From positions 3,328,001-3,392,000 of the forward strand of contig CBDDPY010000002.1 of the NCBI GenBank assembly GCA_965232515.1: a stretch of 64,000 nt of DNA. Direction: 5' to 3'. The position numbers and the translations under genes were made by a program. The notes beneath the pieces were generated by a model. It was not told the DNA's origin and searched no databases. It saw only the letters and a program-made list of their open reading frames with translations. Source of the stretch: Alphaproteobacteria bacterium (GTDB lineage Bacteria > Pseudomonadota > Alphaproteobacteria > GCA-2731375). This document shows, in pieces, positions 1 through 64,000 of the stretch (position 1 is its first letter; every line of letters begins with the position of its first letter).

Positions 1-78
1 GACCGTGTCGCCGAACAGGCTGCCGCGCGCGGACTAACGGAAGAAAAGCTCGCCGAAATCCTCGGCGACGATGCCTAG
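1..78 (+). CDS. Antitoxin of a PIN-type TA module, 3' end only (truncated by window start)
   Basis: Frame 1 reads DRVAEQAAARGLTEEKLAEILGDDA* and overlaps the PIN gene start at 71 by 8 nt, the usual type II TA layout. Not in the ORF track. Confidence 0.65.
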   Translation, partial: DRVAEQAAARGLTEEKLAEILGDDA

Positions 79-487
79 CACGCGCATTGTTGTCGATACC
101 GGAGTCCTGGTCAGCCGGCTGCTCTTGGCCAATTCGCTACCAGCGCAAGCTGTACACAAAGCCATCGAGAATGGCCGACTGCTTGTATCAGAAGCAACAA
201 TGATGGAATTGGCCGACGTTCTCGGCCGCAGCAAATTCGACGCTTACATTTCGTTAGCCGACCGACAGCAATTCATTCGGTTGCTCGGCCGGATCGCCGA
301 ATTCGTAACCATCCTGCGGCCTATCAGGGCTTGCCGCGATCCAAACGATGACAAGTTTCTAGAAGTGGCTGTGAACGGCGAAGCCGATCTTGTCGTCAGC
401 GGTGACCAAGATCTCCTCACGATGCATCCGTTCATGAGCATCCCGATCCTAAGTCCGGCCGACTATCTGAAAACACCGGAGAACTGA
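71..487 (+). CDS. PIN-domain toxin (COG1569/PIN_3-type)
   Basis: VVDTGVLVS, CRDPNDDKFLEVA and VSGDQDLL acidic PIN motifs; 138 aa. Confidence 0.9.
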   Translation: MPSTRIVVDTGVLVSRLLLANSLPAQAVHKAIENGRLLVSEATMMELADVLGRSKFDAYISLADRQQFIRLLGRIAEFVTILRPIRACRDPNDDKFLEVAVNGEADLVVSGDQDLLTMHPFMSIPILSPADYLKTPEN

Positions 488-490
488 TCG

Positions 491-2038
491 CTATGGCCGC
501 ATGTGGAAGGCCGACGGACCTGGGGTGCGGAGGGGGGCGGCGAGGTTGGCGAATTCGCAGAGCAGCGGCCGGGTGTCGCGGGGATCGATAAGTTCCTCGA
601 CCAGGAAAGTTTCGGCCGTGCGGAAGGGTGAGCGGACCTGCTCCATCTGGGCCTGGATCTCGGCCAGCAGCTTGTCGGGGTCGTCGGACGCCTCCAGGTC
701 GGCGCGGTAGGCGGCCTCGATGCCACCCTCCAAGGGTAGCGACCCCCAGTCGCCGGACGGCCAGGCGTAGCGGTATTTCAGCCGTGAGGCGTTCGAGTGC
801 GCGGCGCCGGCGACGCCGAAGACCTTGCGGACGATCACCGAGCACCAGGGCACGGTCGCCTGGTAGACGGCGGCCAGCGCCCGGGCGCCATGCCGGATGG
901 TGGCCGCCTTCTCGCCGGCGACGCCGATGACGAAACCGGGATTGTCGACCAGATGCACGACCGGCAGGTGGAAGGTCTCGGCGAGATCGATGAACCGCGT
1001 CGCCTTGTGCGAGGCCTCGGCCGTCCAACCGGCGGCGAAATGGTAGGGGTCGCCCGCCAGCACTGCGACGGGCCAGCCGTCGAGCCTGGCGAGGCCGGTG
1101 ATCAACGGCCGGCCATAGAGCTTGCCGATCTCGAAAAACGAGCCCTGATCAACCACCGCGTCGATGATGCGCCGCATCTTGTAGGGCTTGCGCCGGTCCC
1201 GCGGCACCGCTTCGATCAGCCAGTCTTCGCGCCGGCCGGCATCGTCGGTCACTTCGCCACGTAGTGCGACCTCGTGCACGGATTGCGGCAGATAGGACAG
1301 GAACCGGCGGGTGCGCTCGAAGGCTTCTTCCTCGCTGTCGACCACATCGTCGATGGCACCGTTGCGGGCATGGATGTGGGCGCCCCCGAGTTCTTCCTTC
1401 GTCACAGGTTCGCCGAGCCGCGCCACCACCGGCGGACCGGCGACAAAGACCTGCGAGATGTCCTTGACCATCAGGGAATAGTGGCTGGTGACGGCGCGGG
1501 CGGCGCCCAGGCCGGCGACCGAGCCGAGCGCCAGCGCCACGACCGGAACCGTGCCCATGTTGGCGACGACCCAGTCCCAGCCTGGATTGGCCGGCACGTA
1601 GGTATAGCCGTCCATCAGCAGCGACTTCACCGAACCGCCGCCGCCGGTGCCGTCGACCAGACGCACGATGGGCAGGCGCAGCTCGTTCGCCATCTGCTCG
1701 GCGATGACCTGTTTTTCCCAGATCGAGGCGTCGGCCGCGCCGCCGCGCACGGTGAAATCATCGCCGCCGACCACGACCGGCCGGCCGTCGATCCTGCCGC
1801 GGCCACAGACGAAATTGCTCGGCTGCAGATCGACCAGGTTGCCCTCGGCGTCGTATTCGGCCCGGCCGGCGACAGCGCCGACCTCGTGGAACGAGCCGGC
1901 ATCGAGCAGCCGGTCGATGCGCTCGCGCACCGTTAGCTTGCCGCCGTCGTGCTGGCGCTTGACCTTCTCCGGCCCGCCCATGCGGCGGGCCAGCGCCTCG
2001 CGCCGGCGCAGCTCCTCGATCTCCTTTTCCCAGCTCAT
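491..2038 (-). CDS. Acyl-CoA carboxylase carboxyltransferase (beta) subunit
   Basis: GKLTVRERIDRLLD, DFTVRGG, VFVAGPPVV, EELGG..IH, DNPGFVIG, IDPRDTR motifs. Confidence 0.9.
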   Translation of the reverse strand: MSWEKEIEELRRREALARRMGGPEKVKRQHDGGKLTVRERIDRLLDAGSFHEVGAVAGRAEYDAEGNLVDLQPSNFVCGRGRIDGRPVVVGGDDFTVRGGAADASIWEKQVIAEQMANELRLPIVRLVDGTGGGGSVKSLLMDGYTYVPANPGWDWVVANMGTVPVVALALGSVAGLGAARAVTSHYSLMVKDISQVFVAGPPVVARLGEPVTKEELGGAHIHARNGAIDDVVDSEEEAFERTRRFLSYLPQSVHEVALRGEVTDDAGRREDWLIEAVPRDRRKPYKMRRIIDAVVDQGSFFEIGKLYGRPLITGLARLDGWPVAVLAGDPYHFAAGWTAEASHKATRFIDLAETFHLPVVHLVDNPGFVIGVAGEKAATIRHGARALAAVYQATVPWCSVIVRKVFGVAGAAHSNASRLKYRYAWPSGDWGSLPLEGGIEAAYRADLEASDDPDKLLAEIQAQMEQVRSPFRTAETFLVEELIDPRDTRPLLCEFANLAAPLRTPGPSAFHMRP

Positions 2039-2075
2039 GCCACGCCCCTCCCCGACCGCCGCAAAATTGTTGTCG

Positions 2076-3305
2076 TTATTCGGCCGCCGTCTTCGCGGCC
2101 TCGCGTTCGGCCAGCTTCAGATAGCCGTCGCGGGTCTGCGGCAGCTTGCGGTCGAGGATGCGGCCGGCGACCATGGTGCGCAGCACCTGCGCCGTACCGC
2201 CGCCGATGGTGAACATGCGCGCGTCGCGCACCATGCGCTCGACGGCGTTGTTCCGCGAATAGCCGGCGGCGCCGAAAATCTGCAGCGCGTTGTTGCTGAT
2301 CTCGATGGCCGACTCGGACGCGAAGATCTTCGCCTGGGCGGCCTGCAGCGGATCCGGGAACCCGTCGACGGAACTGCTGGCCGCCTTGTGGATCAGGGCC
2401 CGGCCGGCGGCGAGCTTGGTGCTCATGTCGGCCAACATCCATTGCAGGCCTTGGAATTCGCAGATCGGCCGGCCGAACTGCTCGCGCCGCTTGGCATAGT
2501 CGAGGGCGATCTCGTAGGCGCCCTGGGCCAGGCCAAGCGCCACGGTCGCGGCGCCGACCCGCTGGCCGTTATAGGCCGTCATCAGGTCGGCGAAGCCCTT
2601 CTTCAGGCCGCGCGGCGGCAGCACCAGCATCGATGGTGGCAGCTCCATGTCCTCGAAGAACACCTGCGCTTCCGGGATGCCGCGCAGGCCCATGGTCGGC
2701 TCGCGATCGCCGATCCGGAGCCCCTCGGTCTCGTCGCGCACGGCGATGAAGCCGCCGATGCCCTCTTCCTCGCCATTCTCGTCGAACACGCGGGCGAAGA
2801 TCAGGTGCAGCCGCGAGACGCCGCCGCCGGTGATCCAATGCTTGGCGCCGTTCAGGACATAGCGGTTGCCGCGCTTGTCGGCCCGCGTGGTCATTTCCGT
2901 TGCCGCGCTGCCGGCTTCCGGCTCGGTGATGCAGATCGCCGGCTTGTCGCCGGCCAGCACCAGGTCGGCCGCCAGCCGCTTCTGCTCCTCGCTGCCATAG
3001 GCCATAACTGCGCCGATGGCGCCCATATTGGCCTCGACGGCGATGCGGCCCGAAACGCCGCAGACTTTCGCCATCTCCTCAATCACCAGCACCGAATCCA
3101 GATAATCGAGGCCGGGGCCGCCATAGGCCTCGGGTATCGTCATGCCGAAGAAACCGGCCTCGTTCAGCGCCTTGACGTTGTCCCAGGGGTATTGCTCGCT
3201 GCGGTCGACATCGGCCGCCCGCCCGGCGATCTCACCCTGCGCCAGTTCGCGCGCCCGGGCCTGGATTTTCTGGCGCTCGGGGCTGAGTTGGAAGTCCATC
3301 GGCAT
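2076..3305 (-). CDS. acd: Acyl-CoA dehydrogenase-fold protein, 3-sulfinopropionyl-CoA desulfinase-like
   Basis: EQYPWDNV, GRI, LVLAGDKPAICITEPEAGSAA, WITGGGVSRLHLIFARV, RDARMFTIGGGTAQ and C-terminal KLPQTRDGYL match my recollection of the Advenella desulfinase Acd. Start trimmed to MPMDFQ. Confidence 0.82.
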   Translation of the reverse strand: MPMDFQLSPERQKIQARARELAQGEIAGRAADVDRSEQYPWDNVKALNEAGFFGMTIPEAYGGPGLDYLDSVLVIEEMAKVCGVSGRIAVEANMGAIGAVMAYGSEEQKRLAADLVLAGDKPAICITEPEAGSAATEMTTRADKRGNRYVLNGAKHWITGGGVSRLHLIFARVFDENGEEEGIGGFIAVRDETEGLRIGDREPTMGLRGIPEAQVFFEDMELPPSMLVLPPRGLKKGFADLMTAYNGQRVGAATVALGLAQGAYEIALDYAKRREQFGRPICEFQGLQWMLADMSTKLAAGRALIHKAASSSVDGFPDPLQAAQAKIFASESAIEISNNALQIFGAAGYSRNNAVERMVRDARMFTIGGGTAQVLRTMVAGRILDRKLPQTRDGYLKLAEREAAKTAAE

Positions 3306-3451
3306 GTTTCCCATTCTGTCCGGTGTGCGGGTGAGAGTATGTTGCGACGCCGGGCCAAGACAAGGTGGGCCCGACGCAGGTGGCCGGGACATTCTACGGC
3401 GAAATGGCTTAAGTTCGAGCCTTGGCGTATGGCATACGGGAGGAAGCTTGC

Positions 3452-4840
3452 ATGCTGACGGACGTTCGGGGCCTGGAGGTGACGGCCGACAACGAGGCCG
3501 CGGTGGGCCATCTCGACGACACGATTACGCACTATGCCGGCTTCAAACTCGATACCGGGGCGCACCTGAAGCAGGCGCTGACCGCCGATCCCGACATGGC
3601 CATGGGCCTGATCGTTCGCGGCTACTTCATGAAGCTGTTCGCCATGCCGGCGCTGGAAGTGAAGGCGCGGCAGAGCCTGGAGAAGGCGGAAGCGTCGATC
3701 GAGAGCCGCGGCGGCAGCGAGCGGGAACGCCGGCACGCCCGCGCGCTACGCGCCTGGTGCGACGGCGACGAGCGGTTGGCGACGGCGGTCTGGGAGGAGC
3801 TGCTGCTGCACGATCCGCTCGACCTGATGGCCCTCAAGCTCGCCCACTACACGCACTTCTATTTCGGCGACAGCCGCAACATGCGGGATTCCGTCGCCCG
3901 GACCTCCTGGGCCTGGACGCCCGACACGCCGGGCTACGGCTTCGTCCAGGGCATGTACGCTTTCGGCCTGGAAGAAGCCGGCAACTACGCCGATGCGGAA
4001 GCCGCCGGCCGGCGCGCGGTCGAGATCAACCCGGCCGACGTCTGGGCCGCGCATGCGGTGGCGCACGTGATGGAGATGCAGGGCCGGCACCGGGAGGGCA
4101 TCGCCTGGATTGACGGCTTGGCCGACAACTGGAATGACGTGCACAACTTCGTCTTCCACGTCTGGTGGCACAAGTGCCTCTATCACCTGGAGCTTGGTCA
4201 ATACGACGCGGTGCTCGCGCTCTATGACAACAAGGTCCGCGCGGAATCGACCGACGACCTGCTCGATATCAGCAACGGCGCCGCTATGCTCTGGCGCCTC
4301 GAAGATGCCGGCATCGATGTCGGCGACCGCTGGACCGAGCTTGCCGACCGGGCGGCGACGCATGTCGACGACCATCTGCTGTTCTTCGCCGATGCGCACT
4401 ATTTCCTGGCGCTGGCTGCCGCCGGCCGCGACGACGAGGCCGCGGCGATGCTGGCCTCACTGAAGGCCGCGGCGGACCAGGCCGGAACCGACCAGGAGCA
4501 AGTCATTGCCGATGTCGGCGTGCCGCTGTGCGAGGGTATCGCGGCGTTGCGCCGCGCCGACTACGGCCGCGCCTGCGACCTGCTGCTACCGCTGCGCTAC
4601 CGGCTCGATCCGGTCGGCGGCAGCCACGCCCAGCGCGACCTGTTTCAGCAGATGCTGATCCAGGCGGCCCTGCGCGGCGGGCGTCTGGAACTGGCGCGTA
4701 CGCTGCTGGCGGAACGCACGGCGCTGAAGCCCAACAGCCCACCAGCTTGGCGCAACTACGCCGCTGCGCTCGACGGCTTGGGCGACGCCGCCGGCGCGGC
4801 CAACGCCCGCGACCGGGCGGACTCGCTGCTGGCGGCCTGA
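3452..4840 (+). CDS. TTC38-like tetratricopeptide repeat protein
   Basis: GMYAFGLEE, DVWAAHAVAHVMEM, HVWWH, GGSHAQRD motifs; SD GGGAGG before ATG at 3452. Confidence 0.85.
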   Translation: MLTDVRGLEVTADNEAAVGHLDDTITHYAGFKLDTGAHLKQALTADPDMAMGLIVRGYFMKLFAMPALEVKARQSLEKAEASIESRGGSERERRHARALRAWCDGDERLATAVWEELLLHDPLDLMALKLAHYTHFYFGDSRNMRDSVARTSWAWTPDTPGYGFVQGMYAFGLEEAGNYADAEAAGRRAVEINPADVWAAHAVAHVMEMQGRHREGIAWIDGLADNWNDVHNFVFHVWWHKCLYHLELGQYDAVLALYDNKVRAESTDDLLDISNGAAMLWRLEDAGIDVGDRWTELADRAATHVDDHLLFFADAHYFLALAAAGRDDEAAAMLASLKAAADQAGTDQEQVIADVGVPLCEGIAALRRADYGRACDLLLPLRYRLDPVGGSHAQRDLFQQMLIQAALRGGRLELARTLLAERTALKPNSPPAWRNYAAALDGLGDAAGAANARDRADSLLAA

Positions 4841-4845
4841 GCGCC

Positions 4846-5079
4846 ATGGCCTCGGGACCACGCTACCGGGACGTGATCCTCGGCAACAACCTGGCCGAGA
4901 CCCAGGCGCTGAACAGTCCCGAGCGGCACGCCGGCGAGGACGCCAAGGCGGCCGTGGCGCGGGCCAACGACCTGGCGCGGATGGCGGCCAACCGGCGCCG
5001 GTTCCGCATCGCGGTCCTCGGACTGATTGCGGCGATCGCGCTGATCGGCCTCGTGGTGCGGTTGCTCGAAGCTGGTTAG
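4846..5079 (+). CDS. Small hypothetical membrane protein (77 aa, C-terminal TM helix)
   Basis: ATG 5 nt after the TPR gene stop; RRRFR followed by a hydrophobic helix; fills the gap to soeC. Confidence 0.6.
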   Translation: MASGPRYRDVILGNNLAETQALNSPERHAGEDAKAAVARANDLARMAANRRRFRIAVLGLIAAIALIGLVVRLLEAG

Positions 5080-6023
5080 ACCGCGGCTTCGCCGTAGTAG
5101 AGCTGCACCACGTGCTGCGCTTGGGCAAAGAACAGCCAGCGCTCGATGACCACGCCCAGACCGGCCGACAACGCGGCGAGCACGGCCAGCACGTTGGCGA
5201 CGGGCGGCGTCAGCAGCAGCACCAGCATGGTCAACAGCAGCGGCAGGGCGAAGGCGAAGAACAATGTCAGGCTGCGCAGCCGGGACGCGTGCTTGCGGGC
5301 GACGCGATAGCCCATCTCCTGCTGCAGGTAGTTGGCCTCGGTATGGGGCGCGTCGAGCAGGCGCACCCGGCCGAGGCCGCCAAGACCGGTCGCCGTCTCG
5401 GCCGTCGCAACCGGCTCCGCGGCATCGGTCGCGCGCCAATAGGCCGCCTTCAGCAGCCAGGCCAGCAGGATGGCGATGACGGCCAGCAGGTTCATTCCGA
5501 TCAATTCGTGTCCGAACAGCCGCAGCAGGGCGTCGGCCCAGATCGCGCCCGTCATCAGCGCCAGGGCCAGGTAGACCGGCGTCACCAGCGGATGGTGCCA
5601 GCGGGGGATGGCCGCGAGCGAGGCGTAGATCATGCCGGTGCAATAGACCGTCAGCACCGCCCCGATGACGCTCAACAGGCCGCAGAGCGCCCAGAAGCCG
5701 TCGTTGCGCTCAAGAAACACCCAGCCGATGCCGAACAACGCGGCCGGCACATAGGTGACGAGCGCCGCCGCGCCCTCGCGCGACAGCCAGGATGAGCGCC
5801 ACTGCGAAATCGCCCGCCAGGCGCGCTCGGGATGGCCCAGGTGAAAGGTCGAGGACAGCAGGCCGAATGTAATCAGTCCCAGCGCCAGACCCAGGCCGGT
5901 GAAGCCGAGCCAGCGCTCGGCCGGAACCACGCCCAGCGCCGCCGCCACGGCCAGCACCGCCAGCAGGCCGTAGCCCAGGCCAGAGGCCGTCGTGAAGATA
6001 ATGACCGAGAACGCGGGATGCAC
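5076..6023 (-). CDS. soeC: Sulfite dehydrogenase membrane anchor (DmsC/NrfD family)
   Basis: MHPAFSVIIFTTASG, HLGHPERAWRA.SQWRSSWLSRE, ERWLFFA; downstream of soeAB. Confidence 0.88.
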   Translation of the reverse strand: MHPAFSVIIFTTASGLGYGLLAVLAVAAALGVVPAERWLGFTGLGLALGLITFGLLSSTFHLGHPERAWRAISQWRSSWLSREGAAALVTYVPAALFGIGWVFLERNDGFWALCGLLSVIGAVLTVYCTGMIYASLAAIPRWHHPLVTPVYLALALMTGAIWADALLRLFGHELIGMNLLAVIAILLAWLLKAAYWRATDAAEPVATAETATGLGGLGRVRLLDAPHTEANYLQQEMGYRVARKHASRLRSLTLFFAFALPLLLTMLVLLLTPPVANVLAVLAALSAGLGVVIERWLFFAQAQHVVQLYYGEAAV

Positions 6024-6082
6024 GGCGTTACAGCAGCAAACTTGACGAGCTGGACGGACGGATCATAAGCACTACCACCGTC

Positions 6083-6820
6083 CTACCGCGATAACACGCG
6101 GTCAATCCAGCCCAGAAAACCGCCTTCCGGCGCGGGCTCCAGGGCGGTAGGGCCGGAAGTCGGGCCGTCGTCCGCAGTCAGTTGCCGCGGCGGCAGATAC
6201 TTGTTGGTCGGCCGCAGACCCATCTCCGGCATCAGATCGAAGCCGCCGCGGTCCGCCACCAGTTTCGACACATCGGACTGCGGGTCGGCCAGATCGCCGA
6301 AATGCCGGGCCGAGGCGGGACAGGTGGCGACACAGGCCGGCACGCGGTCGACCTCGTCGAAATTCTCGTTGTAGATCCGGTCGATACACAGCGTGCATTT
6401 CTTCATCACGCCCGCGTCGGCGTCATACTCCCGCGCGCCATAAGGGCAGGCCCAGGAGCAGAGCTTGCAGCCGATGCAAAGGTCCTCCTCGACCAGCACG
6501 ATGCCGTCATCGGCCCGCTTGTAGGAGGCGCCGGTCGGACAAACGGTGACGCAGGGCGCGTCGTCGCAATGCAGACAGGATTTCGGAAAGTGCACCGTGC
6601 GGCTGGCCGCGCCCTCGCCCGCCTCGAAGGTGTGAATGCGGTTCAGCCAGACGCCGCTGACGTCGGCCTCGTAGGGTTTCTCGTCCGTCAGCGGGGCCGG
6701 ATAGCCGCCGGTGTTCCATTCCTTGCAGTTCACCGCGCAGGCATGACAGCCGACGCAGGTGTCGAGGTCAATGACGAGACCCAGCTTCTTCGGCGGCGAT
6801 TGTCGCGGCAGGCTGGTCAT
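6083..6820 (-). CDS. soeB: Sulfite dehydrogenase 4Fe-4S subunit
   Basis: GLVIDLDTCVGCHACAVNCKEWN plus three further Cys clusters; ATGA overlap with soeA stop. Confidence 0.9.
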   Translation of the reverse strand: MTSLPRQSPPKKLGLVIDLDTCVGCHACAVNCKEWNTGGYPAPLTDEKPYEADVSGVWLNRIHTFEAGEGAASRTVHFPKSCLHCDDAPCVTVCPTGASYKRADDGIVLVEEDLCIGCKLCSWACPYGAREYDADAGVMKKCTLCIDRIYNENFDEVDRVPACVATCPASARHFGDLADPQSDVSKLVADRGGFDLMPEMGLRPTNKYLPPRQLTADDGPTSGPTALEPAPEGGFLGWIDRVLSR

Positions 6821-9693
6821 GCCGCATCCTCGCCGCGCTTTTGGAAGCTGGCGCCGTAGCGCAGCACCGACGGCCGCTCGGCGGTGCCGGGTGGGCTCGG
6901 CAGCACGTCGAACTGCGGTGCGGCTTCGCCCGCCTCCTTCTCGTCCGCCTTGCGCATCCGCACCCGTAAGTCGTACCAGGCCGCCTGACCGGTCACCGGG
7001 TCGGCGTTGGCGTAGCGATAACCGGATTCGCGCGCTGGCAGCAGATCGTCGATCAGATGGTTCAACAGAAAGCCCTTCTTCGATTCCGGCGCGTCGGCCG
7101 ACAGGTTCCAGGCACCGGCGCGCTTGCCGATGGCGTTCCAGGTCCAGACGGTGTGCGCGTTTACGCCTTCCATCAACCGTGCCTGCGCCTTGATCCGGCC
7201 CTGCCGGCTTTCGAGCCACACCCAGTCGTCGTCATGGATGCCCAAGGCCTCGGCCGCGGCGCGCGGCACGTAGAGCCGGTTCGCGGCATGGATCTGCCGC
7301 AGCCAGGCGTTCTGCGAGCCCCAGGAGTGATACATCGCCATCGGCCGCTGGGTGATCGCGTGCAGCGGATACTCGGATTCGCTCGCCAGCGCGTCATCTT
7401 CGAACGGCGCATACCAGAACGGCAGTGGATCGAAGTACCGCGCCACCCGCGCGCGATGCTGCTCGGGCGGCTGCGATGGCCCGTGGCCCTGGGCGGCAAG
7501 GCGGAAACGCTGCAGCTCCTCGCTGTAAAGCTGTGGAATGATCGGATCGGCATGACCGATCAGGCCCAGCGCCACGGCCTTGTCGAGATAATCCCGGTTG
7601 GCGAACTTGAAATAGCGTTCCGACGGTTCGAACTCGTGCCGCCAGAAGCACTGGTTGTCGATATAGGCCTGGAGCTGGTTCGGATTGACCGCGCCCCGGC
7701 CTTCCTCACCGCCATCGGTGCCGCGCCAGCCGGCGAGCGAGCCGATGCCCGGCGCGCGCTCGTGGTTCGCCATGTAATCGGCATAGCCGCCGGGATAGCG
7801 CGGCGATCCGTCCTCGGTGACCAGCCCCGGCAGCCCGATCCGGGCGCCGAGATCGATCAGCACGTCCTGAAACGGCCGTACGTCCCGGTCCGGCGCCACC
7901 ACCGGTTGCCGGATCGAATCCGAGGCGCCGTCGGCGTCGCAGATCGGCCGGTCCAGCAGCGATATGCAGTCCCAGCGCTCGAGATAGGTCGTGTCGGGCA
8001 GGATCAGGTCGGCATAGGCGACCATTTCGGAGGCATAGGCGTCGGCATAAATGATGCGGGGGATGCGGTAGTTGCCGGTCTCCGGATCCTTGTCGGTCAG
8101 CATGTTGATGGTCTCGGCCGTGTTCATGGCCGAATTCCAGGCCATGTTTGCCATGTACATGAACAGCGTGTCGACCGGATACGGATCGCCCTTCCAGGCG
8201 TCCGTAATGACCATGTGCATCATGCCGTGCACGGCCATTGGCGCTTCCCAGGAAAACGCCCGGTCGATGCGGCGCGGTGTGCCGTCGGCCTCGACCAGCA
8301 AATCGTCCGGCCCGGTCGGGAAACCCAACGGCGGCCCTGGCATCGGCGTGTTCGGCGCCAGCTGATCCGCCTTGCCAGTCGGCTTCAACGGTGGCGGGAT
8401 CGGCTTCGGATAGGGCGCCTTGTAGCGGAAGCCGCCCGGCACATCGACGCTGCCCAGCAGCAGTTGCAGCAGATGCAGCATGCGGCAGGTATGGAAGCCG
8501 TTCGAATGGGCCGAGATGCCGCGCATGGCGTGCATCGCCACCGGCCGGCCGATCATCTTCTCGTGCCGGCGGCCAGCCCAGTCGGTCCAGGGCACGTCCA
8601 GCACGACCTGCTCTTCGAAGGCGGCGTGCGCCAGCTCGGCGGCGATGCGACGGATCGTATCGGCGTCGACACCCGTGCGCTCGGCCACCACCCCCGGCGC
8701 ATAGGCCGGATCGAGGTAGCGCTCGGCCAGAAGCTGGAACGACGGCACGGCAACGCGGCCGTCGGGCAACGTGAACTGGCCCTTCATCGCCGGACTGACA
8801 TCGGCCTCCAGCGCGTTCACTGCCGCGTCTTTCGTCACGTCCCAGCACAACGGATTGCCGTCGTCGTCGCGCGCAAACAGGCCGTCGTCGGCTTCGCCCG
8901 GATTGCGCACCACCAGCCAGGGCGCGTTGGTGTAGCGCACGAGGTATTCGAGATCGACCTTGCCGGCGCGTAGCAGCTCGTGCATCAGCGCACCGACGAA
9001 CAGGCCGTCGGTGCCCGGCGTAATGCCGATCCATTCGTCGGCGACGGCCGAATAGCCGGTCTTCACCGGATTGATCGAGACGAACTTGGCGCCGCGTTCC
9101 TTCAGCCGCGACAGACCGATCTTGATCGGGTTGCTGTCATGGTCCTCGGCGACGCCGAACATCAGGAACAGGCGCGCGTGCTCCCAGTCGGGCTCGCCGA
9201 ACTCCCAGAACGAGCCGCCGATGGTGTAGAGGCCGGCAGCCGCCATGTTGACCGAGCAGAAGCCGCCGTGCGCCGCGTAATTCGGCGTGCCGAACTGGCT
9301 CGCCCACCAGCCGGTCAGCGCCTGGCTTTGGTCGCGGCCTGTGAAGAACGCGAGCTTGCGCGGATCGCTGCCGCGGATCTCGCCGAGCCAACCGGCGGCA
9401 AGACCGAGCGCTTCGTCCCATTCGATCTCTGCGAACGCGCCCTCGCCGCGCGGACCCACCCGCTTCAGCGGCTTCGTCAGCCGCGCCGGCGAATAGTGCT
9501 GCATGATGCCGGCCGAGCCCTTGGCGCAGAGCACGCCCTTGTTCACGGGATGGTCGCGGTTACCCTCGATATAGCGGATGCCGCCGTCTTTCAGGTGCAC
9601 CTTGATGCCGCAACGGCAGGCGCACATGTAGCAGGTGGTGTACTTCACCTCGTCCGACACGGTCGGCGACGTGTCCAACCCGCGTTCACTCAT
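6817..9693 (-). CDS. soeA: Sulfite dehydrogenase molybdopterin subunit (cytoplasmic, no Tat signal)
   Basis: TTCYMCACRCGI, FFTGRDQSQ, AHGGFCSVNMAA, HAMRGISAHSNGF, DPVTGQAAWYDL. Start trimmed to MSERGLDTSP. Confidence 0.9.
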   Translation of the reverse strand: MSERGLDTSPTVSDEVKYTTCYMCACRCGIKVHLKDGGIRYIEGNRDHPVNKGVLCAKGSAGIMQHYSPARLTKPLKRVGPRGEGAFAEIEWDEALGLAAGWLGEIRGSDPRKLAFFTGRDQSQALTGWWASQFGTPNYAAHGGFCSVNMAAAGLYTIGGSFWEFGEPDWEHARLFLMFGVAEDHDSNPIKIGLSRLKERGAKFVSINPVKTGYSAVADEWIGITPGTDGLFVGALMHELLRAGKVDLEYLVRYTNAPWLVVRNPGEADDGLFARDDDGNPLCWDVTKDAAVNALEADVSPAMKGQFTLPDGRVAVPSFQLLAERYLDPAYAPGVVAERTGVDADTIRRIAAELAHAAFEEQVVLDVPWTDWAGRRHEKMIGRPVAMHAMRGISAHSNGFHTCRMLHLLQLLLGSVDVPGGFRYKAPYPKPIPPPLKPTGKADQLAPNTPMPGPPLGFPTGPDDLLVEADGTPRRIDRAFSWEAPMAVHGMMHMVITDAWKGDPYPVDTLFMYMANMAWNSAMNTAETINMLTDKDPETGNYRIPRIIYADAYASEMVAYADLILPDTTYLERWDCISLLDRPICDADGASDSIRQPVVAPDRDVRPFQDVLIDLGARIGLPGLVTEDGSPRYPGGYADYMANHERAPGIGSLAGWRGTDGGEEGRGAVNPNQLQAYIDNQCFWRHEFEPSERYFKFANRDYLDKAVALGLIGHADPIIPQLYSEELQRFRLAAQGHGPSQPPEQHRARVARYFDPLPFWYAPFEDDALASESEYPLHAITQRPMAMYHSWGSQNAWLRQIHAANRLYVPRAAAEALGIHDDDWVWLESRQGRIKAQARLMEGVNAHTVWTWNAIGKRAGAWNLSADAPESKKGFLLNHLIDDLLPARESGYRYANADPVTGQAAWYDLRVRMRKADEKEAGEAAPQFDVLPSPPGTAERPSVLRYGASFQKRGEDAA

Positions 9694-9890
9694 CCGGCCT
9701 CTCCCGATCCCGCCACCCGTGCTTTCCGGTCCGGACGGCGGCGCGATCATAGGGTGTTCGGCCCCGCTCCGGCAACGTGCATGCGACACGGTGTAGCATG
9801 CACGCGCCACTGCCGACGCCGCGACGCTGTGATAGCTTCGTTGGTGGGATACACATTCCGGAACGATCGATCTCTGAGAGAGCTTCAGGC

Positions 9891-10922
9891 ATGGCGTCAC
9901 AGACACTAACCCCCGGCGACATCATGCCGGCGACGGCCTTGACCGACATGGCCGGCACGGCGGTCGACCTGAATGCCGACGACTTGTCCGGCAACTACAT
10001 TGTCCTGGTGCTGCAGCGCGACAGCCGGGCCGTCAACGCACAGCTCTCGGCCTTCGAGGCGAAACGCGCACGCGTCGATGCCGTCGGCGCCAAGCTGTTC
10101 GTGGTTTTGCCGGCCGACACGCCACCTGCCGGCGACGAGGTGACGACGGCGGCAACCACGCTGCGCGATCAATCCGGCGCCCTTTTCGCCGCGTTCGATG
10201 CCGGCCCCGGACACGATTCGGTTACGATTCTGATCGCGCCGAACCAGCATATCGCCCTGGTGGCCCACGATGCCGACCCGGACCATGCCGACAGAGTGCT
10301 GGAGCTGATCGCGGCGCGGGCCGAGGCGCGAGCGACGCGGCAACTGGACATGCACCCACCGGTCCTGCTGGTGCCCGACGTGCTGAGTCCCGAAGATTGC
10401 CAGAAGCTGATCTCGATCTACCGGTTTCAGGGCAACGAGTTCGTCGAGTCCGGCCACAACGTCGTGCAAGGCCGCACCAGCGACTGCAAGATGAAAATCG
10501 ACGATTACGGCCGCGTCGACCGCATCGACCACTGGGTCGTCACATCAGATACCAATGCCTTCATCGACCAACGACTGAGCTCAAGACTGTTCCCGGAAAT
10601 CAAGAAGGCGTTCCAGTACCCGATTACCCGGCGCGAGCACTACCGGATCGCCTGCTACGAGGGCGAACGCGGCGGCGAGGCCCACGGTCACCGCGACGAC
10701 ACCGCCGCCATCGTGGCGCACCGGCGGTTCGCCGTGACCATCAATCTCAACACCGAGAACTACGAGGGCGGCGAGCTGCGGTTCCCGGAATTCGGCGACC
10801 AGCGCTACCGGCCGCCGACCGGTGCCGCGATCGTGTTTTCCTGCTCGCTGCTGCACGAGGTCATGCACATGGTCTCGGGCCGCCGCTTCGCCCTGCTCGC
10901 GTTCCTGTTCGGCGACAGCTAG
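9891..10922 (+). CDS. Redoxin-like domain fused to 2OG-Fe(II) oxygenase
   Basis: N-terminal AhpC/TSA-like region; HRD, YEGGELRFPEFG, FSCSLLHEV and GRRF 2OG-Fe(II) motifs. Confidence 0.82.
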   Translation: MASQTLTPGDIMPATALTDMAGTAVDLNADDLSGNYIVLVLQRDSRAVNAQLSAFEAKRARVDAVGAKLFVVLPADTPPAGDEVTTAATTLRDQSGALFAAFDAGPGHDSVTILIAPNQHIALVAHDADPDHADRVLELIAARAEARATRQLDMHPPVLLVPDVLSPEDCQKLISIYRFQGNEFVESGHNVVQGRTSDCKMKIDDYGRVDRIDHWVVTSDTNAFIDQRLSSRLFPEIKKAFQYPITRREHYRIACYEGERGGEAHGHRDDTAAIVAHRRFAVTINLNTENYEGGELRFPEFGDQRYRPPTGAAIVFSCSLLHEVMHMVSGRRFALLAFLFGDS

Positions 10923-11776
10923 GGACTCCTGGCAGAGACGACCCAGACGCCGCAACCGAGGACCAGCCCCGCATCGCCGATTAGCGGCGCGATCACCGGC
11001 GCCATGTCGGTCCGGACCTTCGCCAGCGTGGCCTCGTCGGCATCGCGCAGAAACCGACCGGCGGGACCGCGCACCATGACGGCTTCGACAGCGGCATCGA
11101 GATCCCGCGACGTCGTGATCGTGAATTCCCGGTCATGGGCTTCGAAGCGGACGTCAGCGAACCCGGCATCGGCAAGGATGCCCTCGACACGGGTCCTGTC
11201 GGCAAAGGAAAACTGACCCGGCGCGTCGGGCGCCTGCGGCGGCGGCGTCACATGCCGCAGCACGACCTCTCGCGGCACGGCCACCCAGGGGTTCTCCGCG
11301 ACCGGCCGCCAGCAGACGAAGGCCAACGTACCGTCCGCCCGCATGGCCGCGCGGATATTGCGAAACGCGGCGACCGGATCGGCGAAGAACATCACGCCGA
11401 ACCGCGAAAACACGGCATCGAACGGCCCGTCGGGGAACGTCTCCGTCGCGGCATCCCCGCTCAGGAGACGGAGCTGCGAAATCCTGGCCGCGCGGCGACG
11501 TTCCTCGGCCCGCGCCAGCATCGGCTCGGAAAGGTCGACGCCAAGGACGAAACCGTCCGCGCCGATGCGGTCCGCGAGCGCGAGGCTGGTGTCGCCGCAA
11601 CCGGTGCCAATGTCGAGAACGCGACTGCCGGCTTCGAGCGGCAGGCGCGCCATCGCCAGCTCGCCTAATGGGGCCAGCGTCTGGTCCCGCTGTTCCTGTT
11701 CCTTGATCCAGGAATCGCTCGCCTCGCCGTTCCAAAAGGCGCGTTGTGCCTCGGCGACTTCACTGATCGACGCCAC
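10919..11776 (-). CDS. Class I SAM-dependent methyltransferase
   Basis: VLDIGTGCG, GVDLSEPML, FDAVFSRFGVMFFADP. Confidence 0.88.
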   Translation of the reverse strand: MASISEVAEAQRAFWNGEASDSWIKEQEQRDQTLAPLGELAMARLPLEAGSRVLDIGTGCGDTSLALADRIGADGFVLGVDLSEPMLARAEERRRAARISQLRLLSGDAATETFPDGPFDAVFSRFGVMFFADPVAAFRNIRAAMRADGTLAFVCWRPVAENPWVAVPREVVLRHVTPPPQAPDAPGQFSFADRTRVEGILADAGFADVRFEAHDREFTITTSRDLDAAVEAVMVRGPAGRFLRDADEATLAKVRTDMAPVIAPLIGDAGLVLGCGVWVVSARSP

Positions 11777-11794
11777 GATACTCTCCCTGCTGTT

Positions 11795-13540
11795 CTAGAA
11801 TCCCGTTGTCAATGCGCCGCGCCGGCGGGGGTCGGACGCGCCGAGAAAGCCGACCTCGGCGCGCATGATGCTTTGCGTGCTGCCCATGGCGTTCTTCGCA
11901 ACGACCTTGTGGCCAAGATCCTCCAGCAGCCGGATGGTATCGGGGCTCAAGCCGGTCTCGACGCGCAACTCGTCGGGCAGCCATTGGTGATGAATGCGCG
12001 GCGCCGCGGAGGCGGCGGCGATATTCATCTCGTGATCGACCACGTTCATGATGATCTGCAGCACGGTCGTGATGATCCGGCTGCCGCCCGGCGAGCCGGT
12101 CGCGAGCCAGGGCGCGCCGTCCTTGAACACGATGGTCGGGCTCATCGAGCTCAACGGCCGCTTGCGCGGGGCGACGGCGTTGGCGTCGCCGCCGATCAAA
12201 CCGTAGGCGTTCGGCACGCCGGGCTTGGCGGCGAAGTCGTCCATCTCGTTGTTCAGCAGGATGCCGGTACCGGCGGCAGTGATTCCGGTGCCGTAGCTGA
12301 AGTTCAGCGTGTAGGTGTTCGAGACGACATTCCCCTTGTTGTCCATCACTGAGAAGTGCGTCGTCTCGTTGCTTTCGAATGGCATCGGATCGGCCGGGCC
12401 GATTTCCTCGGCGGATCGCGCCCGTTTGCCGTCGATCAAAAGCGCGAGCTCGGCCGCATAGGCCTTCGCGGTCAGGCCCTGCATCGGCACGCGCCAGAAG
12501 CCAGGGTCGCCCAGATGCTCCGAGCGGTCGGCATAGGCGAGCTTCATGGCCTCGGCCATCAGATGGATGGTGTCGGCACTGTTGTGACCGAGCTCGCCGA
12601 TCGGCCAGCGCTCCAGCAGGTTCAGGATCTGCACGATATGAATGCCGCCGGAGCTGGGCGGCGGCATCGAGGCGATCTCGACGTCGCGATAGCGGCCACG
12701 CACCGGCTCGCGCACCACCGGCTCGTAGGCCTGGAGGTCGGCGAGCGTGATCGGTCCGTCGTGCGCTGCCATCTCGGCGGCGATGCGCTCGCCGATCTCG
12801 CCTTCATAGAAGGCAGACGGACCTTGCGTTGCGATCAGCTCCAGCGACCGGGCGAGATCTTCCTGGACCAGCCGCTCGCCGGGTTCGTAGAGCCCGCCAT
12901 CCGGCTTGTAGAAGATTGCCGCCGAGGCCGGCCAATTCGACAACCGCTTCTGCCGGCTGGCGAGCGACGAAGCCAGGTCCTCGCTGACGACAATGCCGTC
13001 GCGGGCGAGCGCAATTGCCGGCGCGATCACGCGCTCCAGCGGCATCGTGCCGTAGAGTTCCTGCGCCAGGGCCAGACCGGCGACGGTGCCGGGCACGCCG
13101 ACGGAATGATGGCTGAAGCGGGCCTTCTGCTTGTCGACGTTGCCGTCGGCATCGAGATACATGTCGCGGCTCGCCGCCGCCGGCGCCATCTCGCGATAGT
13201 CCAGCGCCACGGTTTCGTCGCCGGCGGCATCGTGGATCAGCATGAAGCCGCCACCGCCCAGATTGCCGGCCCGCGGCAGCGTCACGGCCAGGGCGAAGCC
13301 GACGGCGACCGCCGCGTCGACGGCGTTGCCGCCCTGCTTCAGGATCTCGACGCCGACCCGCGTGGCCGTCGCCTCCTGGCTCGCGACCATGCCGTTCCGG
13401 GCCAGGACCGGATGATGAATGTCCTTGGCCGAGAGGATGGCCGCGTCCTGCGCCACCACTTGCGACGTCGCGAGACAGACCACCGCTCCCAGCACCGACA
13501 GTTCGCGCAAATGCTTCAAGATCGTGTCGACAGCCACCAT
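11795..13540 (-). CDS. ggt: Gamma-glutamyltransferase
   Basis: GGNAVDAAVA, ESNETTHFSV (Thr nucleophile), LNNEMDDF, RPLSSMSPT, GSPGGSRI; signal peptide. Confidence 0.95.
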   Translation of the reverse strand: MVAVDTILKHLRELSVLGAVVCLATSQVVAQDAAILSAKDIHHPVLARNGMVASQEATATRVGVEILKQGGNAVDAAVAVGFALAVTLPRAGNLGGGGFMLIHDAAGDETVALDYREMAPAAASRDMYLDADGNVDKQKARFSHHSVGVPGTVAGLALAQELYGTMPLERVIAPAIALARDGIVVSEDLASSLASRQKRLSNWPASAAIFYKPDGGLYEPGERLVQEDLARSLELIATQGPSAFYEGEIGERIAAEMAAHDGPITLADLQAYEPVVREPVRGRYRDVEIASMPPPSSGGIHIVQILNLLERWPIGELGHNSADTIHLMAEAMKLAYADRSEHLGDPGFWRVPMQGLTAKAYAAELALLIDGKRARSAEEIGPADPMPFESNETTHFSVMDNKGNVVSNTYTLNFSYGTGITAAGTGILLNNEMDDFAAKPGVPNAYGLIGGDANAVAPRKRPLSSMSPTIVFKDGAPWLATGSPGGSRIITTVLQIIMNVVDHEMNIAAASAAPRIHHQWLPDELRVETGLSPDTIRLLEDLGHKVVAKNAMGSTQSIMRAEVGFLGASDPRRRGALTTGF

Positions 13541-13752
13541 GGACCCCTCCGCCTGCTTGCCGACCGGCTCAGCACACCATGCCGGCGGGACGATTCGCCT
13601 TCCCGCCGCACGTCAGAATGTTGCCGATCGATGCCCTCGCCCATTTTTCGCGCCCGATTTCCGGGACGCTTAGACAATATTAACCACGACCGCGCAGTTT
13701 GCCGCTATCCTGACGATGTGTTGATCGTCTGCTGCGGGAACTGGAGGAAAAC

Positions 13753-13902
13753 GTGCTTCGAGGCATCGGCGTCGCCGCCAAGATAACCGGACTGTTGGGT
13801 GCCTGCCTCGGATTTGTCCTGACCGTGACCGTCATGGCCATGGCCCAGACCAGCACCCTCGAAACGTCCCAGCAGCACCGCATGACGGTCGGCGCCGACT
13901 AA
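13753..13902 (+). CDS. Putative 49-aa small membrane or secreted protein
   Basis: SD GGAGG at 13743-13747, GTG at 13753, MLRGIGVAAKITGLLGACLGFVLTVTVMAMAQTSTLETSQQHRMTVGAD*. Below the ORF-track size cutoff. Confidence 0.55.
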   Translation: MLRGIGVAAKITGLLGACLGFVLTVTVMAMAQTSTLETSQQHRMTVGAD

Positions 13903-14033
13903 GCCCGATTTGAACCGGCGCTGGCGCGCCGCCATCTTGTACCGCCGACTCCGTTGTCGTACATCTGAGCGCAAGACGACAGGCGGACGGAACCGTCGAT
14001 CCGCACCCCTCGCAGCGACGGCAAGAGGCTGGC

Positions 14034-15008
14034 ATGTCCGACTATCCCGAATTCACCGATCCGATGAAGCGGCCGCGCTATGTCGGCCTGCCGACGTTCA
14101 TGCGCGCGCCCTATGCGGAGGACCTGGCCGACGTGGACATCGGTCTGGTCGGCATCCCGTTCGATGGCGGCGTCACCAACCGGCCGGGCGCAAGGCACGG
14201 GCCGCGCGAGATCCGCAACCAGTCGAGCCTGATCCGGACCATCAACCACGCCAGCACGATCGCGCCGCACCGCATCTGCCGGGTCGCTGATGTCGGCGAC
14301 GCCTGGGTCGAGAAGCCGTTCGGGCTGGAAGGCGCGCTCGAGGAAATCGCCGACTTCTACCGCAAGCTCCATGCCGCCGGCGTCGCGCCGATCTCGGCCG
14401 GCGGCGACCATTCGGTGACGCTGCCGGTGATGCGCGGCATCGCCGCCGACCGGCCGGTCGGCATGGTGCATTTCGATGCCCATTGCGACACCGGCGACGA
14501 TTATCTCGGCTCCAAGTTCCACCACGGCGCGCCGTTCCGCCGCGCGGTCGAGGAAGGCCTGCTGGATCCCAAGCGCACGGTGCAGATCGGCATCCGCGGC
14601 AGCGTCAACGATCCCGACATCTGGAAGTTCAGCCACGATTCCGGCATGCGGGTTATCTATATCGAGGAATTCTACGAGCTCGGCGTGAAAGCCGTGATCG
14701 AGGAAGCCCGCCGCGTCGTCGGCGACGGCCCGACCTATGTCAGCTTCGACGTCGACGGCCTGGACCCGGTCTATGCGCCGGGCACCGGCACGCCCGAGGT
14801 CGGCGGCTTCACCACGGTCGAGGCGCAGATGATGATCCGCGGTCTGCAGGGCCTGAACCTGGTCGGCGGCGACGTCGTCGAGGTGGCGCCGCCGTTCGAT
14901 CCCAGCGGCAACACGGCCATGGTCGGCGCCACCATCATGTTCGAGATCCTCTGCGTCGTCGCCGACGCGGTCGCCGCCCGCAAGAACCTGCCCAAAGCGG
15001 CCGAGTAA
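14034..15008 (+). CDS. Ureohydrolase (agmatinase / guanidinopropionase-like)
   Basis: GARHGP, GGDHS, HFDAHCD, SFDVDGLDP..APGTGTP metal-binding motifs; resembles GpuA/SpeB. Confidence 0.9.
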   Translation: MSDYPEFTDPMKRPRYVGLPTFMRAPYAEDLADVDIGLVGIPFDGGVTNRPGARHGPREIRNQSSLIRTINHASTIAPHRICRVADVGDAWVEKPFGLEGALEEIADFYRKLHAAGVAPISAGGDHSVTLPVMRGIAADRPVGMVHFDAHCDTGDDYLGSKFHHGAPFRRAVEEGLLDPKRTVQIGIRGSVNDPDIWKFSHDSGMRVIYIEEFYELGVKAVIEEARRVVGDGPTYVSFDVDGLDPVYAPGTGTPEVGGFTTVEAQMMIRGLQGLNLVGGDVVEVAPPFDPSGNTAMVGATIMFEILCVVADAVAARKNLPKAAE

Positions 15009-15016
15009 TCGCTGGC

Positions 15017-15448
15017 ATGGCACGCCGGGGGCAGCGTGAACGGCGGTCGGAGCGTGGCTTCACGCTGATCGAGCTGCTGGTCGTGCTGGTGATCCTGGTG
15101 CTCATCGGCGGCCTGGTCGGGCCGCAGGTCCTGAAATATCTCGGCGGCGCGCGCAGCGACACCGCCGGCCTGCAGATGGACAATATTGCTTCCGCGCTCG
15201 ACCTCTACCGGCTCGACAACGGCCGCTACCCGACCGAGCAGGAAGGCCTGCAAGCCCTGATCGCGGCGCCGGCGGACGCCCGCCGTTGGGACGGCCCCTA
15301 TCTGCGGGGCGGCGAGGTGCCGGTCGATCCCTGGGACCGCGCCTATGTCTATACCGGCGATGGCGCCAGCTTCAGTTTGTCGACGTTGGGCGCTGATGGG
15401 TCCGAAGGCGGCGACGGCGAGAATCAGGACATCGTCCGAACAAACTAG
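15017..15448 (+). CDS. gspG: Type II secretion major pseudopilin
   Basis: RGFTLIELLVVLVIL prepilin motif, LDLYRLDNGRYPT..GL.AL, GPYL, DPW, LGADG..GG.GENQDI. Confidence 0.92.
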   Translation: MARRGQRERRSERGFTLIELLVVLVILVLIGGLVGPQVLKYLGGARSDTAGLQMDNIASALDLYRLDNGRYPTEQEGLQALIAAPADARRWDGPYLRGGEVPVDPWDRAYVYTGDGASFSLSTLGADGSEGGDGENQDIVRTN

Positions 15449-15861
15449 CGCGCTTCCGTCGACCGCACGCGGCCGGTCAGCCAGTCGATATCGATGTCGT
15501 AGCGTTCATCGCCGGCCTCCAGGCGCACCCGGCCGCCCGTCGAGCTGCCGTCGGGAAAGAACCGGATCGTATCCGTCTTTCGGTCAAGCGGTTCCAGGTT
15601 GGCATCGAACAGACGGAGCGTGATCTCGTCTGGCAGCGCGCGCGTGTCGGCGTCGAACCGGACCGTCGTTGCCCGGCGTCGGCCGGTTGCCTGCGCGCGG
15701 GCCTCCCGCAGTTCGGTGACCAAAGCCGCCGCCGTCGCCTTCAGCTCGGCCCCCGGCAGCAAGCGGCTGATCATCGGCGTCATCAGGGTGAGAACCGTGG
15801 CGACGATGGCGAGCACCACGAGCAGCTCGATCAGCGTGAAGCCGCGCGGCCGTGCCCCCAT
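15445..15861 (-). CDS. gspH: Type II secretion minor pseudopilin GspH-like
   Basis: RGFTLIELLVVL, IRFFPDGSSTGG, DWLTGRV. Confidence 0.8.
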   Translation of the reverse strand: MGARPRGFTLIELLVVLAIVATVLTLMTPMISRLLPGAELKATAAALVTELREARAQATGRRRATTVRFDADTRALPDEITLRLFDANLEPLDRKTDTIRFFPDGSSTGGRVRLEAGDERYDIDIDWLTGRVRSTEAR

Positions 15862-15865
15862 GCCG

Positions 15866-17554
15866 TCAGCCGAGCGTGACGCGCAGGACTTCATCCAGGC
15901 TGGTGGTGCCGGCGAGCGCCTTCGCGAGACCGTCGCGGTGGATCGTCGTCATCCCAGTCGCCACGGCCGCGGCCTCGATCTCCGTCGCCGGCGCTTGGCG
16001 CATGATCAACTGCCGGATTTGCTCGTCGACGGGCAGCACCTCGCCGATGGCGATACGGCCGCGATAGCCCGTGCCGTCGCAATGGTCGCAGCCGACCGGA
16101 CGACAGAGCGTCGCATCGCCCGGCAGGTCGAGCTGGCCGATCAGTTCGGCGCCGGCCGGATGCGGCTCGCGGCAATGCGGACAGAGCCGTCGCACCAGGC
16201 GCTGCGAGACAATACCGTTCAGCGTCGCGGTCAGTAGGTAGTCGGCGAGGCCCATGTCGGTGAGGCGTGTCACTGTCGCGGCGGCGCTGTTGGTATGCAC
16301 GGTCGACAACACCAGATGGCCGGTCAGTGCCGATTGTGCGGCGATCTGGGCGGTCTCGAGATCGCGGATCTCGCCGACCATGACGATGTCGGGATCGTGC
16401 CGCAGATAGGCCCGGAGCGCGGCGGCGAAATCGAGATCGACGGCGCGGTCGACCTGGACCTGGGTGATGCCGTCGAGCTGGTACTCGACCGGGTCCTCGA
16501 CGGTGACGATCTTGCGCTCGGGCGCGTTCAGGCGCTGCAACGAGGCGTAAAGCGTCGTCGTCTTGCCGCTGCCGGTCGGTCCGGTGACCAGGATGATGCC
16601 GTTCGGGCGTTGCAGCAGATCCAGATAGGTCTCGCGCCAGGCCGGCTCGAAGCCCATGGCGTCGAAATCGAGGTCGACGCCGCCGCCATCGAGGATGCGG
16701 ATGACCACGCCCTCGCCGTGGATGCCGGGCATGGTCGAGATCCTGAGATCGTATTCGCGGCCGCGCACGACGACGCGCGCCCGGCCGTCCTGTGGCCGGC
16801 GGCGCTCGGCATAGTTCAGCATCGACATGATCTTGATGCGCGAGACGATGGCGGCCTGCAGGTCGGCAGGCGGCGAATCCTGCGTGCGCAGCACGCCGTC
16901 GATGCGGTAGCGCAGCCGCAGGCCGGCGTCCGACGGCTCGATGTGGATATCGGAGGCCCGCGCCTCGACGGCGCGGTCGAGCATGCGGTCGACGAGGCGG
17001 ATGACCGGTGCCTCGTTCGCCCGGTCGCGCAGGCGTTCGGCATCGCGGCCGACCACCGTCACGCCTGTCGGCCGGGCCGCGCCGCCGTCGTCGCCGCCAT
17101 AGACCCGCTCGATCGCCGCATCGATCTCGCCGGGAATGGCGACGCAGGGGATTACCGGCTTGCCGGCCATGACCTCGATCGCCCGCATCGCCTCGCGGTT
17201 CAGCGGGTCAGCCATGGCGACGACCACGGCATCGTCCTTCTCCGCCAGCGGCAACAGACGCTCGCGCTGCAGGAACCGCTTGCTGGTGCGGCCGGCCAGC
17301 ACCGGCGTTTCGGGGAAGGACACGGCGGCGACCAGGTCCAGCCCCAGAACGTCGCTCAAGCCCTTGGCGACATCATGTTCCGACGCCAGACCCAGGCTGG
17401 TCAGCACCGCGCCGAAGGATAGGCCATGGTCGGGCGACCGCAGCGCCCGTTCGAAACCGGCTGGCGTCAGAACGCCGGAAGCGATGAGTCGTTTGCCAAG
17501 CGCGGCCGAGACGTCATCATCGTCGTTGACCGCCCCAGGCGCCTGCTCGCTCAT
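15866..17554 (-). CDS. gspE: Type II secretion ATPase
   Basis: ASDIHIEP, ERRRPQDGR, GPTGSGKTTTLY, TVEDPVEY, GEIRD, TGHLVLSTVHTN, CxxC...CxxC. Confidence 0.92.
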   Translation of the reverse strand: MSEQAPGAVNDDDDVSAALGKRLIASGVLTPAGFERALRSPDHGLSFGAVLTSLGLASEHDVAKGLSDVLGLDLVAAVSFPETPVLAGRTSKRFLQRERLLPLAEKDDAVVVAMADPLNREAMRAIEVMAGKPVIPCVAIPGEIDAAIERVYGGDDGGAARPTGVTVVGRDAERLRDRANEAPVIRLVDRMLDRAVEARASDIHIEPSDAGLRLRYRIDGVLRTQDSPPADLQAAIVSRIKIMSMLNYAERRRPQDGRARVVVRGREYDLRISTMPGIHGEGVVIRILDGGGVDLDFDAMGFEPAWRETYLDLLQRPNGIILVTGPTGSGKTTTLYASLQRLNAPERKIVTVEDPVEYQLDGITQVQVDRAVDLDFAAALRAYLRHDPDIVMVGEIRDLETAQIAAQSALTGHLVLSTVHTNSAAATVTRLTDMGLADYLLTATLNGIVSQRLVRRLCPHCREPHPAGAELIGQLDLPGDATLCRPVGCDHCDGTGYRGRIAIGEVLPVDEQIRQLIMRQAPATEIEAAAVATGMTTIHRDGLAKALAGTTSLDEVLRVTLG

Positions 17555-17634
17555 GTTCCGGTTCCGTGCGGCATCGGCGCATGGTGCCAGAAGGGCAGCG
17601 GCGGCGCCAGCCGACGGCGGCAGGGGCAGCGGTG

Positions 17635-17669
17635 TTGTGAAATTATGTATTATGATACAATTCTCACAA
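17635..17669. promoter_or_regulatory. AT-rich imperfect palindrome with extended -10-like element in the gspE/P450 divergent region
   Basis: TTGTGA-N23-TCACAA with inner tgtat/ataca symmetry; TGaTACAAT at 17653-17661. Confidence 0.5.
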
Positions 17670-17691
17670 TGCGTAATTTCGGAGAAGACTC

Positions 17692-18942
17692 ATGACGGCC
17701 GACAGCGCGGCGCGTGACTCCAGCGCCAAAGACGATCGCGGTCTGGCGGAAAGCTTCGATCTCCGCCGGCTGGATCGGACATTTCTGGACGACCCCTACC
17801 CCACCTATCACGCGCTGCGTCGCCACGATCCCGTGCGGCGGCTGGCGGACGGGTCCTACTTTCTGACCCGGTATGACGACATCGTCTCGGTCTACCGCGA
17901 TCCGGTGTTGTTCAGCTCGGACAAGAAGGTCGATTTCAAGCCCAATCTCGGCGACAGCCTGCTCTACGAGCACCACACCACCAGCCTGGTGTTCAACGAC
18001 CCGCCCTACCACACGCGGGTGCGCAAGCTGCTGGCCCCGGCGTTTACGCCGCGGGCGCTGCGGGCGCTGCAAACCCGGGTTGAGGCGCAGGTCGACCATC
18101 TGCTGGACCGGGCCGAGGATAGCGGCCGTATGGATCTGATCGCCGATCTCGCCTCGGCCCTGCCCGTGCAGCTGATCGGCGACATGCTGGGCGTCCCGCA
18201 GGACGAACGCGACCCGCTGCGCGGCTGGTCGCTGGCCATCCTCGGCGCGCTCGAGCCGGTGCTCACCAAGGAACAGTTCGACACAGGCTGCACAGCCGTG
18301 GCCGACTTCAAGGACTATCTGCGCGGGCTGATCGCCGACCGAAAGAAACACGCCGGCGCGCACGACGACGGCGAGATCCTGAGCAAGCTGATCGCCGCCG
18401 AGGAAGACGGCGAGACGCTGACCGAGCTGGAGCTGTTGCACAACTGCATCTTCCTGCTGAACGCCGGCCACGAGACCACCACCAACCTGATCGGCAACGG
18501 CGTCGAGGCGCTGTTCCGCTTTCCCGACGAGATGGCGCGCCTGCGCCGCGAACCCGACCTCATCAAGTCGGCGGTGGAGGAATTCCTGCGTTTCGAGAGC
18601 TCGAACCAGCTCGGCAACCGGCGGCTGACCCAAAACGCGGAGGTTGGCGGCGTCGCCATGGAGGCCGGCACCTATATCCATGTCTGCATCGGCGCGGCGA
18701 ACCGCGACCCGTCGCAGTTTTCGGACCCCGATCGGCTCGACATCACCCGCAGCCCGAACCGGCACCTCGCTTTCGGCTCGGGCATCCATGCCTGCGCCGG
18801 CATGTCGCTCGCCCGCATGGAAGGCCAGGTCGCCATCGGAAAGCTGTTGCGGCGCTTTCCGAACCTGCGCCCCGACGGCGCGCCGGTACGCGGCGGCCGC
18901 GCTCGTTTCCGCGGTTTCCTGTCGCTGCCCGTCGCGCTCTAA
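17692..18942 (+). CDS. Cytochrome P450
   Basis: DPPYHTRVR, AGHETTTNLI, EEFLR, HLAFGSGIHACAG heme-Cys motif. Confidence 0.95.
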   Translation: MTADSAARDSSAKDDRGLAESFDLRRLDRTFLDDPYPTYHALRRHDPVRRLADGSYFLTRYDDIVSVYRDPVLFSSDKKVDFKPNLGDSLLYEHHTTSLVFNDPPYHTRVRKLLAPAFTPRALRALQTRVEAQVDHLLDRAEDSGRMDLIADLASALPVQLIGDMLGVPQDERDPLRGWSLAILGALEPVLTKEQFDTGCTAVADFKDYLRGLIADRKKHAGAHDDGEILSKLIAAEEDGETLTELELLHNCIFLLNAGHETTTNLIGNGVEALFRFPDEMARLRREPDLIKSAVEEFLRFESSNQLGNRRLTQNAEVGGVAMEAGTYIHVCIGAANRDPSQFSDPDRLDITRSPNRHLAFGSGIHACAGMSLARMEGQVAIGKLLRRFPNLRPDGAPVRGGRARFRGFLSLPVAL

Positions 18943-18968
18943 TACGTCTTCTGAGTGGGGAAGATGCA

Positions 18969-20393
18969 ATGAACAGCGACGAGTTTCGCCGCCACGGCCA
19001 CGCCTTCGTGGACTGGATGGCGGATTACTTGGACAACGTCGAACAATATCCGGTGAAGGCGCAGGTGGCGCCGGGCGACATCGCGACGCAGCTGCCGACG
19101 AGCCCGCCCGAGCAGCCCGAGGACATGGCCAAAATCTTCCGCGATTTCGAGCGCATCATCGTGCCCGGCCTGACGCACTGGCAACACCCGAGCTTCTTCG
19201 CCTATTTCCCGGCCAACAACAGTCGGCCGTCGGTGCTGGCCGAGATGTTGACGGCGGCGCTCGGCACGCAGGGCATGATCTGGGAGACCTCGCCCGCCGC
19301 GACCGAGCTGGAAACCCGGGTCATGGACTGGCTGCGCCAGATCCTCGGGCTCGGCGACGGCTGGACCGGCGTCATCCAGGACACGGCATCCACCGCGATC
19401 CTCTGCGCCATCCTGACCGCGCGCGAGCAGGCGACCGACTACGGCATCAACGAGCACGGCTTTCGCGCCGAGGACCGGCTGACGGCCTATTGCTCGGGCG
19501 AAACCCATTCGGCGACCGAAAAGAACGCCAAGATCGCCGGTTTCGGCCGCGAGAACGTGCGCAAGATCGCCGTCGACGACCAGTTCGCCATCATCCCCGC
19601 CGAGCTGGAGAAGGCGATCGAGGCCGACAAAGCCGAAGGCTGCCGGCCGACGATTGTCGTCGCCAGCCTGGGCACGACCGGCGCCGGCGGCTTCGATCCG
19701 CTGCGGCCGATCGGCGAGATCTGCCGTCGGCACAGTGTCTGGCTGCATGTCGACGCGGCCTGGGCCGGCAGCGCGTTGGTGCTGCCCGAGCAGCGCTGGA
19801 TGATCGACGGCATCGAGCATGTCGACAGCTTCGTCTTCAACCCGCACAAATGGCTGTTCACCAACTTCGACTGCTCGGCCTATTTCGTGCGCGACCCGGA
19901 CGCGCTGATCCGCACCTTCTCGATCCTGCCGGAATTCCTGAAGCACGCCGAGCATGGCCGCGCCATCGACTACCGCGACTGGCACGTGCAGCTCGGTCGT
20001 CGCTTCCGGGCGCTGAAGCTCTGGTTCGTGCTGCGCAACTTTGGTGTTTCCGGCTTGCGCGAACGCGTGGCCGCGCACATCGCGCTCGCTCAGGAGCTGG
20101 CCGGCCAGATGGCCGCCGAACCCGACTTCGAGATCCTGGCGCCCGCCCGGCTCGCCCTCTTCTGCTTCCGCTACCGTCCCGCCGACGTCGATGACGAGGC
20201 CGAGATCGAACGCCTGAACAAGCAGCTCCTGCAGGCGCTCAACGAGTCCGGCGCCCTCTACCTGACCCAGGCCATCGTCGCCGGCAAATACGCCATCCGC
20301 TTCTCCATCGGCCAGACCGAAACGCAACGCCACCACGTCCAGGCCGCCTGGCACCGCATCCGCGACACCGCGCGGTCGCTGACCAACACGTGA
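18969..20393 (+). CDS. PLP-dependent group II decarboxylase (aromatic-L-amino-acid decarboxylase-like)
   Basis: PGLTHWQHPSFFAYFP, SPAATELE, HVDAAWAG, FNPHKW, LGRRFRALKLW. Confidence 0.92.
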   Translation: MNSDEFRRHGHAFVDWMADYLDNVEQYPVKAQVAPGDIATQLPTSPPEQPEDMAKIFRDFERIIVPGLTHWQHPSFFAYFPANNSRPSVLAEMLTAALGTQGMIWETSPAATELETRVMDWLRQILGLGDGWTGVIQDTASTAILCAILTAREQATDYGINEHGFRAEDRLTAYCSGETHSATEKNAKIAGFGRENVRKIAVDDQFAIIPAELEKAIEADKAEGCRPTIVVASLGTTGAGGFDPLRPIGEICRRHSVWLHVDAAWAGSALVLPEQRWMIDGIEHVDSFVFNPHKWLFTNFDCSAYFVRDPDALIRTFSILPEFLKHAEHGRAIDYRDWHVQLGRRFRALKLWFVLRNFGVSGLRERVAAHIALAQELAGQMAAEPDFEILAPARLALFCFRYRPADVDDEAEIERLNKQLLQALNESGALYLTQAIVAGKYAIRFSIGQTETQRHHVQAAWHRIRDTARSLTNT

Positions 20394-20478
20394 GTGCTTG
20401 GACAAGCGGCGGCCGGATGCGGCATGCTGAGGCCGGTCACGAACCGGTCCAAAACGCAACGTGTGGGAGGTCGTCTGT

Positions 20479-21363
20479 ATGAGCGGCTGGCTGGAAACCT
20501 ATCGCGGCATCGTCAATGCCTGGGAGTGCGACGTCGTCGAGCACTTTACCGTCGCCTACTACTACGACCGCTTCAGCGACGCGACGTTGAACATGTTGGC
20601 GGGTGTCGGCCTGGGCCAGGACTACATGGCCGAGACGCGCCATGCGCTGGCGACCGTCGACTGCTACACGCGCTATCTCGCCGAGCTGCGCGCCGGCGAC
20701 ATCCTGCATATCGAGAGCGGCGTCATCGACGCCGACGACAAGGGCGTCAGGCTCGGCCATAAAGTGATCAATTCGGCGAGCGGCGAGGTCGCGGCGACGC
20801 TCGAGCAGCGCCTGCTGCATTTCCATCTCGACGACCGCAAGGCTTTGCCGTTCCCGGCCGAGCTGCAGGAACGGGCGCTCGCCGGCCGCATCGACTGGGA
20901 CGGCGAGGCGCGCGAGGAACGCGCGGCGCCGGCCGACGACAGCGCCTTTATCGACACCGTGCGCGACACGGTGAAGCCCTGGGAGATCGACGTGCTGGGC
21001 CATATGGGCTTTCAGTTCTACGTGCACCGCTTCTCGGCCGCGACGCCGCAGGCGATCAGCGCCTTCGGCATGACGCCGGCCTATATGCAGGAGAACCGCA
21101 TCGGCTTCTCGACCTTCGAGTTCCAGCTCCGGTTTCTACGCGAGCTCCAGGCCGGCGACAGGGTGCATATACGCTCGGCCGTCATGCATGTCGGCGGCTC
21201 GTCCATGCGGGTGCTGAACCGCATGTACAACGCCAGCACCGGCGAACTTGCGGCCGAGCTGAGCCAGTTCGGCGTGCATCTCGACATGGCGGCGCGCCGG
21301 CCGAAACCGCTGCCGGACGAGATCCGCGCGCGTGGACAGGCCATGATGGCGGCAACGGCATGA
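20479..21363 (+). CDS. Tandem hotdog-fold thioesterase (two 4HBT-like domains)
   Basis: Repeated V..WE.D...H motif (VNAWECDVVEH, VKPWEIDVLGH) and EL.AGD twice; SD GGGAGG. Confidence 0.82.
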   Translation: MSGWLETYRGIVNAWECDVVEHFTVAYYYDRFSDATLNMLAGVGLGQDYMAETRHALATVDCYTRYLAELRAGDILHIESGVIDADDKGVRLGHKVINSASGEVAATLEQRLLHFHLDDRKALPFPAELQERALAGRIDWDGEAREERAAPADDSAFIDTVRDTVKPWEIDVLGHMGFQFYVHRFSAATPQAISAFGMTPAYMQENRIGFSTFEFQLRFLRELQAGDRVHIRSAVMHVGGSSMRVLNRMYNASTGELAAELSQFGVHLDMAARRPKPLPDEIRARGQAMMAATA

Positions 21364-22205
21364 GCGGCGGCACCGTCGATCCGCTGCCGGCCGTCGCGGA
21401 AACGGACGCGACCGGCGAAACCGCCGCGCTCTACGACGATATCCGCGCGACGCTGGGCGTGCCTGTCGTCAACCTGGTCTGGCGGCATCTCGCCACCTTC
21501 CCCGGCGCGCTTCCCTGGTGCTGGGAGGCGCTGAAGCCGGTCTACGAGTCGGGCGCCGTGTCGGTCGCCGCCGACGGCCTGAAAGACAGCCTCGACCTCC
21601 CGGTCATCCCGCCGATCCCGACAGCAACCTTGCGCGCGGCCGGCGTCGACGCCGACGGCGAAGCGCAGATCCGCACCGTGCTGGCGAGCTACAACCGCAG
21701 CAACGCCATGAACCTGATCGCGCTGACGGCGCTGGTCATGGCGTTGAAGGACGAACCGGCCATGGGCCCATCGCCGACCGCACAACCGGCCGACGACGGC
21801 GTCGCCGGCAGCCTGCCGCCGCTCATGTCGCTCGCCGACATGCCGGAGCACGTCGCGGCGTTGGTTGAAGACCTGAACCGCCTCGGCGACCGCGAGGACG
21901 GCCGCGTCATGGCCACCATGTACCGCCACCTCGCCCACTGGCCCGGCTTCCTCGCCATGCTCTGGGCGCTGTTTGCGCCGATGGCCGCGAGCGGGCGTCT
22001 CGAGCTCGCCATCGACGGCACGTTTGACGCCGCCCGGCAACGCGCCGCCTGGATGCTGGCCGGCATCGGCAAACCCGACGCCGACCTCGACGCTGACGTC
22101 CGCAGCCAAGTTCAAGCTACCCTCACCCGCTTCACCGACAACCTGATCGGCAAGATGGTCCCTATCGGTCTGATGCTTGACCGCGCAATGCCCGGCGGCG
22201 AGTAG
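21360..22205 (+). CDS. DehI/AhpD-like helical protein
   Basis: ATGETAALYDDIRATLGVPVVNLVWRHLATFP with internal repeat MYRHLAHWPGFL; ATGA-coupled to the thioesterase. Confidence 0.6.
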   Translation: MSGGTVDPLPAVAETDATGETAALYDDIRATLGVPVVNLVWRHLATFPGALPWCWEALKPVYESGAVSVAADGLKDSLDLPVIPPIPTATLRAAGVDADGEAQIRTVLASYNRSNAMNLIALTALVMALKDEPAMGPSPTAQPADDGVAGSLPPLMSLADMPEHVAALVEDLNRLGDREDGRVMATMYRHLAHWPGFLAMLWALFAPMAASGRLELAIDGTFDAARQRAAWMLAGIGKPDADLDADVRSQVQATLTRFTDNLIGKMVPIGLMLDRAMPGGE

Positions 22206-22239
22206 CTTCGAAGTTCAAAACCGAGAACCGGTCGCCATG

Positions 22240-22275
22240 CTTCGAGACGCGCCCTGACGGGCGTTCCTCAGCATG
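22240..22275. repeat. RIME/REP-like palindromic unit, left copy, interrupted by IS5
   Basis: cttcgagacgcgccctgacgggcgttcctcagcatg continues as (cagcatg)agg after the IS; inverse partner at 23485-23524. Confidence 0.7.
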
Positions 22276-23451
22276 GAGACCTTTGCACGGTTTTGGGAAG
22301 CGTGATTCACTGACGGTATAGGGGCTGTCGGTGAGGGTTTGAGATGTCTCGCAAGCGTGTTGGTCAGCTGGGGTTTGAGGACGCGGTTGTCGAGGCGCGG
22401 CTTGGCGCTCGGTTCGATCGGCTGTCGAAGATCAATGATCTTGTGGACTGGCGGCCGTTTGAGGCGCTGCTGGAGGGGCTTTATCCGTCGCGTCGGGGCG
22501 AGCCGTCTTATCCGGCGCTGATCATGTTCAAGGTGCTGCTGTTGCAGCGCTGGTACAATCTGTCGGATCCGATGATGGAGGAGGCGTTGGCGGACCGGAT
22601 CTCGTTCCGTCGGTTTGTCGGTCTGAGCCTGAGCGATCCGGTTCCCGATCACTCGACGATCCACCGTTTCCGGGACCGTCTACGCGGGGCGGCGCGTCTT
22701 GAGGCGCTGATGGGGGAGTTGTCGCGTCAGCTCGAAGCGCACCAGGTCGTGCTCAAACAAGGCACGTTGATTGATGCCAGCCTGGTGAGCAGCGCGGCGC
22801 GGCGGCCTCGGATCAAGGAAGGCCGGACCAGCCGGACCGATCCGGATGCGCGCTTTGGCACCAACAACGAGCGCCGGCGCTATAGCTTTGGCTACAAGCT
22901 GCATGTGGCCGTGGATCAGGGCTCGGCGCTGATCCGCGGCCTGTTTCTGACGCCGGCCAATCGCCAGGAGATCGACTTTGCCGCCGATTTGGTTCAGGGC
23001 GACGAGCAGGCCGTCTATGCCGACCGTGGTTATGACGCCCGGCGCCTGCGCGATCATCTGGCGGCGCTCGGCATCGCCGACGGGGTCATGCGCCATGCCC
23101 GTAAAGGCAGGCCGCTCAACGCCGAAGAGACCGCCCGGAACCACCGGCTGGTGGCCCGGCGCCGACCGGTCGAGAAGATCTTCGGCACCCTCAAACGAAG
23201 CTACCGCCTCAGCCGCCTGCCGCATTTCAGCCAAGCACGCAACGAAGTCACCGTCACGCTCGCCTGTTTCGCCTACAACCTGCGACGCCTCGCCGTCCTC
23301 TGCGCAACTTGAGGCCGCTCGATATCGACCTCATCGACAGCAAACAGGCCTCAAGCCGGTCAGCGGCTCGAAAACAGGCGCGATCGCCGCTAACAACCCA
23401 GCGCCAAGCTCGAACATAGCGACAAACAACACCTACCGTGCAAAGGTCTCC
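22275..23451 (+). mobile_element. IS5-family insertion sequence, complete
   Basis: Perfect 17-bp inverted repeats ggagacctttgcacggt (22275-22291) and accgtgcaaaggtctcc (23435-23451); flanking direct repeat agcat (cagcatg if the IR is read 1 nt shorter). Confidence 0.95.
22344..23312 (+). CDS. IS5-family DDE transposase
   Basis: LLQRWYNLSD, VPDHSTI.RFR, IDAS, GYKLH, ADRGY, R.PVEKIFGTLKR; intact ORF. Confidence 0.95.
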   Translation: MSRKRVGQLGFEDAVVEARLGARFDRLSKINDLVDWRPFEALLEGLYPSRRGEPSYPALIMFKVLLLQRWYNLSDPMMEEALADRISFRRFVGLSLSDPVPDHSTIHRFRDRLRGAARLEALMGELSRQLEAHQVVLKQGTLIDASLVSSAARRPRIKEGRTSRTDPDARFGTNNERRRYSFGYKLHVAVDQGSALIRGLFLTPANRQEIDFAADLVQGDEQAVYADRGYDARRLRDHLAALGIADGVMRHARKGRPLNAEETARNHRLVARRRPVEKIFGTLKRSYRLSRLPHFSQARNEVTVTLACFAYNLRRLAVLCAT

Positions 23452-23484
23452 AGCATGAGGTCGTGCCTCCATATCAAACACAAA

Positions 23485-23524
23485 CCTCACCCTGAGGTGC
23501 GGAGCGAAGCGAAGCCTCGAAGGG
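23485..23524. repeat. RIME/REP-like palindromic unit, right copy
   Basis: cctcaccctgagg...gcctcgaaggg; its ends match the reverse complement of the left unit. Confidence 0.7.
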
Positions 23525-23558
23525 TCGGCTATCAGGCTCCGGTCGACGTAGTCTGTAA

Positions 23559-25052
23559 TCAATGCGGCGGGGCGCCGTAGCGGTGGAGGTGGTAGGGCTG
23601 CTTGGCGAGGCCCGGGCAGAACGAGCCGACGATGCTCTCGAGGCGGTCGTAGAGCGCCTTGTTGGGCGCGTTGACGGCGGCGAGGCGTTCGTGGGCGCGT
23701 TCGGCGTCGGTGGCGATCTTGGCCAAATCGATGCCGGCGATGCGGCGGTTCTCGACCACCATGCGGCCGCCGATCATCACGCTGTGCACCGATGAGCCGT
23801 CCTCGGTGTGGACGAGCTGGTTCACCGGATCGTTGACCGGGATCCAGTTGATCGCCGTCAGATCCAGGAACACGATGTCGGCCTTGTAGCCCGGCGCGAT
23901 GCGGCCGATCTTGTCCAAGCCGAGCGCGCGGGCGCTGCCTTCGGTCGCCGCCGTGACGATCTCCTCTGGCTTGAGCCAGCGCTGCCAGTCCGGCCCGCGC
24001 ACGTGGCTGACGTAAGAGGCGACGCGCATCGACTCGTACATATTCTGGTGGTCGCAGCAATTGGCGCCGTCCGTGCCGATGCCGAGATTGACGCCGAGCT
24101 CGAGCATGCGGCGGGCGTCGGCGATGCCGTTGCCGAGCAGCGCGTTGCTGCCGGGATTGTGCGAGACCGAGCCGCCGCGGTCGCCGAGCCGCTTCATATC
24201 GTCGTCGTCGAGCCAGACGCCGTGTGCCACGACGAAATCGGGGCCCAGCAGACCGAGGTCGTCGATATGCGCGGTCAGGGTCTTGCCATAGACCTTCATG
24301 CCGCTGACCGCCTGCACCTTCGATTCCGAGACGTGGCTGTGCAGCCCCAACCCGTGCTCGCGGGCGAGATCGCGGCAGCCGATCATGAAGTCGTCGGAAC
24401 AGTGCAGCGGGATCGTCGGCGCCACGCCCGGCCGAAGCTGTTCGCGGTCGTGCGGCCAGGACTCGACGATCTCGCGCATGGCCGCAAGCGTCGTTTCGTG
24501 CGCGGGCAGCCTGAGGCGCTCGACGTCGGCCTGCAACGCGTCTGGCAGCGCGCCCATCAACCCCGGTATGGCCTCGAAGAAGCTGCTGTCGGCGACCATC
24601 GGCGCGACCACGGCGCGCATGCCGACATCGGCATAGGCCTTGGTGACGGCGCCGACGCCGTCGGTCGTCGGGATCGGCAGCTCGATCATCAGGTCGTAGC
24701 AGGCGGTGCAGCCCTTGAGTAGCATCTCGCAGGCGCCAATCAGGGTCGAAAGATACTTCTCCTCGGTCTCGCGGCCGCCGCTGATCCAAGGTCCCGCCGT
24801 CAGCAGCAGTTCCAGCGTCCAGCGCTCGCCCGTGCCTTTCGCCAGGTTGCCGTGGCTGTGCGTGTGGCCGTTGATCAGGCCCGGATGCATCAGTCGGCCG
24901 GCCGCGTCGATGGTCTCGGCCGCTTCGGGCGCGGCCATGCCGGGCGCCCCGATTTCCAGGATCGTGTCGCCGTCGATCAGGATGTCGCGGTGCGGCGCGG
25001 CGTGCGCCGCTACGTCGAGCAGCCGGCCGCCGCGAATGATTTTCATAGCCAT
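23559..25052 (-). CDS. Metal-dependent amidohydrolase/deaminase (Atz/Trz/SsnA-like)
   Basis: PGLINGHTHS, HSHVSES, AHGVWL, HNPGSN, GIGTDG, G..ADIV. Confidence 0.88.
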   Translation of the reverse strand: MAMKIIRGGRLLDVAAHAAPHRDILIDGDTILEIGAPGMAAPEAAETIDAAGRLMHPGLINGHTHSHGNLAKGTGERWTLELLLTAGPWISGGRETEEKYLSTLIGACEMLLKGCTACYDLMIELPIPTTDGVGAVTKAYADVGMRAVVAPMVADSSFFEAIPGLMGALPDALQADVERLRLPAHETTLAAMREIVESWPHDREQLRPGVAPTIPLHCSDDFMIGCRDLAREHGLGLHSHVSESKVQAVSGMKVYGKTLTAHIDDLGLLGPDFVVAHGVWLDDDDMKRLGDRGGSVSHNPGSNALLGNGIADARRMLELGVNLGIGTDGANCCDHQNMYESMRVASYVSHVRGPDWQRWLKPEEIVTAATEGSARALGLDKIGRIAPGYKADIVFLDLTAINWIPVNDPVNQLVHTEDGSSVHSVMIGGRMVVENRRIAGIDLAKIATDAERAHERLAAVNAPNKALYDRLESIVGSFCPGLAKQPYHLHRYGAPPH

Positions 25053-25082
25053 GATCTCAAGCTCCTTCGAAAGCCGCCCGCG

Positions 25083-25946
25083 TCAGGCGATCGTGTTCTG
25101 GCCGCTTTCGGCCGACCAGGGGAACAGCACGCGCTCGATCACCACCACGGCCTGGAACAACACGATGCCCATGACCGACAGAATGATCAGCGCCCCGAAG
25201 GCGACCGGCACCTGAAAGAACGCCGTCGCCGAGACGATGAGGTAGCCCAGGCCCTGATCGGCATTGACGAACTCGCCAACCACGGCGCCGACCACCGACA
25301 GCGCCACCGCCACCTTCAGACCGCTGAAGATGAACGGGATCGCGTAGGGCAGCCGGATACGGTAGAGCTCCTGCCAGATCGAGGCCTTGTAGGAACGGCC
25401 GAGCTCGATCAACTCGGACGGCACCGCCATCAGGCCGGTGGCGATGGCGATCACCAGCGGGAAGAACGCCACCAGAAACGTGACAACGATGCGCGGCAGC
25501 TCGTTCGCGCCGAGCAGTACCACCAGGATCGGCGCCAGCGCGACCTTGGGGATCGACTGCGTCAGCACCAGGATCGGATAGATCGCGTTCGCCACCGCGC
25601 GCGACGAGGTCAGCGCCACGGCGAGCGGCAGGCTGATGACGATCGAGACGACAAAACCGACCAGCACGGTATAGAGCGTCGCCAGCGTGTGGCCCCAGAC
25701 GGTGCCGGCGATGGCGACCGAGTCGGTCCAGATGACGCTCGGCGCCGGCAGCAGGTAGACCGGGATGTCGAACAGGTGGACGCTCGCCTCCCAGACCAGG
25801 CCCAAACCGACGACCACCGCCGTCGGCAGCAGGACTTCCTGGCCGAAGCGCGACAGCCGGGGCGATCTAGGCGGCGCCGGCGAGGCTTCGTCCGGATCGG
25901 CCGAAAATGAGGCTTCGGATGCGTTGGGCGCAGTCTTGGAACTCAT
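25083..25946 (-). CDS. ABC transporter permease (NitT/TauT family)
   Basis: LLPAPS, QSIPKVALAP, GAVVGEF...GLGY. Confidence 0.9.
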   Translation of the reverse strand: MSSKTAPNASEASFSADPDEASPAPPRSPRLSRFGQEVLLPTAVVVGLGLVWEASVHLFDIPVYLLPAPSVIWTDSVAIAGTVWGHTLATLYTVLVGFVVSIVISLPLAVALTSSRAVANAIYPILVLTQSIPKVALAPILVVLLGANELPRIVVTFLVAFFPLVIAIATGLMAVPSELIELGRSYKASIWQELYRIRLPYAIPFIFSGLKVAVALSVVGAVVGEFVNADQGLGYLIVSATAFFQVPVAFGALIILSVMGIVLFQAVVVIERVLFPWSAESGQNTIA

Positions 25947-26646
25947 GCAAGCCTTCCATATCGAAACTACGGGGCCGCGGCAGCGGCACGTCGATGATCT
26001 CGTCGATGCGGCCCGGACGCGGCGACATCACCACCACCCGGTCGGACAGCAGCACCGCCTCGGTGATGGCATGCGTGACGAACAGAATGGTCTTCGGCTG
26101 CTCGGTCCAGATTCGCAGCAGCTCCAGGCTCATCTCCTCGCGGGTCAACGCGTCGAGCGCGCCGAACGGCTCGTCCATCAGCAGGATCGCCGGATCGTGG
26201 ACCAGCGCCCGGCAGATCGCGGCACGCTGCTGCATACCGCCCGACAGCTCGCGCGGCTCGCGGTCCTCGAAGCCGCCGAGGCCCACGAGCTGCAGCAGAT
26301 CGTGCGCGCGGTCGCGGCTGTCGGCCTGCATCGCATGCATGATCTTGAGCGGGAACAGTACGTTCTCGACGATGCTCGCCCAGGGAAGCAGCGTCGCGTT
26401 CTGAAACACGATGCCGACCTCGCGCCGCGGTTCGGTGACCGCCGTGCCGTCGATGGCGATGCGGCCGGCATCTTGCGGCACCAAGCCGGCCACGAGCCGC
26501 AGCAACGTCGACTTGCCGCAGCCCGAAGGGCCGACCAGCGAGATGAACTGGTTGTCGGGAATGTCGAGGTCGATGCCGCTCAGCGCCGTCACGGCGCTGC
26601 CGTCGCGCGTGGTGAAGGTTTTCGAAACGTTGCCGATCTCAATCAA
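25867..26646 (-). CDS. ABC transporter ATP-binding protein (NitT/TauT family)
   Basis: GPSGCGKST, LSGGMQQR, MDEPFGALDALTR. Confidence 0.93.
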   Translation of the reverse strand: MIEIGNVSKTFTTRDGSAVTALSGIDLDIPDNQFISLVGPSGCGKSTLLRLVAGLVPQDAGRIAIDGTAVTEPRREVGIVFQNATLLPWASIVENVLFPLKIMHAMQADSRDRAHDLLQLVGLGGFEDREPRELSGGMQQRAAICRALVHDPAILLMDEPFGALDALTREEMSLELLRIWTEQPKTILFVTHAITEAVLLSDRVVVMSPRPGRIDEIIDVPLPRPRSFDMEGLHEFQDCAQRIRSLIFGRSGRSLAGAA

Positions 26647-26680
26647 GGCCGGACCCCACGATGTCTATTGAAGCGCGTAA

Positions 26681-26714
26681 GTCCGGGCGGGGCTGCCGGC
26701 AGCCCCGCCCGGAC
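26681..26714. repeat. Perfect 34-bp GC-rich palindrome between the SBP and ATPase genes
   Basis: gtccgggcggggctgcc|ggcagccccgcccggac; likely an mRNA-stabilising or attenuating stem. Confidence 0.8.
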
Positions 26715-26731
26715 CGGCGATCAGGTCAGGC

Positions 26732-27739
26732 TCATTGCGGCACGTGGCTGATGTCGACGGCCTGTTTCGGATCCCAGCTCTTGTCGAGCTCCTGCGCCGC
26801 GGCCACCGTTTCCCAGGTGAAGCCGAGACGTTCGTCATCGTAAAGGCCGAGCCCGGTCTTCGCGGAATGGTCGTTGATGACGAAGTCGAGCGTGGCGGTA
26901 ATGCTGCCGATGCAGTCGTCCAGCGCCACTTCCGGCACCCGTTCGACATGCAGCTTGCAGGCCTCCTCCGGGTTCGCCTGCGCCCACTTGAAGGCGTTCT
27001 GCGTCGCCGTCAGGAACCGTTTCACCAGATCCGGTTTCTCGTTCAGCATCTTTTCGGTGGTGACGATCGAGGCGGCGTAGATGGCGAAGCCGACCTTCTC
27101 GAACGGCAGCACGACGATCTCCTCGCCCGCCGCCTTCGCCGCCTTGTTCTGGTAGTAGTGGTGCATGGAATAGAACGGCGCGGCGTCGATGCGCTTGGAG
27201 ATCAGCAACGGCGCCATGGCGGCACCATCGGTCATCGACCAGACGATCTTGTCGGGATCGGTGCCGGCCCGCTCGGCCACCTTCGGGAAATAGACCTTGT
27301 GGCTGTTGCCGGGCGTGATGCCGATCTTTTTGCCTTCCAGGCCCTTGAAATTGGTGATGCCCGAGCTCTTCAGCACGAACAGCGAATGCGGCGAGTGTGT
27401 ATAGAGGAACATCGCGGTCTTCACCGGCACGCCGGTGCGGGCCTTCGCGGTCAGCAGCGCGCCGATGTCGGCGACGCCGAAGTCGGCCGCGCCCGTCGCG
27501 ATCTTGGTGACGGTATCGCCCGAGCCGTAGCCGCGGGTGATGTTGATGTCGATGCCTTGCTCTTTCCAGAAGCCCTTGGTCCAGCCGCCGTAATACATGG
27601 CGTGTTCGCCGGACGGGATCCAATCGGTCTGGAAATGCACCTTGTCGTCCGCCCGCGCGGCCGTTGCGGCGAACAGCGCGACGAGCGCGGTGGCGATGAA
27701 CGGTGTCGAATACCCTGTTGCTGAGCGTCCCATGGACAT
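26732..27739 (-). CDS. ABC transporter substrate-binding protein (NMT1/THI5-like)
   Basis: Signal peptide, DW.PSGEHA.YY, RGYGSGDTV; SD AGAAGGAGG. Confidence 0.88.
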   Translation of the reverse strand: MSMGRSATGYSTPFIATALVALFAATAARADDKVHFQTDWIPSGEHAMYYGGWTKGFWKEQGIDINITRGYGSGDTVTKIATGAADFGVADIGALLTAKARTGVPVKTAMFLYTHSPHSLFVLKSSGITNFKGLEGKKIGITPGNSHKVYFPKVAERAGTDPDKIVWSMTDGAAMAPLLISKRIDAAPFYSMHHYYQNKAAKAAGEEIVVLPFEKVGFAIYAASIVTTEKMLNEKPDLVKRFLTATQNAFKWAQANPEEACKLHVERVPEVALDDCIGSITATLDFVINDHSAKTGLGLYDDERLGFTWETVAAAQELDKSWDPKQAVDISHVPQ

Positions 27740-27958
27740 ACCTCCTTCTTATGCGGAAAAGGGGTATCCCCCTCTTCCGACGATTTTCGTCGAACAGGTA
27801 CGCTTGTCTGGAGTCACTCCCATCCAAATTATGGCATCGCGGGACCGCGGCGGATACCTAATTCGGATTGAACCTGTCCGCCGGATTCGGCTCATGCCCA
27901 CGTGACGCGATCATGCCGGGGGAGTGTAATTCGCTCAACGCGTCGCTAGAGTCGCGCG

Positions 27959-28588
27959 ATGACAAGGCAGGCGAAGCGCGGGCGACCGCCGTACAACGAC
28001 ATCCTGACGCCGGCGGAGTGGCGCACCGTTCACGCGGCGCAACACGGGATGTCGAACCGCCAGATCGCACGTCGACATGGCGTGAGCGTCGATGCCGTGA
28101 AGTTCCATATCGCCAACGCGGTTTCGAAGACCGGCTTGGACAGCAAACAGGCGCTTAGGCAGTGGTTCGCCGTGCCACGGCACAGCGCCCTTCAGGCGAG
28201 AAAGCAATCCATGGAATCCGATGTGAGCCTGGGCCCGATCGGGCAAATCTCCAGATCCGTTTCAGACCTCGACCGGTCGTCGGCCTGGTATCGGGATGTC
28301 CTGGAACTGCGTCATCTCTACATGTTCGGCAATTTGGCGTTCTTCGACTGCGGCGGCACGCGCCTCTTCCTGCAGGAAATCAAGGACGCCCTGCCCGACG
28401 AGTCGGTTATCTATTTCCGCGTTCCCGATATTGCGCGGGCCTACGAGAAGCTCCGCGGCCGCGGCATCGAATTCACGAGCGCCCCCCACATCATCCACCG
28501 GCACGACGACGGCATGGAAGAATGGATGGCGTTCTTCACCGATCCCGACGAACGGCCGCTCGCGATCATGTCGCAGGTCGAGCCCTGA
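27959..28588 (+). CDS. LuxR-type HTH fused to a VOC/glyoxalase domain
   Basis: LTPAEW...GMSNRQIARRHGVSVDAVKFHIAN, then IGQISRSVSDLDRS..WYRDVL and MAFFTDPD. Confidence 0.82.
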   Translation: MTRQAKRGRPPYNDILTPAEWRTVHAAQHGMSNRQIARRHGVSVDAVKFHIANAVSKTGLDSKQALRQWFAVPRHSALQARKQSMESDVSLGPIGQISRSVSDLDRSSAWYRDVLELRHLYMFGNLAFFDCGGTRLFLQEIKDALPDESVIYFRVPDIARAYEKLRGRGIEFTSAPHIIHRHDDGMEEWMAFFTDPDERPLAIMSQVEP

Positions 28589-28604
28589 CCGTTACGCGAA
28601 CGCG

Positions 28605-29384
28605 TCAGCGGCCCACGAACTTCGCCTTCTCCTTGGCCAGGAACGCCTTGTAGCCGATCTGGAAGTCTTCGGTGTCGAAGCAGTCGTAACCTTCCTCGCG
28701 CTCGGCCTCGGTCAAGGGCGCGGGATCGAGCTTGCGGTAGATGAACTTCTTGTGCCAGCGGGCCGACAGCGGCGCGCCCTCGGCGATCTTCGCCGCCATG
28801 TCGTAGGCGGCGTCCGCCACCTGGTCGTCCGGCACCACGCGCGTCACCAGGCCCAAACGCAGGGCGTCGGCCGCGCCGATCAGTTCGCCCAGCACCAGGA
28901 TCTCGAGCGCCACGTTGACGCCGAATTTCTTGACGATCATGTCGAGCTCGTCCGGCGACTCGACAAGCCCCAGCCTTTTCACGGGCACGCCGAAGCGGCT
29001 CGACTCGCCGCAGACCCGGAAGTCGCAGAGCGCCGCGACGCCGAAGCCGCCGCCGACGCACATGCCTTCGATGAGCGCAATGGTCGGATGCCGGCAATCG
29101 CGCACCGCGTCCATGGCGGGATGCGTGATCTCGGCGAAGGCCTTGGCCTTTTCCTTACTGCTGCGAGTCTGTTCGAACTCGGAGATGTCGGCGCCGGCGC
29201 TGAACGCCTTGCCGCCGGCGCCGCGAATGACGACGCAGCGCAGATCGGAATCGGCGTCGCATTCGTCCATGATCCGCTTCAGGCCCTGGTTCATGGCCAG
29301 GTTCATGGCGTTGCGCCGCTCCGGCTGATTCAGCACCACCGTGGCGACGGCGCCGTCGCGCTCAACATAGACCTGCTCGGTCAT
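28605..29384 (-). CDS. Crotonase/enoyl-CoA hydratase family protein
   Basis: LNQPERRNAM, AFSAGADI, CVGGG, EDFQIGYKAFLAK. Confidence 0.88.
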   Translation of the reverse strand: MTEQVYVERDGAVATVVLNQPERRNAMNLAMNQGLKRIMDECDADSDLRCVVIRGAGGKAFSAGADISEFEQTRSSKEKAKAFAEITHPAMDAVRDCRHPTIALIEGMCVGGGFGVAALCDFRVCGESSRFGVPVKRLGLVESPDELDMIVKKFGVNVALEILVLGELIGAADALRLGLVTRVVPDDQVADAAYDMAAKIAEGAPLSARWHKKFIYRKLDPAPLTEAEREEGYDCFDTEDFQIGYKAFLAKEKAKFVGR

Positions 29385-29425
29385 CGGACCTCTTCCTCCC
29401 AATCCAAAAAGCGTCGTGATGATGT

Positions 29426-29833
29426 CTAGTGCTTGGCGAGCTTGTCGCGCTTACCCGCCAGGCGATCCTTCATGCGGTCGACCTCGATGACGAAGCGCAC
29501 ATGCCGGCCGCGCCCCACCAACTCGATGGCGTCCTGCACGAAGATGTCGAAGGTGACCTTGCGGTCCTCGACCCCGGCGATGCGCGCCTCGATATCGACC
29601 CAGGCGCCGAGCGGCGTCGCGCCCAGATGATCGAGCTCGATCCGCATGCCGACCGAGTCCTCGCCGCCGTCCGCATGTTCGAGGAGCATATCGCGACAGG
29701 TGATCTCGATGTCGGCGACCATGCTGGGCGTCGCATAGACGCGCCCTTTCGCGCCCATGAAAGCGATGGTCCGGTGTTCGTCGATCTCGAACCGTCGCGT
29801 CGTCGTCAGCCCCGGCTGCAGGCTGTCTTTCAT
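29426..29833 (-). CDS. Fluoroacetyl-CoA thioesterase (FlK)-like hotdog protein
   Basis: VYATPSMVADIE (Thr, Glu), HLGATP (His), G.H.RF. Confidence 0.82.
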   Translation of the reverse strand: MKDSLQPGLTTTRRFEIDEHRTIAFMGAKGRVYATPSMVADIEITCRDMLLEHADGGEDSVGMRIELDHLGATPLGAWVDIEARIAGVEDRKVTFDIFVQDAIELVGRGRHVRFVIEVDRMKDRLAGKRDKLAKH

Positions 29834-29849
29834 CGCTTGGCCTCGCCGC

Positions 29850-30644
29850 CTAGCGGCCCTGGAACGCAGGCCGTCGTTTCTCCATGAAGGCCGTGCGGCC
29901 CTCGATATAGTCCTCGCTGGCGAAACAGGCATCGACCATGGCCTGACAGGCGGCCAGATCCCGCTTGTCCGGATCGGTCAGCACCTCGGCCACCGCGCGT
30001 TTCACGGCGGCAATGGTGAGCGGCGCGTTACCGGCAATTGTTTCGGCATAGTCGCGCACATAGGCCTCCAGCGCCGCCACCGGCAGGCTGCGGTTGATCA
30101 GGCCCATCTGGATCGCCTCCGGCGCCGAGAACTGCCGCGCCGTGTAGAAGATCTCTTTGGCGAACGACGGGCCGACCACGTCGCACAGCCGCTTTATGCC
30201 GGTGTAGCCGTAACCGAGCCCCAGCTTGGCCGCCGGCACGGCGAACCGGCTGTTCTCGGACGCGATGCGCAGGTCGCAGTCGAGCGCCACGGCCAGGCCG
30301 CCGCCGATGCAATAGCCACGGATCATGGCGATGGTCGGTTTGGACGTGCCGGTCAGCGCCTTGTGCGCCCGCTCGCCGGCGGCGTTGTAATTGGCGACCG
30401 CCTCCTTAGTGCCGCGCTTCTCCTCGAATTCGGAGATATCGGCGCCGGAAATGAAGGCGCGTTCGCCAGCGCCGCGCAGCACGATCACCCGGATATCGTT
30501 GTCGGCCTCGAAGTCGGCCAGGATCTCGGGCACCGCCAGCCACATGTCGAGCGACACGGCGTTGTGCCGGCCTGGGTTGTTGAAAATCATCCAACCGATG
30601 CCGCCGTCCTTCTCGGCAATCATCCGTTCCGTACTACTCGCCAT
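29850..30644 (-). CDS. Crotonase/enoyl-CoA hydratase family protein
   Basis: FNNPGRHNA, AFISGADI, CIGGG, SEDYIEGRTAFMEKR.P.FQGR. Confidence 0.9.
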   Translation of the reverse strand: MASSTERMIAEKDGGIGWMIFNNPGRHNAVSLDMWLAVPEILADFEADNDIRVIVLRGAGERAFISGADISEFEEKRGTKEAVANYNAAGERAHKALTGTSKPTIAMIRGYCIGGGLAVALDCDLRIASENSRFAVPAAKLGLGYGYTGIKRLCDVVGPSFAKEIFYTARQFSAPEAIQMGLINRSLPVAALEAYVRDYAETIAGNAPLTIAAVKRAVAEVLTDPDKRDLAACQAMVDACFASEDYIEGRTAFMEKRRPAFQGR

Positions 30645-30799
30645 GCGTCGCGTATCCCTTGGCATCCGACGGCCGCGACGGCGGCCCGTCCGCCGTCTGG
30701 TTGATCGGTGTTTCGTCAGGCCGCTAGTATAACCGCCGTAACCTGAAAAAACGCGCCTCGGCGCGCAAAACAACCAAATTATCCGCGGAGGAGACAACA

Positions 30800-31789
30800 A
30801 TGGCGACGAGACGCGTTTTGGGCCTAGCCCTCGCGGCCTTAGGACTGGCCGCTTTGCAGACACCAGCTCAGGCCGAGACCAAGCTGGTGCTGGGATCGGC
30901 CGGCGTGCCCGGCAGCCTGATCTACGTCACCGAAGAGCAGTTCGTGAAGTGGGTCGACGAGCGCTCGGGCGGCGAGGTCAAGGTCGACTATTTCCACAGC
31001 AGCCAGATCGGCAACCACAAGGAAATGCTGCAGAAGGTCAAGCTCGGCACTCAGGAAATGGTGACGATCTCGACCGTTATGTCGACCATCCAGCCCGAAT
31101 TCGGCCTCTACGACATGCCGTACCTGGTGAAGGACCGGGTCCATGCCGGCTGCATCTCCAGCGAAATCGTCTTCCCGACCATGGCGCCGAAGCTCGAAAG
31201 CCAGGGCTACAAGCTGCTCGGCGTCTGGGAGAACGGCTTCCGGCAGATCACCAACAACGTCCGGCCGATCAACAAGCCCGACGACCTGAATGGCATCAAG
31301 CTGCGCACGCCGCGCGGCGTCTGGCGCATCAAGATGTTCGAGGCCTATGGCGCCAACCCGACGCCGATGGCCTTCTCGGAAGTGTTCGTCGCGCTGCAGA
31401 CGGGCGTCATGGACGGTCAGGAAAACCCCTACACCAACATCTGGGCCGCGAAGTTCCAGGAGGTCCAGAAGTACCTGAGCGTCACCAACCACGTCTACGC
31501 ACCCTTCGTACTGCTGATCAACAAGCGCAAGTGGGACGGGTTGGACGAGAAGGCGCAGAAGGTGATTTGGGACACCGCTCAGGACATCCAGGACTGGACC
31601 TACAAGAAGGCCGCCGAGCTGGACGAGAAGAACCTGAAACAGCTGCGTGACGCGGGCATGCAGTACAACGTCGCCGACCGCGCCTCCTTCGTCGAGGCCA
31701 GCAAGCCGGTCTATGCCGAGTTCGCCAAGGAAGTGAAAGGCGGTCAGGCCTTGGTCGACAAGGCGCTGGCGCTCGCCAACGGCTGCTAG
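30800..31789 (+). CDS. dctP: TRAP transporter substrate-binding protein
   Basis: Signal peptide, ENGFRQIT, DLNGIKLR, ALQTGVMDGQENP; SD GGAGGAG. Confidence 0.93.
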   Translation: MATRRVLGLALAALGLAALQTPAQAETKLVLGSAGVPGSLIYVTEEQFVKWVDERSGGEVKVDYFHSSQIGNHKEMLQKVKLGTQEMVTISTVMSTIQPEFGLYDMPYLVKDRVHAGCISSEIVFPTMAPKLESQGYKLLGVWENGFRQITNNVRPINKPDDLNGIKLRTPRGVWRIKMFEAYGANPTPMAFSEVFVALQTGVMDGQENPYTNIWAAKFQEVQKYLSVTNHVYAPFVLLINKRKWDGLDEKAQKVIWDTAQDIQDWTYKKAAELDEKNLKQLRDAGMQYNVADRASFVEASKPVYAEFAKEVKGGQALVDKALALANGC

Positions 31790-31888
31790 ACGGCGACAGA
31801 CCATCGCAGTGGCGCCCCGCCGTCCGAGCTTGGCGGCGGGGCCGTTGCATCACGCAATTTGTCTGGGATCGAACGGGGGTGGGGCGGC

Positions 31889-32395
31889 ATGTCCGTAATC
31901 GGCAGCGTGCGCCGGGTGCTGGAGCGGGCGCTTGAGTTCGCCTGCATGTTCTTCATGTCGGCCTTGGTCGTCATCATTGTCTGGGCCGTACTGTCCCGGA
32001 AATTCGGCGCCTCGCTGACCTGGTACGACGAGGTCGTGCCGATCATGCTGGCCTGGCTGTCCTATTTCGGCGCCTCGCTGGCGGCGTTGAAGCGCGGGCA
32101 TCTGGGCTTTCCGGGTTTGGTTCAGGTCGCGCCGCCGAACGTGCGCCTGATACTGCTGGTGTTCGTCGAGGTGCTGGTGATCGCCTTCTTCGTGATCCTG
32201 GCCTGGAGCGGCTGGCAGATCATCATCATCATCGCCGGCGACACGCTGACCAGCCTGCCCTGGGTGCACATGTCGGTGACCCAGTCGATCATCCCAATCG
32301 GCGCCGTGCTGTTCATCGTCGCCGAGCTGCTGACGCTGCCGGACGAATGGCGGGCGGCGCGCGAAGGCCGGCGCCTCGCCCACGGCGACGGCTGA
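31889..32395 (+). CDS. dctQ: TRAP transporter small permease
   Basis: Four TM segments, WYDEV, GASLA..RGH; lies between dctP and dctM. Confidence 0.88.
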   Translation: MSVIGSVRRVLERALEFACMFFMSALVVIIVWAVLSRKFGASLTWYDEVVPIMLAWLSYFGASLAALKRGHLGFPGLVQVAPPNVRLILLVFVEVLVIAFFVILAWSGWQIIIIIAGDTLTSLPWVHMSVTQSIIPIGAVLFIVAELLTLPDEWRAAREGRRLAHGDG

Positions 32396-32410
32396 GGCGG
32401 ACCGACCGTC

Positions 32411-33694
32411 ATGGCCGCGCTCATCATGCTGGTCGCGCTGATCGCGCTGATCCTGATCAACATGCCGATCGCCATCGCGCTCGGCGTCGTCGCGGTGTCG
32501 GCCATCGTGCTGACGGACGGCTTCGGCGCGCTCCTGTCGATGGGCGTGGTGATGTTCGAGGCGGCGACCAAGTTTCCGCTGCTGGCGATCCCGATGTTCG
32601 TGCTGGCCGGCGGCATCATGAACACGACGGGCATTTCGCGGCGTCTGATCGCCTTCGCCTCGGCGATGTTGGGCTTCATCCGCGGCGGCCTCGCCATGGT
32701 CAACATCGCCACCTCGATGTTCTTCGCCGAGATCTCGGGCTCGGCCGTCGCCGACGTCACCGCCATCGGCTCGATCCTGATCCCGGCCATGCGCCAGCGC
32801 GGCTACCCCAACACCTTCGCGGCGGCCGTCACCTCGTCGTCCGCCTCGCTGGCGATCATCATCCCGCCGTCGATCCCGATGATCCTCTACGCCGTGATCG
32901 CCGACACCTCGGTGATCCAGATGTTTATCGCCGGCGTCGTGCCCGGCATCATCGGCGCGGCCGGCCTGATGGGTCTCTCCTACTGGTTCGCCCGCCGGCG
33001 CGGCTATCCGGTCGAGGAGGTTTTCCAGATCAGCCATGTCTGGCGCACCTTCAAGGACGCGGCCTGGGCCTTCCTGCTGCCGATCATCATCTTGGGCGGC
33101 ATCTTCGGCGGCATCGTCACCGCGACCGAGGGCGCGGGTCTTGCCGTGGTCGCGGCGATCTTCATCGGCGGCGTCATTTACCGCGAGCTGACCTGGGCGC
33201 AGCTCGCGCGGTCCATGGTCGAGGGCGCGATTCAGACCTCGGTCGTCGTGCTGCTGATCGTCACCTCGGCGCTGCTGGGGCTTTACCTGACCCAGACCCG
33301 GCTGCCGCACGAACTCGCCAACTGGGTGATCAGCCTGACCGACAACCAGATCCTGGTCCTGGCGATGTTCAACGTGCTGTTCATCGTGCTGGGCTTCTTC
33401 CTGCACGGCGCCGCCGCGATCATCCTGGTGGTGCCCATCGTCATGCCGATCGTGCACCAGCTCGGCATCGATCCCGTGCATTTCGGCCTGATCGTGACGT
33501 TGAACCTGGCGATCGGCCAGCAAACGCCGCCGGTCGCCAGCGTCCTGATCGTGACCTGCTCGATCGCCAAGGCCGACGTCTGGGCGGTGACCAAGACAAA
33601 CGTCTATTTCATCGGCGTGCTGCTGGCGGTGCTGATGCTGGTGACCTACGTGCCGGCGATTCCGCTGTTCCTGGTCGAGACCTTCTATCGCTAA
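32411..33694 (+). CDS. dctM: TRAP transporter large permease
   Basis: LLAIPMF, SGSAVAD, IIPPSIPMI, TATE, GIDPVHFG, TPPV. Confidence 0.94.
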   Translation: MAALIMLVALIALILINMPIAIALGVVAVSAIVLTDGFGALLSMGVVMFEAATKFPLLAIPMFVLAGGIMNTTGISRRLIAFASAMLGFIRGGLAMVNIATSMFFAEISGSAVADVTAIGSILIPAMRQRGYPNTFAAAVTSSSASLAIIIPPSIPMILYAVIADTSVIQMFIAGVVPGIIGAAGLMGLSYWFARRRGYPVEEVFQISHVWRTFKDAAWAFLLPIIILGGIFGGIVTATEGAGLAVVAAIFIGGVIYRELTWAQLARSMVEGAIQTSVVVLLIVTSALLGLYLTQTRLPHELANWVISLTDNQILVLAMFNVLFIVLGFFLHGAAAIILVVPIVMPIVHQLGIDPVHFGLIVTLNLAIGQQTPPVASVLIVTCSIAKADVWAVTKTNVYFIGVLLAVLMLVTYVPAIPLFLVETFYR

Positions 33695-33723
33695 GCTGGG
33701 CTAGGCTGGCCGGAGAGAACCCC

Positions 33724-34677
33724 ATGGTGAAGATCGCGCTGCTGGATGACTACCAGAACGTCGCATTGAAGATGGCGGACTGGTCGGTGCTGCCGGGCGA
33801 CGCCGAGGTGACGGTGTTCAACGAATATCTCGGCGACGGTGACGCCGTCGCCGCGCGGCTCGCCGACTTCGAGATCGTCGGTATCATGCGCGAGCGCACG
33901 CCGTTTCCGCGCGCGCTGTTCGAGAAGCTGCCGAACCTGAAGCTGCTGGTGACGACTGGCATGCGCAACGCATCCATCGACCTCGCCGCCGCCGCCGATC
34001 ACGGCGTCATGGTCTGCGGCACGAGGGGCCTCGCCCGCAACACCGTCGAGCTGACCTGGGCGCTGATCCTGGCCGCCGCGCGCTCGCTGCCGTTCGAGGA
34101 CCGCCGGATGCGCGAGGGCGGCTGGCAGACGACGCTCGGCCGCGACCTAGAGGGCGCGACGCTCGGCGTCATCGGCCTCGGCCGACTGGGCAGCCAGGTC
34201 GCGACCATCGGCAAGGCCTTCGGTATGAACCTGCTGGCCTGGAGCCAGAACCTGACGGGTGAGCGGGCAGCGGAATTCGACGCGACGCTGGTCTCGAAGG
34301 ACGAGCTGCTTGCGCAGGCCGATTTCGTCACCATCCACCTGGTCCTGAGCGGCCGCACGCGCGGCCTGATCGGCGCCGCCGAGCTGGCGCGGATGAAGCC
34401 GGATGCCTATCTGATCAACGCGTCCCGCGGGCCGATCGTCGACGAGGCCGCGTTGATCGCGGCATTGGAAGCGAAACGGATCGCCGGCGCCGGCCTCGAC
34501 GTCTACGACATCGAGCCGCTGCCCACCGACCACCCGCTCCGCCGCCTCGATAACGTCGTGCTGTCGCCGCATATCGGCTACGTCACGGGAAATACCTATC
34601 GGGTGTTCTATGGCGACATGGTCGAGGCGATCGCCGGCTACCTCGACGGCGCGCCGGTCCGGCAACTTCAGGCCTGA
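33724..34677 (+). CDS. D-2-hydroxyacid dehydrogenase family protein
   Basis: IALLDDYQ, MRERTPF, TGMRNASID, GLGRLG, INASRGPIVDE, SPHIGY. Confidence 0.92.
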   Translation: MVKIALLDDYQNVALKMADWSVLPGDAEVTVFNEYLGDGDAVAARLADFEIVGIMRERTPFPRALFEKLPNLKLLVTTGMRNASIDLAAAADHGVMVCGTRGLARNTVELTWALILAAARSLPFEDRRMREGGWQTTLGRDLEGATLGVIGLGRLGSQVATIGKAFGMNLLAWSQNLTGERAAEFDATLVSKDELLAQADFVTIHLVLSGRTRGLIGAAELARMKPDAYLINASRGPIVDEAALIAALEAKRIAGAGLDVYDIEPLPTDHPLRRLDNVVLSPHIGYVTGNTYRVFYGDMVEAIAGYLDGAPVRQLQA

Positions 34678-34778
34678 CATTCTGCGCGTGTCGCAGAGAA
34701 AGTTCCGAAAATTAGAGATAATTCAAAGAATAAACTTCCATATATTGAAGTAAACATATCTGTGCGCTCACCCTCGCA

Positions 34779-34793
34779 TTAACATAATTTTCA
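34779..34793 (+). promoter_or_regulatory. Possible CtrA-like box (TTAA-N7-TTCA)
   Basis: One mismatch from TTAA-N7-TTAA, in a very AT-rich intergenic region upstream of a motility-type regulator. Confidence 0.35.
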
Positions 34794-34926
34794 GCCGACC
34801 AACCATATATTCAATCATGACGGCAGGTTTTCTACAAATCTGTCGAAAAAGACAAAATTTTACATAAGTTATCCAATCGGGTGATGGTCGAATGGCGGGA
34901 AATTGGGGGAGACATGGTGGAATGTC

Positions 34927-35466
34927 ATGCTCTCGAGCTACGGACACCCCTTCGAGGCAAAGCAGCTAAGGCCGCTTAACCTTGGTCCCCTCGACGTGCT
35001 GGTCGTGGACGACAATCCGCAGATCCGCGAACTGCTCGTCACCATCCTGGACGCCCTGCACGTCAAGCACATCCGCGAAGCCACGGACGGCGACGCCGGC
35101 TTCAAAGAGGTCTGCGCCTCGCCACCGGACATCGTCCTGACCGACTGGGTCATGGAACCGGTCAGCGGCGTCGAACTGGTCCGGCGCATCCGACAGTCCG
35201 AGAAGAGCCCGAACCCGTTCCTGCCCGTGGTCATGATCACCAGTTCGTGCAGCTCGACCGAGGTGATCGAAGCGCGCGATGCCGGCGTCAGCGAGTTCCT
35301 GGTCAAGCCGATCACGCCGAAAGCGCTGTACGAACGCATCGTCTCGCTGGTCGAGCGGCCGCGCCCGTTCATCCGCACCAAGTCCTTCTTCGGACCCTGC
35401 CGGCGGCAGGATCGGCTGGCGGGCTATGGCGGCCCGGAACGGCGGCGCGGCGGCACCGATCGCTGA
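34927..35466 (+). CDS. CheY-like response regulator with Arg-rich tail (Cle-type c-di-GMP effector-like)
   Basis: VVDD, TDWVMEP (phospho-Asp), FLVKP, tandem FFGPCRR / YGGPERRR. Exact start uncertain. Confidence 0.82.
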   Translation: MLSSYGHPFEAKQLRPLNLGPLDVLVVDDNPQIRELLVTILDALHVKHIREATDGDAGFKEVCASPPDIVLTDWVMEPVSGVELVRRIRQSEKSPNPFLPVVMITSSCSSTEVIEARDAGVSEFLVKPITPKALYERIVSLVERPRPFIRTKSFFGPCRRQDRLAGYGGPERRRGGTDR

Positions 35467-35502
35467 TCAGACCGCGAGACGAACGTTCAAGGGACGGGAA
35501 TC

Positions 35503-36021
35503 ATGGGCAAGCCAGCAGCGAAATCCGCCGCGCCGCCGCGTGGCAAACCGGGCGACTTCGAGGAGATCGTGCCGCCGAACCTGCTGTTGAAAAAGCTGGG
35601 ACCCGGACGCGGCGTCGATCCGGATCTGCTGATCGAGGCCGAAACCGCCGTCTATGCCTTGCAGGCGAAGTTCGAAAAACGCTTCATGACCGAGATGAAC
35701 GCGCTGCAGGACACCTTCAACGAGATGAAGCTGAACAACGATTTCGACATTCAGCACGTCGCCAACACGGTGCGGGAATTGACCGGCGAAAGCGGCACCT
35801 ACGGCTATCCGCTGGTCAGCCGCTTCGGCCGGTCGTTGTGCGTGTTCATGGACGACATGACGAACCTCGATGCCGAGCAGGTCGGGTTGATCGACGCCCA
35901 TCTCGATGCCATGCGCGCCGTGGTCGGCGGCAAGGTGCGCGGCGACGGCGGCAAGATGGGTCAGCAGCTCGTGCACGAGCTCGAAATGGTGACGTCGCGC
36001 ATGTCGATCACCCTGCCCTGA
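35503..36021 (+). CDS. Hpt-like protein lacking the canonical His
   Basis: VRELTGESGTYGYPLVS aligns by eye with the AHDLKGQGGTFGYPLV pattern; N-terminal I.PPN.L..K. Confidence 0.65.
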   Translation: MGKPAAKSAAPPRGKPGDFEEIVPPNLLLKKLGPGRGVDPDLLIEAETAVYALQAKFEKRFMTEMNALQDTFNEMKLNNDFDIQHVANTVRELTGESGTYGYPLVSRFGRSLCVFMDDMTNLDAEQVGLIDAHLDAMRAVVGGKVRGDGGKMGQQLVHELEMVTSRMSITLP

Positions 36022-36084
36022 CGGCGCCGCCGTCCATCGAATTCCACTAGGCGACAAGAGGGCGAACCGGGTAGCCTGCGGCCC

Positions 36085-37563
36085 ATGTCGCAGGAACCAC
36101 CTCACAGCGTATCGGAAACAGGGCTCGCACGCCTCGCCCGGCGGATCGCACGCGATCTGGACTATCTGAACTATCCGCCCCGGAACTGGGTCGTGCCGCA
36201 CGATGACGGGCACGGCGGCCAGCTCGTTGACGTCGCCATCGTTGGCGGCGGCATGTGCGGCCTGACGCTCGCCTTCGCGTTGCGGCGTGTCGGCGTCGGC
36301 AACATCCGCCTGATCGACAGCCAGCCGGACGGTCAGGAAGGCCCCTGGGTGACCTATGCCCGCATGGCCACCCTGCGCTCGCCCAAGCACCTGGTCGGCC
36401 CGGCGCTCGACCTGCCCAGCCTCACCTTCCGGGCCTGGTACGAGGCGCAGTTCGGCGTCGATGCCTGGGAGGCGCTCGGCCGCATCGACCGGACGATGTG
36501 GATGGACTATCTGCGCTGGTACCGCCGGGTCCTGGACCTGCCGGTCGAGAACGGCGTGACGATGACATCGCTTGCGTCCGAAGGCGACGCCATCCGCCTT
36601 GATCTCGAAAGGGCGAGCGGCCCCGACGTGCTGCGGGCCCGCAAAGTGGTGCTGGCCACAGGACGCGACGGGCTGGGCGGTCCCTATACGCCGGCCGTCG
36701 CCGCGGGCCTGCCGGCCGATCGCTGCAGCCACTCGGCCGACGACATCGATTTCGCGGCGCTTGCCGGCAGGCAGGTCGCGGTGCTGGGCGGCGGCGCCTC
36801 GGCCTGCGACAACGCCGGCGTCGCGCTCGAGATGGGCGCCGCCGAGGTGCGGCAGTTCGTGCGCCGCGACGACCTGCCGCGCGTCAACAAATCCAAGGGC
36901 GCGGTCTATGCCGGCTATGCGCTGGCGTTTCCGCACCTGGACGACGCCTGGCGCTGGCGCTTTCTGCATTACGTGCTGGACGAACAGGTGCCGCCGCCGC
37001 GCGAATCCATGCTGCGGCTCTCACGGCACGCCAACTATCACCTGCAGCTCGGCTGCCCCTGGCGGCGGGCCGAAGCGGACGGCGACGGCATCGCCATCGA
37101 CACACCCAAGGGCGTGTTTCACGCCGACCACGCGATCATCGGCACCGGCTTCGACGTCGACATCGGCCGTCGGCCCGAGCTGGCGGCGCTCGCAGATCAC
37201 GTGCTGCTCTGGCAGGACCGGGTCGCCATCGACGATGGCGAACTGTCCCGTCAGTTCGGCCGGTTTCCCTATCTGGGTCCGGACTTCGCTTTCCTGCCGC
37301 GCGCGCCCGACGGCCCAGGCTGGCTCGCCAACGTGCATTGCTTCAACTATGCCTCGACGCTGAGCCACGGCCCCGTCAGCGGCGATATCCCGCTGCTCGG
37401 GTTCGGTGCCGAGCGCCTCGCCGGCGGGGTCGCCGCCAGTTTCTTCGACGCGGACAAGCAGGCCCATTTCGCCGACCTGCAGGCCTTCGACGAACCGGAA
37501 CTGCTGGGCGACGAATGGTCGGTCGACGACGCTGACCCGCCGCAGCGCCGACAACAATCCTGA
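36085..37563 (+). CDS. FAD/NAD(P)-dependent monooxygenase (HpyO-like)
   Basis: IVGGGMCG, EGPWVTYARMATLRSPK, VLATG, VLGGGASACDNA, GTGF, SGDIP. Confidence 0.8.
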   Translation: MSQEPPHSVSETGLARLARRIARDLDYLNYPPRNWVVPHDDGHGGQLVDVAIVGGGMCGLTLAFALRRVGVGNIRLIDSQPDGQEGPWVTYARMATLRSPKHLVGPALDLPSLTFRAWYEAQFGVDAWEALGRIDRTMWMDYLRWYRRVLDLPVENGVTMTSLASEGDAIRLDLERASGPDVLRARKVVLATGRDGLGGPYTPAVAAGLPADRCSHSADDIDFAALAGRQVAVLGGGASACDNAGVALEMGAAEVRQFVRRDDLPRVNKSKGAVYAGYALAFPHLDDAWRWRFLHYVLDEQVPPPRESMLRLSRHANYHLQLGCPWRRAEADGDGIAIDTPKGVFHADHAIIGTGFDVDIGRRPELAALADHVLLWQDRVAIDDGELSRQFGRFPYLGPDFAFLPRAPDGPGWLANVHCFNYASTLSHGPVSGDIPLLGFGAERLAGGVAASFFDADKQAHFADLQAFDEPELLGDEWSVDDADPPQRRQQS

Positions 37564-38481
37564 TCAGTCGGCGGCGAGCCCGCCGAAACGTTCCCGGAAG
37601 TAGGCCGCGGCCTCGGGCAACGGCCCCTCGGCCGTTTCCGCCGCGGCCATCAGGTGTTCTTCGGCCGGTAGGGCCGTGAGGCGGTAGAGGTTGCGGCAGA
37701 GCGCGCGGGCGGGCCGGCCCGGCCAGTCGACCGGCAACAGCTCGTCCGGCAGCATGGGATCGCGCAACAGCACCCGCCGATAGTCGTGCACCAGCAGCGT
37801 TCGGACCAGGAAGCAACTCCGCGGGTCCGGCGCCGACGCCTCGCCCAAGGCCTGGTAGATCGGCCGGAAGTGATCGACGAAGGCCGCGTAGTCGGCGGCG
37901 AGCCGGTCGAGATCCCAGGCGCCACGCACCAGCGCCTGCAGCGCCGGCAGCTGGTTCGTCGCCTGCGCCGTCATCACCACCAGCCGGTCGGTCAGACCCT
38001 GATCCTGGAAGGTTTGGGTCAACGCCTCCATGTCCGGCGCCGGATGCGCCAGCACGGTCGGCGCGAACGTGCCGAATCCCAGCCATTGCAGCTCGCGCCG
38101 CACGGCCTCGCGCGCCGCACTGTCGAGCTCGCCGGCCAGGACCAGCCGCCACTGGCCGTCCCACGGCGCCCGCGGCGGCGCGTAGATCCGCCGGTGCGCC
38201 GCCTCGAAGCGCTGGCGGCCGCTTTCGGTCAGGCTGTAATAGCTGCGCCGGCCGAGCTGACGCGCGGCCAGCCAGTCGTCGGCCACCAGCCGGAACACGG
38301 CCGTGCGCACCATGCGCTCGTTCAGGCCCAGCGGCGCGACCAGCCGGATCAGACTGCCAAGCCAGACCGAACCGCCATGCGGCAGGATGGCGTCGCCGAA
38401 CACCGTGACGATGACCGACTTCCCCTTCAAGTCGATCTGCCGCCTGAGCTTGTCGATCAATCCGTCGAGCCGCCGGGTCAT
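37564..38481 (-). CDS. paaX: PaaX-family transcriptional repressor
   Basis: SVIVTVFGDAILPHGGSVWLGSLI, VRTAVFRL, WDGQW, LVHDYRRVLLRDPMLPDELLP.DWPG; SD AGGAGG. Confidence 0.92.
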   Translation of the reverse strand: MTRRLDGLIDKLRRQIDLKGKSVIVTVFGDAILPHGGSVWLGSLIRLVAPLGLNERMVRTAVFRLVADDWLAARQLGRRSYYSLTESGRQRFEAAHRRIYAPPRAPWDGQWRLVLAGELDSAAREAVRRELQWLGFGTFAPTVLAHPAPDMEALTQTFQDQGLTDRLVVMTAQATNQLPALQALVRGAWDLDRLAADYAAFVDHFRPIYQALGEASAPDPRSCFLVRTLLVHDYRRVLLRDPMLPDELLPVDWPGRPARALCRNLYRLTALPAEEHLMAAAETAEGPLPEAAAYFRERFGGLAAD

Positions 38482-38577
38482 GGCGCGCTTCGGCCTCCTG
38501 TTGGTCGATTCAGTCTGTCGCCGGACATAGTTCACACCCCTGGCCTTGTCCACGGCCGCCAGAGCGGCGCAATGGCG

Positions 38578-38605
38578 TTGACAGATCGTAAATGATACAT
38601 ATACT
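38578..38605 (+). promoter_or_regulatory. Sigma70-type promoter TTGACA-N16-TATACT
   Basis: Near-consensus -35 (38578-38583) and -10 (38600-38605) upstream of the gene at 38647. Confidence 0.7.
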
Positions 38606-38635
38606 ACGATCTATCCTATAAATTGGTATCATATT
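38592..38635. promoter_or_regulatory. Putative PaaX operator 1 (ATGATAC-N27-GTATCAT)
   Basis: Perfect 7-bp inverted repeat overlapping the promoter; same architecture recurs at 40766-40807. Confidence 0.72.
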
Positions 38636-38646
38636 GGAGAGCCACG

Positions 38647-39459
38647 ATGCCGGATTGGAAGACTTACGACAAGGGCGATCCAATGCCCGAGGATTATCGG
38701 AAGCTGCTGATCCATCTGATGACCTTTCAGGCCGATTCCGAATATGCCGGCGCCCAGCGCGTCGCCGAAAACATGCGCTTCGCGCCAAGGCCGGAGGAGG
38801 CCTACCGGCTGTCGAAGAAGGTCATGGAGGAGATGGGCCACGGCTACTATGTCTGGGCGCTGTTGCAGGATCTCGGCGTCGATGTCGACGCCCGGCTGCA
38901 GGAACTGGTCCAGCATCCCGACAACCCGGATCCGAAGAAGGTCAACGTGATCAACGGTTTCCGCAAGGAGAACTGGTCGCAGTGGTTCGAGTGCTGGGAA
39001 GACGTGGCGCTGTTCTCGACCGTCGTCACGCCGGCCGCGGTGGCGTTTCTGGGTCAATACCGCGAGTGTTCCTACAAGCCCTGGGCCCGCGTCAACGTGC
39101 GCATTCACAAGGAAGAGCACGGCCATCTGGCGTTCGGCGTCTGGGCGTCCAAGCGCTGTATCGAGTTCGGCGGCGAGGAGACGCGCGCCTTCATGCAGAC
39201 CCGCATTCCGAAATTCATGCGCGTCGGCCTCGGCTTCTACGGCCGGCCGTCGACCGGCGGTGCGAAGTCCGCGATGTTCGACAAGTATTACGAATACGGC
39301 ATCAAGGTGAAGAAGCCTGAAGAGCTTCAGGCCGAGTATCTCGAATTGCTTGAGTCGCGGTTGGCCGAGGTCGGCCTGGAAGTGCCCGCCGACATCGAAG
39401 CCGACTACGACATGCGCATGGGCTACGAGGCCGACGAGCCGGCCACGGCGGCACAGTAG
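38647..39459 (+). CDS. PaaA/PaaC-family ferritin-like diiron protein (atypical)
   Basis: MPEDYRKLL, QADSE, EEMGHG, CSYKPWAR, KEEHGH; two ExxH motifs. Confidence 0.8.
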   Translation: MPDWKTYDKGDPMPEDYRKLLIHLMTFQADSEYAGAQRVAENMRFAPRPEEAYRLSKKVMEEMGHGYYVWALLQDLGVDVDARLQELVQHPDNPDPKKVNVINGFRKENWSQWFECWEDVALFSTVVTPAAVAFLGQYRECSYKPWARVNVRIHKEEHGHLAFGVWASKRCIEFGGEETRAFMQTRIPKFMRVGLGFYGRPSTGGAKSAMFDKYYEYGIKVKKPEELQAEYLELLESRLAEVGLEVPADIEADYDMRMGYEADEPATAAQ

Positions 39460-39470
39460 GAGGACGCGCG

Positions 39471-39881
39471 ATGATGCGTGAAGAAGGCGTCGCCGAGCTG
39501 CCGAACCGGCTGTTCGCCGACGGCCGCAGCATCCTGGCCCGCTTCGGCTATCGGCACGTCGCGAACGGCGCCGAACGCGATGACTGGGCCGCCATGTGGG
39601 ACCTGCTGCGGCCGGACTTCGCAACGGCGGAACGGCCGGACATCGCAACCTACGACGTGCTCTCCGAGGAGGCGCAATCGCTGGCCCGCGCCTACATGCG
39701 CGTCCGGCTGGAGGCCGACCGAAATCTGGAGGCCTGCGAGCGGCTGCATGTACAGCTCTATGCCGACGGTATCGACAAGGACGTCGTCGAGGACTACGCC
39801 GTCGTCCGCGACGCCTATGAAGACAGCGTCGAGGCCTTCGGCGCCGCACGCGAAAAACTGGCGCCGCACCTGTCCCGGTAG
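39471..39881 (+). CDS. Hypothetical acidic helical protein
   Basis: SD GGAGGA, 11 nt after the diiron gene, followed by a terminator; no family recognised. Confidence 0.75.
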   Translation: MMREEGVAELPNRLFADGRSILARFGYRHVANGAERDDWAAMWDLLRPDFATAERPDIATYDVLSEEAQSLARAYMRVRLEADRNLEACERLHVQLYADGIDKDVVEDYAVVRDAYEDSVEAFGAAREKLAPHLSR

Positions 39882-39905
39882 GTGTTCGTCACAACACCTG
39901 AATTC

Positions 39906-39933
39906 GGCCCCGCACGTCGGGGCCTTTTCTTTT
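39906..39933 (+). terminator. Rho-independent terminator
   Basis: ggccccg-cacgt-cggggcc followed by ttttctttt. Confidence 0.8.
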
Positions 39934-39953
39934 GTGCAATTAGGCCGGCCGGC

Positions 39954-40736
39954 TCAGACCGCGCCGGCGGTGGCGACTGGCGCCTCAAGTTCCAACGCCG
40001 CCAGACGTGTCTGCATCTCGCTTTCCCAACGCGCCAGCAGGTCGGCGTTGCCGTATTGCCGCAGGCCATAGCTGCGATAGAGCTCGAACCGCCGCGAATC
40101 CAGCCGGCCGAACGTGGCCGCGACCCGCGGATGCCAGTAGTTGACCGCCGCCTGCGCCGCCAGTCGGTCGCCGGTGCGCTCGATCGCCTGGCGCAGGCCG
40201 GTCTCGCCCAACGCGGCGTGTTCGGCCTCGCGCGGCACCACGTCACGCATCACGGTCGCGAGCGGCGCATAAGAGCACGCCGCCAGCTCGGCCAACTGGA
40301 TCGACGAGGCGATGCCCATGGCCATGTTCATGGTCACCGCGTCCAGCCAGCCCTGGACCGGATAGTGGAAGACGTTCAAGCGTTTGTCGCCGGCAATGCG
40401 GCGGGTGCCGAGATCGAGCTCGCGGTTCAGCCGCGCCGCCCAGGGGTGCGAACGCAGATACAGCGCCGGGTTGACGCCGAAACGTTCCAGCAGCGCCAGC
40501 ACGGCCTCCGCATGGGCGAACTTTTCACTCACCATGCGGGCGGCGATGCTGCGTTCGCGCAGGCCCGGGGCGCTGTTGATGTGATCGACGAAGCCAGCGG
40601 CGCCCGCGAGCTCCGAATCCACGAACACGACCATCAGTCGCATCAACTCGCCGCGATAGCCGGGCGACAGCTCGTCGTCCGCATCCAACCGGCCGCCGCC
40701 GCCTATGCGCTCGATCATGTCCGCGTCGGTCACCAT
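39954..40736 (-). CDS. PaaA/PaaC-family ferritin-like protein with degenerate iron ligands
   Basis: PGYRGELMRLM..FVDSELAG, SEKFAH, CSYAPLA, REAEH, YWHPRV. Start trimmed to MVTDAD. Confidence 0.78.
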   Translation of the reverse strand: MVTDADMIERIGGGGRLDADDELSPGYRGELMRLMVVFVDSELAGAAGFVDHINSAPGLRERSIAARMVSEKFAHAEAVLALLERFGVNPALYLRSHPWAARLNRELDLGTRRIAGDKRLNVFHYPVQGWLDAVTMNMAMGIASSIQLAELAACSYAPLATVMRDVVPREAEHAALGETGLRQAIERTGDRLAAQAAVNYWHPRVAATFGRLDSRRFELYRSYGLRQYGNADLLARWESEMQTRLAALELEAPVATAGAV

Positions 40737-40765
40737 CGCAGGATACTCCCGAGTCGTCAGAAAGA

Positions 40766-40807
40766 GATACAAGAATAGACAATTTATTGTTCGATTGGTA
40801 TCATATT
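40766..40807. promoter_or_regulatory. Putative PaaX operator 2 (GATAC-N27-GTATC)
   Basis: GATACA at 40766; ATTGGTATCATATT at 40794-40807 is identical to 38622-38635, with identical spacing. Confidence 0.72.
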
Positions 40808-40853
40808 TTCCGTAAGATTGGATTTGCAGCGGACCGAGCGAGAACGGCGCGCC

Positions 40854-41303
40854 ATGGTCGATATCGTGATTTTCGTCGGCACCGAGTCGGGCAACGCGGC
40901 GATGGTTGCCGACACGCTGCGCGACGAACTGGGTGACAACGGCCACGCGATCGATGTGATCGAGGACTTCGAGGCGGACCCGCCCGCCCTCGAGGCTGAC
41001 AAAGTCGTACTCTTGTGCACGGCGACGCATGGGCTCGGCGAACTGCCGGACAACATCATGCCGCTGCACGACCGGCTGACGCAGGACCGGCCCGATCTCA
41101 CCGGCATCCGCTATGGCGTTATCGCCCTTGGCGACCAGACCTACAGCGACACCTTCTGCAATGCCGGCCGCCAGATGGACACGCTGTTCGCCGAGCTCGG
41201 CGGCGCCCGCGTCGGCGAACGGCTGGAGATCGACGCCTGCACCCAGCCGCTGCCCGACGAGGAGGCCATCGACTGGGCCAAGGAGTGGGTGGCGATGTTA
41301 TAG
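40854..41303 (+). CDS. Flavodoxin (MioC/YqcA-like)
   Basis: GTESGNA, ATHGLGELPDN, ALGD.TY..TFC. Confidence 0.92.
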   Translation: MVDIVIFVGTESGNAAMVADTLRDELGDNGHAIDVIEDFEADPPALEADKVVLLCTATHGLGELPDNIMPLHDRLTQDRPDLTGIRYGVIALGDQTYSDTFCNAGRQMDTLFAELGGARVGERLEIDACTQPLPDEEAIDWAKEWVAML

Positions 41304-41365
41304 CGGCGACTTTTTCGCCGGACGGCGTATGCTAGGGCACCGTCGAATCGATGCCGGGTTGGGGC

Positions 41366-44300
41366 ATGATTTTCGCGCACGAGCCGCCGGCTGAAACGCC
41401 GCCGCGGGCCGCCATATCGGCGCTTTATCGCAAGGACGAAACCGCCTGCCTGCAGGCGCTGCTGGCCGAGCTCGATCTGGCCGACGAGCAGCTCGCCGGC
41501 ATCGACGCGCGGGCGCGTTCGCTGGTGGCGGAGGTGCGCCGGCGGCGCATCGGCGAAGGCGGCATCGACGCCTTCATGCACGAGTACGACCTCGACAGCC
41601 GCGAGGGCGTGGTGCTGATGTGCCTGGCGGAAGCGCTGCTGCGCATTCCCGATGCCGAGACCGCCGACCGACTAATCCGTGACAAGCTGGCCGATGCCGA
41701 CTGGGACGCCCATCTCGGCCGGTCGGAATCGCTGTTCGTCAATGCCTCGACCTGGGCGCTGATGCTGACCGGCCGGGTGATCCGCCTCGGAAGCCTGCGG
41801 GAAGACGATCTCGGCGCCCTGCTGCGGCGGCTGGTGGCGCGCAGCGGCGAGCCGGTGATCCGCCAGGCCGTGGTCCAGGCCATGCGCATCCTGGGGCGGC
41901 AGTTCGTCCTGGGGCGCACCATCGCCGAAGCGCTGAAGCGCGCCGACGAGGCCGAAACGAACGGCTATCGGCATTCCTACGACATGCTGGGCGAGGCCGC
42001 GAAGACCGCCGCCGACGCCGAGCGCTACGCACGGGCCTACGAATCGGCGATCGCCGCCATCGGCAGGCACGCGAACGGTCGCGGCCCGATCGACGGTCCC
42101 GGCATCTCGGTCAAGCTGTCGGCCCTGCATCCGCGCTACGAGCTGGCGCAGATGTCGCGGGTGACGGACGAATTGCGGCCGCGCCTGCTGGCGCTCGCCG
42201 TCGCCGCGAAGGACGCCGGCATCGGCTTCACCGTCGACGCCGAGGAGGCAGACCGCCTCGACCCCTCGCTCGATCTGTTCGACGCGCTGGCGACCGACCC
42301 GGCGCTTGCCGGCTGGGACGGCCTCGGCCTCGCGGTGCAGGCCTATCAGAAACGCGCGCCGGCGGTGATCGACTGGCTCGCCGACCTCGCGCGGCGCGGT
42401 AAGCGGCGCTTGATGGTCCGGCTGGTCAAAGGGGCGTACTGGGACACCGAGATCAAACGCAGCCAGGAAGGCGGCTTCGCGGGCTATCCGGTGTTCACGC
42501 GCAAGCTCAACACCGATGTTTCCTACCTCGCCTGCGCCAAGCGGCTGCTGGCGGACGAACAGGCCTTCTATCCGCAGTTCGCCACCCACAACGCGCACAC
42601 GCTCGCCGCCGTGGTCGAGATGGCCGGCAACCGGCGTGACTTCGAGTTCCAGCGCCTGCACGGCATGGGTGATGCGCTCTACGCGCAGGTGGTCGGCGGC
42701 GGTCTTGGCGTCGACTGCCGGATTTACGCGCCCGTCGGCAGCCACGAGGACCTGTTGGCCTATCTGGTGCGCCGGTTGCTCGAAAACGGCGCCAACACAT
42801 CGTTCGTCAACCGCATCGTCGACGAAAAGGCGCCGATCGACGACATCGTCGCCGACCCCATCGCCAAGGCCCGCGCGCTCGACGCGGCGCCGCATCCGCG
42901 CATCCCGCTACCGTCCCGGATCTTTGGCGACGAGCGGCGCAATTCCGTCGGCCTGGACCTGAGCGACATCACGGTGCTGCGACCGCTGGCATCGGAGATC
43001 AACGCCGCGGTGGACGGCAATTGGATGGCGGCGCCATTGGTGGCCGGCGAAACCCAACCAGGCCAGGTCGCCGACGTCACCGATCCGTCGGACCGCCGTC
43101 GGATCGTCGGCGCCGTCGTCGACGCCACGGCTGAGGATGCCGCCGCCGCGATGTCGGCCGCTGCTGCAGCGGCGCCGGCTTGGGACGCGACGCCGGCCGA
43201 TACGCGCGCCGCCTGCCTCGACCGCATGGCCGACATTCTGGAACGCGATATGGCGCGCTTCATGGCGATGGCCGTGCGCGAGGCCGGCAAGACCCTGCCC
43301 GACGCCGTGGCGGAGGTGCGTGAGGCTATTGATTTTTGCCGGTATTACGCGGCCCGTGCCCGGGCCGATTTCGCCGCGCCGCTGGCGCTGCCGGGCCCGA
43401 CCGGTGAGCGCAACGAGATCGCCCTGCACGGCCGCGGCGTCTTCGTCTGCATCAGCCCGTGGAACTTTCCGCTGGCGATCTTCTGCGGTCAGGTGACGGC
43501 GGCGCTGGCCGCCGGCAACGCCGTGATCGCCAAGCCGGCCGAACAGACGCCGCTGATCGCGCACGCCGCGGTCTCGGCGCTCTACGAAGCCGGCGTGCCC
43601 GCCGAGGCCCTGCAATTGCTGCCCGGTCCGGGCGAGGTCGTCGGCGCTGCGTTGATCGCCGATCCCCGGCTGGCCGGTGTCGCCTTCACCGGCTCGACCG
43701 AGACCGCGGCCATCATCAACCGCACGCTCGCCGCGCGCGACGGACCGATCGTGCCGCTGATCGCCGAAACCGGCGGCCAGAACGCCATGCTGGTGGATTC
43801 ATCGGCCTTGCCCGAGCAGGTGGTGACGGACACCGTCGCCTCGGCCTTCCAGAGCGCCGGCCAGCGCTGTTCGGCGCTGCGCGTATTGTTTTTGCAGGAC
43901 GATGTCGCCGACAAGACTATCGACATGCTGGCCGGCGCCATGGACGAGCTGAGTGTCGGCGACCCCGCCTTGCTGCGCACCGACGTCGGCCCGGTGATCG
44001 ACAATGACGCCAGGCAGATGCTAGAAGACCACGCCGCACGCATGGACCGCGAAGCCACACTCATCCGGCAGGTCGAGATGGGGGAGGAAACCGCACACGG
44101 CACCTTCGTCGCGCCGCGCGCCTATGAGATCGACAGCCTGGACTGGCTGCACGGCGAGGTGTTCGGACCCGTCCTACACATCGTGCGCTATCAACAGTCC
44201 CACCTCGAGGCGGTGATCGACGCCATCAACGGCACCGGCTTCGGCCTAACGCTGGGCATTCACAGCCGCATCGACGCCACGGTCGAGTACATCCATGCGC

Positions 44301-44515
44301 GCCTGCGCGTCGGCAACACCTATGTCAACCGCAACCAGATCGGCGCGGTGGTCGGCGTGCAGCCGTTCGGCGGCGAAGGCCTGTCCGGCACCGGCCCCAA
44401 GGCCGGCGGTCCACGTTATCTGCACCGCTTCGCGACCGAGCGCACGCTGTCCATCGACACCACGGCGCAGGGCGGCAATGCCGCCTTAATGTCACTGGAC
44501 GACAGCGGCGACTGA
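41366..44515 (+). CDS. putA: Bifunctional proline dehydrogenase / P5C dehydrogenase
   Basis: SYDMLGEAA, SVKLSALHPRY, RLVKGAYWD, EFQRLHGMG, ETGGQN, SAGQRCSALR, QPFGGEGLSGTGPKAGG. Confidence 0.96.
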   Translation: MIFAHEPPAETPPRAAISALYRKDETACLQALLAELDLADEQLAGIDARARSLVAEVRRRRIGEGGIDAFMHEYDLDSREGVVLMCLAEALLRIPDAETADRLIRDKLADADWDAHLGRSESLFVNASTWALMLTGRVIRLGSLREDDLGALLRRLVARSGEPVIRQAVVQAMRILGRQFVLGRTIAEALKRADEAETNGYRHSYDMLGEAAKTAADAERYARAYESAIAAIGRHANGRGPIDGPGISVKLSALHPRYELAQMSRVTDELRPRLLALAVAAKDAGIGFTVDAEEADRLDPSLDLFDALATDPALAGWDGLGLAVQAYQKRAPAVIDWLADLARRGKRRLMVRLVKGAYWDTEIKRSQEGGFAGYPVFTRKLNTDVSYLACAKRLLADEQAFYPQFATHNAHTLAAVVEMAGNRRDFEFQRLHGMGDALYAQVVGGGLGVDCRIYAPVGSHEDLLAYLVRRLLENGANTSFVNRIVDEKAPIDDIVADPIAKARALDAAPHPRIPLPSRIFGDERRNSVGLDLSDITVLRPLASEINAAVDGNWMAAPLVAGETQPGQVADVTDPSDRRRIVGAVVDATAEDAAAAMSAAAAAAPAWDATPADTRAACLDRMADILERDMARFMAMAVREAGKTLPDAVAEVREAIDFCRYYAARARADFAAPLALPGPTGERNEIALHGRGVFVCISPWNFPLAIFCGQVTAALAAGNAVIAKPAEQTPLIAHAAVSALYEAGVPAEALQLLPGPGEVVGAALIADPRLAGVAFTGSTETAAIINRTLAARDGPIVPLIAETGGQNAMLVDSSALPEQVVTDTVASAFQSAGQRCSALRVLFLQDDVADKTIDMLAGAMDELSVGDPALLRTDVGPVIDNDARQMLEDHAARMDREATLIRQVEMGEETAHGTFVAPRAYEIDSLDWLHGEVFGPVLHIVRYQQSHLEAVIDAINGTGFGLTLGIHSRIDATVEYIHARLRVGNTYVNRNQIGAVVGVQPFGGEGLSGTGPKAGGPRYLHRFATERTLSIDTTAQGGNAALMSLDDSGD

Positions 44516-44540
44516 CCGCTAGACCGGCCCGCATCAGCCG

Positions 44541-45551
44541 ATGCGGACCCTTCCTATCAAGCCATTGTTTCGGGCGGGATGTTTGACCCTGCTGCTGCTC
44601 GCCGTATGGTCGCCGTCCCGGGCCCAGACCGTGCCGGCGCTGCCGCCGGCGGCCGTCGAGCTGATCGCTCGTGCTGCCGACCGCGGCGACGCCAACGCCA
44701 TCGTCAACGTCGTCGCTGGCGCTATTGCCGCCAACCCGGCAGCGACCGACGCCATCGTCCGGCAGGCCGTCGAGATCGCGCCGCAATACCGCGACCGCAT
44801 CGTCGCCGGCGCCAGCGCCGCGTTTCCGGGCTTTGCCACGACGATTGCCGATGCCGCGACGACGGCAGCCCCGACCGCGCCTGCCACGGTCGCGGAGCCA
44901 GAGGTGCCATGGCCGCTATCGGGCGAGATCGCGCTGGGTGGCAGCAAGAACACCGGCAACACTGAGAGCGAAGAGCTGAACGTCGCCATCAAGACGCTCT
45001 ATGAAAGCGGCAAGCTGGAGACCGAGGGCAAGCTCGACTTCGACGTCCGGCGGGAGGACGAGAACACGACGAAGCAACGTCTCGTCGTCGACCTCCAGCC
45101 GCGCTACGCCTTAAGTGAGCGTTGGTACGCCTTCGGCTTCTTCGAATATCGCGACGACCGCTTCAGCGGTTTCGAGTACGAGTTTATCGAAAGCGCCGGT
45201 CTGGGCTATCGCGTGTTCGACAGCGAACGCCTGAGCTGGGCCCTCGAGGCCGGTCCCGGCGCGCGTCAAAGCAAGGTCGAGGATACCGGCGACGTCGACG
45301 ACCAATTGCTGTTCCGCGCGGCCTCGCGCTTCGCCTGGCAGATTTCGGAAACGGCCAAGTTCAGCAACGATACCGAATTCATCGTCGACAGCGAGCGCCG
45401 GCGCACCGAAAACGAGACGGCGCTCAGCACAAAAATCATCGGCGATCTCTCGGGGCGGTTGTCGTTCGAAATCCGGCACAATTCCAATCCGCCGGATGAT
45501 AACGAAAGCACCGATACACAGACGAAGATATCGCTCGTCTACGGATTTTGA
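44541..45551 (+). CDS. DUF481/YdiY-family outer-membrane beta-barrel with Ala-rich N-terminal extension
   Basis: Signal peptide, NTGNT, DRFSGF, GLGY, EAGPG, terminal LVYGF. Confidence 0.82.
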   Translation: MRTLPIKPLFRAGCLTLLLLAVWSPSRAQTVPALPPAAVELIARAADRGDANAIVNVVAGAIAANPAATDAIVRQAVEIAPQYRDRIVAGASAAFPGFATTIADAATTAAPTAPATVAEPEVPWPLSGEIALGGSKNTGNTESEELNVAIKTLYESGKLETEGKLDFDVRREDENTTKQRLVVDLQPRYALSERWYAFGFFEYRDDRFSGFEYEFIESAGLGYRVFDSERLSWALEAGPGARQSKVEDTGDVDDQLLFRAASRFAWQISETAKFSNDTEFIVDSERRRTENETALSTKIIGDLSGRLSFEIRHNSNPPDDNESTDTQTKISLVYGF

Positions 45552-45602
45552 GGCCGAAGGCGAAGGGGCGCAGCGAAACGGCCGCGCCCCCGCCAGATTT
45601 GA

Positions 45603-47795
45603 TCAGGCCTGACCCAGATCGTGCTGCGACAGCGGCAGCGACCGGATACGCTGCCCGGTGGCGTTGAAGATGGCGTTCGCCACCGCCGGACCGACGGGCG
45701 GCGTGCCCGGCTCGCCGACGCCCGTCGGCGCCGCTGTCGACGGCACGATATGCACCTCGACCTTCGGCATCTCGTCGATGCGCAGCGGCAGGTAGTCGTG
45801 GAAGTTCGACTGCTCCACGAGACCGCCGTCGAGCGTGACCGCCTCCTGCAGAATGGCGCTCAGGCCATAGCCGATGCCGCCCTCCATCTGCGCCCGAACA
45901 ACGTCCGGATTTACCGGCACGCCGCAGTCGACGGCGCAAACCACGCGCTCGACCTTGACCGTGCCATCGTCGCGGACGCTGACCTCGGCAACCTCGGCAA
46001 CAAACGAGTTGAAGGACTCGTGCACGGCAATACCGCGCCCTCTGCCCTGCGGCAGCGGCGAGCCCCACCCGGCCTTTTCGGCCGCCAGCTCCATCACGGC
46101 CAGGTGCCGCGGATGCTGCTGCAACATGCCGCGCCGGAACTCGAGCGGGTCTTTGCCTGCTGCCTCGGCCAACTCGTCGATGAAAGCTTCGGTCGAGTAG
46201 GCGGTGTGTGTGCTGCCGACGGCGCGCCACCACAGCACCGGGACCGTCACATCGGTCGTGTGCACATCAACTGTGATGTTGGGGACCTCATAGGGAAGAT
46301 TGTTCGCTCCCTCGACCGAGGTCTGGTCGATGCCGTTCTTGACCAGCGCGCCCTCGAACGGCGTGCCTTTCAGGATCGACTGGCCGACGATCCGGTGCTG
46401 CCAGCCGACGAGCTTGCCGTCGGCGTCCAGGCCCGCCTGCAGCGTGTGGTAGTACATCGGCCGGTAGCGGCCGCCCTGGATGTCGTCCTCCCGGGTCCAG
46501 ACGACCTTCACCGGCGCCCGACCGTTGATCGCCTTGGCGATGGAGACGGCCTCGCTGACCATGTCCGCGTCCGGCGTCGCCCGCCGGCCGAAACTGCCGC
46601 CGGCCAGCATGGTGTGCACCTTGACCTGCTCCGGCTTCAGCCCGGCGATGCCAGCGGCCGTCATGTGGTCGATGGTCTGCAATTGCGAGCCGGTCCAGAT
46701 CTCGCACGAGTCAGGGCCGAGCTGCACCACGCAATCGAGCGGCTCCATCGGCGCGTGCGCCAGGAACGGGAACTCATAGGCCGCTTCCAGCACCTGCGCC
46801 GCGCTCGCCATCGCCGCGTCGACATCGCCGTCCTGACGGGCGATGTCCCCCGGCTTGCCGGCGATTTGCTTGTATTCGGCCATCATCTCGGCGCTGCCGC
46901 GGCGCTCGGCGGCGCTGTCGTCCCAGGTGATCTCCAGCGCGTCCCGACCGGTCTTGGCGGCCCAGAAGCCCTTCGCCAGCACCGCGACGCCGCGCGGGAT
47001 TTCGACCACGTCCATCACGCCCTTGACGGCCTTCGCCGCCTCCGCGTTGACCGAGACCGCCTTACCGCCGAACCGCGTCGGGCGCGCGATAACGGCCGTC
47101 AGCATGCCGGGCAGCGTCATGTCGATGGTGTACTGCGCCGCGCCCCGCGTCTTGTCAGGGGAGTCGACGCGCGGCACGTCTTTGCCGATCAGCTTGAAAT
47201 CGGCCGGATCCTTCAGCACGACCTCAACCGGCGGCTCGAGCTTCGCCGCCGCGTCGGCCATCTCGCCGAACGTCGTCTCCTGACCGGTGGCCGCGTGGCG
47301 AATCACGCCGCTCTCGACCGAAATCTCGCTCGGCGGCACACCCCAATGATTGGATGCCGCGGCGACCAGCATGGCCCGCGCGCCGGCGCCGGCCTGCCGC
47401 ATCTGCGCATATGAGTTGGCGATGCTCGAACTGCCGCCGGTGCCCTGGTAGGGACCCCAATGCAGATTGTTGTAGAGCGTCGGGTCCGACGGCGAGGATT
47501 CGACGCGGATCTGCGCCCAGTCGGCATCGAGCTCTTCCGCCACGAGAGTCGCCAGGCCGGTGTAAACGCCCTGGCCGAACTCGATGTGCTTGGACAGCAC
47601 GGTGACCGTGTTGTCTGGTGCGATGCGCACGAAGGTATTCGGCACGATCTTGCCGCCGGCCGGGGCCGGCGCCGCCGCCTTCGCGGCGCGGGTCGGCAGC
47701 TGCAGGCCGATGACGAGACCGGCGCCGGCCATGGCGCTGGCCTTCAGGAAATGCCGACGGGTCGGCTGCAGGCTATGTTTCAAGTTGCCCAGCAT
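45603..47795 (-). CDS. iorB: Isoquinoline 1-oxidoreductase-like molybdopterin subunit (Tat signal)
   Basis: [47 protein letters not shown]. Confidence 0.88.
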
Positions 47796-47799
47796 CGGA

Positions 47800-48258
47800 T
47801 CAGGCCTCCATCAGCTTGGCCGCTTCGTGGATCGCGGCGCGGATGCGGACATAGGTGGCGCAACGGCAGACATTGCCGCTCATGGCGGCGTCGATGTCCG
47901 CGTCGTTCGGCTTCGGGTTCTCGGCCAACAGGGCCACGGCCGACATCACCTGGCCCGACTGGCAATAGCCGCACTGCACAACATCGAGCTTTTCCCAGGC
48001 GGTCTGCACCGCCGTCGCCGCCTTGCCGGCCACGGCCTCGATAGTGACGATTTCGGCACCCTCGAGATCGGCGGCGGCGATCGAGCACGACCGCGTCGGC
48101 ACGCCATCGACATGGACCGTGCAGGCGCCGCACAGCGCCATGCCGCAGCCGAACTTGGTGCCGGTCAGACCCAGCTCGTCGCGAATTACCCACAAGAGCG
48201 GCGTGTCCGGCTCGGCCTCGACCTGCCGCACCTCGCCGTTGAGGTTGAGTGTGATCAT
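47800..48258 (-). CDS. iorA: 2Fe-2S subunit of the molybdo-oxidoreductase
   Basis: [28 protein letters not shown]. Confidence 0.9.
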
Positions 48259-48527
48259 GAATTGGCTCCTGCCATGCACGTGTGACGGGACGGCGGGGGC
48301 CGACATAAAAAAGCCGGACGTCAACGAGTGCATGATCGTCAAGGATCAGGCGACGTCCGGTTCGGTAACCCCCACATTTCTACGTTCCCGACCTTGTAGG
48401 TAGAGCGGCCGGCCAGCCGATCAAGCTATATCGGAACGGCACAGAACAATTCCCGTCGCCATGCCTGGGCAGGACGAAGGCGCGAATGCTAGTCTGCCCG
48501 CCAACCAATTCAACCGAAGCAGTACAG

Positions 48528-49646
48528 ATGACCGACAGAGATCCCGACGCCATCCAGCAAGCTTGTCGACACGCCCTGTCCTATCGCCACGCGCAAACGG
48601 CGCGCCAACAGCTGAACGAGTTGGCCGATTATGTCGACGCCGAGGCAAAACCGGACTCCAGCGGCACGGGCGCGTTAATCGAGGATCTGGAGGCCCGCAT
48701 CGCGACCTTGCTCGGCAAGCCGGCGGCCGTATTCATGCCGAGCGGCAAGACGGCGCAGCTGATCACGCTCCGGCTCTGGTGCGAGCGCGCCGGCACACCG
48801 ACCATCGCCGTCCATACGCGCAGCCACATCGAGGAGGACGAGGCCCGGTCGTACCAGTTCCTGCACGGCCTGAAGTCGATGGCTCTCGGTCACCCTAACC
48901 GGCCGCCGGCGCCGGCCGATGTCGACGGCCTGGCCGGTCCCATCGGCGCCGCCGTCGTCGAGCTGCCGATCCGCAACCTCGGCTGGCGGCTGCCGTCGTG
49001 GGACGACCTGGTGACGATCTCGGAAAAGCTGCGCGGGCGCGGCATCGCCTTCCACGCCGACGCGGCGCGGATCTGGGAGATCCAGCCCTACTACGACCGG
49101 CCGCATGCCGAAATCGCCGCGTTGTTCGATTCAGCCTACGTGTCGTTCTACAAGGGCTTGAACGGTCCGGTCGGCGCGGCCATTGCCGGTCCGGACGATC
49201 TGATCGCCGAAGCGCGACTCTGGCAGCAGCGCGCGGGCGCGCGGCTGAGCACGCTGTTTCCCTATGTCATCGCGGCGAAACGCGGGCTGGACGAAAAGCT
49301 GCCGCTGATGCCGACCTACTTCGCCAAGGCGCGGGCGATCGCCGATGCGCTGCGGCCGCTGCCGGGTGTCCGGGTCACGCCGGACCCGCCGCAATGCAAC
49401 TCGTTTCAGATCGTGCTCGAAGGCGATGAATCACAGCTCGACGAGGCGCGCCTGGACGTCGCCGAGGCCACGGGGATCTGGCCGTTCCGCCGCGCCGTCC
49501 CCTCACCCATCGAAGGTCTCGCCGTGTTCGAGGTGGTGATCCTCGACGCCGCGCTGGAGCTGTCGGACGGCGAGATCGCCGGCTGCATCCAGCTATTGGC
49601 GGAACGGCTGCACGCCCGCGGCGCCGGGCTCACCGGCGCCGCCTGA
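48528..49646 (+). CDS. Low-specificity L-threonine aldolase family (beta-eliminating lyase)
   Basis: FMPSG, SHIEEDE, HADAARIW, YVSFYKGL (PLP Lys). Confidence 0.85.
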   Translation: MTDRDPDAIQQACRHALSYRHAQTARQQLNELADYVDAEAKPDSSGTGALIEDLEARIATLLGKPAAVFMPSGKTAQLITLRLWCERAGTPTIAVHTRSHIEEDEARSYQFLHGLKSMALGHPNRPPAPADVDGLAGPIGAAVVELPIRNLGWRLPSWDDLVTISEKLRGRGIAFHADAARIWEIQPYYDRPHAEIAALFDSAYVSFYKGLNGPVGAAIAGPDDLIAEARLWQQRAGARLSTLFPYVIAAKRGLDEKLPLMPTYFAKARAIADALRPLPGVRVTPDPPQCNSFQIVLEGDESQLDEARLDVAEATGIWPFRRAVPSPIEGLAVFEVVILDAALELSDGEIAGCIQLLAERLHARGAGLTGAA

Positions 49647-49656
49647 ACAATCCGGG

Positions 49657-50142
49657 TCAGTCGCGGAAGTTCACGTACTGCAGCGGCAGCTCGTTCTTCA
49701 TGCCCTTGACCAGCTCGATGGCCGATTGCAGATCATCGCGCTTCTTGCCGGTGACGCGCAGCTCGTCGCCCTGAATCGCCACCTGCACCTTCAGCTTGCT
49801 GCCTTTGACTTCCTTGACGATCTTCTTCGATAGCTCGCGGTCGACGCCCTGGCGGACCTTCACGACCTGGCGCATGGACTGACCGGCCGCGTTCTCGGCC
49901 GTCTGGTAGTCGAGCACCCCGGCCTCGATGTCGCGGCGGGTCAGATGGCCCTGCAATAGCTCGCGCATCTGCCGCAGCTTCAGCTCGTCATCGGCCAGGA
50001 TCGTCAGCGTCTCGTCCTTGCGCTCGATGCTGCATTTGCTGTTCTTGAAGTCGAAGCGCTGCTCGATCTCGCGGCGCATGTTGTTGAGCGCGTTATCGAC
50101 CTCGGACAGGTCGGCGCGGGAAACGATGTCGAAGGACGGCAT
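49657..50142 (-). CDS. yajQ: YajQ-family nucleotide / c-di-GMP-binding protein
   Basis: MPSFDIVS, RFDFK, IQGDELRVTGKKRDDLQ, NFRD. Confidence 0.96.
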   Translation of the reverse strand: MPSFDIVSRADLSEVDNALNNMRREIEQRFDFKNSKCSIERKDETLTILADDELKLRQMRELLQGHLTRRDIEAGVLDYQTAENAAGQSMRQVVKVRQGVDRELSKKIVKEVKGSKLKVQVAIQGDELRVTGKKRDDLQSAIELVKGMKNELPLQYVNFRD

Positions 50143-50206
50143 GTGATCAATCCGTGACAGTGGATGTTGCCCCGGCTTAGCCGGCGCGGGCGGGAAAGAC
50201 AAGGGC

Positions 50207-51313
50207 CTAGTCGGCAGGCCGCACGCGGCTGGGCAAACGCTGGTCGAAGGCCATCAGCACCTCGTGCGCCCGCGCGCCCTGCCAGGCGCCGACCTCCTCG
50301 AGACTGATCGATTCGCCGCCCTGCTCGCCCATGACGATGATCTCTTCGCCGAGTTCCGGCGCGTCGATGCCGGTCAGGTCGAGCTTGGTGTATTCCAGCG
50401 ACACGCCGGTCACCGGCGCGCGCCGGCCGCGCAACAACATGGCCGCCGGCGCGCCTGGCAACGGGTTGCGATAGCCCTGGTAGAGGCCGATCGGCACCAC
50501 GCCCACCGTCTTGTCCGGCCGGCCGGCGGGATGGCCGACATGGATCAGCCGGGTCCCGATCTCGCGCAGGACCGGCCGGAAGCCCGACATGTCGCCGACG
50601 CCGGGAGCCACCGACGAGACGCCGTAGAGCAGGTGCCCGGGACAGATCGCGTTCGCCGTCGAGGTGATGCCGGCGAGCAGGCTGGAGCTGGCGATGGCCT
50701 GGGTCACCGGCACCTCGAGGCCGGCGGCGGCGAGTTCGGCGAGCAATGCGTCGAAGGCGGCAATGCGTTGGCGCGACCGCTCGGCGTCATCGGCCTCAAA
50801 GAATGAGGCGTGCGTGTAGACGCCTTCGACCGCGATGTTCGGCAGGCCGGCGATGTCGAGGATGAAGGCCCTGGCATGTTCGACCGGCACGCCGAGCCGA
50901 CCCATGCCGGTATCGACCTTCACATAGACGGGCGTCGGCATGGTGGCCGCGGCCGAGACCGCCTGCGCCAAATCCATGTTGTAGACGGTCGGGATCAGGC
51001 CATGGCGCAGCAGGTCCGGCATCGCCGCCGGCAGCGGCCCGCCGAACATCAGCAAGCGCGTCTCGATGCCGGCCTGGCGCACGGCGAGCGCGTCGGCGAC
51101 CGACGCGGTGGCCAACGCGTAAACGCCGAGGTCGCCGAGCGTGCGGGCCACGTCGATGGCGCTGTTGCCGTAGGCGTTCGCCTTGATCGCGGCGATGACC
51201 TTGCCGTCAGGGCCGAAGCGGCGGCGGATCTCGGCGTAGTTGCCGGCGAGCGCGCCCAGGTCCAGTTCCATCCAGACGGGGTGCGCGGGCGCGTCGGGTT
51301 CCAGCATCGGCAT
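50207..51313 (-). CDS. Alanine-racemase-fold PLP protein (catalytic Tyr segment absent)
   Basis: AAIKANAYG, KVDTGMGRLG, GVYTH, PG..LYG present; no VGYG motif. Start uncertain. Confidence 0.8.
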   Translation of the reverse strand: MPMLEPDAPAHPVWMELDLGALAGNYAEIRRRFGPDGKVIAAIKANAYGNSAIDVARTLGDLGVYALATASVADALAVRQAGIETRLLMFGGPLPAAMPDLLRHGLIPTVYNMDLAQAVSAAATMPTPVYVKVDTGMGRLGVPVEHARAFILDIAGLPNIAVEGVYTHASFFEADDAERSRQRIAAFDALLAELAAAGLEVPVTQAIASSSLLAGITSTANAICPGHLLYGVSSVAPGVGDMSGFRPVLREIGTRLIHVGHPAGRPDKTVGVVPIGLYQGYRNPLPGAPAAMLLRGRRAPVTGVSLEYTKLDLTGIDAPELGEEIIVMGEQGGESISLEEVGAWQGARAHEVLMAFDQRLPSRVRPAD

Positions 51314-51381
51314 GGCCTCGTTTGCGGCGTCGCCCACTATATGCCACCGTTCGGGCGTCAGGGTCACGTGGGGAGGCGGTG

Positions 51382-52470
51382 ATGGAATTCGCGCTGTTCA
51401 ACGTCCTGCAGCAGCGGGCGCGCGACAAGAGCTCGGGCCAGGTGCTGGCGGAGGCGGTCGAGCATACGCGGATCGCGGAACAGCTCGGCTTCGCCGCGGC
51501 CTGGTTCGCCGAACATCACTTTTCGAACTACAGCCTTTGCCCCTCGCCCCTGATGATGCTGGCGCACTGCGCCGGGGTGACGGAACGCATCCGGCTCGGC
51601 TCGGCGGTGATCGTGCCGCCGCTCTACATGCCGGCGCGCCTGCTGGGTGAGATCGCCATGGTCGACGCGCTGAGCGGCGGCCGCCTCGACCTCGGCGTCG
51701 GCAGCGGCTATCAGGCCTACGAGTTCGAGCGTTTCGGCGTCGACCTCGCCGACAACAAGGCGATGACGCACGAGATGCTGGACATCATCGAGCAGGGCCT
51801 GGCTCAGCCGCATTTCAGCTATCAGGGCAGGCACTACCAGCAGCAGCAGACGGCGATCAACGTGCGGCCGGTGCAAGAGCCGCACCCGCCGATCTGGATC
51901 GCCGGCAACGACCCGGAGTTCCACCGCCGCGCCGCGGTCAAGGGCTACACGCCGTTCATCTCGGGCGTGCTCGGCAGCGGCCGCCGGCTGGGCCGGCTGC
52001 GGGAACAGGTGGCGGAAGCTTTTGCGGCCGAGGGCCGCGATCCCGAGACCATGCCGTTGGGCGTGCTGCGCTTCTGCCACGTGACGCACGACCGCAAGGA
52101 CGCCGAGGCGTATGCGGAATCCGCCCGCTACCAGCAGCGCATCGCCGTGTCCCTGCGCACCCGACGCGAGACCGTGGTCGACGACTACTGGATCGCCGAG
52201 GAGCCGTTCGACGAGGAGCTGCCGCTGGAGAAGATCGAGGCGAACCTGCCGCTGGGCGCGCCCGAGACCGTGGCCGAGCGCCTGGTCGAGGAGATCCGGC
52301 TCTACCGGCCGACGCAGATGGCGATCTACTTCCAGGTCGGCGACGTCGACAGCGCCAAGGCAATCCGCTCGATGGAGCTGCTGGCCTCAGACGTGATCCC
52401 GGCCATCGAAAAGGCCTTCGGCCAGCCGCTGGCCGAGATCAACAGCCCGGTCCCGGCCGCGGCCGAGTGA
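51382..52470 (+). CDS. LLM-class (luciferase-like) flavin-dependent oxidoreductase
   Basis: WFAEHHF, TERIRLG, SGGRLDLGVGSGY, PVQEPHPPIWIA. Confidence 0.92.
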   Translation: MEFALFNVLQQRARDKSSGQVLAEAVEHTRIAEQLGFAAAWFAEHHFSNYSLCPSPLMMLAHCAGVTERIRLGSAVIVPPLYMPARLLGEIAMVDALSGGRLDLGVGSGYQAYEFERFGVDLADNKAMTHEMLDIIEQGLAQPHFSYQGRHYQQQQTAINVRPVQEPHPPIWIAGNDPEFHRRAAVKGYTPFISGVLGSGRRLGRLREQVAEAFAAEGRDPETMPLGVLRFCHVTHDRKDAEAYAESARYQQRIAVSLRTRRETVVDDYWIAEEPFDEELPLEKIEANLPLGAPETVAERLVEEIRLYRPTQMAIYFQVGDVDSAKAIRSMELLASDVIPAIEKAFGQPLAEINSPVPAAAE

Positions 52471-52476
52471 GCCACC

Positions 52477-52490
52477 GGGGGGGGGGGGGG
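52477..52490. repeat. Poly-G tract (G14)
   Basis: 14 consecutive G, 6 nt after the LLM stop codon. Confidence 0.85.
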
Positions 52491-52661
52491 TCGCGCGGCG
52501 GAGATCGCGGAACAACCCCATGCACAGGAACCGTCAAGCGAAATAAACGGCGGAAATCCGGGTCGTTTCGATTGTTCCGAAAATGTCGAAATGATGTGGT
52601 TTGGTGGGACCCCGCGCGGCGGACGTTTGTCGCGGCGGCGAACGCCGGTGAGGGCCGCGGG

Positions 52662-55600
52662 CTAGCGGTTGGCGGGGGTTTTTCGCCGTTGCCGGCGGCG
52701 CAGGTAGCCGGCGCCCAGCAGGCCGGTGGCGAACAGGAGCGCCGAGTCCGGCACCGAGACCGGGGACGGCGCCGGGACGAACATGAAATCGGCCAGGGCG
52801 GTGAGCTCGAACCGGAAGCTGTTGGTGTCGACCACGGCAAAGTCGAAGAGATCGGTGATGTCCTGCAGGAAGGTGAGATCGAAGGCGTCGTCCAAACTGA
52901 GGCTGGTGTCGAGCACCAGCGCCTCGAAGGCGAAGTCGTTGCCCAGGATCAGATCGCCCTCGGTGAGGATCAGATCGAAGGTATCGCCGGCCATGAACGT
53001 GACCGTCGGGTCGACCAGGAACTGCAGCGTGCCGCCGAGCGTCGCCGAGCCTTCGATGTTCAGGAAATCGGCCGTCCCGGTGGCGTCCAGATCGAACAGC
53101 GACAGGCCGCCGGCGGTCTGCGTCAAGTCCCCGGTCAGCACGGTCTGGGCGCCCAGCCCCAGCGCGCCGACCGACAGCGCGCCGCCGTTCCCGAACAGTT
53201 CGCCCACGCCCAGGCTGATCTCGCTGCCGGCGAAGATCTGTCCCCCGGCCAGATTGTTGACCGCGTCGACGCCGTTCGCCAGCGCGACCGAGCCGGTAAT
53301 CACGCCACTGTTGTTGATCGTATCGCCAGCCTGACTGCCGAAGACCGCGAGCCCGGAGGCCGCGCTGATCGCGCCGGCATTGTCGAGCGTGGCCTGGGCC
53401 GAACCGACCAATCTCACGCCCGCAACGGTTCCGCCAGTAACCGACGCGGTTTCGGTGACGGCGACCGTCGTCGCGCCGCTGCCATTGTTGGTCGCGACAA
53501 TGCCAGCCAACGCGCCGTTGACCGCGCCCGAGGCCGTGATGTTGAGATCGGTGCCGTTGTTGATGCCGATGATGGCCGAGTTGGTGGCGCCGGCGACATC
53601 GGCCGCCGCGATGGTGAGCGCGCCGCTGCCGTTCTGCGTGGCGAAGATGCCAACGGCCGAGCCGCTGACCGCGCCCGTGGTGGTGACCGACATGTCGCCG
53701 CCAACGGCACTGCTGTTATAGGCCGCGATGGCGTTTTGCACGCCGCCGCCGCTGACATCGCCGGCCTCGATGGTCAGGTCGCCGCCGCCCTCGTTGTTGG
53801 CGAAGATACCGACGCCGGCGGTGCCGCTGACGGCGGCGGCACGGATGGTCAGGCTGCCGTCGTTGTAATCGACGGCATGAATGCCGGTGTTTCCGCCGGT
53901 AACCGACGACGTCGCGGTGGCCTGGATGCTCAGGTTGCCGCTGCCTTCGTTGAGGGCGATGATGCCGTTGTCCCCGCCGCTGACCGCGCCCGAGGCGCTG
54001 ATGAAGAAGAACGAGTTGCCTTCCGAGAAAGCATCGATCCCGTCGTCGCCGCCGCTGACCGCGCCCGAGGTGGTGATCGTCAGTGAACTGGCAAGACCGT
54101 CGCCGCCGCCACCGTTATTCCGGTTGCTGGCATTAATGCCGTCGCCGGATGTGCCGCTGACCGCGGCGGCGGTGATGCCCAGCGCGCCGCCGCCATTGTC
54201 GGCCGTTATGCCATTCGCCCCGCCGCTGACCGCGCCGGTGGCGCCGATCGACAGAGATTGGCCCTCGTTGGCGGCATCGATGCCATTCACCCCGCCGCTG
54301 ACCAGGCCCGAGGTGGTGATCGACAGACTGCCGCTGTAGTAGCCGCCGTAGGCCTCGATGCCGTCGCCGGTGGCGCCGCTGACCCCGGCCGCGATGATGG
54401 TCAGGCTGTCGCCGTTGTAATCGCCGTTGCTGGCATCGATGCCATTCACCCCACCGCTGACCGCGCCAGTGGCGGTGATCGACATGGCACCACCATATCC
54501 GAAGTTGCCGGCGGCGATGCCGGCGCCGGTCACGCCGTCGACCCCGGCCGTTTCGATGGTCAGCGCGCCGCTGCCGTTCTGGTCGGCGACGATGCCGTTC
54601 GACCCGCCGCTGACCGCCCCCGAGGTGCGGATCGTCAGGTTGCTGCTGCCTTCGTTGAGGGCGATGATGCCATTGTCCCCGCCGCTGACCGCGCCCGAGG
54701 CGCTGATGAGGAAGAACGAGTCGCCTTCCGAGAACGCATCGATCCCGTCGTCGCCGCCGCTGACCGCCCCCGAGGTGCGGATCGTCAGTGAATCGGCAAT
54801 ACCGGCGCCGCCGCCACCGTTATTCCGATTGCTGGCATTAATGCCGTCGCCGGATGTGCCGCTGACCGCGGCGGCGGTGATGCCCAGCGTGCCGCCGCCA
54901 TTGTCGGCCGTTATGCCATTCACCCCGCCGCTGACCGCGCCGGTGGCGCCGATCGACAGAGATTCGCCCTCATTGGCGGCATCGATGCCATTCACCCCGC
55001 CGCTGACCAGGCCCGAGGTGGTGATCGACAGACTGCCGCTGTAGTAGCCGCCGTAGGCCTCGATGCCGTCGCCGGTGGCGCCGCTGACCCCGGCCGCGAT
55101 GATGGTCAGGCTGTCGCCGTTGTAATCGCCGTTACTGGCATCGATGCCATTCACCCCGCCGCTGACCGCGCCGGTGGCGGTGATCGACATGGCACCACCA
55201 TATCCGTAGTTGCTGGCGTCAATGCCGTCGCCGGTCGCGCCGTCGACCCCGGCGGTTTCGATGGTCAGCGCGCCGCTGCCTCGATGGTCGGCGACGATGC
55301 CGTTCGACCCGCCGCTGACCGCGCCCGAGCTGCTGATCGTCAGATCGCCACTGCCGACGGCGGTATCGGCATCGATTCCGTCGCCGGCGATGCCGCCGCT
55401 GATCGTGCCGCCGCTGGTTATCGTCAGGCCGCCCGGCCCGCCCGTCGTGGTGATGGCCACGGCGTCCCCCGCGGCGGTGGAGACCGTCGAGTCTTCGGCG
55501 ACCGACAGCGTCTGGGGGCCGGCGCCGGTCTGGCTGACGCCGGACACCGTGGTCGGCGTGCCGAGCGCGCCGACATTGACGGTCAGGTCGTCGACGGTGG

Positions 55601-55871
55601 TCGACACCGGGTCGATCGGCGTCGGCGGCGCCAGGCAGGTGACCGTGTCGCCGGCCGCCGCCATCGTCGGATCGGCGCCATCGGAGACACAGCCCACCGG
55701 CAGCGCCTGGGCATGGGCCGCGGGCGCGCCGACAACCGTCGACCCCAGCGCCACGACCGTCAGCACCGTCGTTGCCAGCAGCCCGGTCCGCCAGGAACGC
55801 CGCGCCGATGCGCCACTGTCCGCATCAAGCACGCATGGCCGCATCGCGGTCGCGGAATGCCGGCTTGTCAT
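52662..55871 (-). CDS. Large Gly/Ala/Ser/Thr-rich surface protein with PEP-CTERM-like sorting tail (1069 aa)
   Basis: Signal-like RTGLLATTVL...AAHAQ, many G.VSGG..GI.A.N repeats, C-terminal VSVPDSALLFATGLLGAGYLRRRQRR. The upstream part of the 1597-aa ORF is a shadow of the opposite-strand gene. Confidence 0.82.
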   Translation of the reverse strand: MTSRHSATAMRPCVLDADSGASARRSWRTGLLATTVLTVVALGSTVVGAPAAHAQALPVGCVSDGADPTMAAAGDTVTCLAPPTPIDPVSTTVDDLTVNVGALGTPTTVSGVSQTGAGPQTLSVAEDSTVSTAAGDAVAITTTGGPGGLTITSGGTISGGIAGDGIDADTAVGSGDLTISSSGAVSGGSNGIVADHRGSGALTIETAGVDGATGDGIDASNYGYGGAMSITATGAVSGGVNGIDASNGDYNGDSLTIIAAGVSGATGDGIEAYGGYYSGSLSITTSGLVSGGVNGIDAANEGESLSIGATGAVSGGVNGITADNGGGTLGITAAAVSGTSGDGINASNRNNGGGGAGIADSLTIRTSGAVSGGDDGIDAFSEGDSFFLISASGAVSGGDNGIIALNEGSSNLTIRTSGAVSGGSNGIVADQNGSGALTIETAGVDGVTGAGIAAGNFGYGGAMSITATGAVSGGVNGIDASNGDYNGDSLTIIAAGVSGATGDGIEAYGGYYSGSLSITTSGLVSGGVNGIDAANEGQSLSIGATGAVSGGANGITADNGGGALGITAAAVSGTSGDGINASNRNNGGGGDGLASSLTITTSGAVSGGDDGIDAFSEGNSFFFISASGAVSGGDNGIIALNEGSGNLSIQATATSSVTGGNTGIHAVDYNDGSLTIRAAAVSGTAGVGIFANNEGGGDLTIEAGDVSGGGVQNAIAAYNSSAVGGDMSVTTTGAVSGSAVGIFATQNGSGALTIAAADVAGATNSAIIGINNGTDLNITASGAVNGALAGIVATNNGSGATTVAVTETASVTGGTVAGVRLVGSAQATLDNAGAISAASGLAVFGSQAGDTINNSGVITGSVALANGVDAVNNLAGGQIFAGSEISLGVGELFGNGGALSVGALGLGAQTVLTGDLTQTAGGLSLFDLDATGTADFLNIEGSATLGGTLQFLVDPTVTFMAGDTFDLILTEGDLILGNDFAFEALVLDTSLSLDDAFDLTFLQDITDLFDFAVVDTNSFRFELTALADFMFVPAPSPVSVPDSALLFATGLLGAGYLRRRQRRKTPANR
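53932..55343. repeat. Near-identical in-frame tandem duplication, period 705 bp (235 aa), two copies
   Basis: ctgccttcgttgagggcgat at 53941 and 54646; gacgatgccgttcgaccc at 54588 and 55293; atcgtcag at 54631 and 55336. Confidence 0.9.
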
Positions 55872-56114
55872 CGGAGACCCCCTGAAACGCTGCCGCCCAA
55901 CCTTTGAGCGTTTACTATTTTTAGTAGTAGTACCGCAAACCGACACCGTCGGCAACTTCGATGCGGTCTCAAATTCGTGAACGTGCCGGCCGCAAGCCGC
56001 ATCGACCGCCGCTCTCGCAATACCGGCGGACAAGAAAACCGCTTGCATCGCCGCGACGCGGTATGAATGCTCCGGCGGACAAATGATGTCGGTTGCTTGG
56101 GGTCGAGATTGACT

Positions 56115-57260
56115 ATGGATCAATCGGCGCCTGACGAGGCGAAAGACGAGACAAAATCCGAGGCAAAGCCGGCGGCCGACGGGAAGATCGATATCAGCTT
56201 CTCGAGCGGGCTCGCCGGTTTCCTGCGCCAGCAGGGGGTCGCGCTCGCCTTCACCTCCTATCAGGCGGGCGGGCTCTATCTGATCGGCCACGATGCCGAC
56301 GGCAAGCTGGCCCTGCATCAGGCGGGCTATCATCACGCCATGGGCGTGGCCGGCGACGGCAACCGGCTCTATCTGGGCAGGGCGACCGAGATCGTGCGGC
56401 TGGAGAACGTGCTGGCGGCCAATCAAATGGTCAACGGCGTGCACGACAAGGCCTATGTGACGCGCAACATTCAGGTGTTGGGCGGCATCGACATCCACGA
56501 GATCGGGGTGCGGCAGAACGGCGTCATCGTGTTCGTCAACACCCGCTACTCCTGTTTGTGCGAGCCGAGCCGGACCCACAGCTTCAAGCCGATCTGGAAG
56601 CCGTCCTTCATCTCCAAGCTGGCGCCGGAGGACCGCTGCCATCTGAACGGTCTGGCCATGAAAGCGGGCGCGCCGAAATACGTCACCGCGATCAGCCGCG
56701 CCGATGTGGTCGACGGCTGGCGCGACCGGCGCGAGCAGGGCGGCATCGTCATCGATGTGGAGACCGACGCGATCGTCGCCGAGGGCCTGTCGATGCCGCA
56801 CAGCCCGCGCGTGTACGACGGGCGGCTGTGGGTGTTGAACTCGGGCAGCGGCGAGTTGGGGCACATCCATCTGAAGAGCGGCGCGTTCGAGCCGGTGGCG
56901 TTCTGCCCGGGCTTCCTGCGCGGGCTCGCCTTTCGCGACGGCCATGCGATCGTCACGCTGTCGAAGCCGCGCTACAAGCGCTTCGACGGCCTCGCGCTCG
57001 CCGACCGGCTGGCGGAGAAGGACGCCGAGGCCTGGTGCGGGGTGCAGATCGTCTCGCTGGCCACCGGCGACGTGGTGCACTGGCTGCGCTTCGACGGGGC
57101 GCTGGCCGAGCTGTTCGACGTCTGCGTGCTGCCGGGGGTGCGGAACCCGCTGACGGTGGCGGCCAATTCCAAGGAGATCCGGGACTTCCTGACCTTCGAG
57201 CCGCCGGCTTGGGCGACGGATGGACCGCGTCCGGAGCAAGGGGGCGATGGCCATGTCTGA
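56115..57260 (+). CDS. TIGR03032/DUF4915-family protein
   Basis: FTSYQAG, DIHE, FVNTRYSCL, WKPSFISKLAPEDRCHLNGLA, GLSMPHSPR, FCPGFLRGL, ELFDV. Confidence 0.85.
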   Translation: MDQSAPDEAKDETKSEAKPAADGKIDISFSSGLAGFLRQQGVALAFTSYQAGGLYLIGHDADGKLALHQAGYHHAMGVAGDGNRLYLGRATEIVRLENVLAANQMVNGVHDKAYVTRNIQVLGGIDIHEIGVRQNGVIVFVNTRYSCLCEPSRTHSFKPIWKPSFISKLAPEDRCHLNGLAMKAGAPKYVTAISRADVVDGWRDRREQGGIVIDVETDAIVAEGLSMPHSPRVYDGRLWVLNSGSGELGHIHLKSGAFEPVAFCPGFLRGLAFRDGHAIVTLSKPRYKRFDGLALADRLAEKDAEAWCGVQIVSLATGDVVHWLRFDGALAELFDVCVLPGVRNPLTVAANSKEIRDFLTFEPPAWATDGPRPEQGGDGHV

Positions 57261-57888
57261 GACCGGTATGCAATCCGGCGGCGGGGGGTCGGTCCTGCGC
57301 CTGCTGATTCTGCTGGTCCTGCTGGCCCTTCTCGGCGCGGTCCTGTGGCTGGGGCTTGGCGTGAAGGCGGCCCTGGACGAACAGGCCCGGATCGGCCGGG
57401 AGACGCTGGCCGGCCTCAAGGGCGGGGCCGAGGCCACCGTGTCTTTCCAGCTCAATCAGGAAAATGGCGGCCTGCAGCGGGTGCTGAGCCTGATCAATCA
57501 GGGGCCGGGGCCGGCGCGGGTCCGCCAGGTGCTGATCAATGTGGACGGCGCGCCGCTGGGCAGCGGCGCGGCGGAGGACTGGCGGCAACTGCTGACCCTG
57601 ATCCAGCGCGAGGGCGTGACCTCGACCGCCTCGGTCCTGAACGACGGCCGGATCATTCCCGCCGGCGGTCGGCAGCGTCTTTACTCGATCCGCATCGACG
57701 ACCCCGAACAGCGCACCGAGATCGACGCCGTGCTCGACCGCATCCGTTTCGGCCTCTGCTATTGCTCGGTCTATGGCCAATGCAAGACCACCGGCACGAT
57801 CCCGGCCCGCGCCGACCGCGGCTACGCGGCGCTGCATGCGGCCTGCCGCCTTGAGACCGAACCGGGTGACGCGGGCGGCGCGAGCTAG
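57247..57888 (+). CDS. Hypothetical single-pass membrane protein with CYCS..C motif
   Basis: N-terminal TM, NQGPGPARV, LCYCSVYGQC; overlaps the upstream gene end. Confidence 0.75.
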   Translation: MAMSETGMQSGGGGSVLRLLILLVLLALLGAVLWLGLGVKAALDEQARIGRETLAGLKGGAEATVSFQLNQENGGLQRVLSLINQGPGPARVRQVLINVDGAPLGSGAAEDWRQLLTLIQREGVTSTASVLNDGRIIPAGGRQRLYSIRIDDPEQRTEIDAVLDRIRFGLCYCSVYGQCKTTGTIPARADRGYAALHAACRLETEPGDAGGAS

Positions 57889-58114
57889 TCGCCCAGCAGT
57901 TCGAGGCCGTCATCCGCTTGCACGCCAACGCGGAACTGACGCTTGGCGCTGACGGCGGCGCTCGATCCGCGCACCTGCGGCAAGCCGGCGGTGTTCCAGT
58001 CGGCAAGCGGCATGGGCAAGAAAGAGAGCGCCGGCGCCGAGATGGCTATCGCGGTCAAACGGGCAGACGGCCAATGTATGATGGCCTGCAACTAGCGCGT
58101 CGAGGTGAAGCGCC

Positions 58115-58789
58115 TTGGTTTTCTGGATAGCGAGCGCGGTTGGATTAGCGATCGCCTACCTCTTCGGTTCGGTACCCACGGGTTATCTGGCGGGCAGACT
58201 GCTCAAGGGCATCGATATCCGCGAGCATGGCTCCAGATCGACCGGCGCGACGAACGTCTTGCGGACGCTCGGGAAATGGCCCGCGTTGGTGGTGCTCCTG
58301 GTCGATGTGCTGAAAGGCGCGGGGGCGATCGTCTTTGCCCACTGGTTTTTTCCTTGGCTCTATACGTTGCCGTCCGTCACGCCGCCGACGGCGCTCGATC
58401 CGCCGGTCTGGGCGCCTTGGGCTGTTTGCCTGGCCGGGCTTGCGGCGTTGTTGGGGCATGGCCGTTCGATCTGGTTGAACTTTACCGGCGGCAAATCCGC
58501 GGCGACGGGGCTGGGCGTGTTGCTGGCGATGTCCTGGCCGGTCGGTTTGGGCGCCGCGGCGGTATTTGGCGTCGTGCTGGCGGTTTTTCGGATTGTCTCC
58601 CTCGGTTCGATACTGGCGGCGTTGGCCGCGGTCGCCCTGATCTTCGGCTTGGCGCACCCGTTGCCCTATCAGTTGCTGGTGATTGCCGGCGGCCTTTACG
58701 TGATTGTGCGCCATCGCGCCAACATCCGGCGGCTGCTGGCCGGGACGGAGCCGCGCCTGGGGCAAAGCAGCCCGGAACCGGAAACGTAA
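58115..58789 (+). CDS. plsY: Glycerol-3-phosphate 1-O-acyltransferase
   Basis: AYLFGSVP.G, DIREHGS.STGATNV.R, DVLKG, GH, FTGGKS.AT..G, RHRANIRRL..GTE. Confidence 0.93.
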   Translation: MVFWIASAVGLAIAYLFGSVPTGYLAGRLLKGIDIREHGSRSTGATNVLRTLGKWPALVVLLVDVLKGAGAIVFAHWFFPWLYTLPSVTPPTALDPPVWAPWAVCLAGLAALLGHGRSIWLNFTGGKSAATGLGVLLAMSWPVGLGAAAVFGVVLAVFRIVSLGSILAALAAVALIFGLAHPLPYQLLVIAGGLYVIVRHRANIRRLLAGTEPRLGQSSPEPET

Positions 58790-58831
58790 TCGCGCGACCT
58801 ATTCGCGGCATGATCTCGCGCCGCGACCGTC

Positions 58832-59620
58832 TCACGCGCCGTCTTTGCGGGCCTTGAAGTCCGGTTGCCGGCGTTCGCGGAAGGCGGCGAGGCCTTCCTG
58901 GATGTCGTCGCCCTGGCCGGCCGCCATGGCGAGCCAGTATTCCATGGCGTCGGCCGCCTCGACGCTTTGGTAGAGCGTCGTCAGGGCGATGCGTTTGTAG
59001 GACTGGACGGAGACGGGCGACATGACGGCGATCTCCGCGGCCATGCCGACGGCGCGGTCGACGAGCTCGGCCGCGGGCACCACCAAGTTGACGAAGCCGA
59101 AGTGTTCGGCGCGGGCGCTCGACAGCTCGGTGCCGCGCATGATCATCTCGTTGACGATCGCCGGCGGCAGCAGGTGCGGCAAGCGCGACGACTGGCCGGC
59201 GATGGGCACGATGCCGAGCCTGGCGCCCGGCACGCCGAAGGTCGCGTCAGGCGTCGCCAGCCTGAGATCGCTGTTGAGCGCGAGGCAGAACCCGCCCGCG
59301 TAGGCCGCGCCGTTGACGGCGGCGATCACCGGTTTCATGGTGTTTCGCGGGCACAGGAAGACCTGCATGTGTTCTTCTTCGTAGAGATGGCCGAGATTGC
59401 CCGGCGCCATGGCCTTGATGTCGTGGCCGGCGCAGAAGGCCTTGTCGCCGGCGCCGGTGAGCACGATCGCGCGCACCGAGGCGTCGGCGTCGAACGTCCG
59501 AAAGGCCTCCAGCATCTGCGCGATCATCGCGGGCGTCATGGCGTTCCGCTTGTCGGGCCGGTCGATGGTGATGAGCGCGACGCCGGGTTGCGCGACCTCG
59601 GCCGTTACGATCCCGTCCAA
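58832..59620 (-). CDS. Crotonase/enoyl-CoA hydratase family protein
   Basis: DRPDKRNAM, AFCAGHDI, KPVIAAVNG.AYAGG, EGLAAFRERRQPDF. Confidence 0.88.
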   Translation of the reverse strand: MDGIVTAEVAQPGVALITIDRPDKRNAMTPAMIAQMLEAFRTFDADASVRAIVLTGAGDKAFCAGHDIKAMAPGNLGHLYEEEHMQVFLCPRNTMKPVIAAVNGAAYAGGFCLALNSDLRLATPDATFGVPGARLGIVPIAGQSSRLPHLLPPAIVNEMIMRGTELSSARAEHFGFVNLVVPAAELVDRAVGMAAEIAVMSPVSVQSYKRIALTTLYQSVEAADAMEYWLAMAAGQGDDIQEGLAAFRERRQPDFKARKDGA

Positions 59621-59621
59621 A

Positions 59622-61187
59622 TCACCCTCCCCTCATTTCCAATGGCGTTGTGTGTTCGGCGTGCCGTTTCATGAGTTCCTTGCGAAGCACCTTGCCGCCG
59701 GCGTTTCGCGGCAGTTCGTCGACCACGATGAATTCGGCCGGGACCTTCGCGGGCGAAAGGTTCTCCCGGCAATGTTGCGTCAGCCCATCGGCGACGTCGT
59801 CGTTTCCGGCGTCACGAGCGACGATAAAGGCGGTTACCTTTTGGCCGAGCACGGCGTCCGGCGTGCCGACGACCGCCACGTCCAGAACGGCGTGGTGTCG
59901 GGCGAGCGCATTCTCGACCTCGATCGGCGAGATGTTCAGGCCGCCGCGGATGATCATCTCGGACGTGCGGCCGGAGAGGAAGATGTTGCCGTCCGCGTCG
60001 ACGCGACCGATGTCCTGGGTATGGATCCACCCGTCGCGCACGCGCTCGGCCGTCAGCGCCGGATCGCCGAGATAGCCGCGCATCAGCGTCGGTCCGCGCA
60101 TGGTGATCTCGCCGGTCTCGCCGACAGCGAGCGGCCGGCCGTCGGGGTCGCGGACGCAGACCTCGAAGCCCGGGCTGATCTTGCCGACGCCGTGCGCGAG
60201 ATGCGGTTCGTCGGCCGGTTCGACGGCGGCGCCGGGGATCTCGGTCATGCCGTAGTTCGCGATCAGCGATACGCGGCTGAAGGCCCGGAACCGCTCGACG
60301 TCGGCATGGCTGATCGGCGCCGACGCCGTGTAGAGCGCCCTCAGCGACGAGAGATCGTAGCGGTCGTTGCCCTCAAGGTTGAGGATCATCAGCACCATCG
60401 CCGGCACGAAGGCCGCGGTGGTGACGCGGTGGCGTTCGATGGCGGCCAGCGCGCGTTCGGGATGGAAGCGCTCGAGCAGGACCAGGGTCGCGCCCGCGTA
60501 GATCACCGACGCGGCGCTGAAGATCAGGCCGTAGATGGTGTGGAACGGCAGCGCGCCGAGGACGACGTCGCCGGGCGAGAGCTTCCAGGTCCGCATAAGG
60601 ACCTCGTGCAGCGCCCGCAGCGTCGCGCGGCTGTGGACGATCGCCTTCGGCTTGCTGGTGGTGCCGGAACTGAACAGCACCACGGCCCAGTCGTCCGGAT
60701 GGTCCGGCATGGCGGCAGGCCGGACGGCGGCCGATGGATCTTTGCCCCGCACCCAATGGGGCAAGGCGCCGTCCGTCGAGTCCGACAACGTGTGCCAGGC
60801 CGCCGCGGTCGGCGGTGGAATGGATGCGGCCGCGCGCCGGCCGGCCAGCACGTGCCGCGCGCCGGTGACCTCGAGATAGTGGTCGACGTCGGCGCCCGTG
60901 CCGGTCGGATCGCCGACGACGATAACGGCCTCGATCGCATGCAGCGCCCAGTAGGTGACGACCGACTCGGCGCAGACGTCGAGCAGCACCAGCACCGGAT
61001 CGCCGGCCTCGATGCCGAGCGTCCGCAGCGTCAGAGCGCAGGCGTCGATCTCCGATCTCAATTGTCCGTAGCTAAGGCAACGACGTTCGTCGACGACGCC
61101 GTCCTGCTCCGATCGGTTATCGGCATGTTGCCAGATCGCCGCCACAATGGGTGGCGGCGGGGCGTTCGGTCCCCTCGTCCCGGTCAT
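59622..61187 (-). CDS. Acyl-CoA synthetase (class I adenylate-forming)
   Basis: FSSGTTSKPK, YGMTE, TQDIG, GR..EMIIRGG.NI.P.EVE, PRNAGGKVL. Confidence 0.93.
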   Translation of the reverse strand: MTGTRGPNAPPPPIVAAIWQHADNRSEQDGVVDERRCLSYGQLRSEIDACALTLRTLGIEAGDPVLVLLDVCAESVVTYWALHAIEAVIVVGDPTGTGADVDHYLEVTGARHVLAGRRAAASIPPPTAAAWHTLSDSTDGALPHWVRGKDPSAAVRPAAMPDHPDDWAVVLFSSGTTSKPKAIVHSRATLRALHEVLMRTWKLSPGDVVLGALPFHTIYGLIFSAASVIYAGATLVLLERFHPERALAAIERHRVTTAAFVPAMVLMILNLEGNDRYDLSSLRALYTASAPISHADVERFRAFSRVSLIANYGMTEIPGAAVEPADEPHLAHGVGKISPGFEVCVRDPDGRPLAVGETGEITMRGPTLMRGYLGDPALTAERVRDGWIHTQDIGRVDADGNIFLSGRTSEMIIRGGLNISPIEVENALARHHAVLDVAVVGTPDAVLGQKVTAFIVARDAGNDDVADGLTQHCRENLSPAKVPAEFIVVDELPRNAGGKVLRKELMKRHAEHTTPLEMRGG

Positions 61188-61540
61188 TTCACCCCGCGAA
61201 GATCCTGTGCGACGACGAGCATGGACATTCCATCCGGCGCCGGCAAGCGCACGATATCATCGCGATGCCGCGGCGCGTCATCCGAGAGCACCTGACCACC
61301 ATCGCCCAGCCAGCGGGCGACTAGCCCGCATTTCTCAAACCCGGCACGGTCTGCGCGTGGGGTTCGATGTTCTTGCGGATCGACTCGGCGTGCGGCCGCA
61401 GATCGCGCCGGAACCCGGGCGGCGAATCGTCTGCCTTGTCCGCAAAAGGTCGCTTTCAGACATTTTCCCCGGCGCCGGATCGTGTCCATATTTCAAGACG
61501 GAATCGGGCGTCGATAGACCGCCAGCATGCGGAGAGAGAC

Positions 61541-64000
61541 ATGGCACGGATACCGGAACGGGCGAACGTCGTGATCATCGGCCTCGGCGGGATCGTGGGG
61601 GCATCGGTCGCCCATCACCTCGTCGAGCGGGGGTGGGACGACATCGTCGGCATCGACACATCGTCGATCCCAACCGATATCGGCTCGACATCGCATGCGT
61701 CGGATTTCTGCTACGCGACCAGCCACGATTTCCTCTCCTGCTGGACCACGCTCTATTCCATCGATTTCTACGAAAAGATGGGCCACTACGCCAAGGTGGG
61801 CGGGCTGGAAGTCGCCCGGGTCGGCGACGATGCCAGGATGGACGAGATCAAGCGCAAGGTCGCGTCCGGCAAGGCCTTCGGCACCGGCGCGCGGCTGGTG
61901 ACCCCGGCCGAAATCAAACAGAAGTTCCCCCCGATCGAGGAAGACCTGGTGCAGGGTGGCATGTGGGACCCCAATGCCGGGCTTGTCGTTCCGCGTTCGC
62001 AGGTCGTGGCCGGCCTGCTGGTCGAGAACGCCGAGAAATCCGGCAAGCTGAAAGCCTTCGCGAACACGCCCGCCACCGGCCTGATCATCGAGGACGGCCG
62101 CATCCGGGGCGTCGAAACCCCGCGCGGCAGGATCCTGGCCGACCGCGTCGTCGTCTGCGCCGGCCTCTGGGGGCGTCTCGTCGCCGGCATGGCCGGCGAG
62201 GACCTGCCCGTCATGCCGGTCGACCATCCGCTGCTTTGGTTCGGCCCCTATGACGCCTTCGCCGGCACCGGCAAGGACATCGGCTGGCCGCTGCTGCGCG
62301 ACCAGGGCAACTCCGCCTATATGCGCGACACGGGCGATCCCAAGACGACCGAAGGCGGCATGATCGAATGGGGCTACTACGAGGAAACCGAGCCGCGCCT
62401 CTGCCATCCGCGGGACCTGCTGGAGAAAACGCAAGCGCGCCTTTCGCCGTCCCAGCGCGACCTGGATATCGAGCAGGTCATGGAACCGCTGGAGCGGGCG
62501 ATGGAGCTGACGCCCGTTCTGTCGGCGCTTGGCTACGACGAGAAACGATCCTTCAACGGCCTGCTGCAGGTCACGACGGACGGCGGCCCCTCGATCGGCG
62601 AAAGCCAGAAGACGCGCGGCCTTTGGTATGCCGTCGCGATTTGGGTCAAGGACGGTCCGGGCATGGGCAAGCTGATCGCCGACTGGATGACGGACGGGCG
62701 CACGGAGATCGACCATCATGCGATCGACTATGCGCGCTTCTATCCGTTCCAGACCGACGAGGCGTTCATCCACGCGCGCTGCACCGAAACCGCGCGGAAG
62801 ATCTACAATCCGGCGGTGCATCCGCGCGAGCCCTTCGCCGGCGGCCGGGACGTGCGCCGCAGCCCCTTCTACGCGCGCGAAAAGGAGCTCGGCGGCTATT
62901 TCATGGAACTCGGCGGGTGGGAACGCGCGCACGGCTACGCCAGCAACGAACATTTGCTGGAGAAGTACGGAAATCAGGTGCCGGTGCGCGAAAACGAATG
63001 GGACAACCGGCATTTCTGGCGCGTCTCGAACGCCGAGCATCTCGAGATGAGCGCCGACGTCGGCATGGTCAACCTCTCGCACTTCGCCATGTACGACGTG
63101 ACCGGACCGGACCACGTCAAGTTCATGGAACATCTCTGCGTCGCCAGGGTCGGCGGCGACAATCAAGTCGGCAAGGGGATCTACACCCACTTCCTCGACG
63201 AACGGGGCATGGTGAAGGCCGACTTCACGGTGTTCCGCATGGCCGACCGCTTCCGTTTCATCGACGGCGCGGACGCGGGAAACCGGGACTTCGTCTACAT
63301 GAAACGCATGGCGGCCGATCTCGGCCATGACGTGGAAATTGCCGACGTCTCGACCGATTTCACCACGATCGGGCTTTGGGGCCCGAACGCCAGGGCGACG
63401 CTGCGCAAGGCGGTGACGGCGCCGGATGCCCTGGCCCACGAAAACTTCCCCTTCGCCGCGATCAGGCAAATCGAGATCGCCGGCAAGGAGGTCACGGCGT
63501 TCCGCATCTCGTATGTCGGCGAACAGGGCTGGGAACTGCACACGGCCTACGAGGACGGCCTCGCGGTCTGGGATGCGCTTCGGGCCCTGGACGTCATGCC
63601 GTTCGGGGTGGAGACCTACGCCAATTCCCGGCGGATGGAAAAGAGCCTGCGTCTGCAGAACGCGGATCTGCTGACCGAGTACAATCTGCTGGAAGCCGAC
63701 TTGGCGCGCCCGAAGGTCAAGGATGCGGACTTCATCGGAAAGGCAGCCTATCTGGAACACCGCGCGCGGGCGCATCAGCCGGCCATGCTCTGCACGCTGG
63801 TGATGACCGACAACGTGGATTCGAAGGGCGTCGCCCGTTATCCCGTCGGCATCCTGCCGATCCTGGATCCGGCGACCGGCGACACCCTGGTCGATACCGA
63901 AGGCCGCCGCTCCTTCACCACCTCCATCGCCTACGGCCCGTCGATCGGCAAGAACATCGCGCTCGGCTATCTGCCGCACGCGCACGCGGTCAAGGGCAAG
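61541..64000 (+). CDS. GcvT-family FAD-dependent oxidoreductase (dimethylglycine/sarcosine dehydrogenase-like), truncated by window end
   Basis: ATG at 61541 after GGAGAGAG reads MARIPERANVVIIGLGGIVGASVAHHL...GSTSHAS; later GWERAH, RISYVGEQGWELH, RMEK. Absent from the track because it has no stop in the window. Confidence 0.88.
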   Translation, partial: MARIPERANVVIIGLGGIVGASVAHHLVERGWDDIVGIDTSSIPTDIGSTSHASDFCYATSHDFLSCWTTLYSIDFYEKMGHYAKVGGLEVARVGDDARMDEIKRKVASGKAFGTGARLVTPAEIKQKFPPIEEDLVQGGMWDPNAGLVVPRSQVVAGLLVENAEKSGKLKAFANTPATGLIIEDGRIRGVETPRGRILADRVVVCAGLWGRLVAGMAGEDLPVMPVDHPLLWFGPYDAFAGTGKDIGWPLLRDQGNSAYMRDTGDPKTTEGGMIEWGYYEETEPRLCHPRDLLEKTQARLSPSQRDLDIEQVMEPLERAMELTPVLSALGYDEKRSFNGLLQVTTDGGPSIGESQKTRGLWYAVAIWVKDGPGMGKLIADWMTDGRTEIDHHAIDYARFYPFQTDEAFIHARCTETARKIYNPAVHPREPFAGGRDVRRSPFYAREKELGGYFMELGGWERAHGYASNEHLLEKYGNQVPVRENEWDNRHFWRVSNAEHLEMSADVGMVNLSHFAMYDVTGPDHVKFMEHLCVARVGGDNQVGKGIYTHFLDERGMVKADFTVFRMADRFRFIDGADAGNRDFVYMKRMAADLGHDVEIADVSTDFTTIGLWGPNARATLRKAVTAPDALAHENFPFAAIRQIEIAGKEVTAFRISYVGEQGWELHTAYEDGLAVWDALRALDVMPFGVETYANSRRMEKSLRLQNADLLTEYNLLEADLARPKVKDADFIGKAAYLEHRARAHQPAMLCTLVMTDNVDSKGVARYPVGILPILDPATGDTLVDTEGRRSFTTSIAYGPSIGKNIALGYLPHAHAVKGK

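Follow-up and report, generated by a model that had tools for sequence, protein, structure and literature searches.

The ring-attacking enzyme of the phenylacetate pathway, PaaABC(D)E, has been described from E. coli and Pseudomonas (pdb-codes: 3PW8, 4IIT), and PaaX of E. coli is a repressor that senses phenylacetyl-CoA. Another diiron epoxidase acting on the ring of a CoA ester, the benzoyl-CoA 2,3-epoxidase BoxAB, belongs to the same superfamily. Flavodoxins serve two further systems that are relevant here. In the three-component P450cin system (cindoxin reductase, cindoxin, P450cin) electrons pass from an FAD reductase via the FMN flavodoxin cindoxin to the oxygenase, while class Ie ribonucleotide reductase R2, a ferritin-like protein with substitutions of its metal carboxylates, including one to Lys, is accompanied by the flavodoxin-like activator NrdI. 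The locus analysed here lies in a stretch of 64,000 nucleotides of an alphaproteobacterial genome, hereafter called the window, and combines a paaX gene with two PaaA-related proteins (A and C), a small protein (B) and a flavodoxin (F). An open reading frame check confirmed all five genes, and the order claimed by the first-pass annotation, including a terminator between the 136-aa gene and the second PaaA-like gene, is borne out with refined coordinates:

37564–38481, minus strand: paaX, GntR-type repressor (TIGR02277 316.1 bits, cut-off 264.55; the three Pfam domains PaaX, PaaX_M and PaaX_C all match)
38578–38631, plus strand: A-B promoter with overlapping PaaX-type operator (promoter scan, motif)
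38647–39459, plus strand: A, 270 aa, PaaA-type ferritin-like protein, putative catalytic oxygenase subunit (PF05138 93.4 bits)
39471–39881, plus strand: B, 136 aa, small all-alpha protein, new family
39906–39934, plus strand: terminator-like hairpin and T-tract that ends the A-B unit
39954–40736, minus strand: C, 260 aa, PaaA-derived ferritin-like protein with altered metal site (PF05138 66.2 bits)
40765–40804, plus strand: F promoter inside a second PaaX-type operator (promoter scan, motif)
40854–41303, plus strand: F, short-chain MioC/cindoxin-type flavodoxin, putative electron carrier (Flavodoxin_1 98.9 bits)

The reading frame of paaX begins with an ATG. The start of C is the ATG behind GGGAG, the 371-aa reading frame being over-extended, and the hairpin after B (39906–39924) consists of seven G-C pairs and a loop of five, followed by the tail TTTTCTTTTG. 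A tblastn search of the window with canonical PaaA–E, and with PaaG, H, I, J, K, N and Y taken from related loci, retrieved A, C and, beyond these, no more than three generic enoyl-CoA hydratases (25–35% identity); for these queries the earlier statement that paaB, D, E, G, Z and K are missing from the window holds. Related loci were collected from alpha-, beta- and gammaproteobacteria (n = 80; 81 with the window), and since B directly follows A at its 3′ side in 80/80 of them, the arrangement goes beyond chance.

A and C share the Pfam family PF05138 with PaaABC(D)E. A scores 85.7 bits against TIGR02156 (cut-off 280) and is only 27% identical to PaaA, to which it is related by hhalign with a probability of 99.2% (E 2.5e-19). 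The top PDB match of its AlphaFold2 model (pLDDT 92) is PaaA (3pw8_C, E 5e-10, TM 0.76), and BoxB structures also occur among the fold matches. In a tree with BoxB as outgroup, represented by the window genome's own BoxB (860.7 bits), A forms a separate, long-stemmed clade within the PaaA_PaaC family (support 100), outside PaaA and PaaC. BoxB itself, with 473 aa, is more remote, A and C being far closer to PaaA; C matches TIGR03225 weakly (23.5 bits). Compared to PaaA, A lacks about 60 residues at the C-terminus, has extra residues inserted behind helix D and retains five of the six metal ligands (E32, E62xxH65, E157xxH160). Two independent profile alignments, an HMM against PDB PaaA chains and hhalign against eight canonical PaaA, place Thr128, followed by Pro129, at the position of the PaaA Asp; the by-eye reading of A, with the Glu and both ExxH motifs kept and Thr replacing Asp, was therefore right. 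The five ligands are invariant across 79 database sequences, as is the Thr-Pro pair, which is also found in 84/84 locus copies, and the orthologues are 60–87% identical across three proteobacterial classes. Owing to the replacement of the Asp ligand by an invariant Thr-Pro a canonical diiron site in A is not assured, and we regard A as a PaaA-fold, putative catalytic oxygenase subunit.

B matches nothing in Pfam or NCBIfam at E ≤ 0.01. When 1.84 billion representatives were searched with a profile of B, 55 matches were obtained at E ≤ 0.001; 37 of the best 38 are short proteins of 51–153 aa, and the remaining matches, including one among the top 38, are long proteins of which several short stretches match. 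The AlphaFold2 model (pLDDT 81) is an all-alpha helical hairpin for which Foldseek found nothing in the PDB at E ≤ 0.001. In a complex test A and B scored 0.89, compared to 0.00 for the best of three controls, a mark reached by 58/80 solved complexes and 2/110 mismatched pairs, counts that are rough in this case because the analysis used its own alignments. The contacts agree between runs to at least 96%, with a partner pLDDT of 86 or more. The modelling thus supports binding between A and B and predicts B to be an obligate partner of A, attached to its helices B and C, which is the place of PaaC on PaaA according to the text of a review. The same text describes PaaB as a beta-barrel dimer. 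The suggestion that the small protein is a PaaB analogue therefore survives as to its predicted partnership with A; a PaaB homologue or fold analogue was rejected, given an hhalign probability of 0.4% and the all-alpha fold.

C likewise derives from PaaA, as hhalign relates it to PaaA with 99.1% probability, to A with 99.3% and to PaaC with 2.7%, by which a PaaC-like nature was rejected, and its clade (support 99) is separate from PaaA and PaaC. Neither A nor C thus nests in canonical PaaA or PaaC. C reads S70-E71-K72-F73-A74-H75, with an invariant Lys72 at the Glu of ExxH and an invariant Gly141 at the Asp position, so that the by-eye reading of C (SEKFAH, Glu to Lys, Asp lost) is likewise substantiated by the profile alignments. 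E42, H75, E170 and H173 are retained. By sequence, C is matched best in the PDB by the PaaA-like SSO1313 of Sulfolobus (pdb-code: 4MUD; E 2.5e-10), which is short like A and C and has retained the ExxH Glu that is Lys in C; being itself uncharacterised, it gives no functional guidance. A Lys at a ligand Glu together with an almost constant pairing with F recalls class Ie R2 and NrdI as a parallel in architecture only, from which C differs by its four retained ligand residues.

Outside the window genome, C opens paaG(H)I(J)K operons that lie near paaY or paaN. Among 20 C loci paaG directly follows C in most, F and C are divergent in 17 and A lies within about 10 kb in 11. The genes after C encode PaaG (406 bits, cut-off 345), PaaH, PaaI (140, cut-off 119), 3-oxoadipyl-CoA thiolase and PaaK (692 bits, cut-off 646), and genes for PaaN (851 bits, cut-off 579) and a PaaY-like protein are neighbours of such operons; no paaABCDE was found in these C-led paa clusters. 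Three genomes of one family carry a divergent flavodoxin and C-paaG...paaK without A and without canonical PaaA, which implies that there another agent than A attacks the ring, or that C acts alone. In two genomes a C-like gene stands behind paaE of a normal paaABCDE. These genomes with C alone or with C behind a canonical paaE make the proposed catalytic/structural pair too simple. We infer for C the role of an accessory, non-canonical subunit or of a product-handling protein.

F scores 143.2 bits against NF005989, under the cut-off of 160, and matches the flavodoxin 2m6r (E 1.4e-29), MioC and cindoxin (E 3.7e-18) in the PDB. In 63/80 related loci paaX is followed by a reductase gene whose product matches bovine adrenodoxin reductase (E 4.8e-91) and FprA (E 4.8e-86). 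The alternative set would thus contain a flavodoxin and an adrenodoxin reductase-type enzyme in place of the Fe-S flavoprotein PaaE. The idea that the flavodoxin replaces PaaE accordingly gains from the co-regulation of F and its conservation beside C, and has to be extended by the reductase that most relatives add. In the window genome no reductase is linked to the locus, and a 50%-identical one is encoded elsewhere, among genes which we take to be 2-oxoacid:ferredoxin-oxidoreductase-like.

The paaX gene, present as a single copy in the window genome, is divergent from A in 67/80 related loci. Only two sigma-70-like promoters were found between 37400 and 41500, and both are overlapped by PaaX-type operators. 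The A-B promoter TTGACA-16-TATACT (38578–38605; 11/12 matches in the promoter scan) is overlapped by TGATAC (38593–38598), N27 and GTATCA (38626–38631), and the F promoter TAGACA-17-TATCAT (40776–40804) by AGATAC (40765–40770), N27 and GTATCA (40798–40803). The motif TGAYAC-N26/27-GTRTCR occurs upstream of A in 57/81 distinct regions, as opposed to 4/1221 control windows. The 14-mer ATTGGTATCATATT occurs twice in the 7.39-Mb genome, upstream of F and upstream of A, and the layout GATACA..TAGACA..GGTATCA recurs in the C/flavodoxin spacers of four loci from other taxa (L090, L094, L096, L098). The E. coli PaaX site is printed as TGATTC(N27)GAATCA in a review (PMC9493321), and has in common with the present sites a 6-bp inverted repeat with 27-nt spacing. 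Judged by sequence, the locus is PaaX-linked, as the first-pass annotation had proposed in calling it PaaX-regulated. At the paaG-like/paaI/paaK locus of the window genome no PaaX-type operator was found.

In a sample of 401 genomes from the class, nine, including the window genome, have an A orthologue; all nine possess C, and none contains canonical PaaA, which is present in 40/401. The genes of the locus accordingly co-occur elsewhere, C being found in 8/8 other A-bearing genomes in addition to the constant A-B pair. These eight also encode PaaG over cut-off, whereas canonical PaaA is present in 26 of the 52 other PaaG genomes. The mutual exclusion of A and canonical PaaA rests on about six families of kin; 0/8 is unsurprising against the unconditioned 40/401 and stands out only among PaaG-bearing genomes, where PaaG is an imperfect marker because 26/60 lack both canonical PaaA and A.

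We consider it somewhat probable that the locus encodes an undescribed, flavodoxin-driven alternative to PaaABCDE, i.e. an oxygenase core for the ring of phenylacetyl-CoA, most likely an epoxidase. The embedding of the set in true paa clusters elsewhere (paaG, H, I, J, K, N and Y) suggests phenylacetyl-CoA, and not a generic aryl-CoA, as the substrate, so that the initial proposal of a variant acyl/aryl-CoA oxygenase or CoA-ester-binding complex is retained as a non-canonical PaaA-family system and narrowed in its substrate. PaaX would repress both promoters through TGATAC-N27-GTATCA-type operators until phenylacetyl-CoA appears. Electrons might then flow from NAD(P)H via the adrenodoxin reductase/FprA-type flavoprotein, encoded behind paaX in most relatives and outside the window here, to F and the metal site of A, the path known from P450cin with a ferritin-like protein instead of a P450 as terminal oxygenase. 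A, in tight complex with B, would activate O2 on the CoA-bound ring, and C, in the same regulon and with Lys in its former metal site, might assist or handle the product.

A rather unlikely alternative is that A-B is a real flavodoxin-driven oxygenase for a different CoA ester and does not replace PaaABCDE. Candidates, in each case sensed by PaaX or a PaaX-like sensor, would be a phenylacetyl-CoA with a hydroxyl group or other substituent, a different arylacetyl-CoA or an intermediate of the pathway; a variant assumes the reverse, epoxide-deoxygenating reaction. This would suit the low identity to PaaA, the long stem and the exchanged Asp of A, the PaaI of these clusters being annotated as hydroxyphenylacetyl-CoA thioesterase, the absence of PaaN and PaaZ from the window genome, and the transporter and accessory genes that, rather than paa genes, follow A-B in most loci (Liv-type ABC transporter with a LivK-type binding-protein gene in 33/81 loci, window counted, TRAP in 9/81, a metallo-beta-lactamase-fold gene in 20/80, a hemerythrin gene in 13/80). 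However, the regulator passes the PaaX equivalog cut-off, and the A-bearing genomes otherwise hold complete paa sets without canonical PaaA and share no second ring oxygenase.

The phenylacetate pathway of the window genome is scattered: PaaN and PaaB were not found, PaaZ not over cut-off, and a PaaG-like protein (321 bits, cut-off 345), PaaI and PaaK are encoded 1.67 Mb away. Together with the missing operator there, the lack of a linked reductase and of an orthologue of the transporter found after B in relatives, and the flanking FMO-like and putA genes, seen beside A in 0/80 other loci, this would fit a remnant left behind by a formerly complete cluster, its genes intact and no longer used for phenylacetate catabolism. 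We regard this as improbable in view of five open, full-length reading frames, both promoters and predicted operators intact, and the preserved ligand residues and family invariants; as weak evidence, parts of the locus are represented among the RNA-library contigs of a close relative. Still less credit is given to another enzyme attacking the ring, e.g. a 561-aa FAD monooxygenase (PRK08132), with A, B and C serving CoA-ester binding, protection from reactive intermediates or regulation: its gene follows paaK in 7/20 C loci and in the window genome is located close to paaK (C2:1701854–1703503), genomes with C alone exist, and A and C both lack the Asp ligand, C having Lys at a Glu ligand as well, but the gene is missing from 13/20 C loci and present in only 3/80 A loci, the five invariant ligands and high conservation of A agree with an enzyme under constraint, redox chemistry is implied by the presence of a dedicated reductase and flavodoxin, and class A flavoprotein hydroxylases work on activated (phenolic) rings and are not known to attack phenylacetyl-CoA. 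Returning to the flavodoxin-driven oxygenase, the phenylacetate clusters of relatives contain the set and lack the usual ring-attacking enzyme, which it therefore probably replaces.

The locus at 37564-41303 carries the following genes and elements, in window coordinates.

37564-38481, (-): paaX; 316.1 bits against TIGR02277 (cut-off 264.55), with the PaaX, PaaX_M and PaaX_C domains all matched
38647-39459, (+): A, an atypical PaaA-like protein of 270 aa
39471-39881, (+): B, a 136-aa protein; GGAGG precedes its start
39906-39924: terminator-like hairpin
39954-40736, (-): C, the second atypical PaaA-like protein, 260 aa
40854-41303, (+): F, flavodoxin

B starts 11 nt past the stop codon of A, and paaX is single-copy in the genome. 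The first-pass annotation had stated that paaB, D, E, G, Z and K are missing from the window. No other paa gene was found there by tblastn, for which the queries were canonical PaaA-E together with PaaG, H, I, J, K, N and Y of related loci. An FMO-like gene (36085-37563, (+); Pyr_redox_3, Lys_Orn_oxgnase) lies tail to tail with paaX at zero gap. This gene and putA were considered as system members and rejected, as they adjoin A in none of 80 related loci; both flanking genes are unrelated passengers. A generic enoyl-CoA hydratase with 35% identity to PaaG and an adjoining AMP-binding enzyme (PaaK model, 23.7 bits), encoded at 58847-60680 (-) and 18 kb apart from the locus, probably constitute an unrelated acyl-CoA pair.

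A and C are both members of the ferritin-like PaaA_PaaC family (PF05138; 93.4 and 66.2 bits, gathering threshold 28.5). Their scores of 85.7 and 54.6 bits against the PaaA equivalog TIGR02156 are below the cut-off of 280; canonical PaaA of relatives reach 461-554 bits. The PaaC model TIGR02158 yielded 25.5 bits for A (cut-off 133) and no match for C at E<=0.01. Within the A family, sequence identities amount to 59-87% across alpha-, beta- and gammaproteobacteria, and the identity to A falls sharply to about 30% at canonical PaaA. Modelled by AF2 with a pLDDT of 92.2, A has PaaA chains as best PDB match (3pw8_C, E 5e-10, TM 0.76, 24% identity). Profile comparisons with hhalign gave probabilities of 99.2% for A and PaaA, 99.1% for C and PaaA, 99.3% for C and A, and 2.7% for C and seven PaaC. 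A tree of 21 A, 17 C, 8 PaaA and 8 PaaC sequences, a third paralogue of the genome and its BoxB (860.7 bits) as outgroup was calculated by a quick IQ-TREE search with SH-aLRT support only, four near-duplicate C rows being omitted. A (support 100), C (99), PaaA (100) and seven of the eight PaaC (100) form separate clades in no settled mutual order; A and C are thus placed outside the PaaA and PaaC clades in the phylogeny that had been proposed as a check. An assignment of C as PaaC was rejected on the basis of the hhalign probability and the separate clades. Since the profile comparisons favour PaaA and A over PaaC, C is a PaaA-derived paralogue and not a PaaC. Existing annotation labels for A/C-type proteins are "PaaA", "PaaI" and "phenylacetic acid catabolic protein"; such labels mask the difference.

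The metal ligands of eight canonical PaaA follow an invariant E, ExxH, D, ExxH pattern, corresponding to E60, E90, H93, D144, E173 and H176 in the numbering of the L109 sequence. A retains five of these six ligands, with E32, E62/H65 and E157/H160 aligned to PaaA and Thr128 at the position of the Asp. The Thr128-Pro129 pair is shared by all of 79 database sequences and by 84 of 84 locus copies, and the AF2 model of A exhibits a helix break at this site. C retains four of the six ligands, E42 (one Gln among 21 sequences), H75, E170 and H173, and has Lys72, which is invariant, in place of the Glu of the first ExxH motif and Gly141 at the Asp position. The residues read by eye in the first-pass annotation, Thr for Asp in A, and Lys for Glu together with the missing Asp in C, are correct because the aligned ligand positions agree.

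B matches no Pfam or NCBIfam family. Its profile, built from 60 orthologues and run against 1.84 billion representatives, gave 55 matches, essentially its own family of 51-153-aa proteins; the remaining ones are long proteins with several short matched stretches (coiled-coil-like noise). The AF2 model of B (pLDDT 81) is all-alpha, with residues 66-99 and 103-133 paired into a long helical hairpin. Foldseek detected only generic alpha-hairpins for it in the PDB (E at least 0.16), and the ESM Atlas search with B returned nothing at a score of at least 0.9. PaaB is described as a beta-barrel dimer in a review (PMC9493321), and hhalign of B against four PaaB (PF06243 / TIGR02157) resulted in a probability of 0.4%. 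A relationship to PaaB was therefore rejected, and the earlier suggestion of B as a PaaB analogue fails, as regards sequence and fold, on the hhalign result, the missing family match and the all-alpha prediction. A complex test of A and B reached a score of 0.89, compared to 0.00 for the best of three controls. Of 80 solved complexes, 58 attain this level, as do 2 of 110 mismatched pairs; these counts apply only approximately because own alignments were used in the test. Contacts are at least 96% consistent between the runs, the partner pLDDT is at least 86, and the model supports B as a predicted binding partner of A. The predicted contacts on A comprise residues 37-91 and 173-176, located at the end of the first long helix, on the E62/H65-bearing second long helix and on the next short helix. 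For PaaA and PaaC, the same review (PMC9493321) gives a pairing via helices B and C, and B may accordingly occupy the PaaC-type surface of A.

F matches PF00258 over threshold (98.9 bits) and remains below the cut-offs of the equivalogs NF005989 (143.2 bits, cut-off 160) and MioC NF006531 (125.2 bits, cut-off 158); among solved structures, flavodoxin 2m6r, MioC and cindoxin come closest. The reductase encoded in related A loci matches adrenodoxin reductase (E 4.8e-91) and FprA and is referred to as AdR-type. In five Azospirillum-type loci (L060, L081, L085, L086, L089), a PaaE-like Fer2-FAD-NAD (Fer2-FNR) reductase, with 139 bits below the cut-off of TIGR02160, and a 364-aa protein of unknown function replace the AdR-type gene behind paaX, on its upstream side.

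The neighbourhood of A was inspected by scanning one genome per species and keeping the best 80 of 164 A relatives.

Gene content of the 80 A loci
B directly 3' of A: 80 of 80
paaX divergent from A, at most 1.2 kb away: 67 of 80 (76 with upstream room)
Reductase behind paaX: 63 of 80
C within 8 kb of A: 9 of 80
Flavodoxin gene: 9 of 80
PaaG: 9 of 80
PaaK: 11 of 80
Metallo-beta-lactamase-fold gene: 20 of 80
Hemerythrin gene: 13 of 80

The proposed check on neighbourhood conservation thus returned A-B adjacency without exception. B is followed in related loci by a Liv-type ABC or a TRAP transporter, and paaB, C, D or E was found in none of the related A loci. Nine Oceanospirillaceae-type loci (L050, L056, L058, L062, L070, L075, L076, L078, L079) all carry a DUF2889 gene behind the AdR-type reductase; there, B precedes a TRAP transporter and a universal-stress-protein gene in six and a metallo-beta-lactamase-fold gene in three, and five have a PaaY-like hexapeptide gene close to the flavodoxin gene.

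Of 20 C loci, 17 have the flavodoxin gene divergent from C; the three exceptions comprise two canonical paaABCDE clusters and one case cut off at the locus edge. PaaG is encoded immediately 3' of C in most of the 20. Locus L094 may serve as an example, with paaN(-) and flavodoxin(-) divergent from C, paaG, paaH, paaI, thiolase, paaK and an FAD monooxygenase. Its PaaG (406/345 bits, score/cut-off), PaaI (140/119), PaaK (692/646) and PaaN (851/579) are over cut-off, PaaH (635/669) just under it and a PaaY-like gene (309.5/319.6) likewise under it. No paaABCDE was found in clusters of the L094 type. In L101 (9426-10181, (-)) and L102 (1893-2654, (-)) from two alphaproteobacterial genomes, a C-like gene (46-51% identity to C) is located directly 3' of paaE in a canonical paaABCDE cluster (PaaC 298 and PaaE 424.7 bits in L102). 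Proteins of the C type thus occur with the ordinary epoxidase as well, which argues against a simple model. Loci L091, L092 and L093, all from one family, contain complete clusters of flavodoxin divergent from C and paaG to paaK, with PaaY, and neither A nor canonical PaaA. These three genomes, possessing C, flavodoxin and the lower pathway in the absence of A, likewise speak against a simple model; in them, the ring would be attacked by an enzyme other than A or by C alone.

Orthologues of A occur in 9 of 401 genomes of the class, including that of the window, and those of C in 14, among them all nine with A (one 27%-identical match left out). Canonical PaaA was detected in 40 of the 401 genomes and in none of the nine. 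PaaG over cut-off is found in 60, including the eight other A genomes; 26 of the 60 possess canonical PaaA, eight A, and 26 neither, three of the latter having C only. The A genomes are interrelated and represent about six families. The absence of canonical PaaA from all eight is unremarkable against the unconditioned rate and stands out only within the PaaG genomes. A wider phylum sample of 390 genomes added two with A, both from one genus. A subclade of A at 60-66% identity bears Paraburkholderia, Cupriavidus and Phenylobacterium names and has no members among the A genomes of the phylum sample. A tblastn search of a plasmid collection with A gave no match at E<=1e-40.

Within 37400-41500, sigma-70-like promoters were predicted at just two positions on the + strand, one preceding A and one preceding F. 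The inverted repeat TGATAC-N27-GTATCA (38593-38631) overlaps the -10 box and start region of the A promoter, and AGATAC-N27-GTATCA (40765-40803) extends from -35 to -10 in the F promoter; a 14-mer common to both is found nowhere else in the 7.39-Mb genome. Of 81 distinct regions upstream of A, 57 contain TGAYAC-N26/27-GTRTCR, as do 4 of 1221 control windows, with 26 and 27 nt as the sole spacings observed while 20-32 nt were permitted. The flavodoxin promoters of L090, L094, L096 and L098 display the same operator layout. Consisting of a pair of inverted half-sites of 6 bp spaced by about 27 nt and overlapping promoters, the sites appear to be of the PaaX type; the E. coli PaaX site is printed as TGATTC(N27)GAATCA in the review (PMC9493321). 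A search of the genome for a wider PaaX regulon with the strict pattern matched only the two locus sites; allowing one mismatch per half-site produced 57 matches, none of them at the paaG-like/paaI/paaK locus. The single further match that is AT-rich lies in a putative LysR-type divergent spacer. Contigs of the RNA libraries X1 and X3 (one study; from a relative, 95-99% alike) bridge the A-B junction (39239-39605, 39297-39671), and one X1 contig spans F into putA (40829-41894). They are no evidence of expression or operon structure because neighbour genes are covered equally thinly and DNA carry-over is possible.

In the genome of the window, PaaB, canonical PaaA and PaaN were not found, nor were a PaaZ over cut-off, a linked AdR-type reductase or an orthologue of the transporter of related loci. 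A true PaaK (712.6 bits) is encoded 1.67 Mb away beside a PaaG-like gene (321 bits, under cut-off), PaaI, an FAD monooxygenase and a beta-lactamase-fold gene, and a thiolase is encoded elsewhere. The system is hence dispersed in this genome and possibly incomplete. A third PaaA_PaaC-family gene (L001:1462-2178; 238 aa; PF05138 102.4 bits, TIGR02156 97.1 bits with a cut-off of 280) resides in the genome outside the window. The row of genes to which it belongs (G000:C2:4284121-4294456; L009) also encodes 4Fe-4S-type proteins, an AMP ligase resembling PaaK (139.5 bits), a putative Fer2-FNR reductase (so labelled on the basis of the N-terminal sequence and a tblastn match of 28% identity), an SDR and a cupin. 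This row is a candidate for another non-canonical CoA-ester oxygenase. The genome also has the benzoyl-CoA epoxide pathway, as shown by BoxB (860.7 bits) and, at the locus edge, a fragment of BoxC (G000:C2:2136527-2139114; L004).

Taken as a whole, we lean slightly towards a PaaX-controlled, flavodoxin-fed A-B ring oxygenase. The family, fold and ligand pattern, the synteny and co-occurrence, and the operator-like motifs are shown by the analysis. For the substrate, electron path and catalysis of the oxygenase, and for the roles of B and C, we infer the following scenario: Both promoters would be held shut by PaaX until phenylacetyl-CoA builds up. Electrons would then be transferred from NAD(P)H via the AdR-type flavoprotein and flavodoxin to the metal centre of A within the A-B complex, where O2 would be activated and the ring of the CoA ester oxygenated. 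C may act as an accessory paralogue. A modest chance may be given to a different CoA ester as substrate. That the locus is a stranded remnant in the genome of the window appears quite improbable, with the dispersed pathway genes on its side and the two operators and the five retained ligands of A against it. It is highly improbable that another enzyme attacks the ring and A, B and C are accessories.

The ring oxygenase reading can be extended by assigning A-B, C and flavodoxin to the "yet-to-be-identified" ring oxygenase of phenylacetate degraders without paaABCD, for which we see a small chance. The enzyme would then follow new principles of construction. Its site would have five ligands with Thr-Pro in place of the Asp and possibly be heterobimetallic, a helical-hairpin subunit on helices B/C would substitute for PaaC and a flavodoxin/AdR chain for PaaE, and C with flavodoxin would form a metal-poor, Lys-containing, flavodoxin-activated ferritin-like unit. 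The C-flavodoxin pair is likened here to the R2 subunit of class Ie ribonucleotide reductase, a metal-poor Lys-type ferritin-like unit activated directly by the flavodoxin-like NrdI. A C-flavodoxin unit able to act without A would account for the C-only family as well as for C copies attached to normal paaABCDE clusters.

The breakdown of phenylalanine, styrene and numerous further aromatics converges on the phenylacetate pathway as a central funnel. In a 2026 survey, paa clusters without paaABCDE are classed as "other configurations" lacking the epoxidase, ligases are retained only if co-localised with PaaABCDE, and no mention of flavodoxin was met in the passages covered (PMC13186573). A 2015 study, with two phenylacetate degraders devoid of paaABCD, treats the missing ring enzyme as unknown (PMC4453571), and the GapMind work closes a different gap, that of oxepin-CoA hydrolase (PMC9007349). 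In the literature passages searched, no description of the A-B-C-flavodoxin gene set was found. The locus points to a candidate set that is concrete enough to be tested and is conserved across alpha-, beta- and gammaproteobacteria. Should the reading prove right, pathway predictions for such genomes would be corrected, B would represent a new small subunit family, and the CoA-ester diiron oxygenases would gain a flavodoxin-dependent member with one carboxylate ligand missing.
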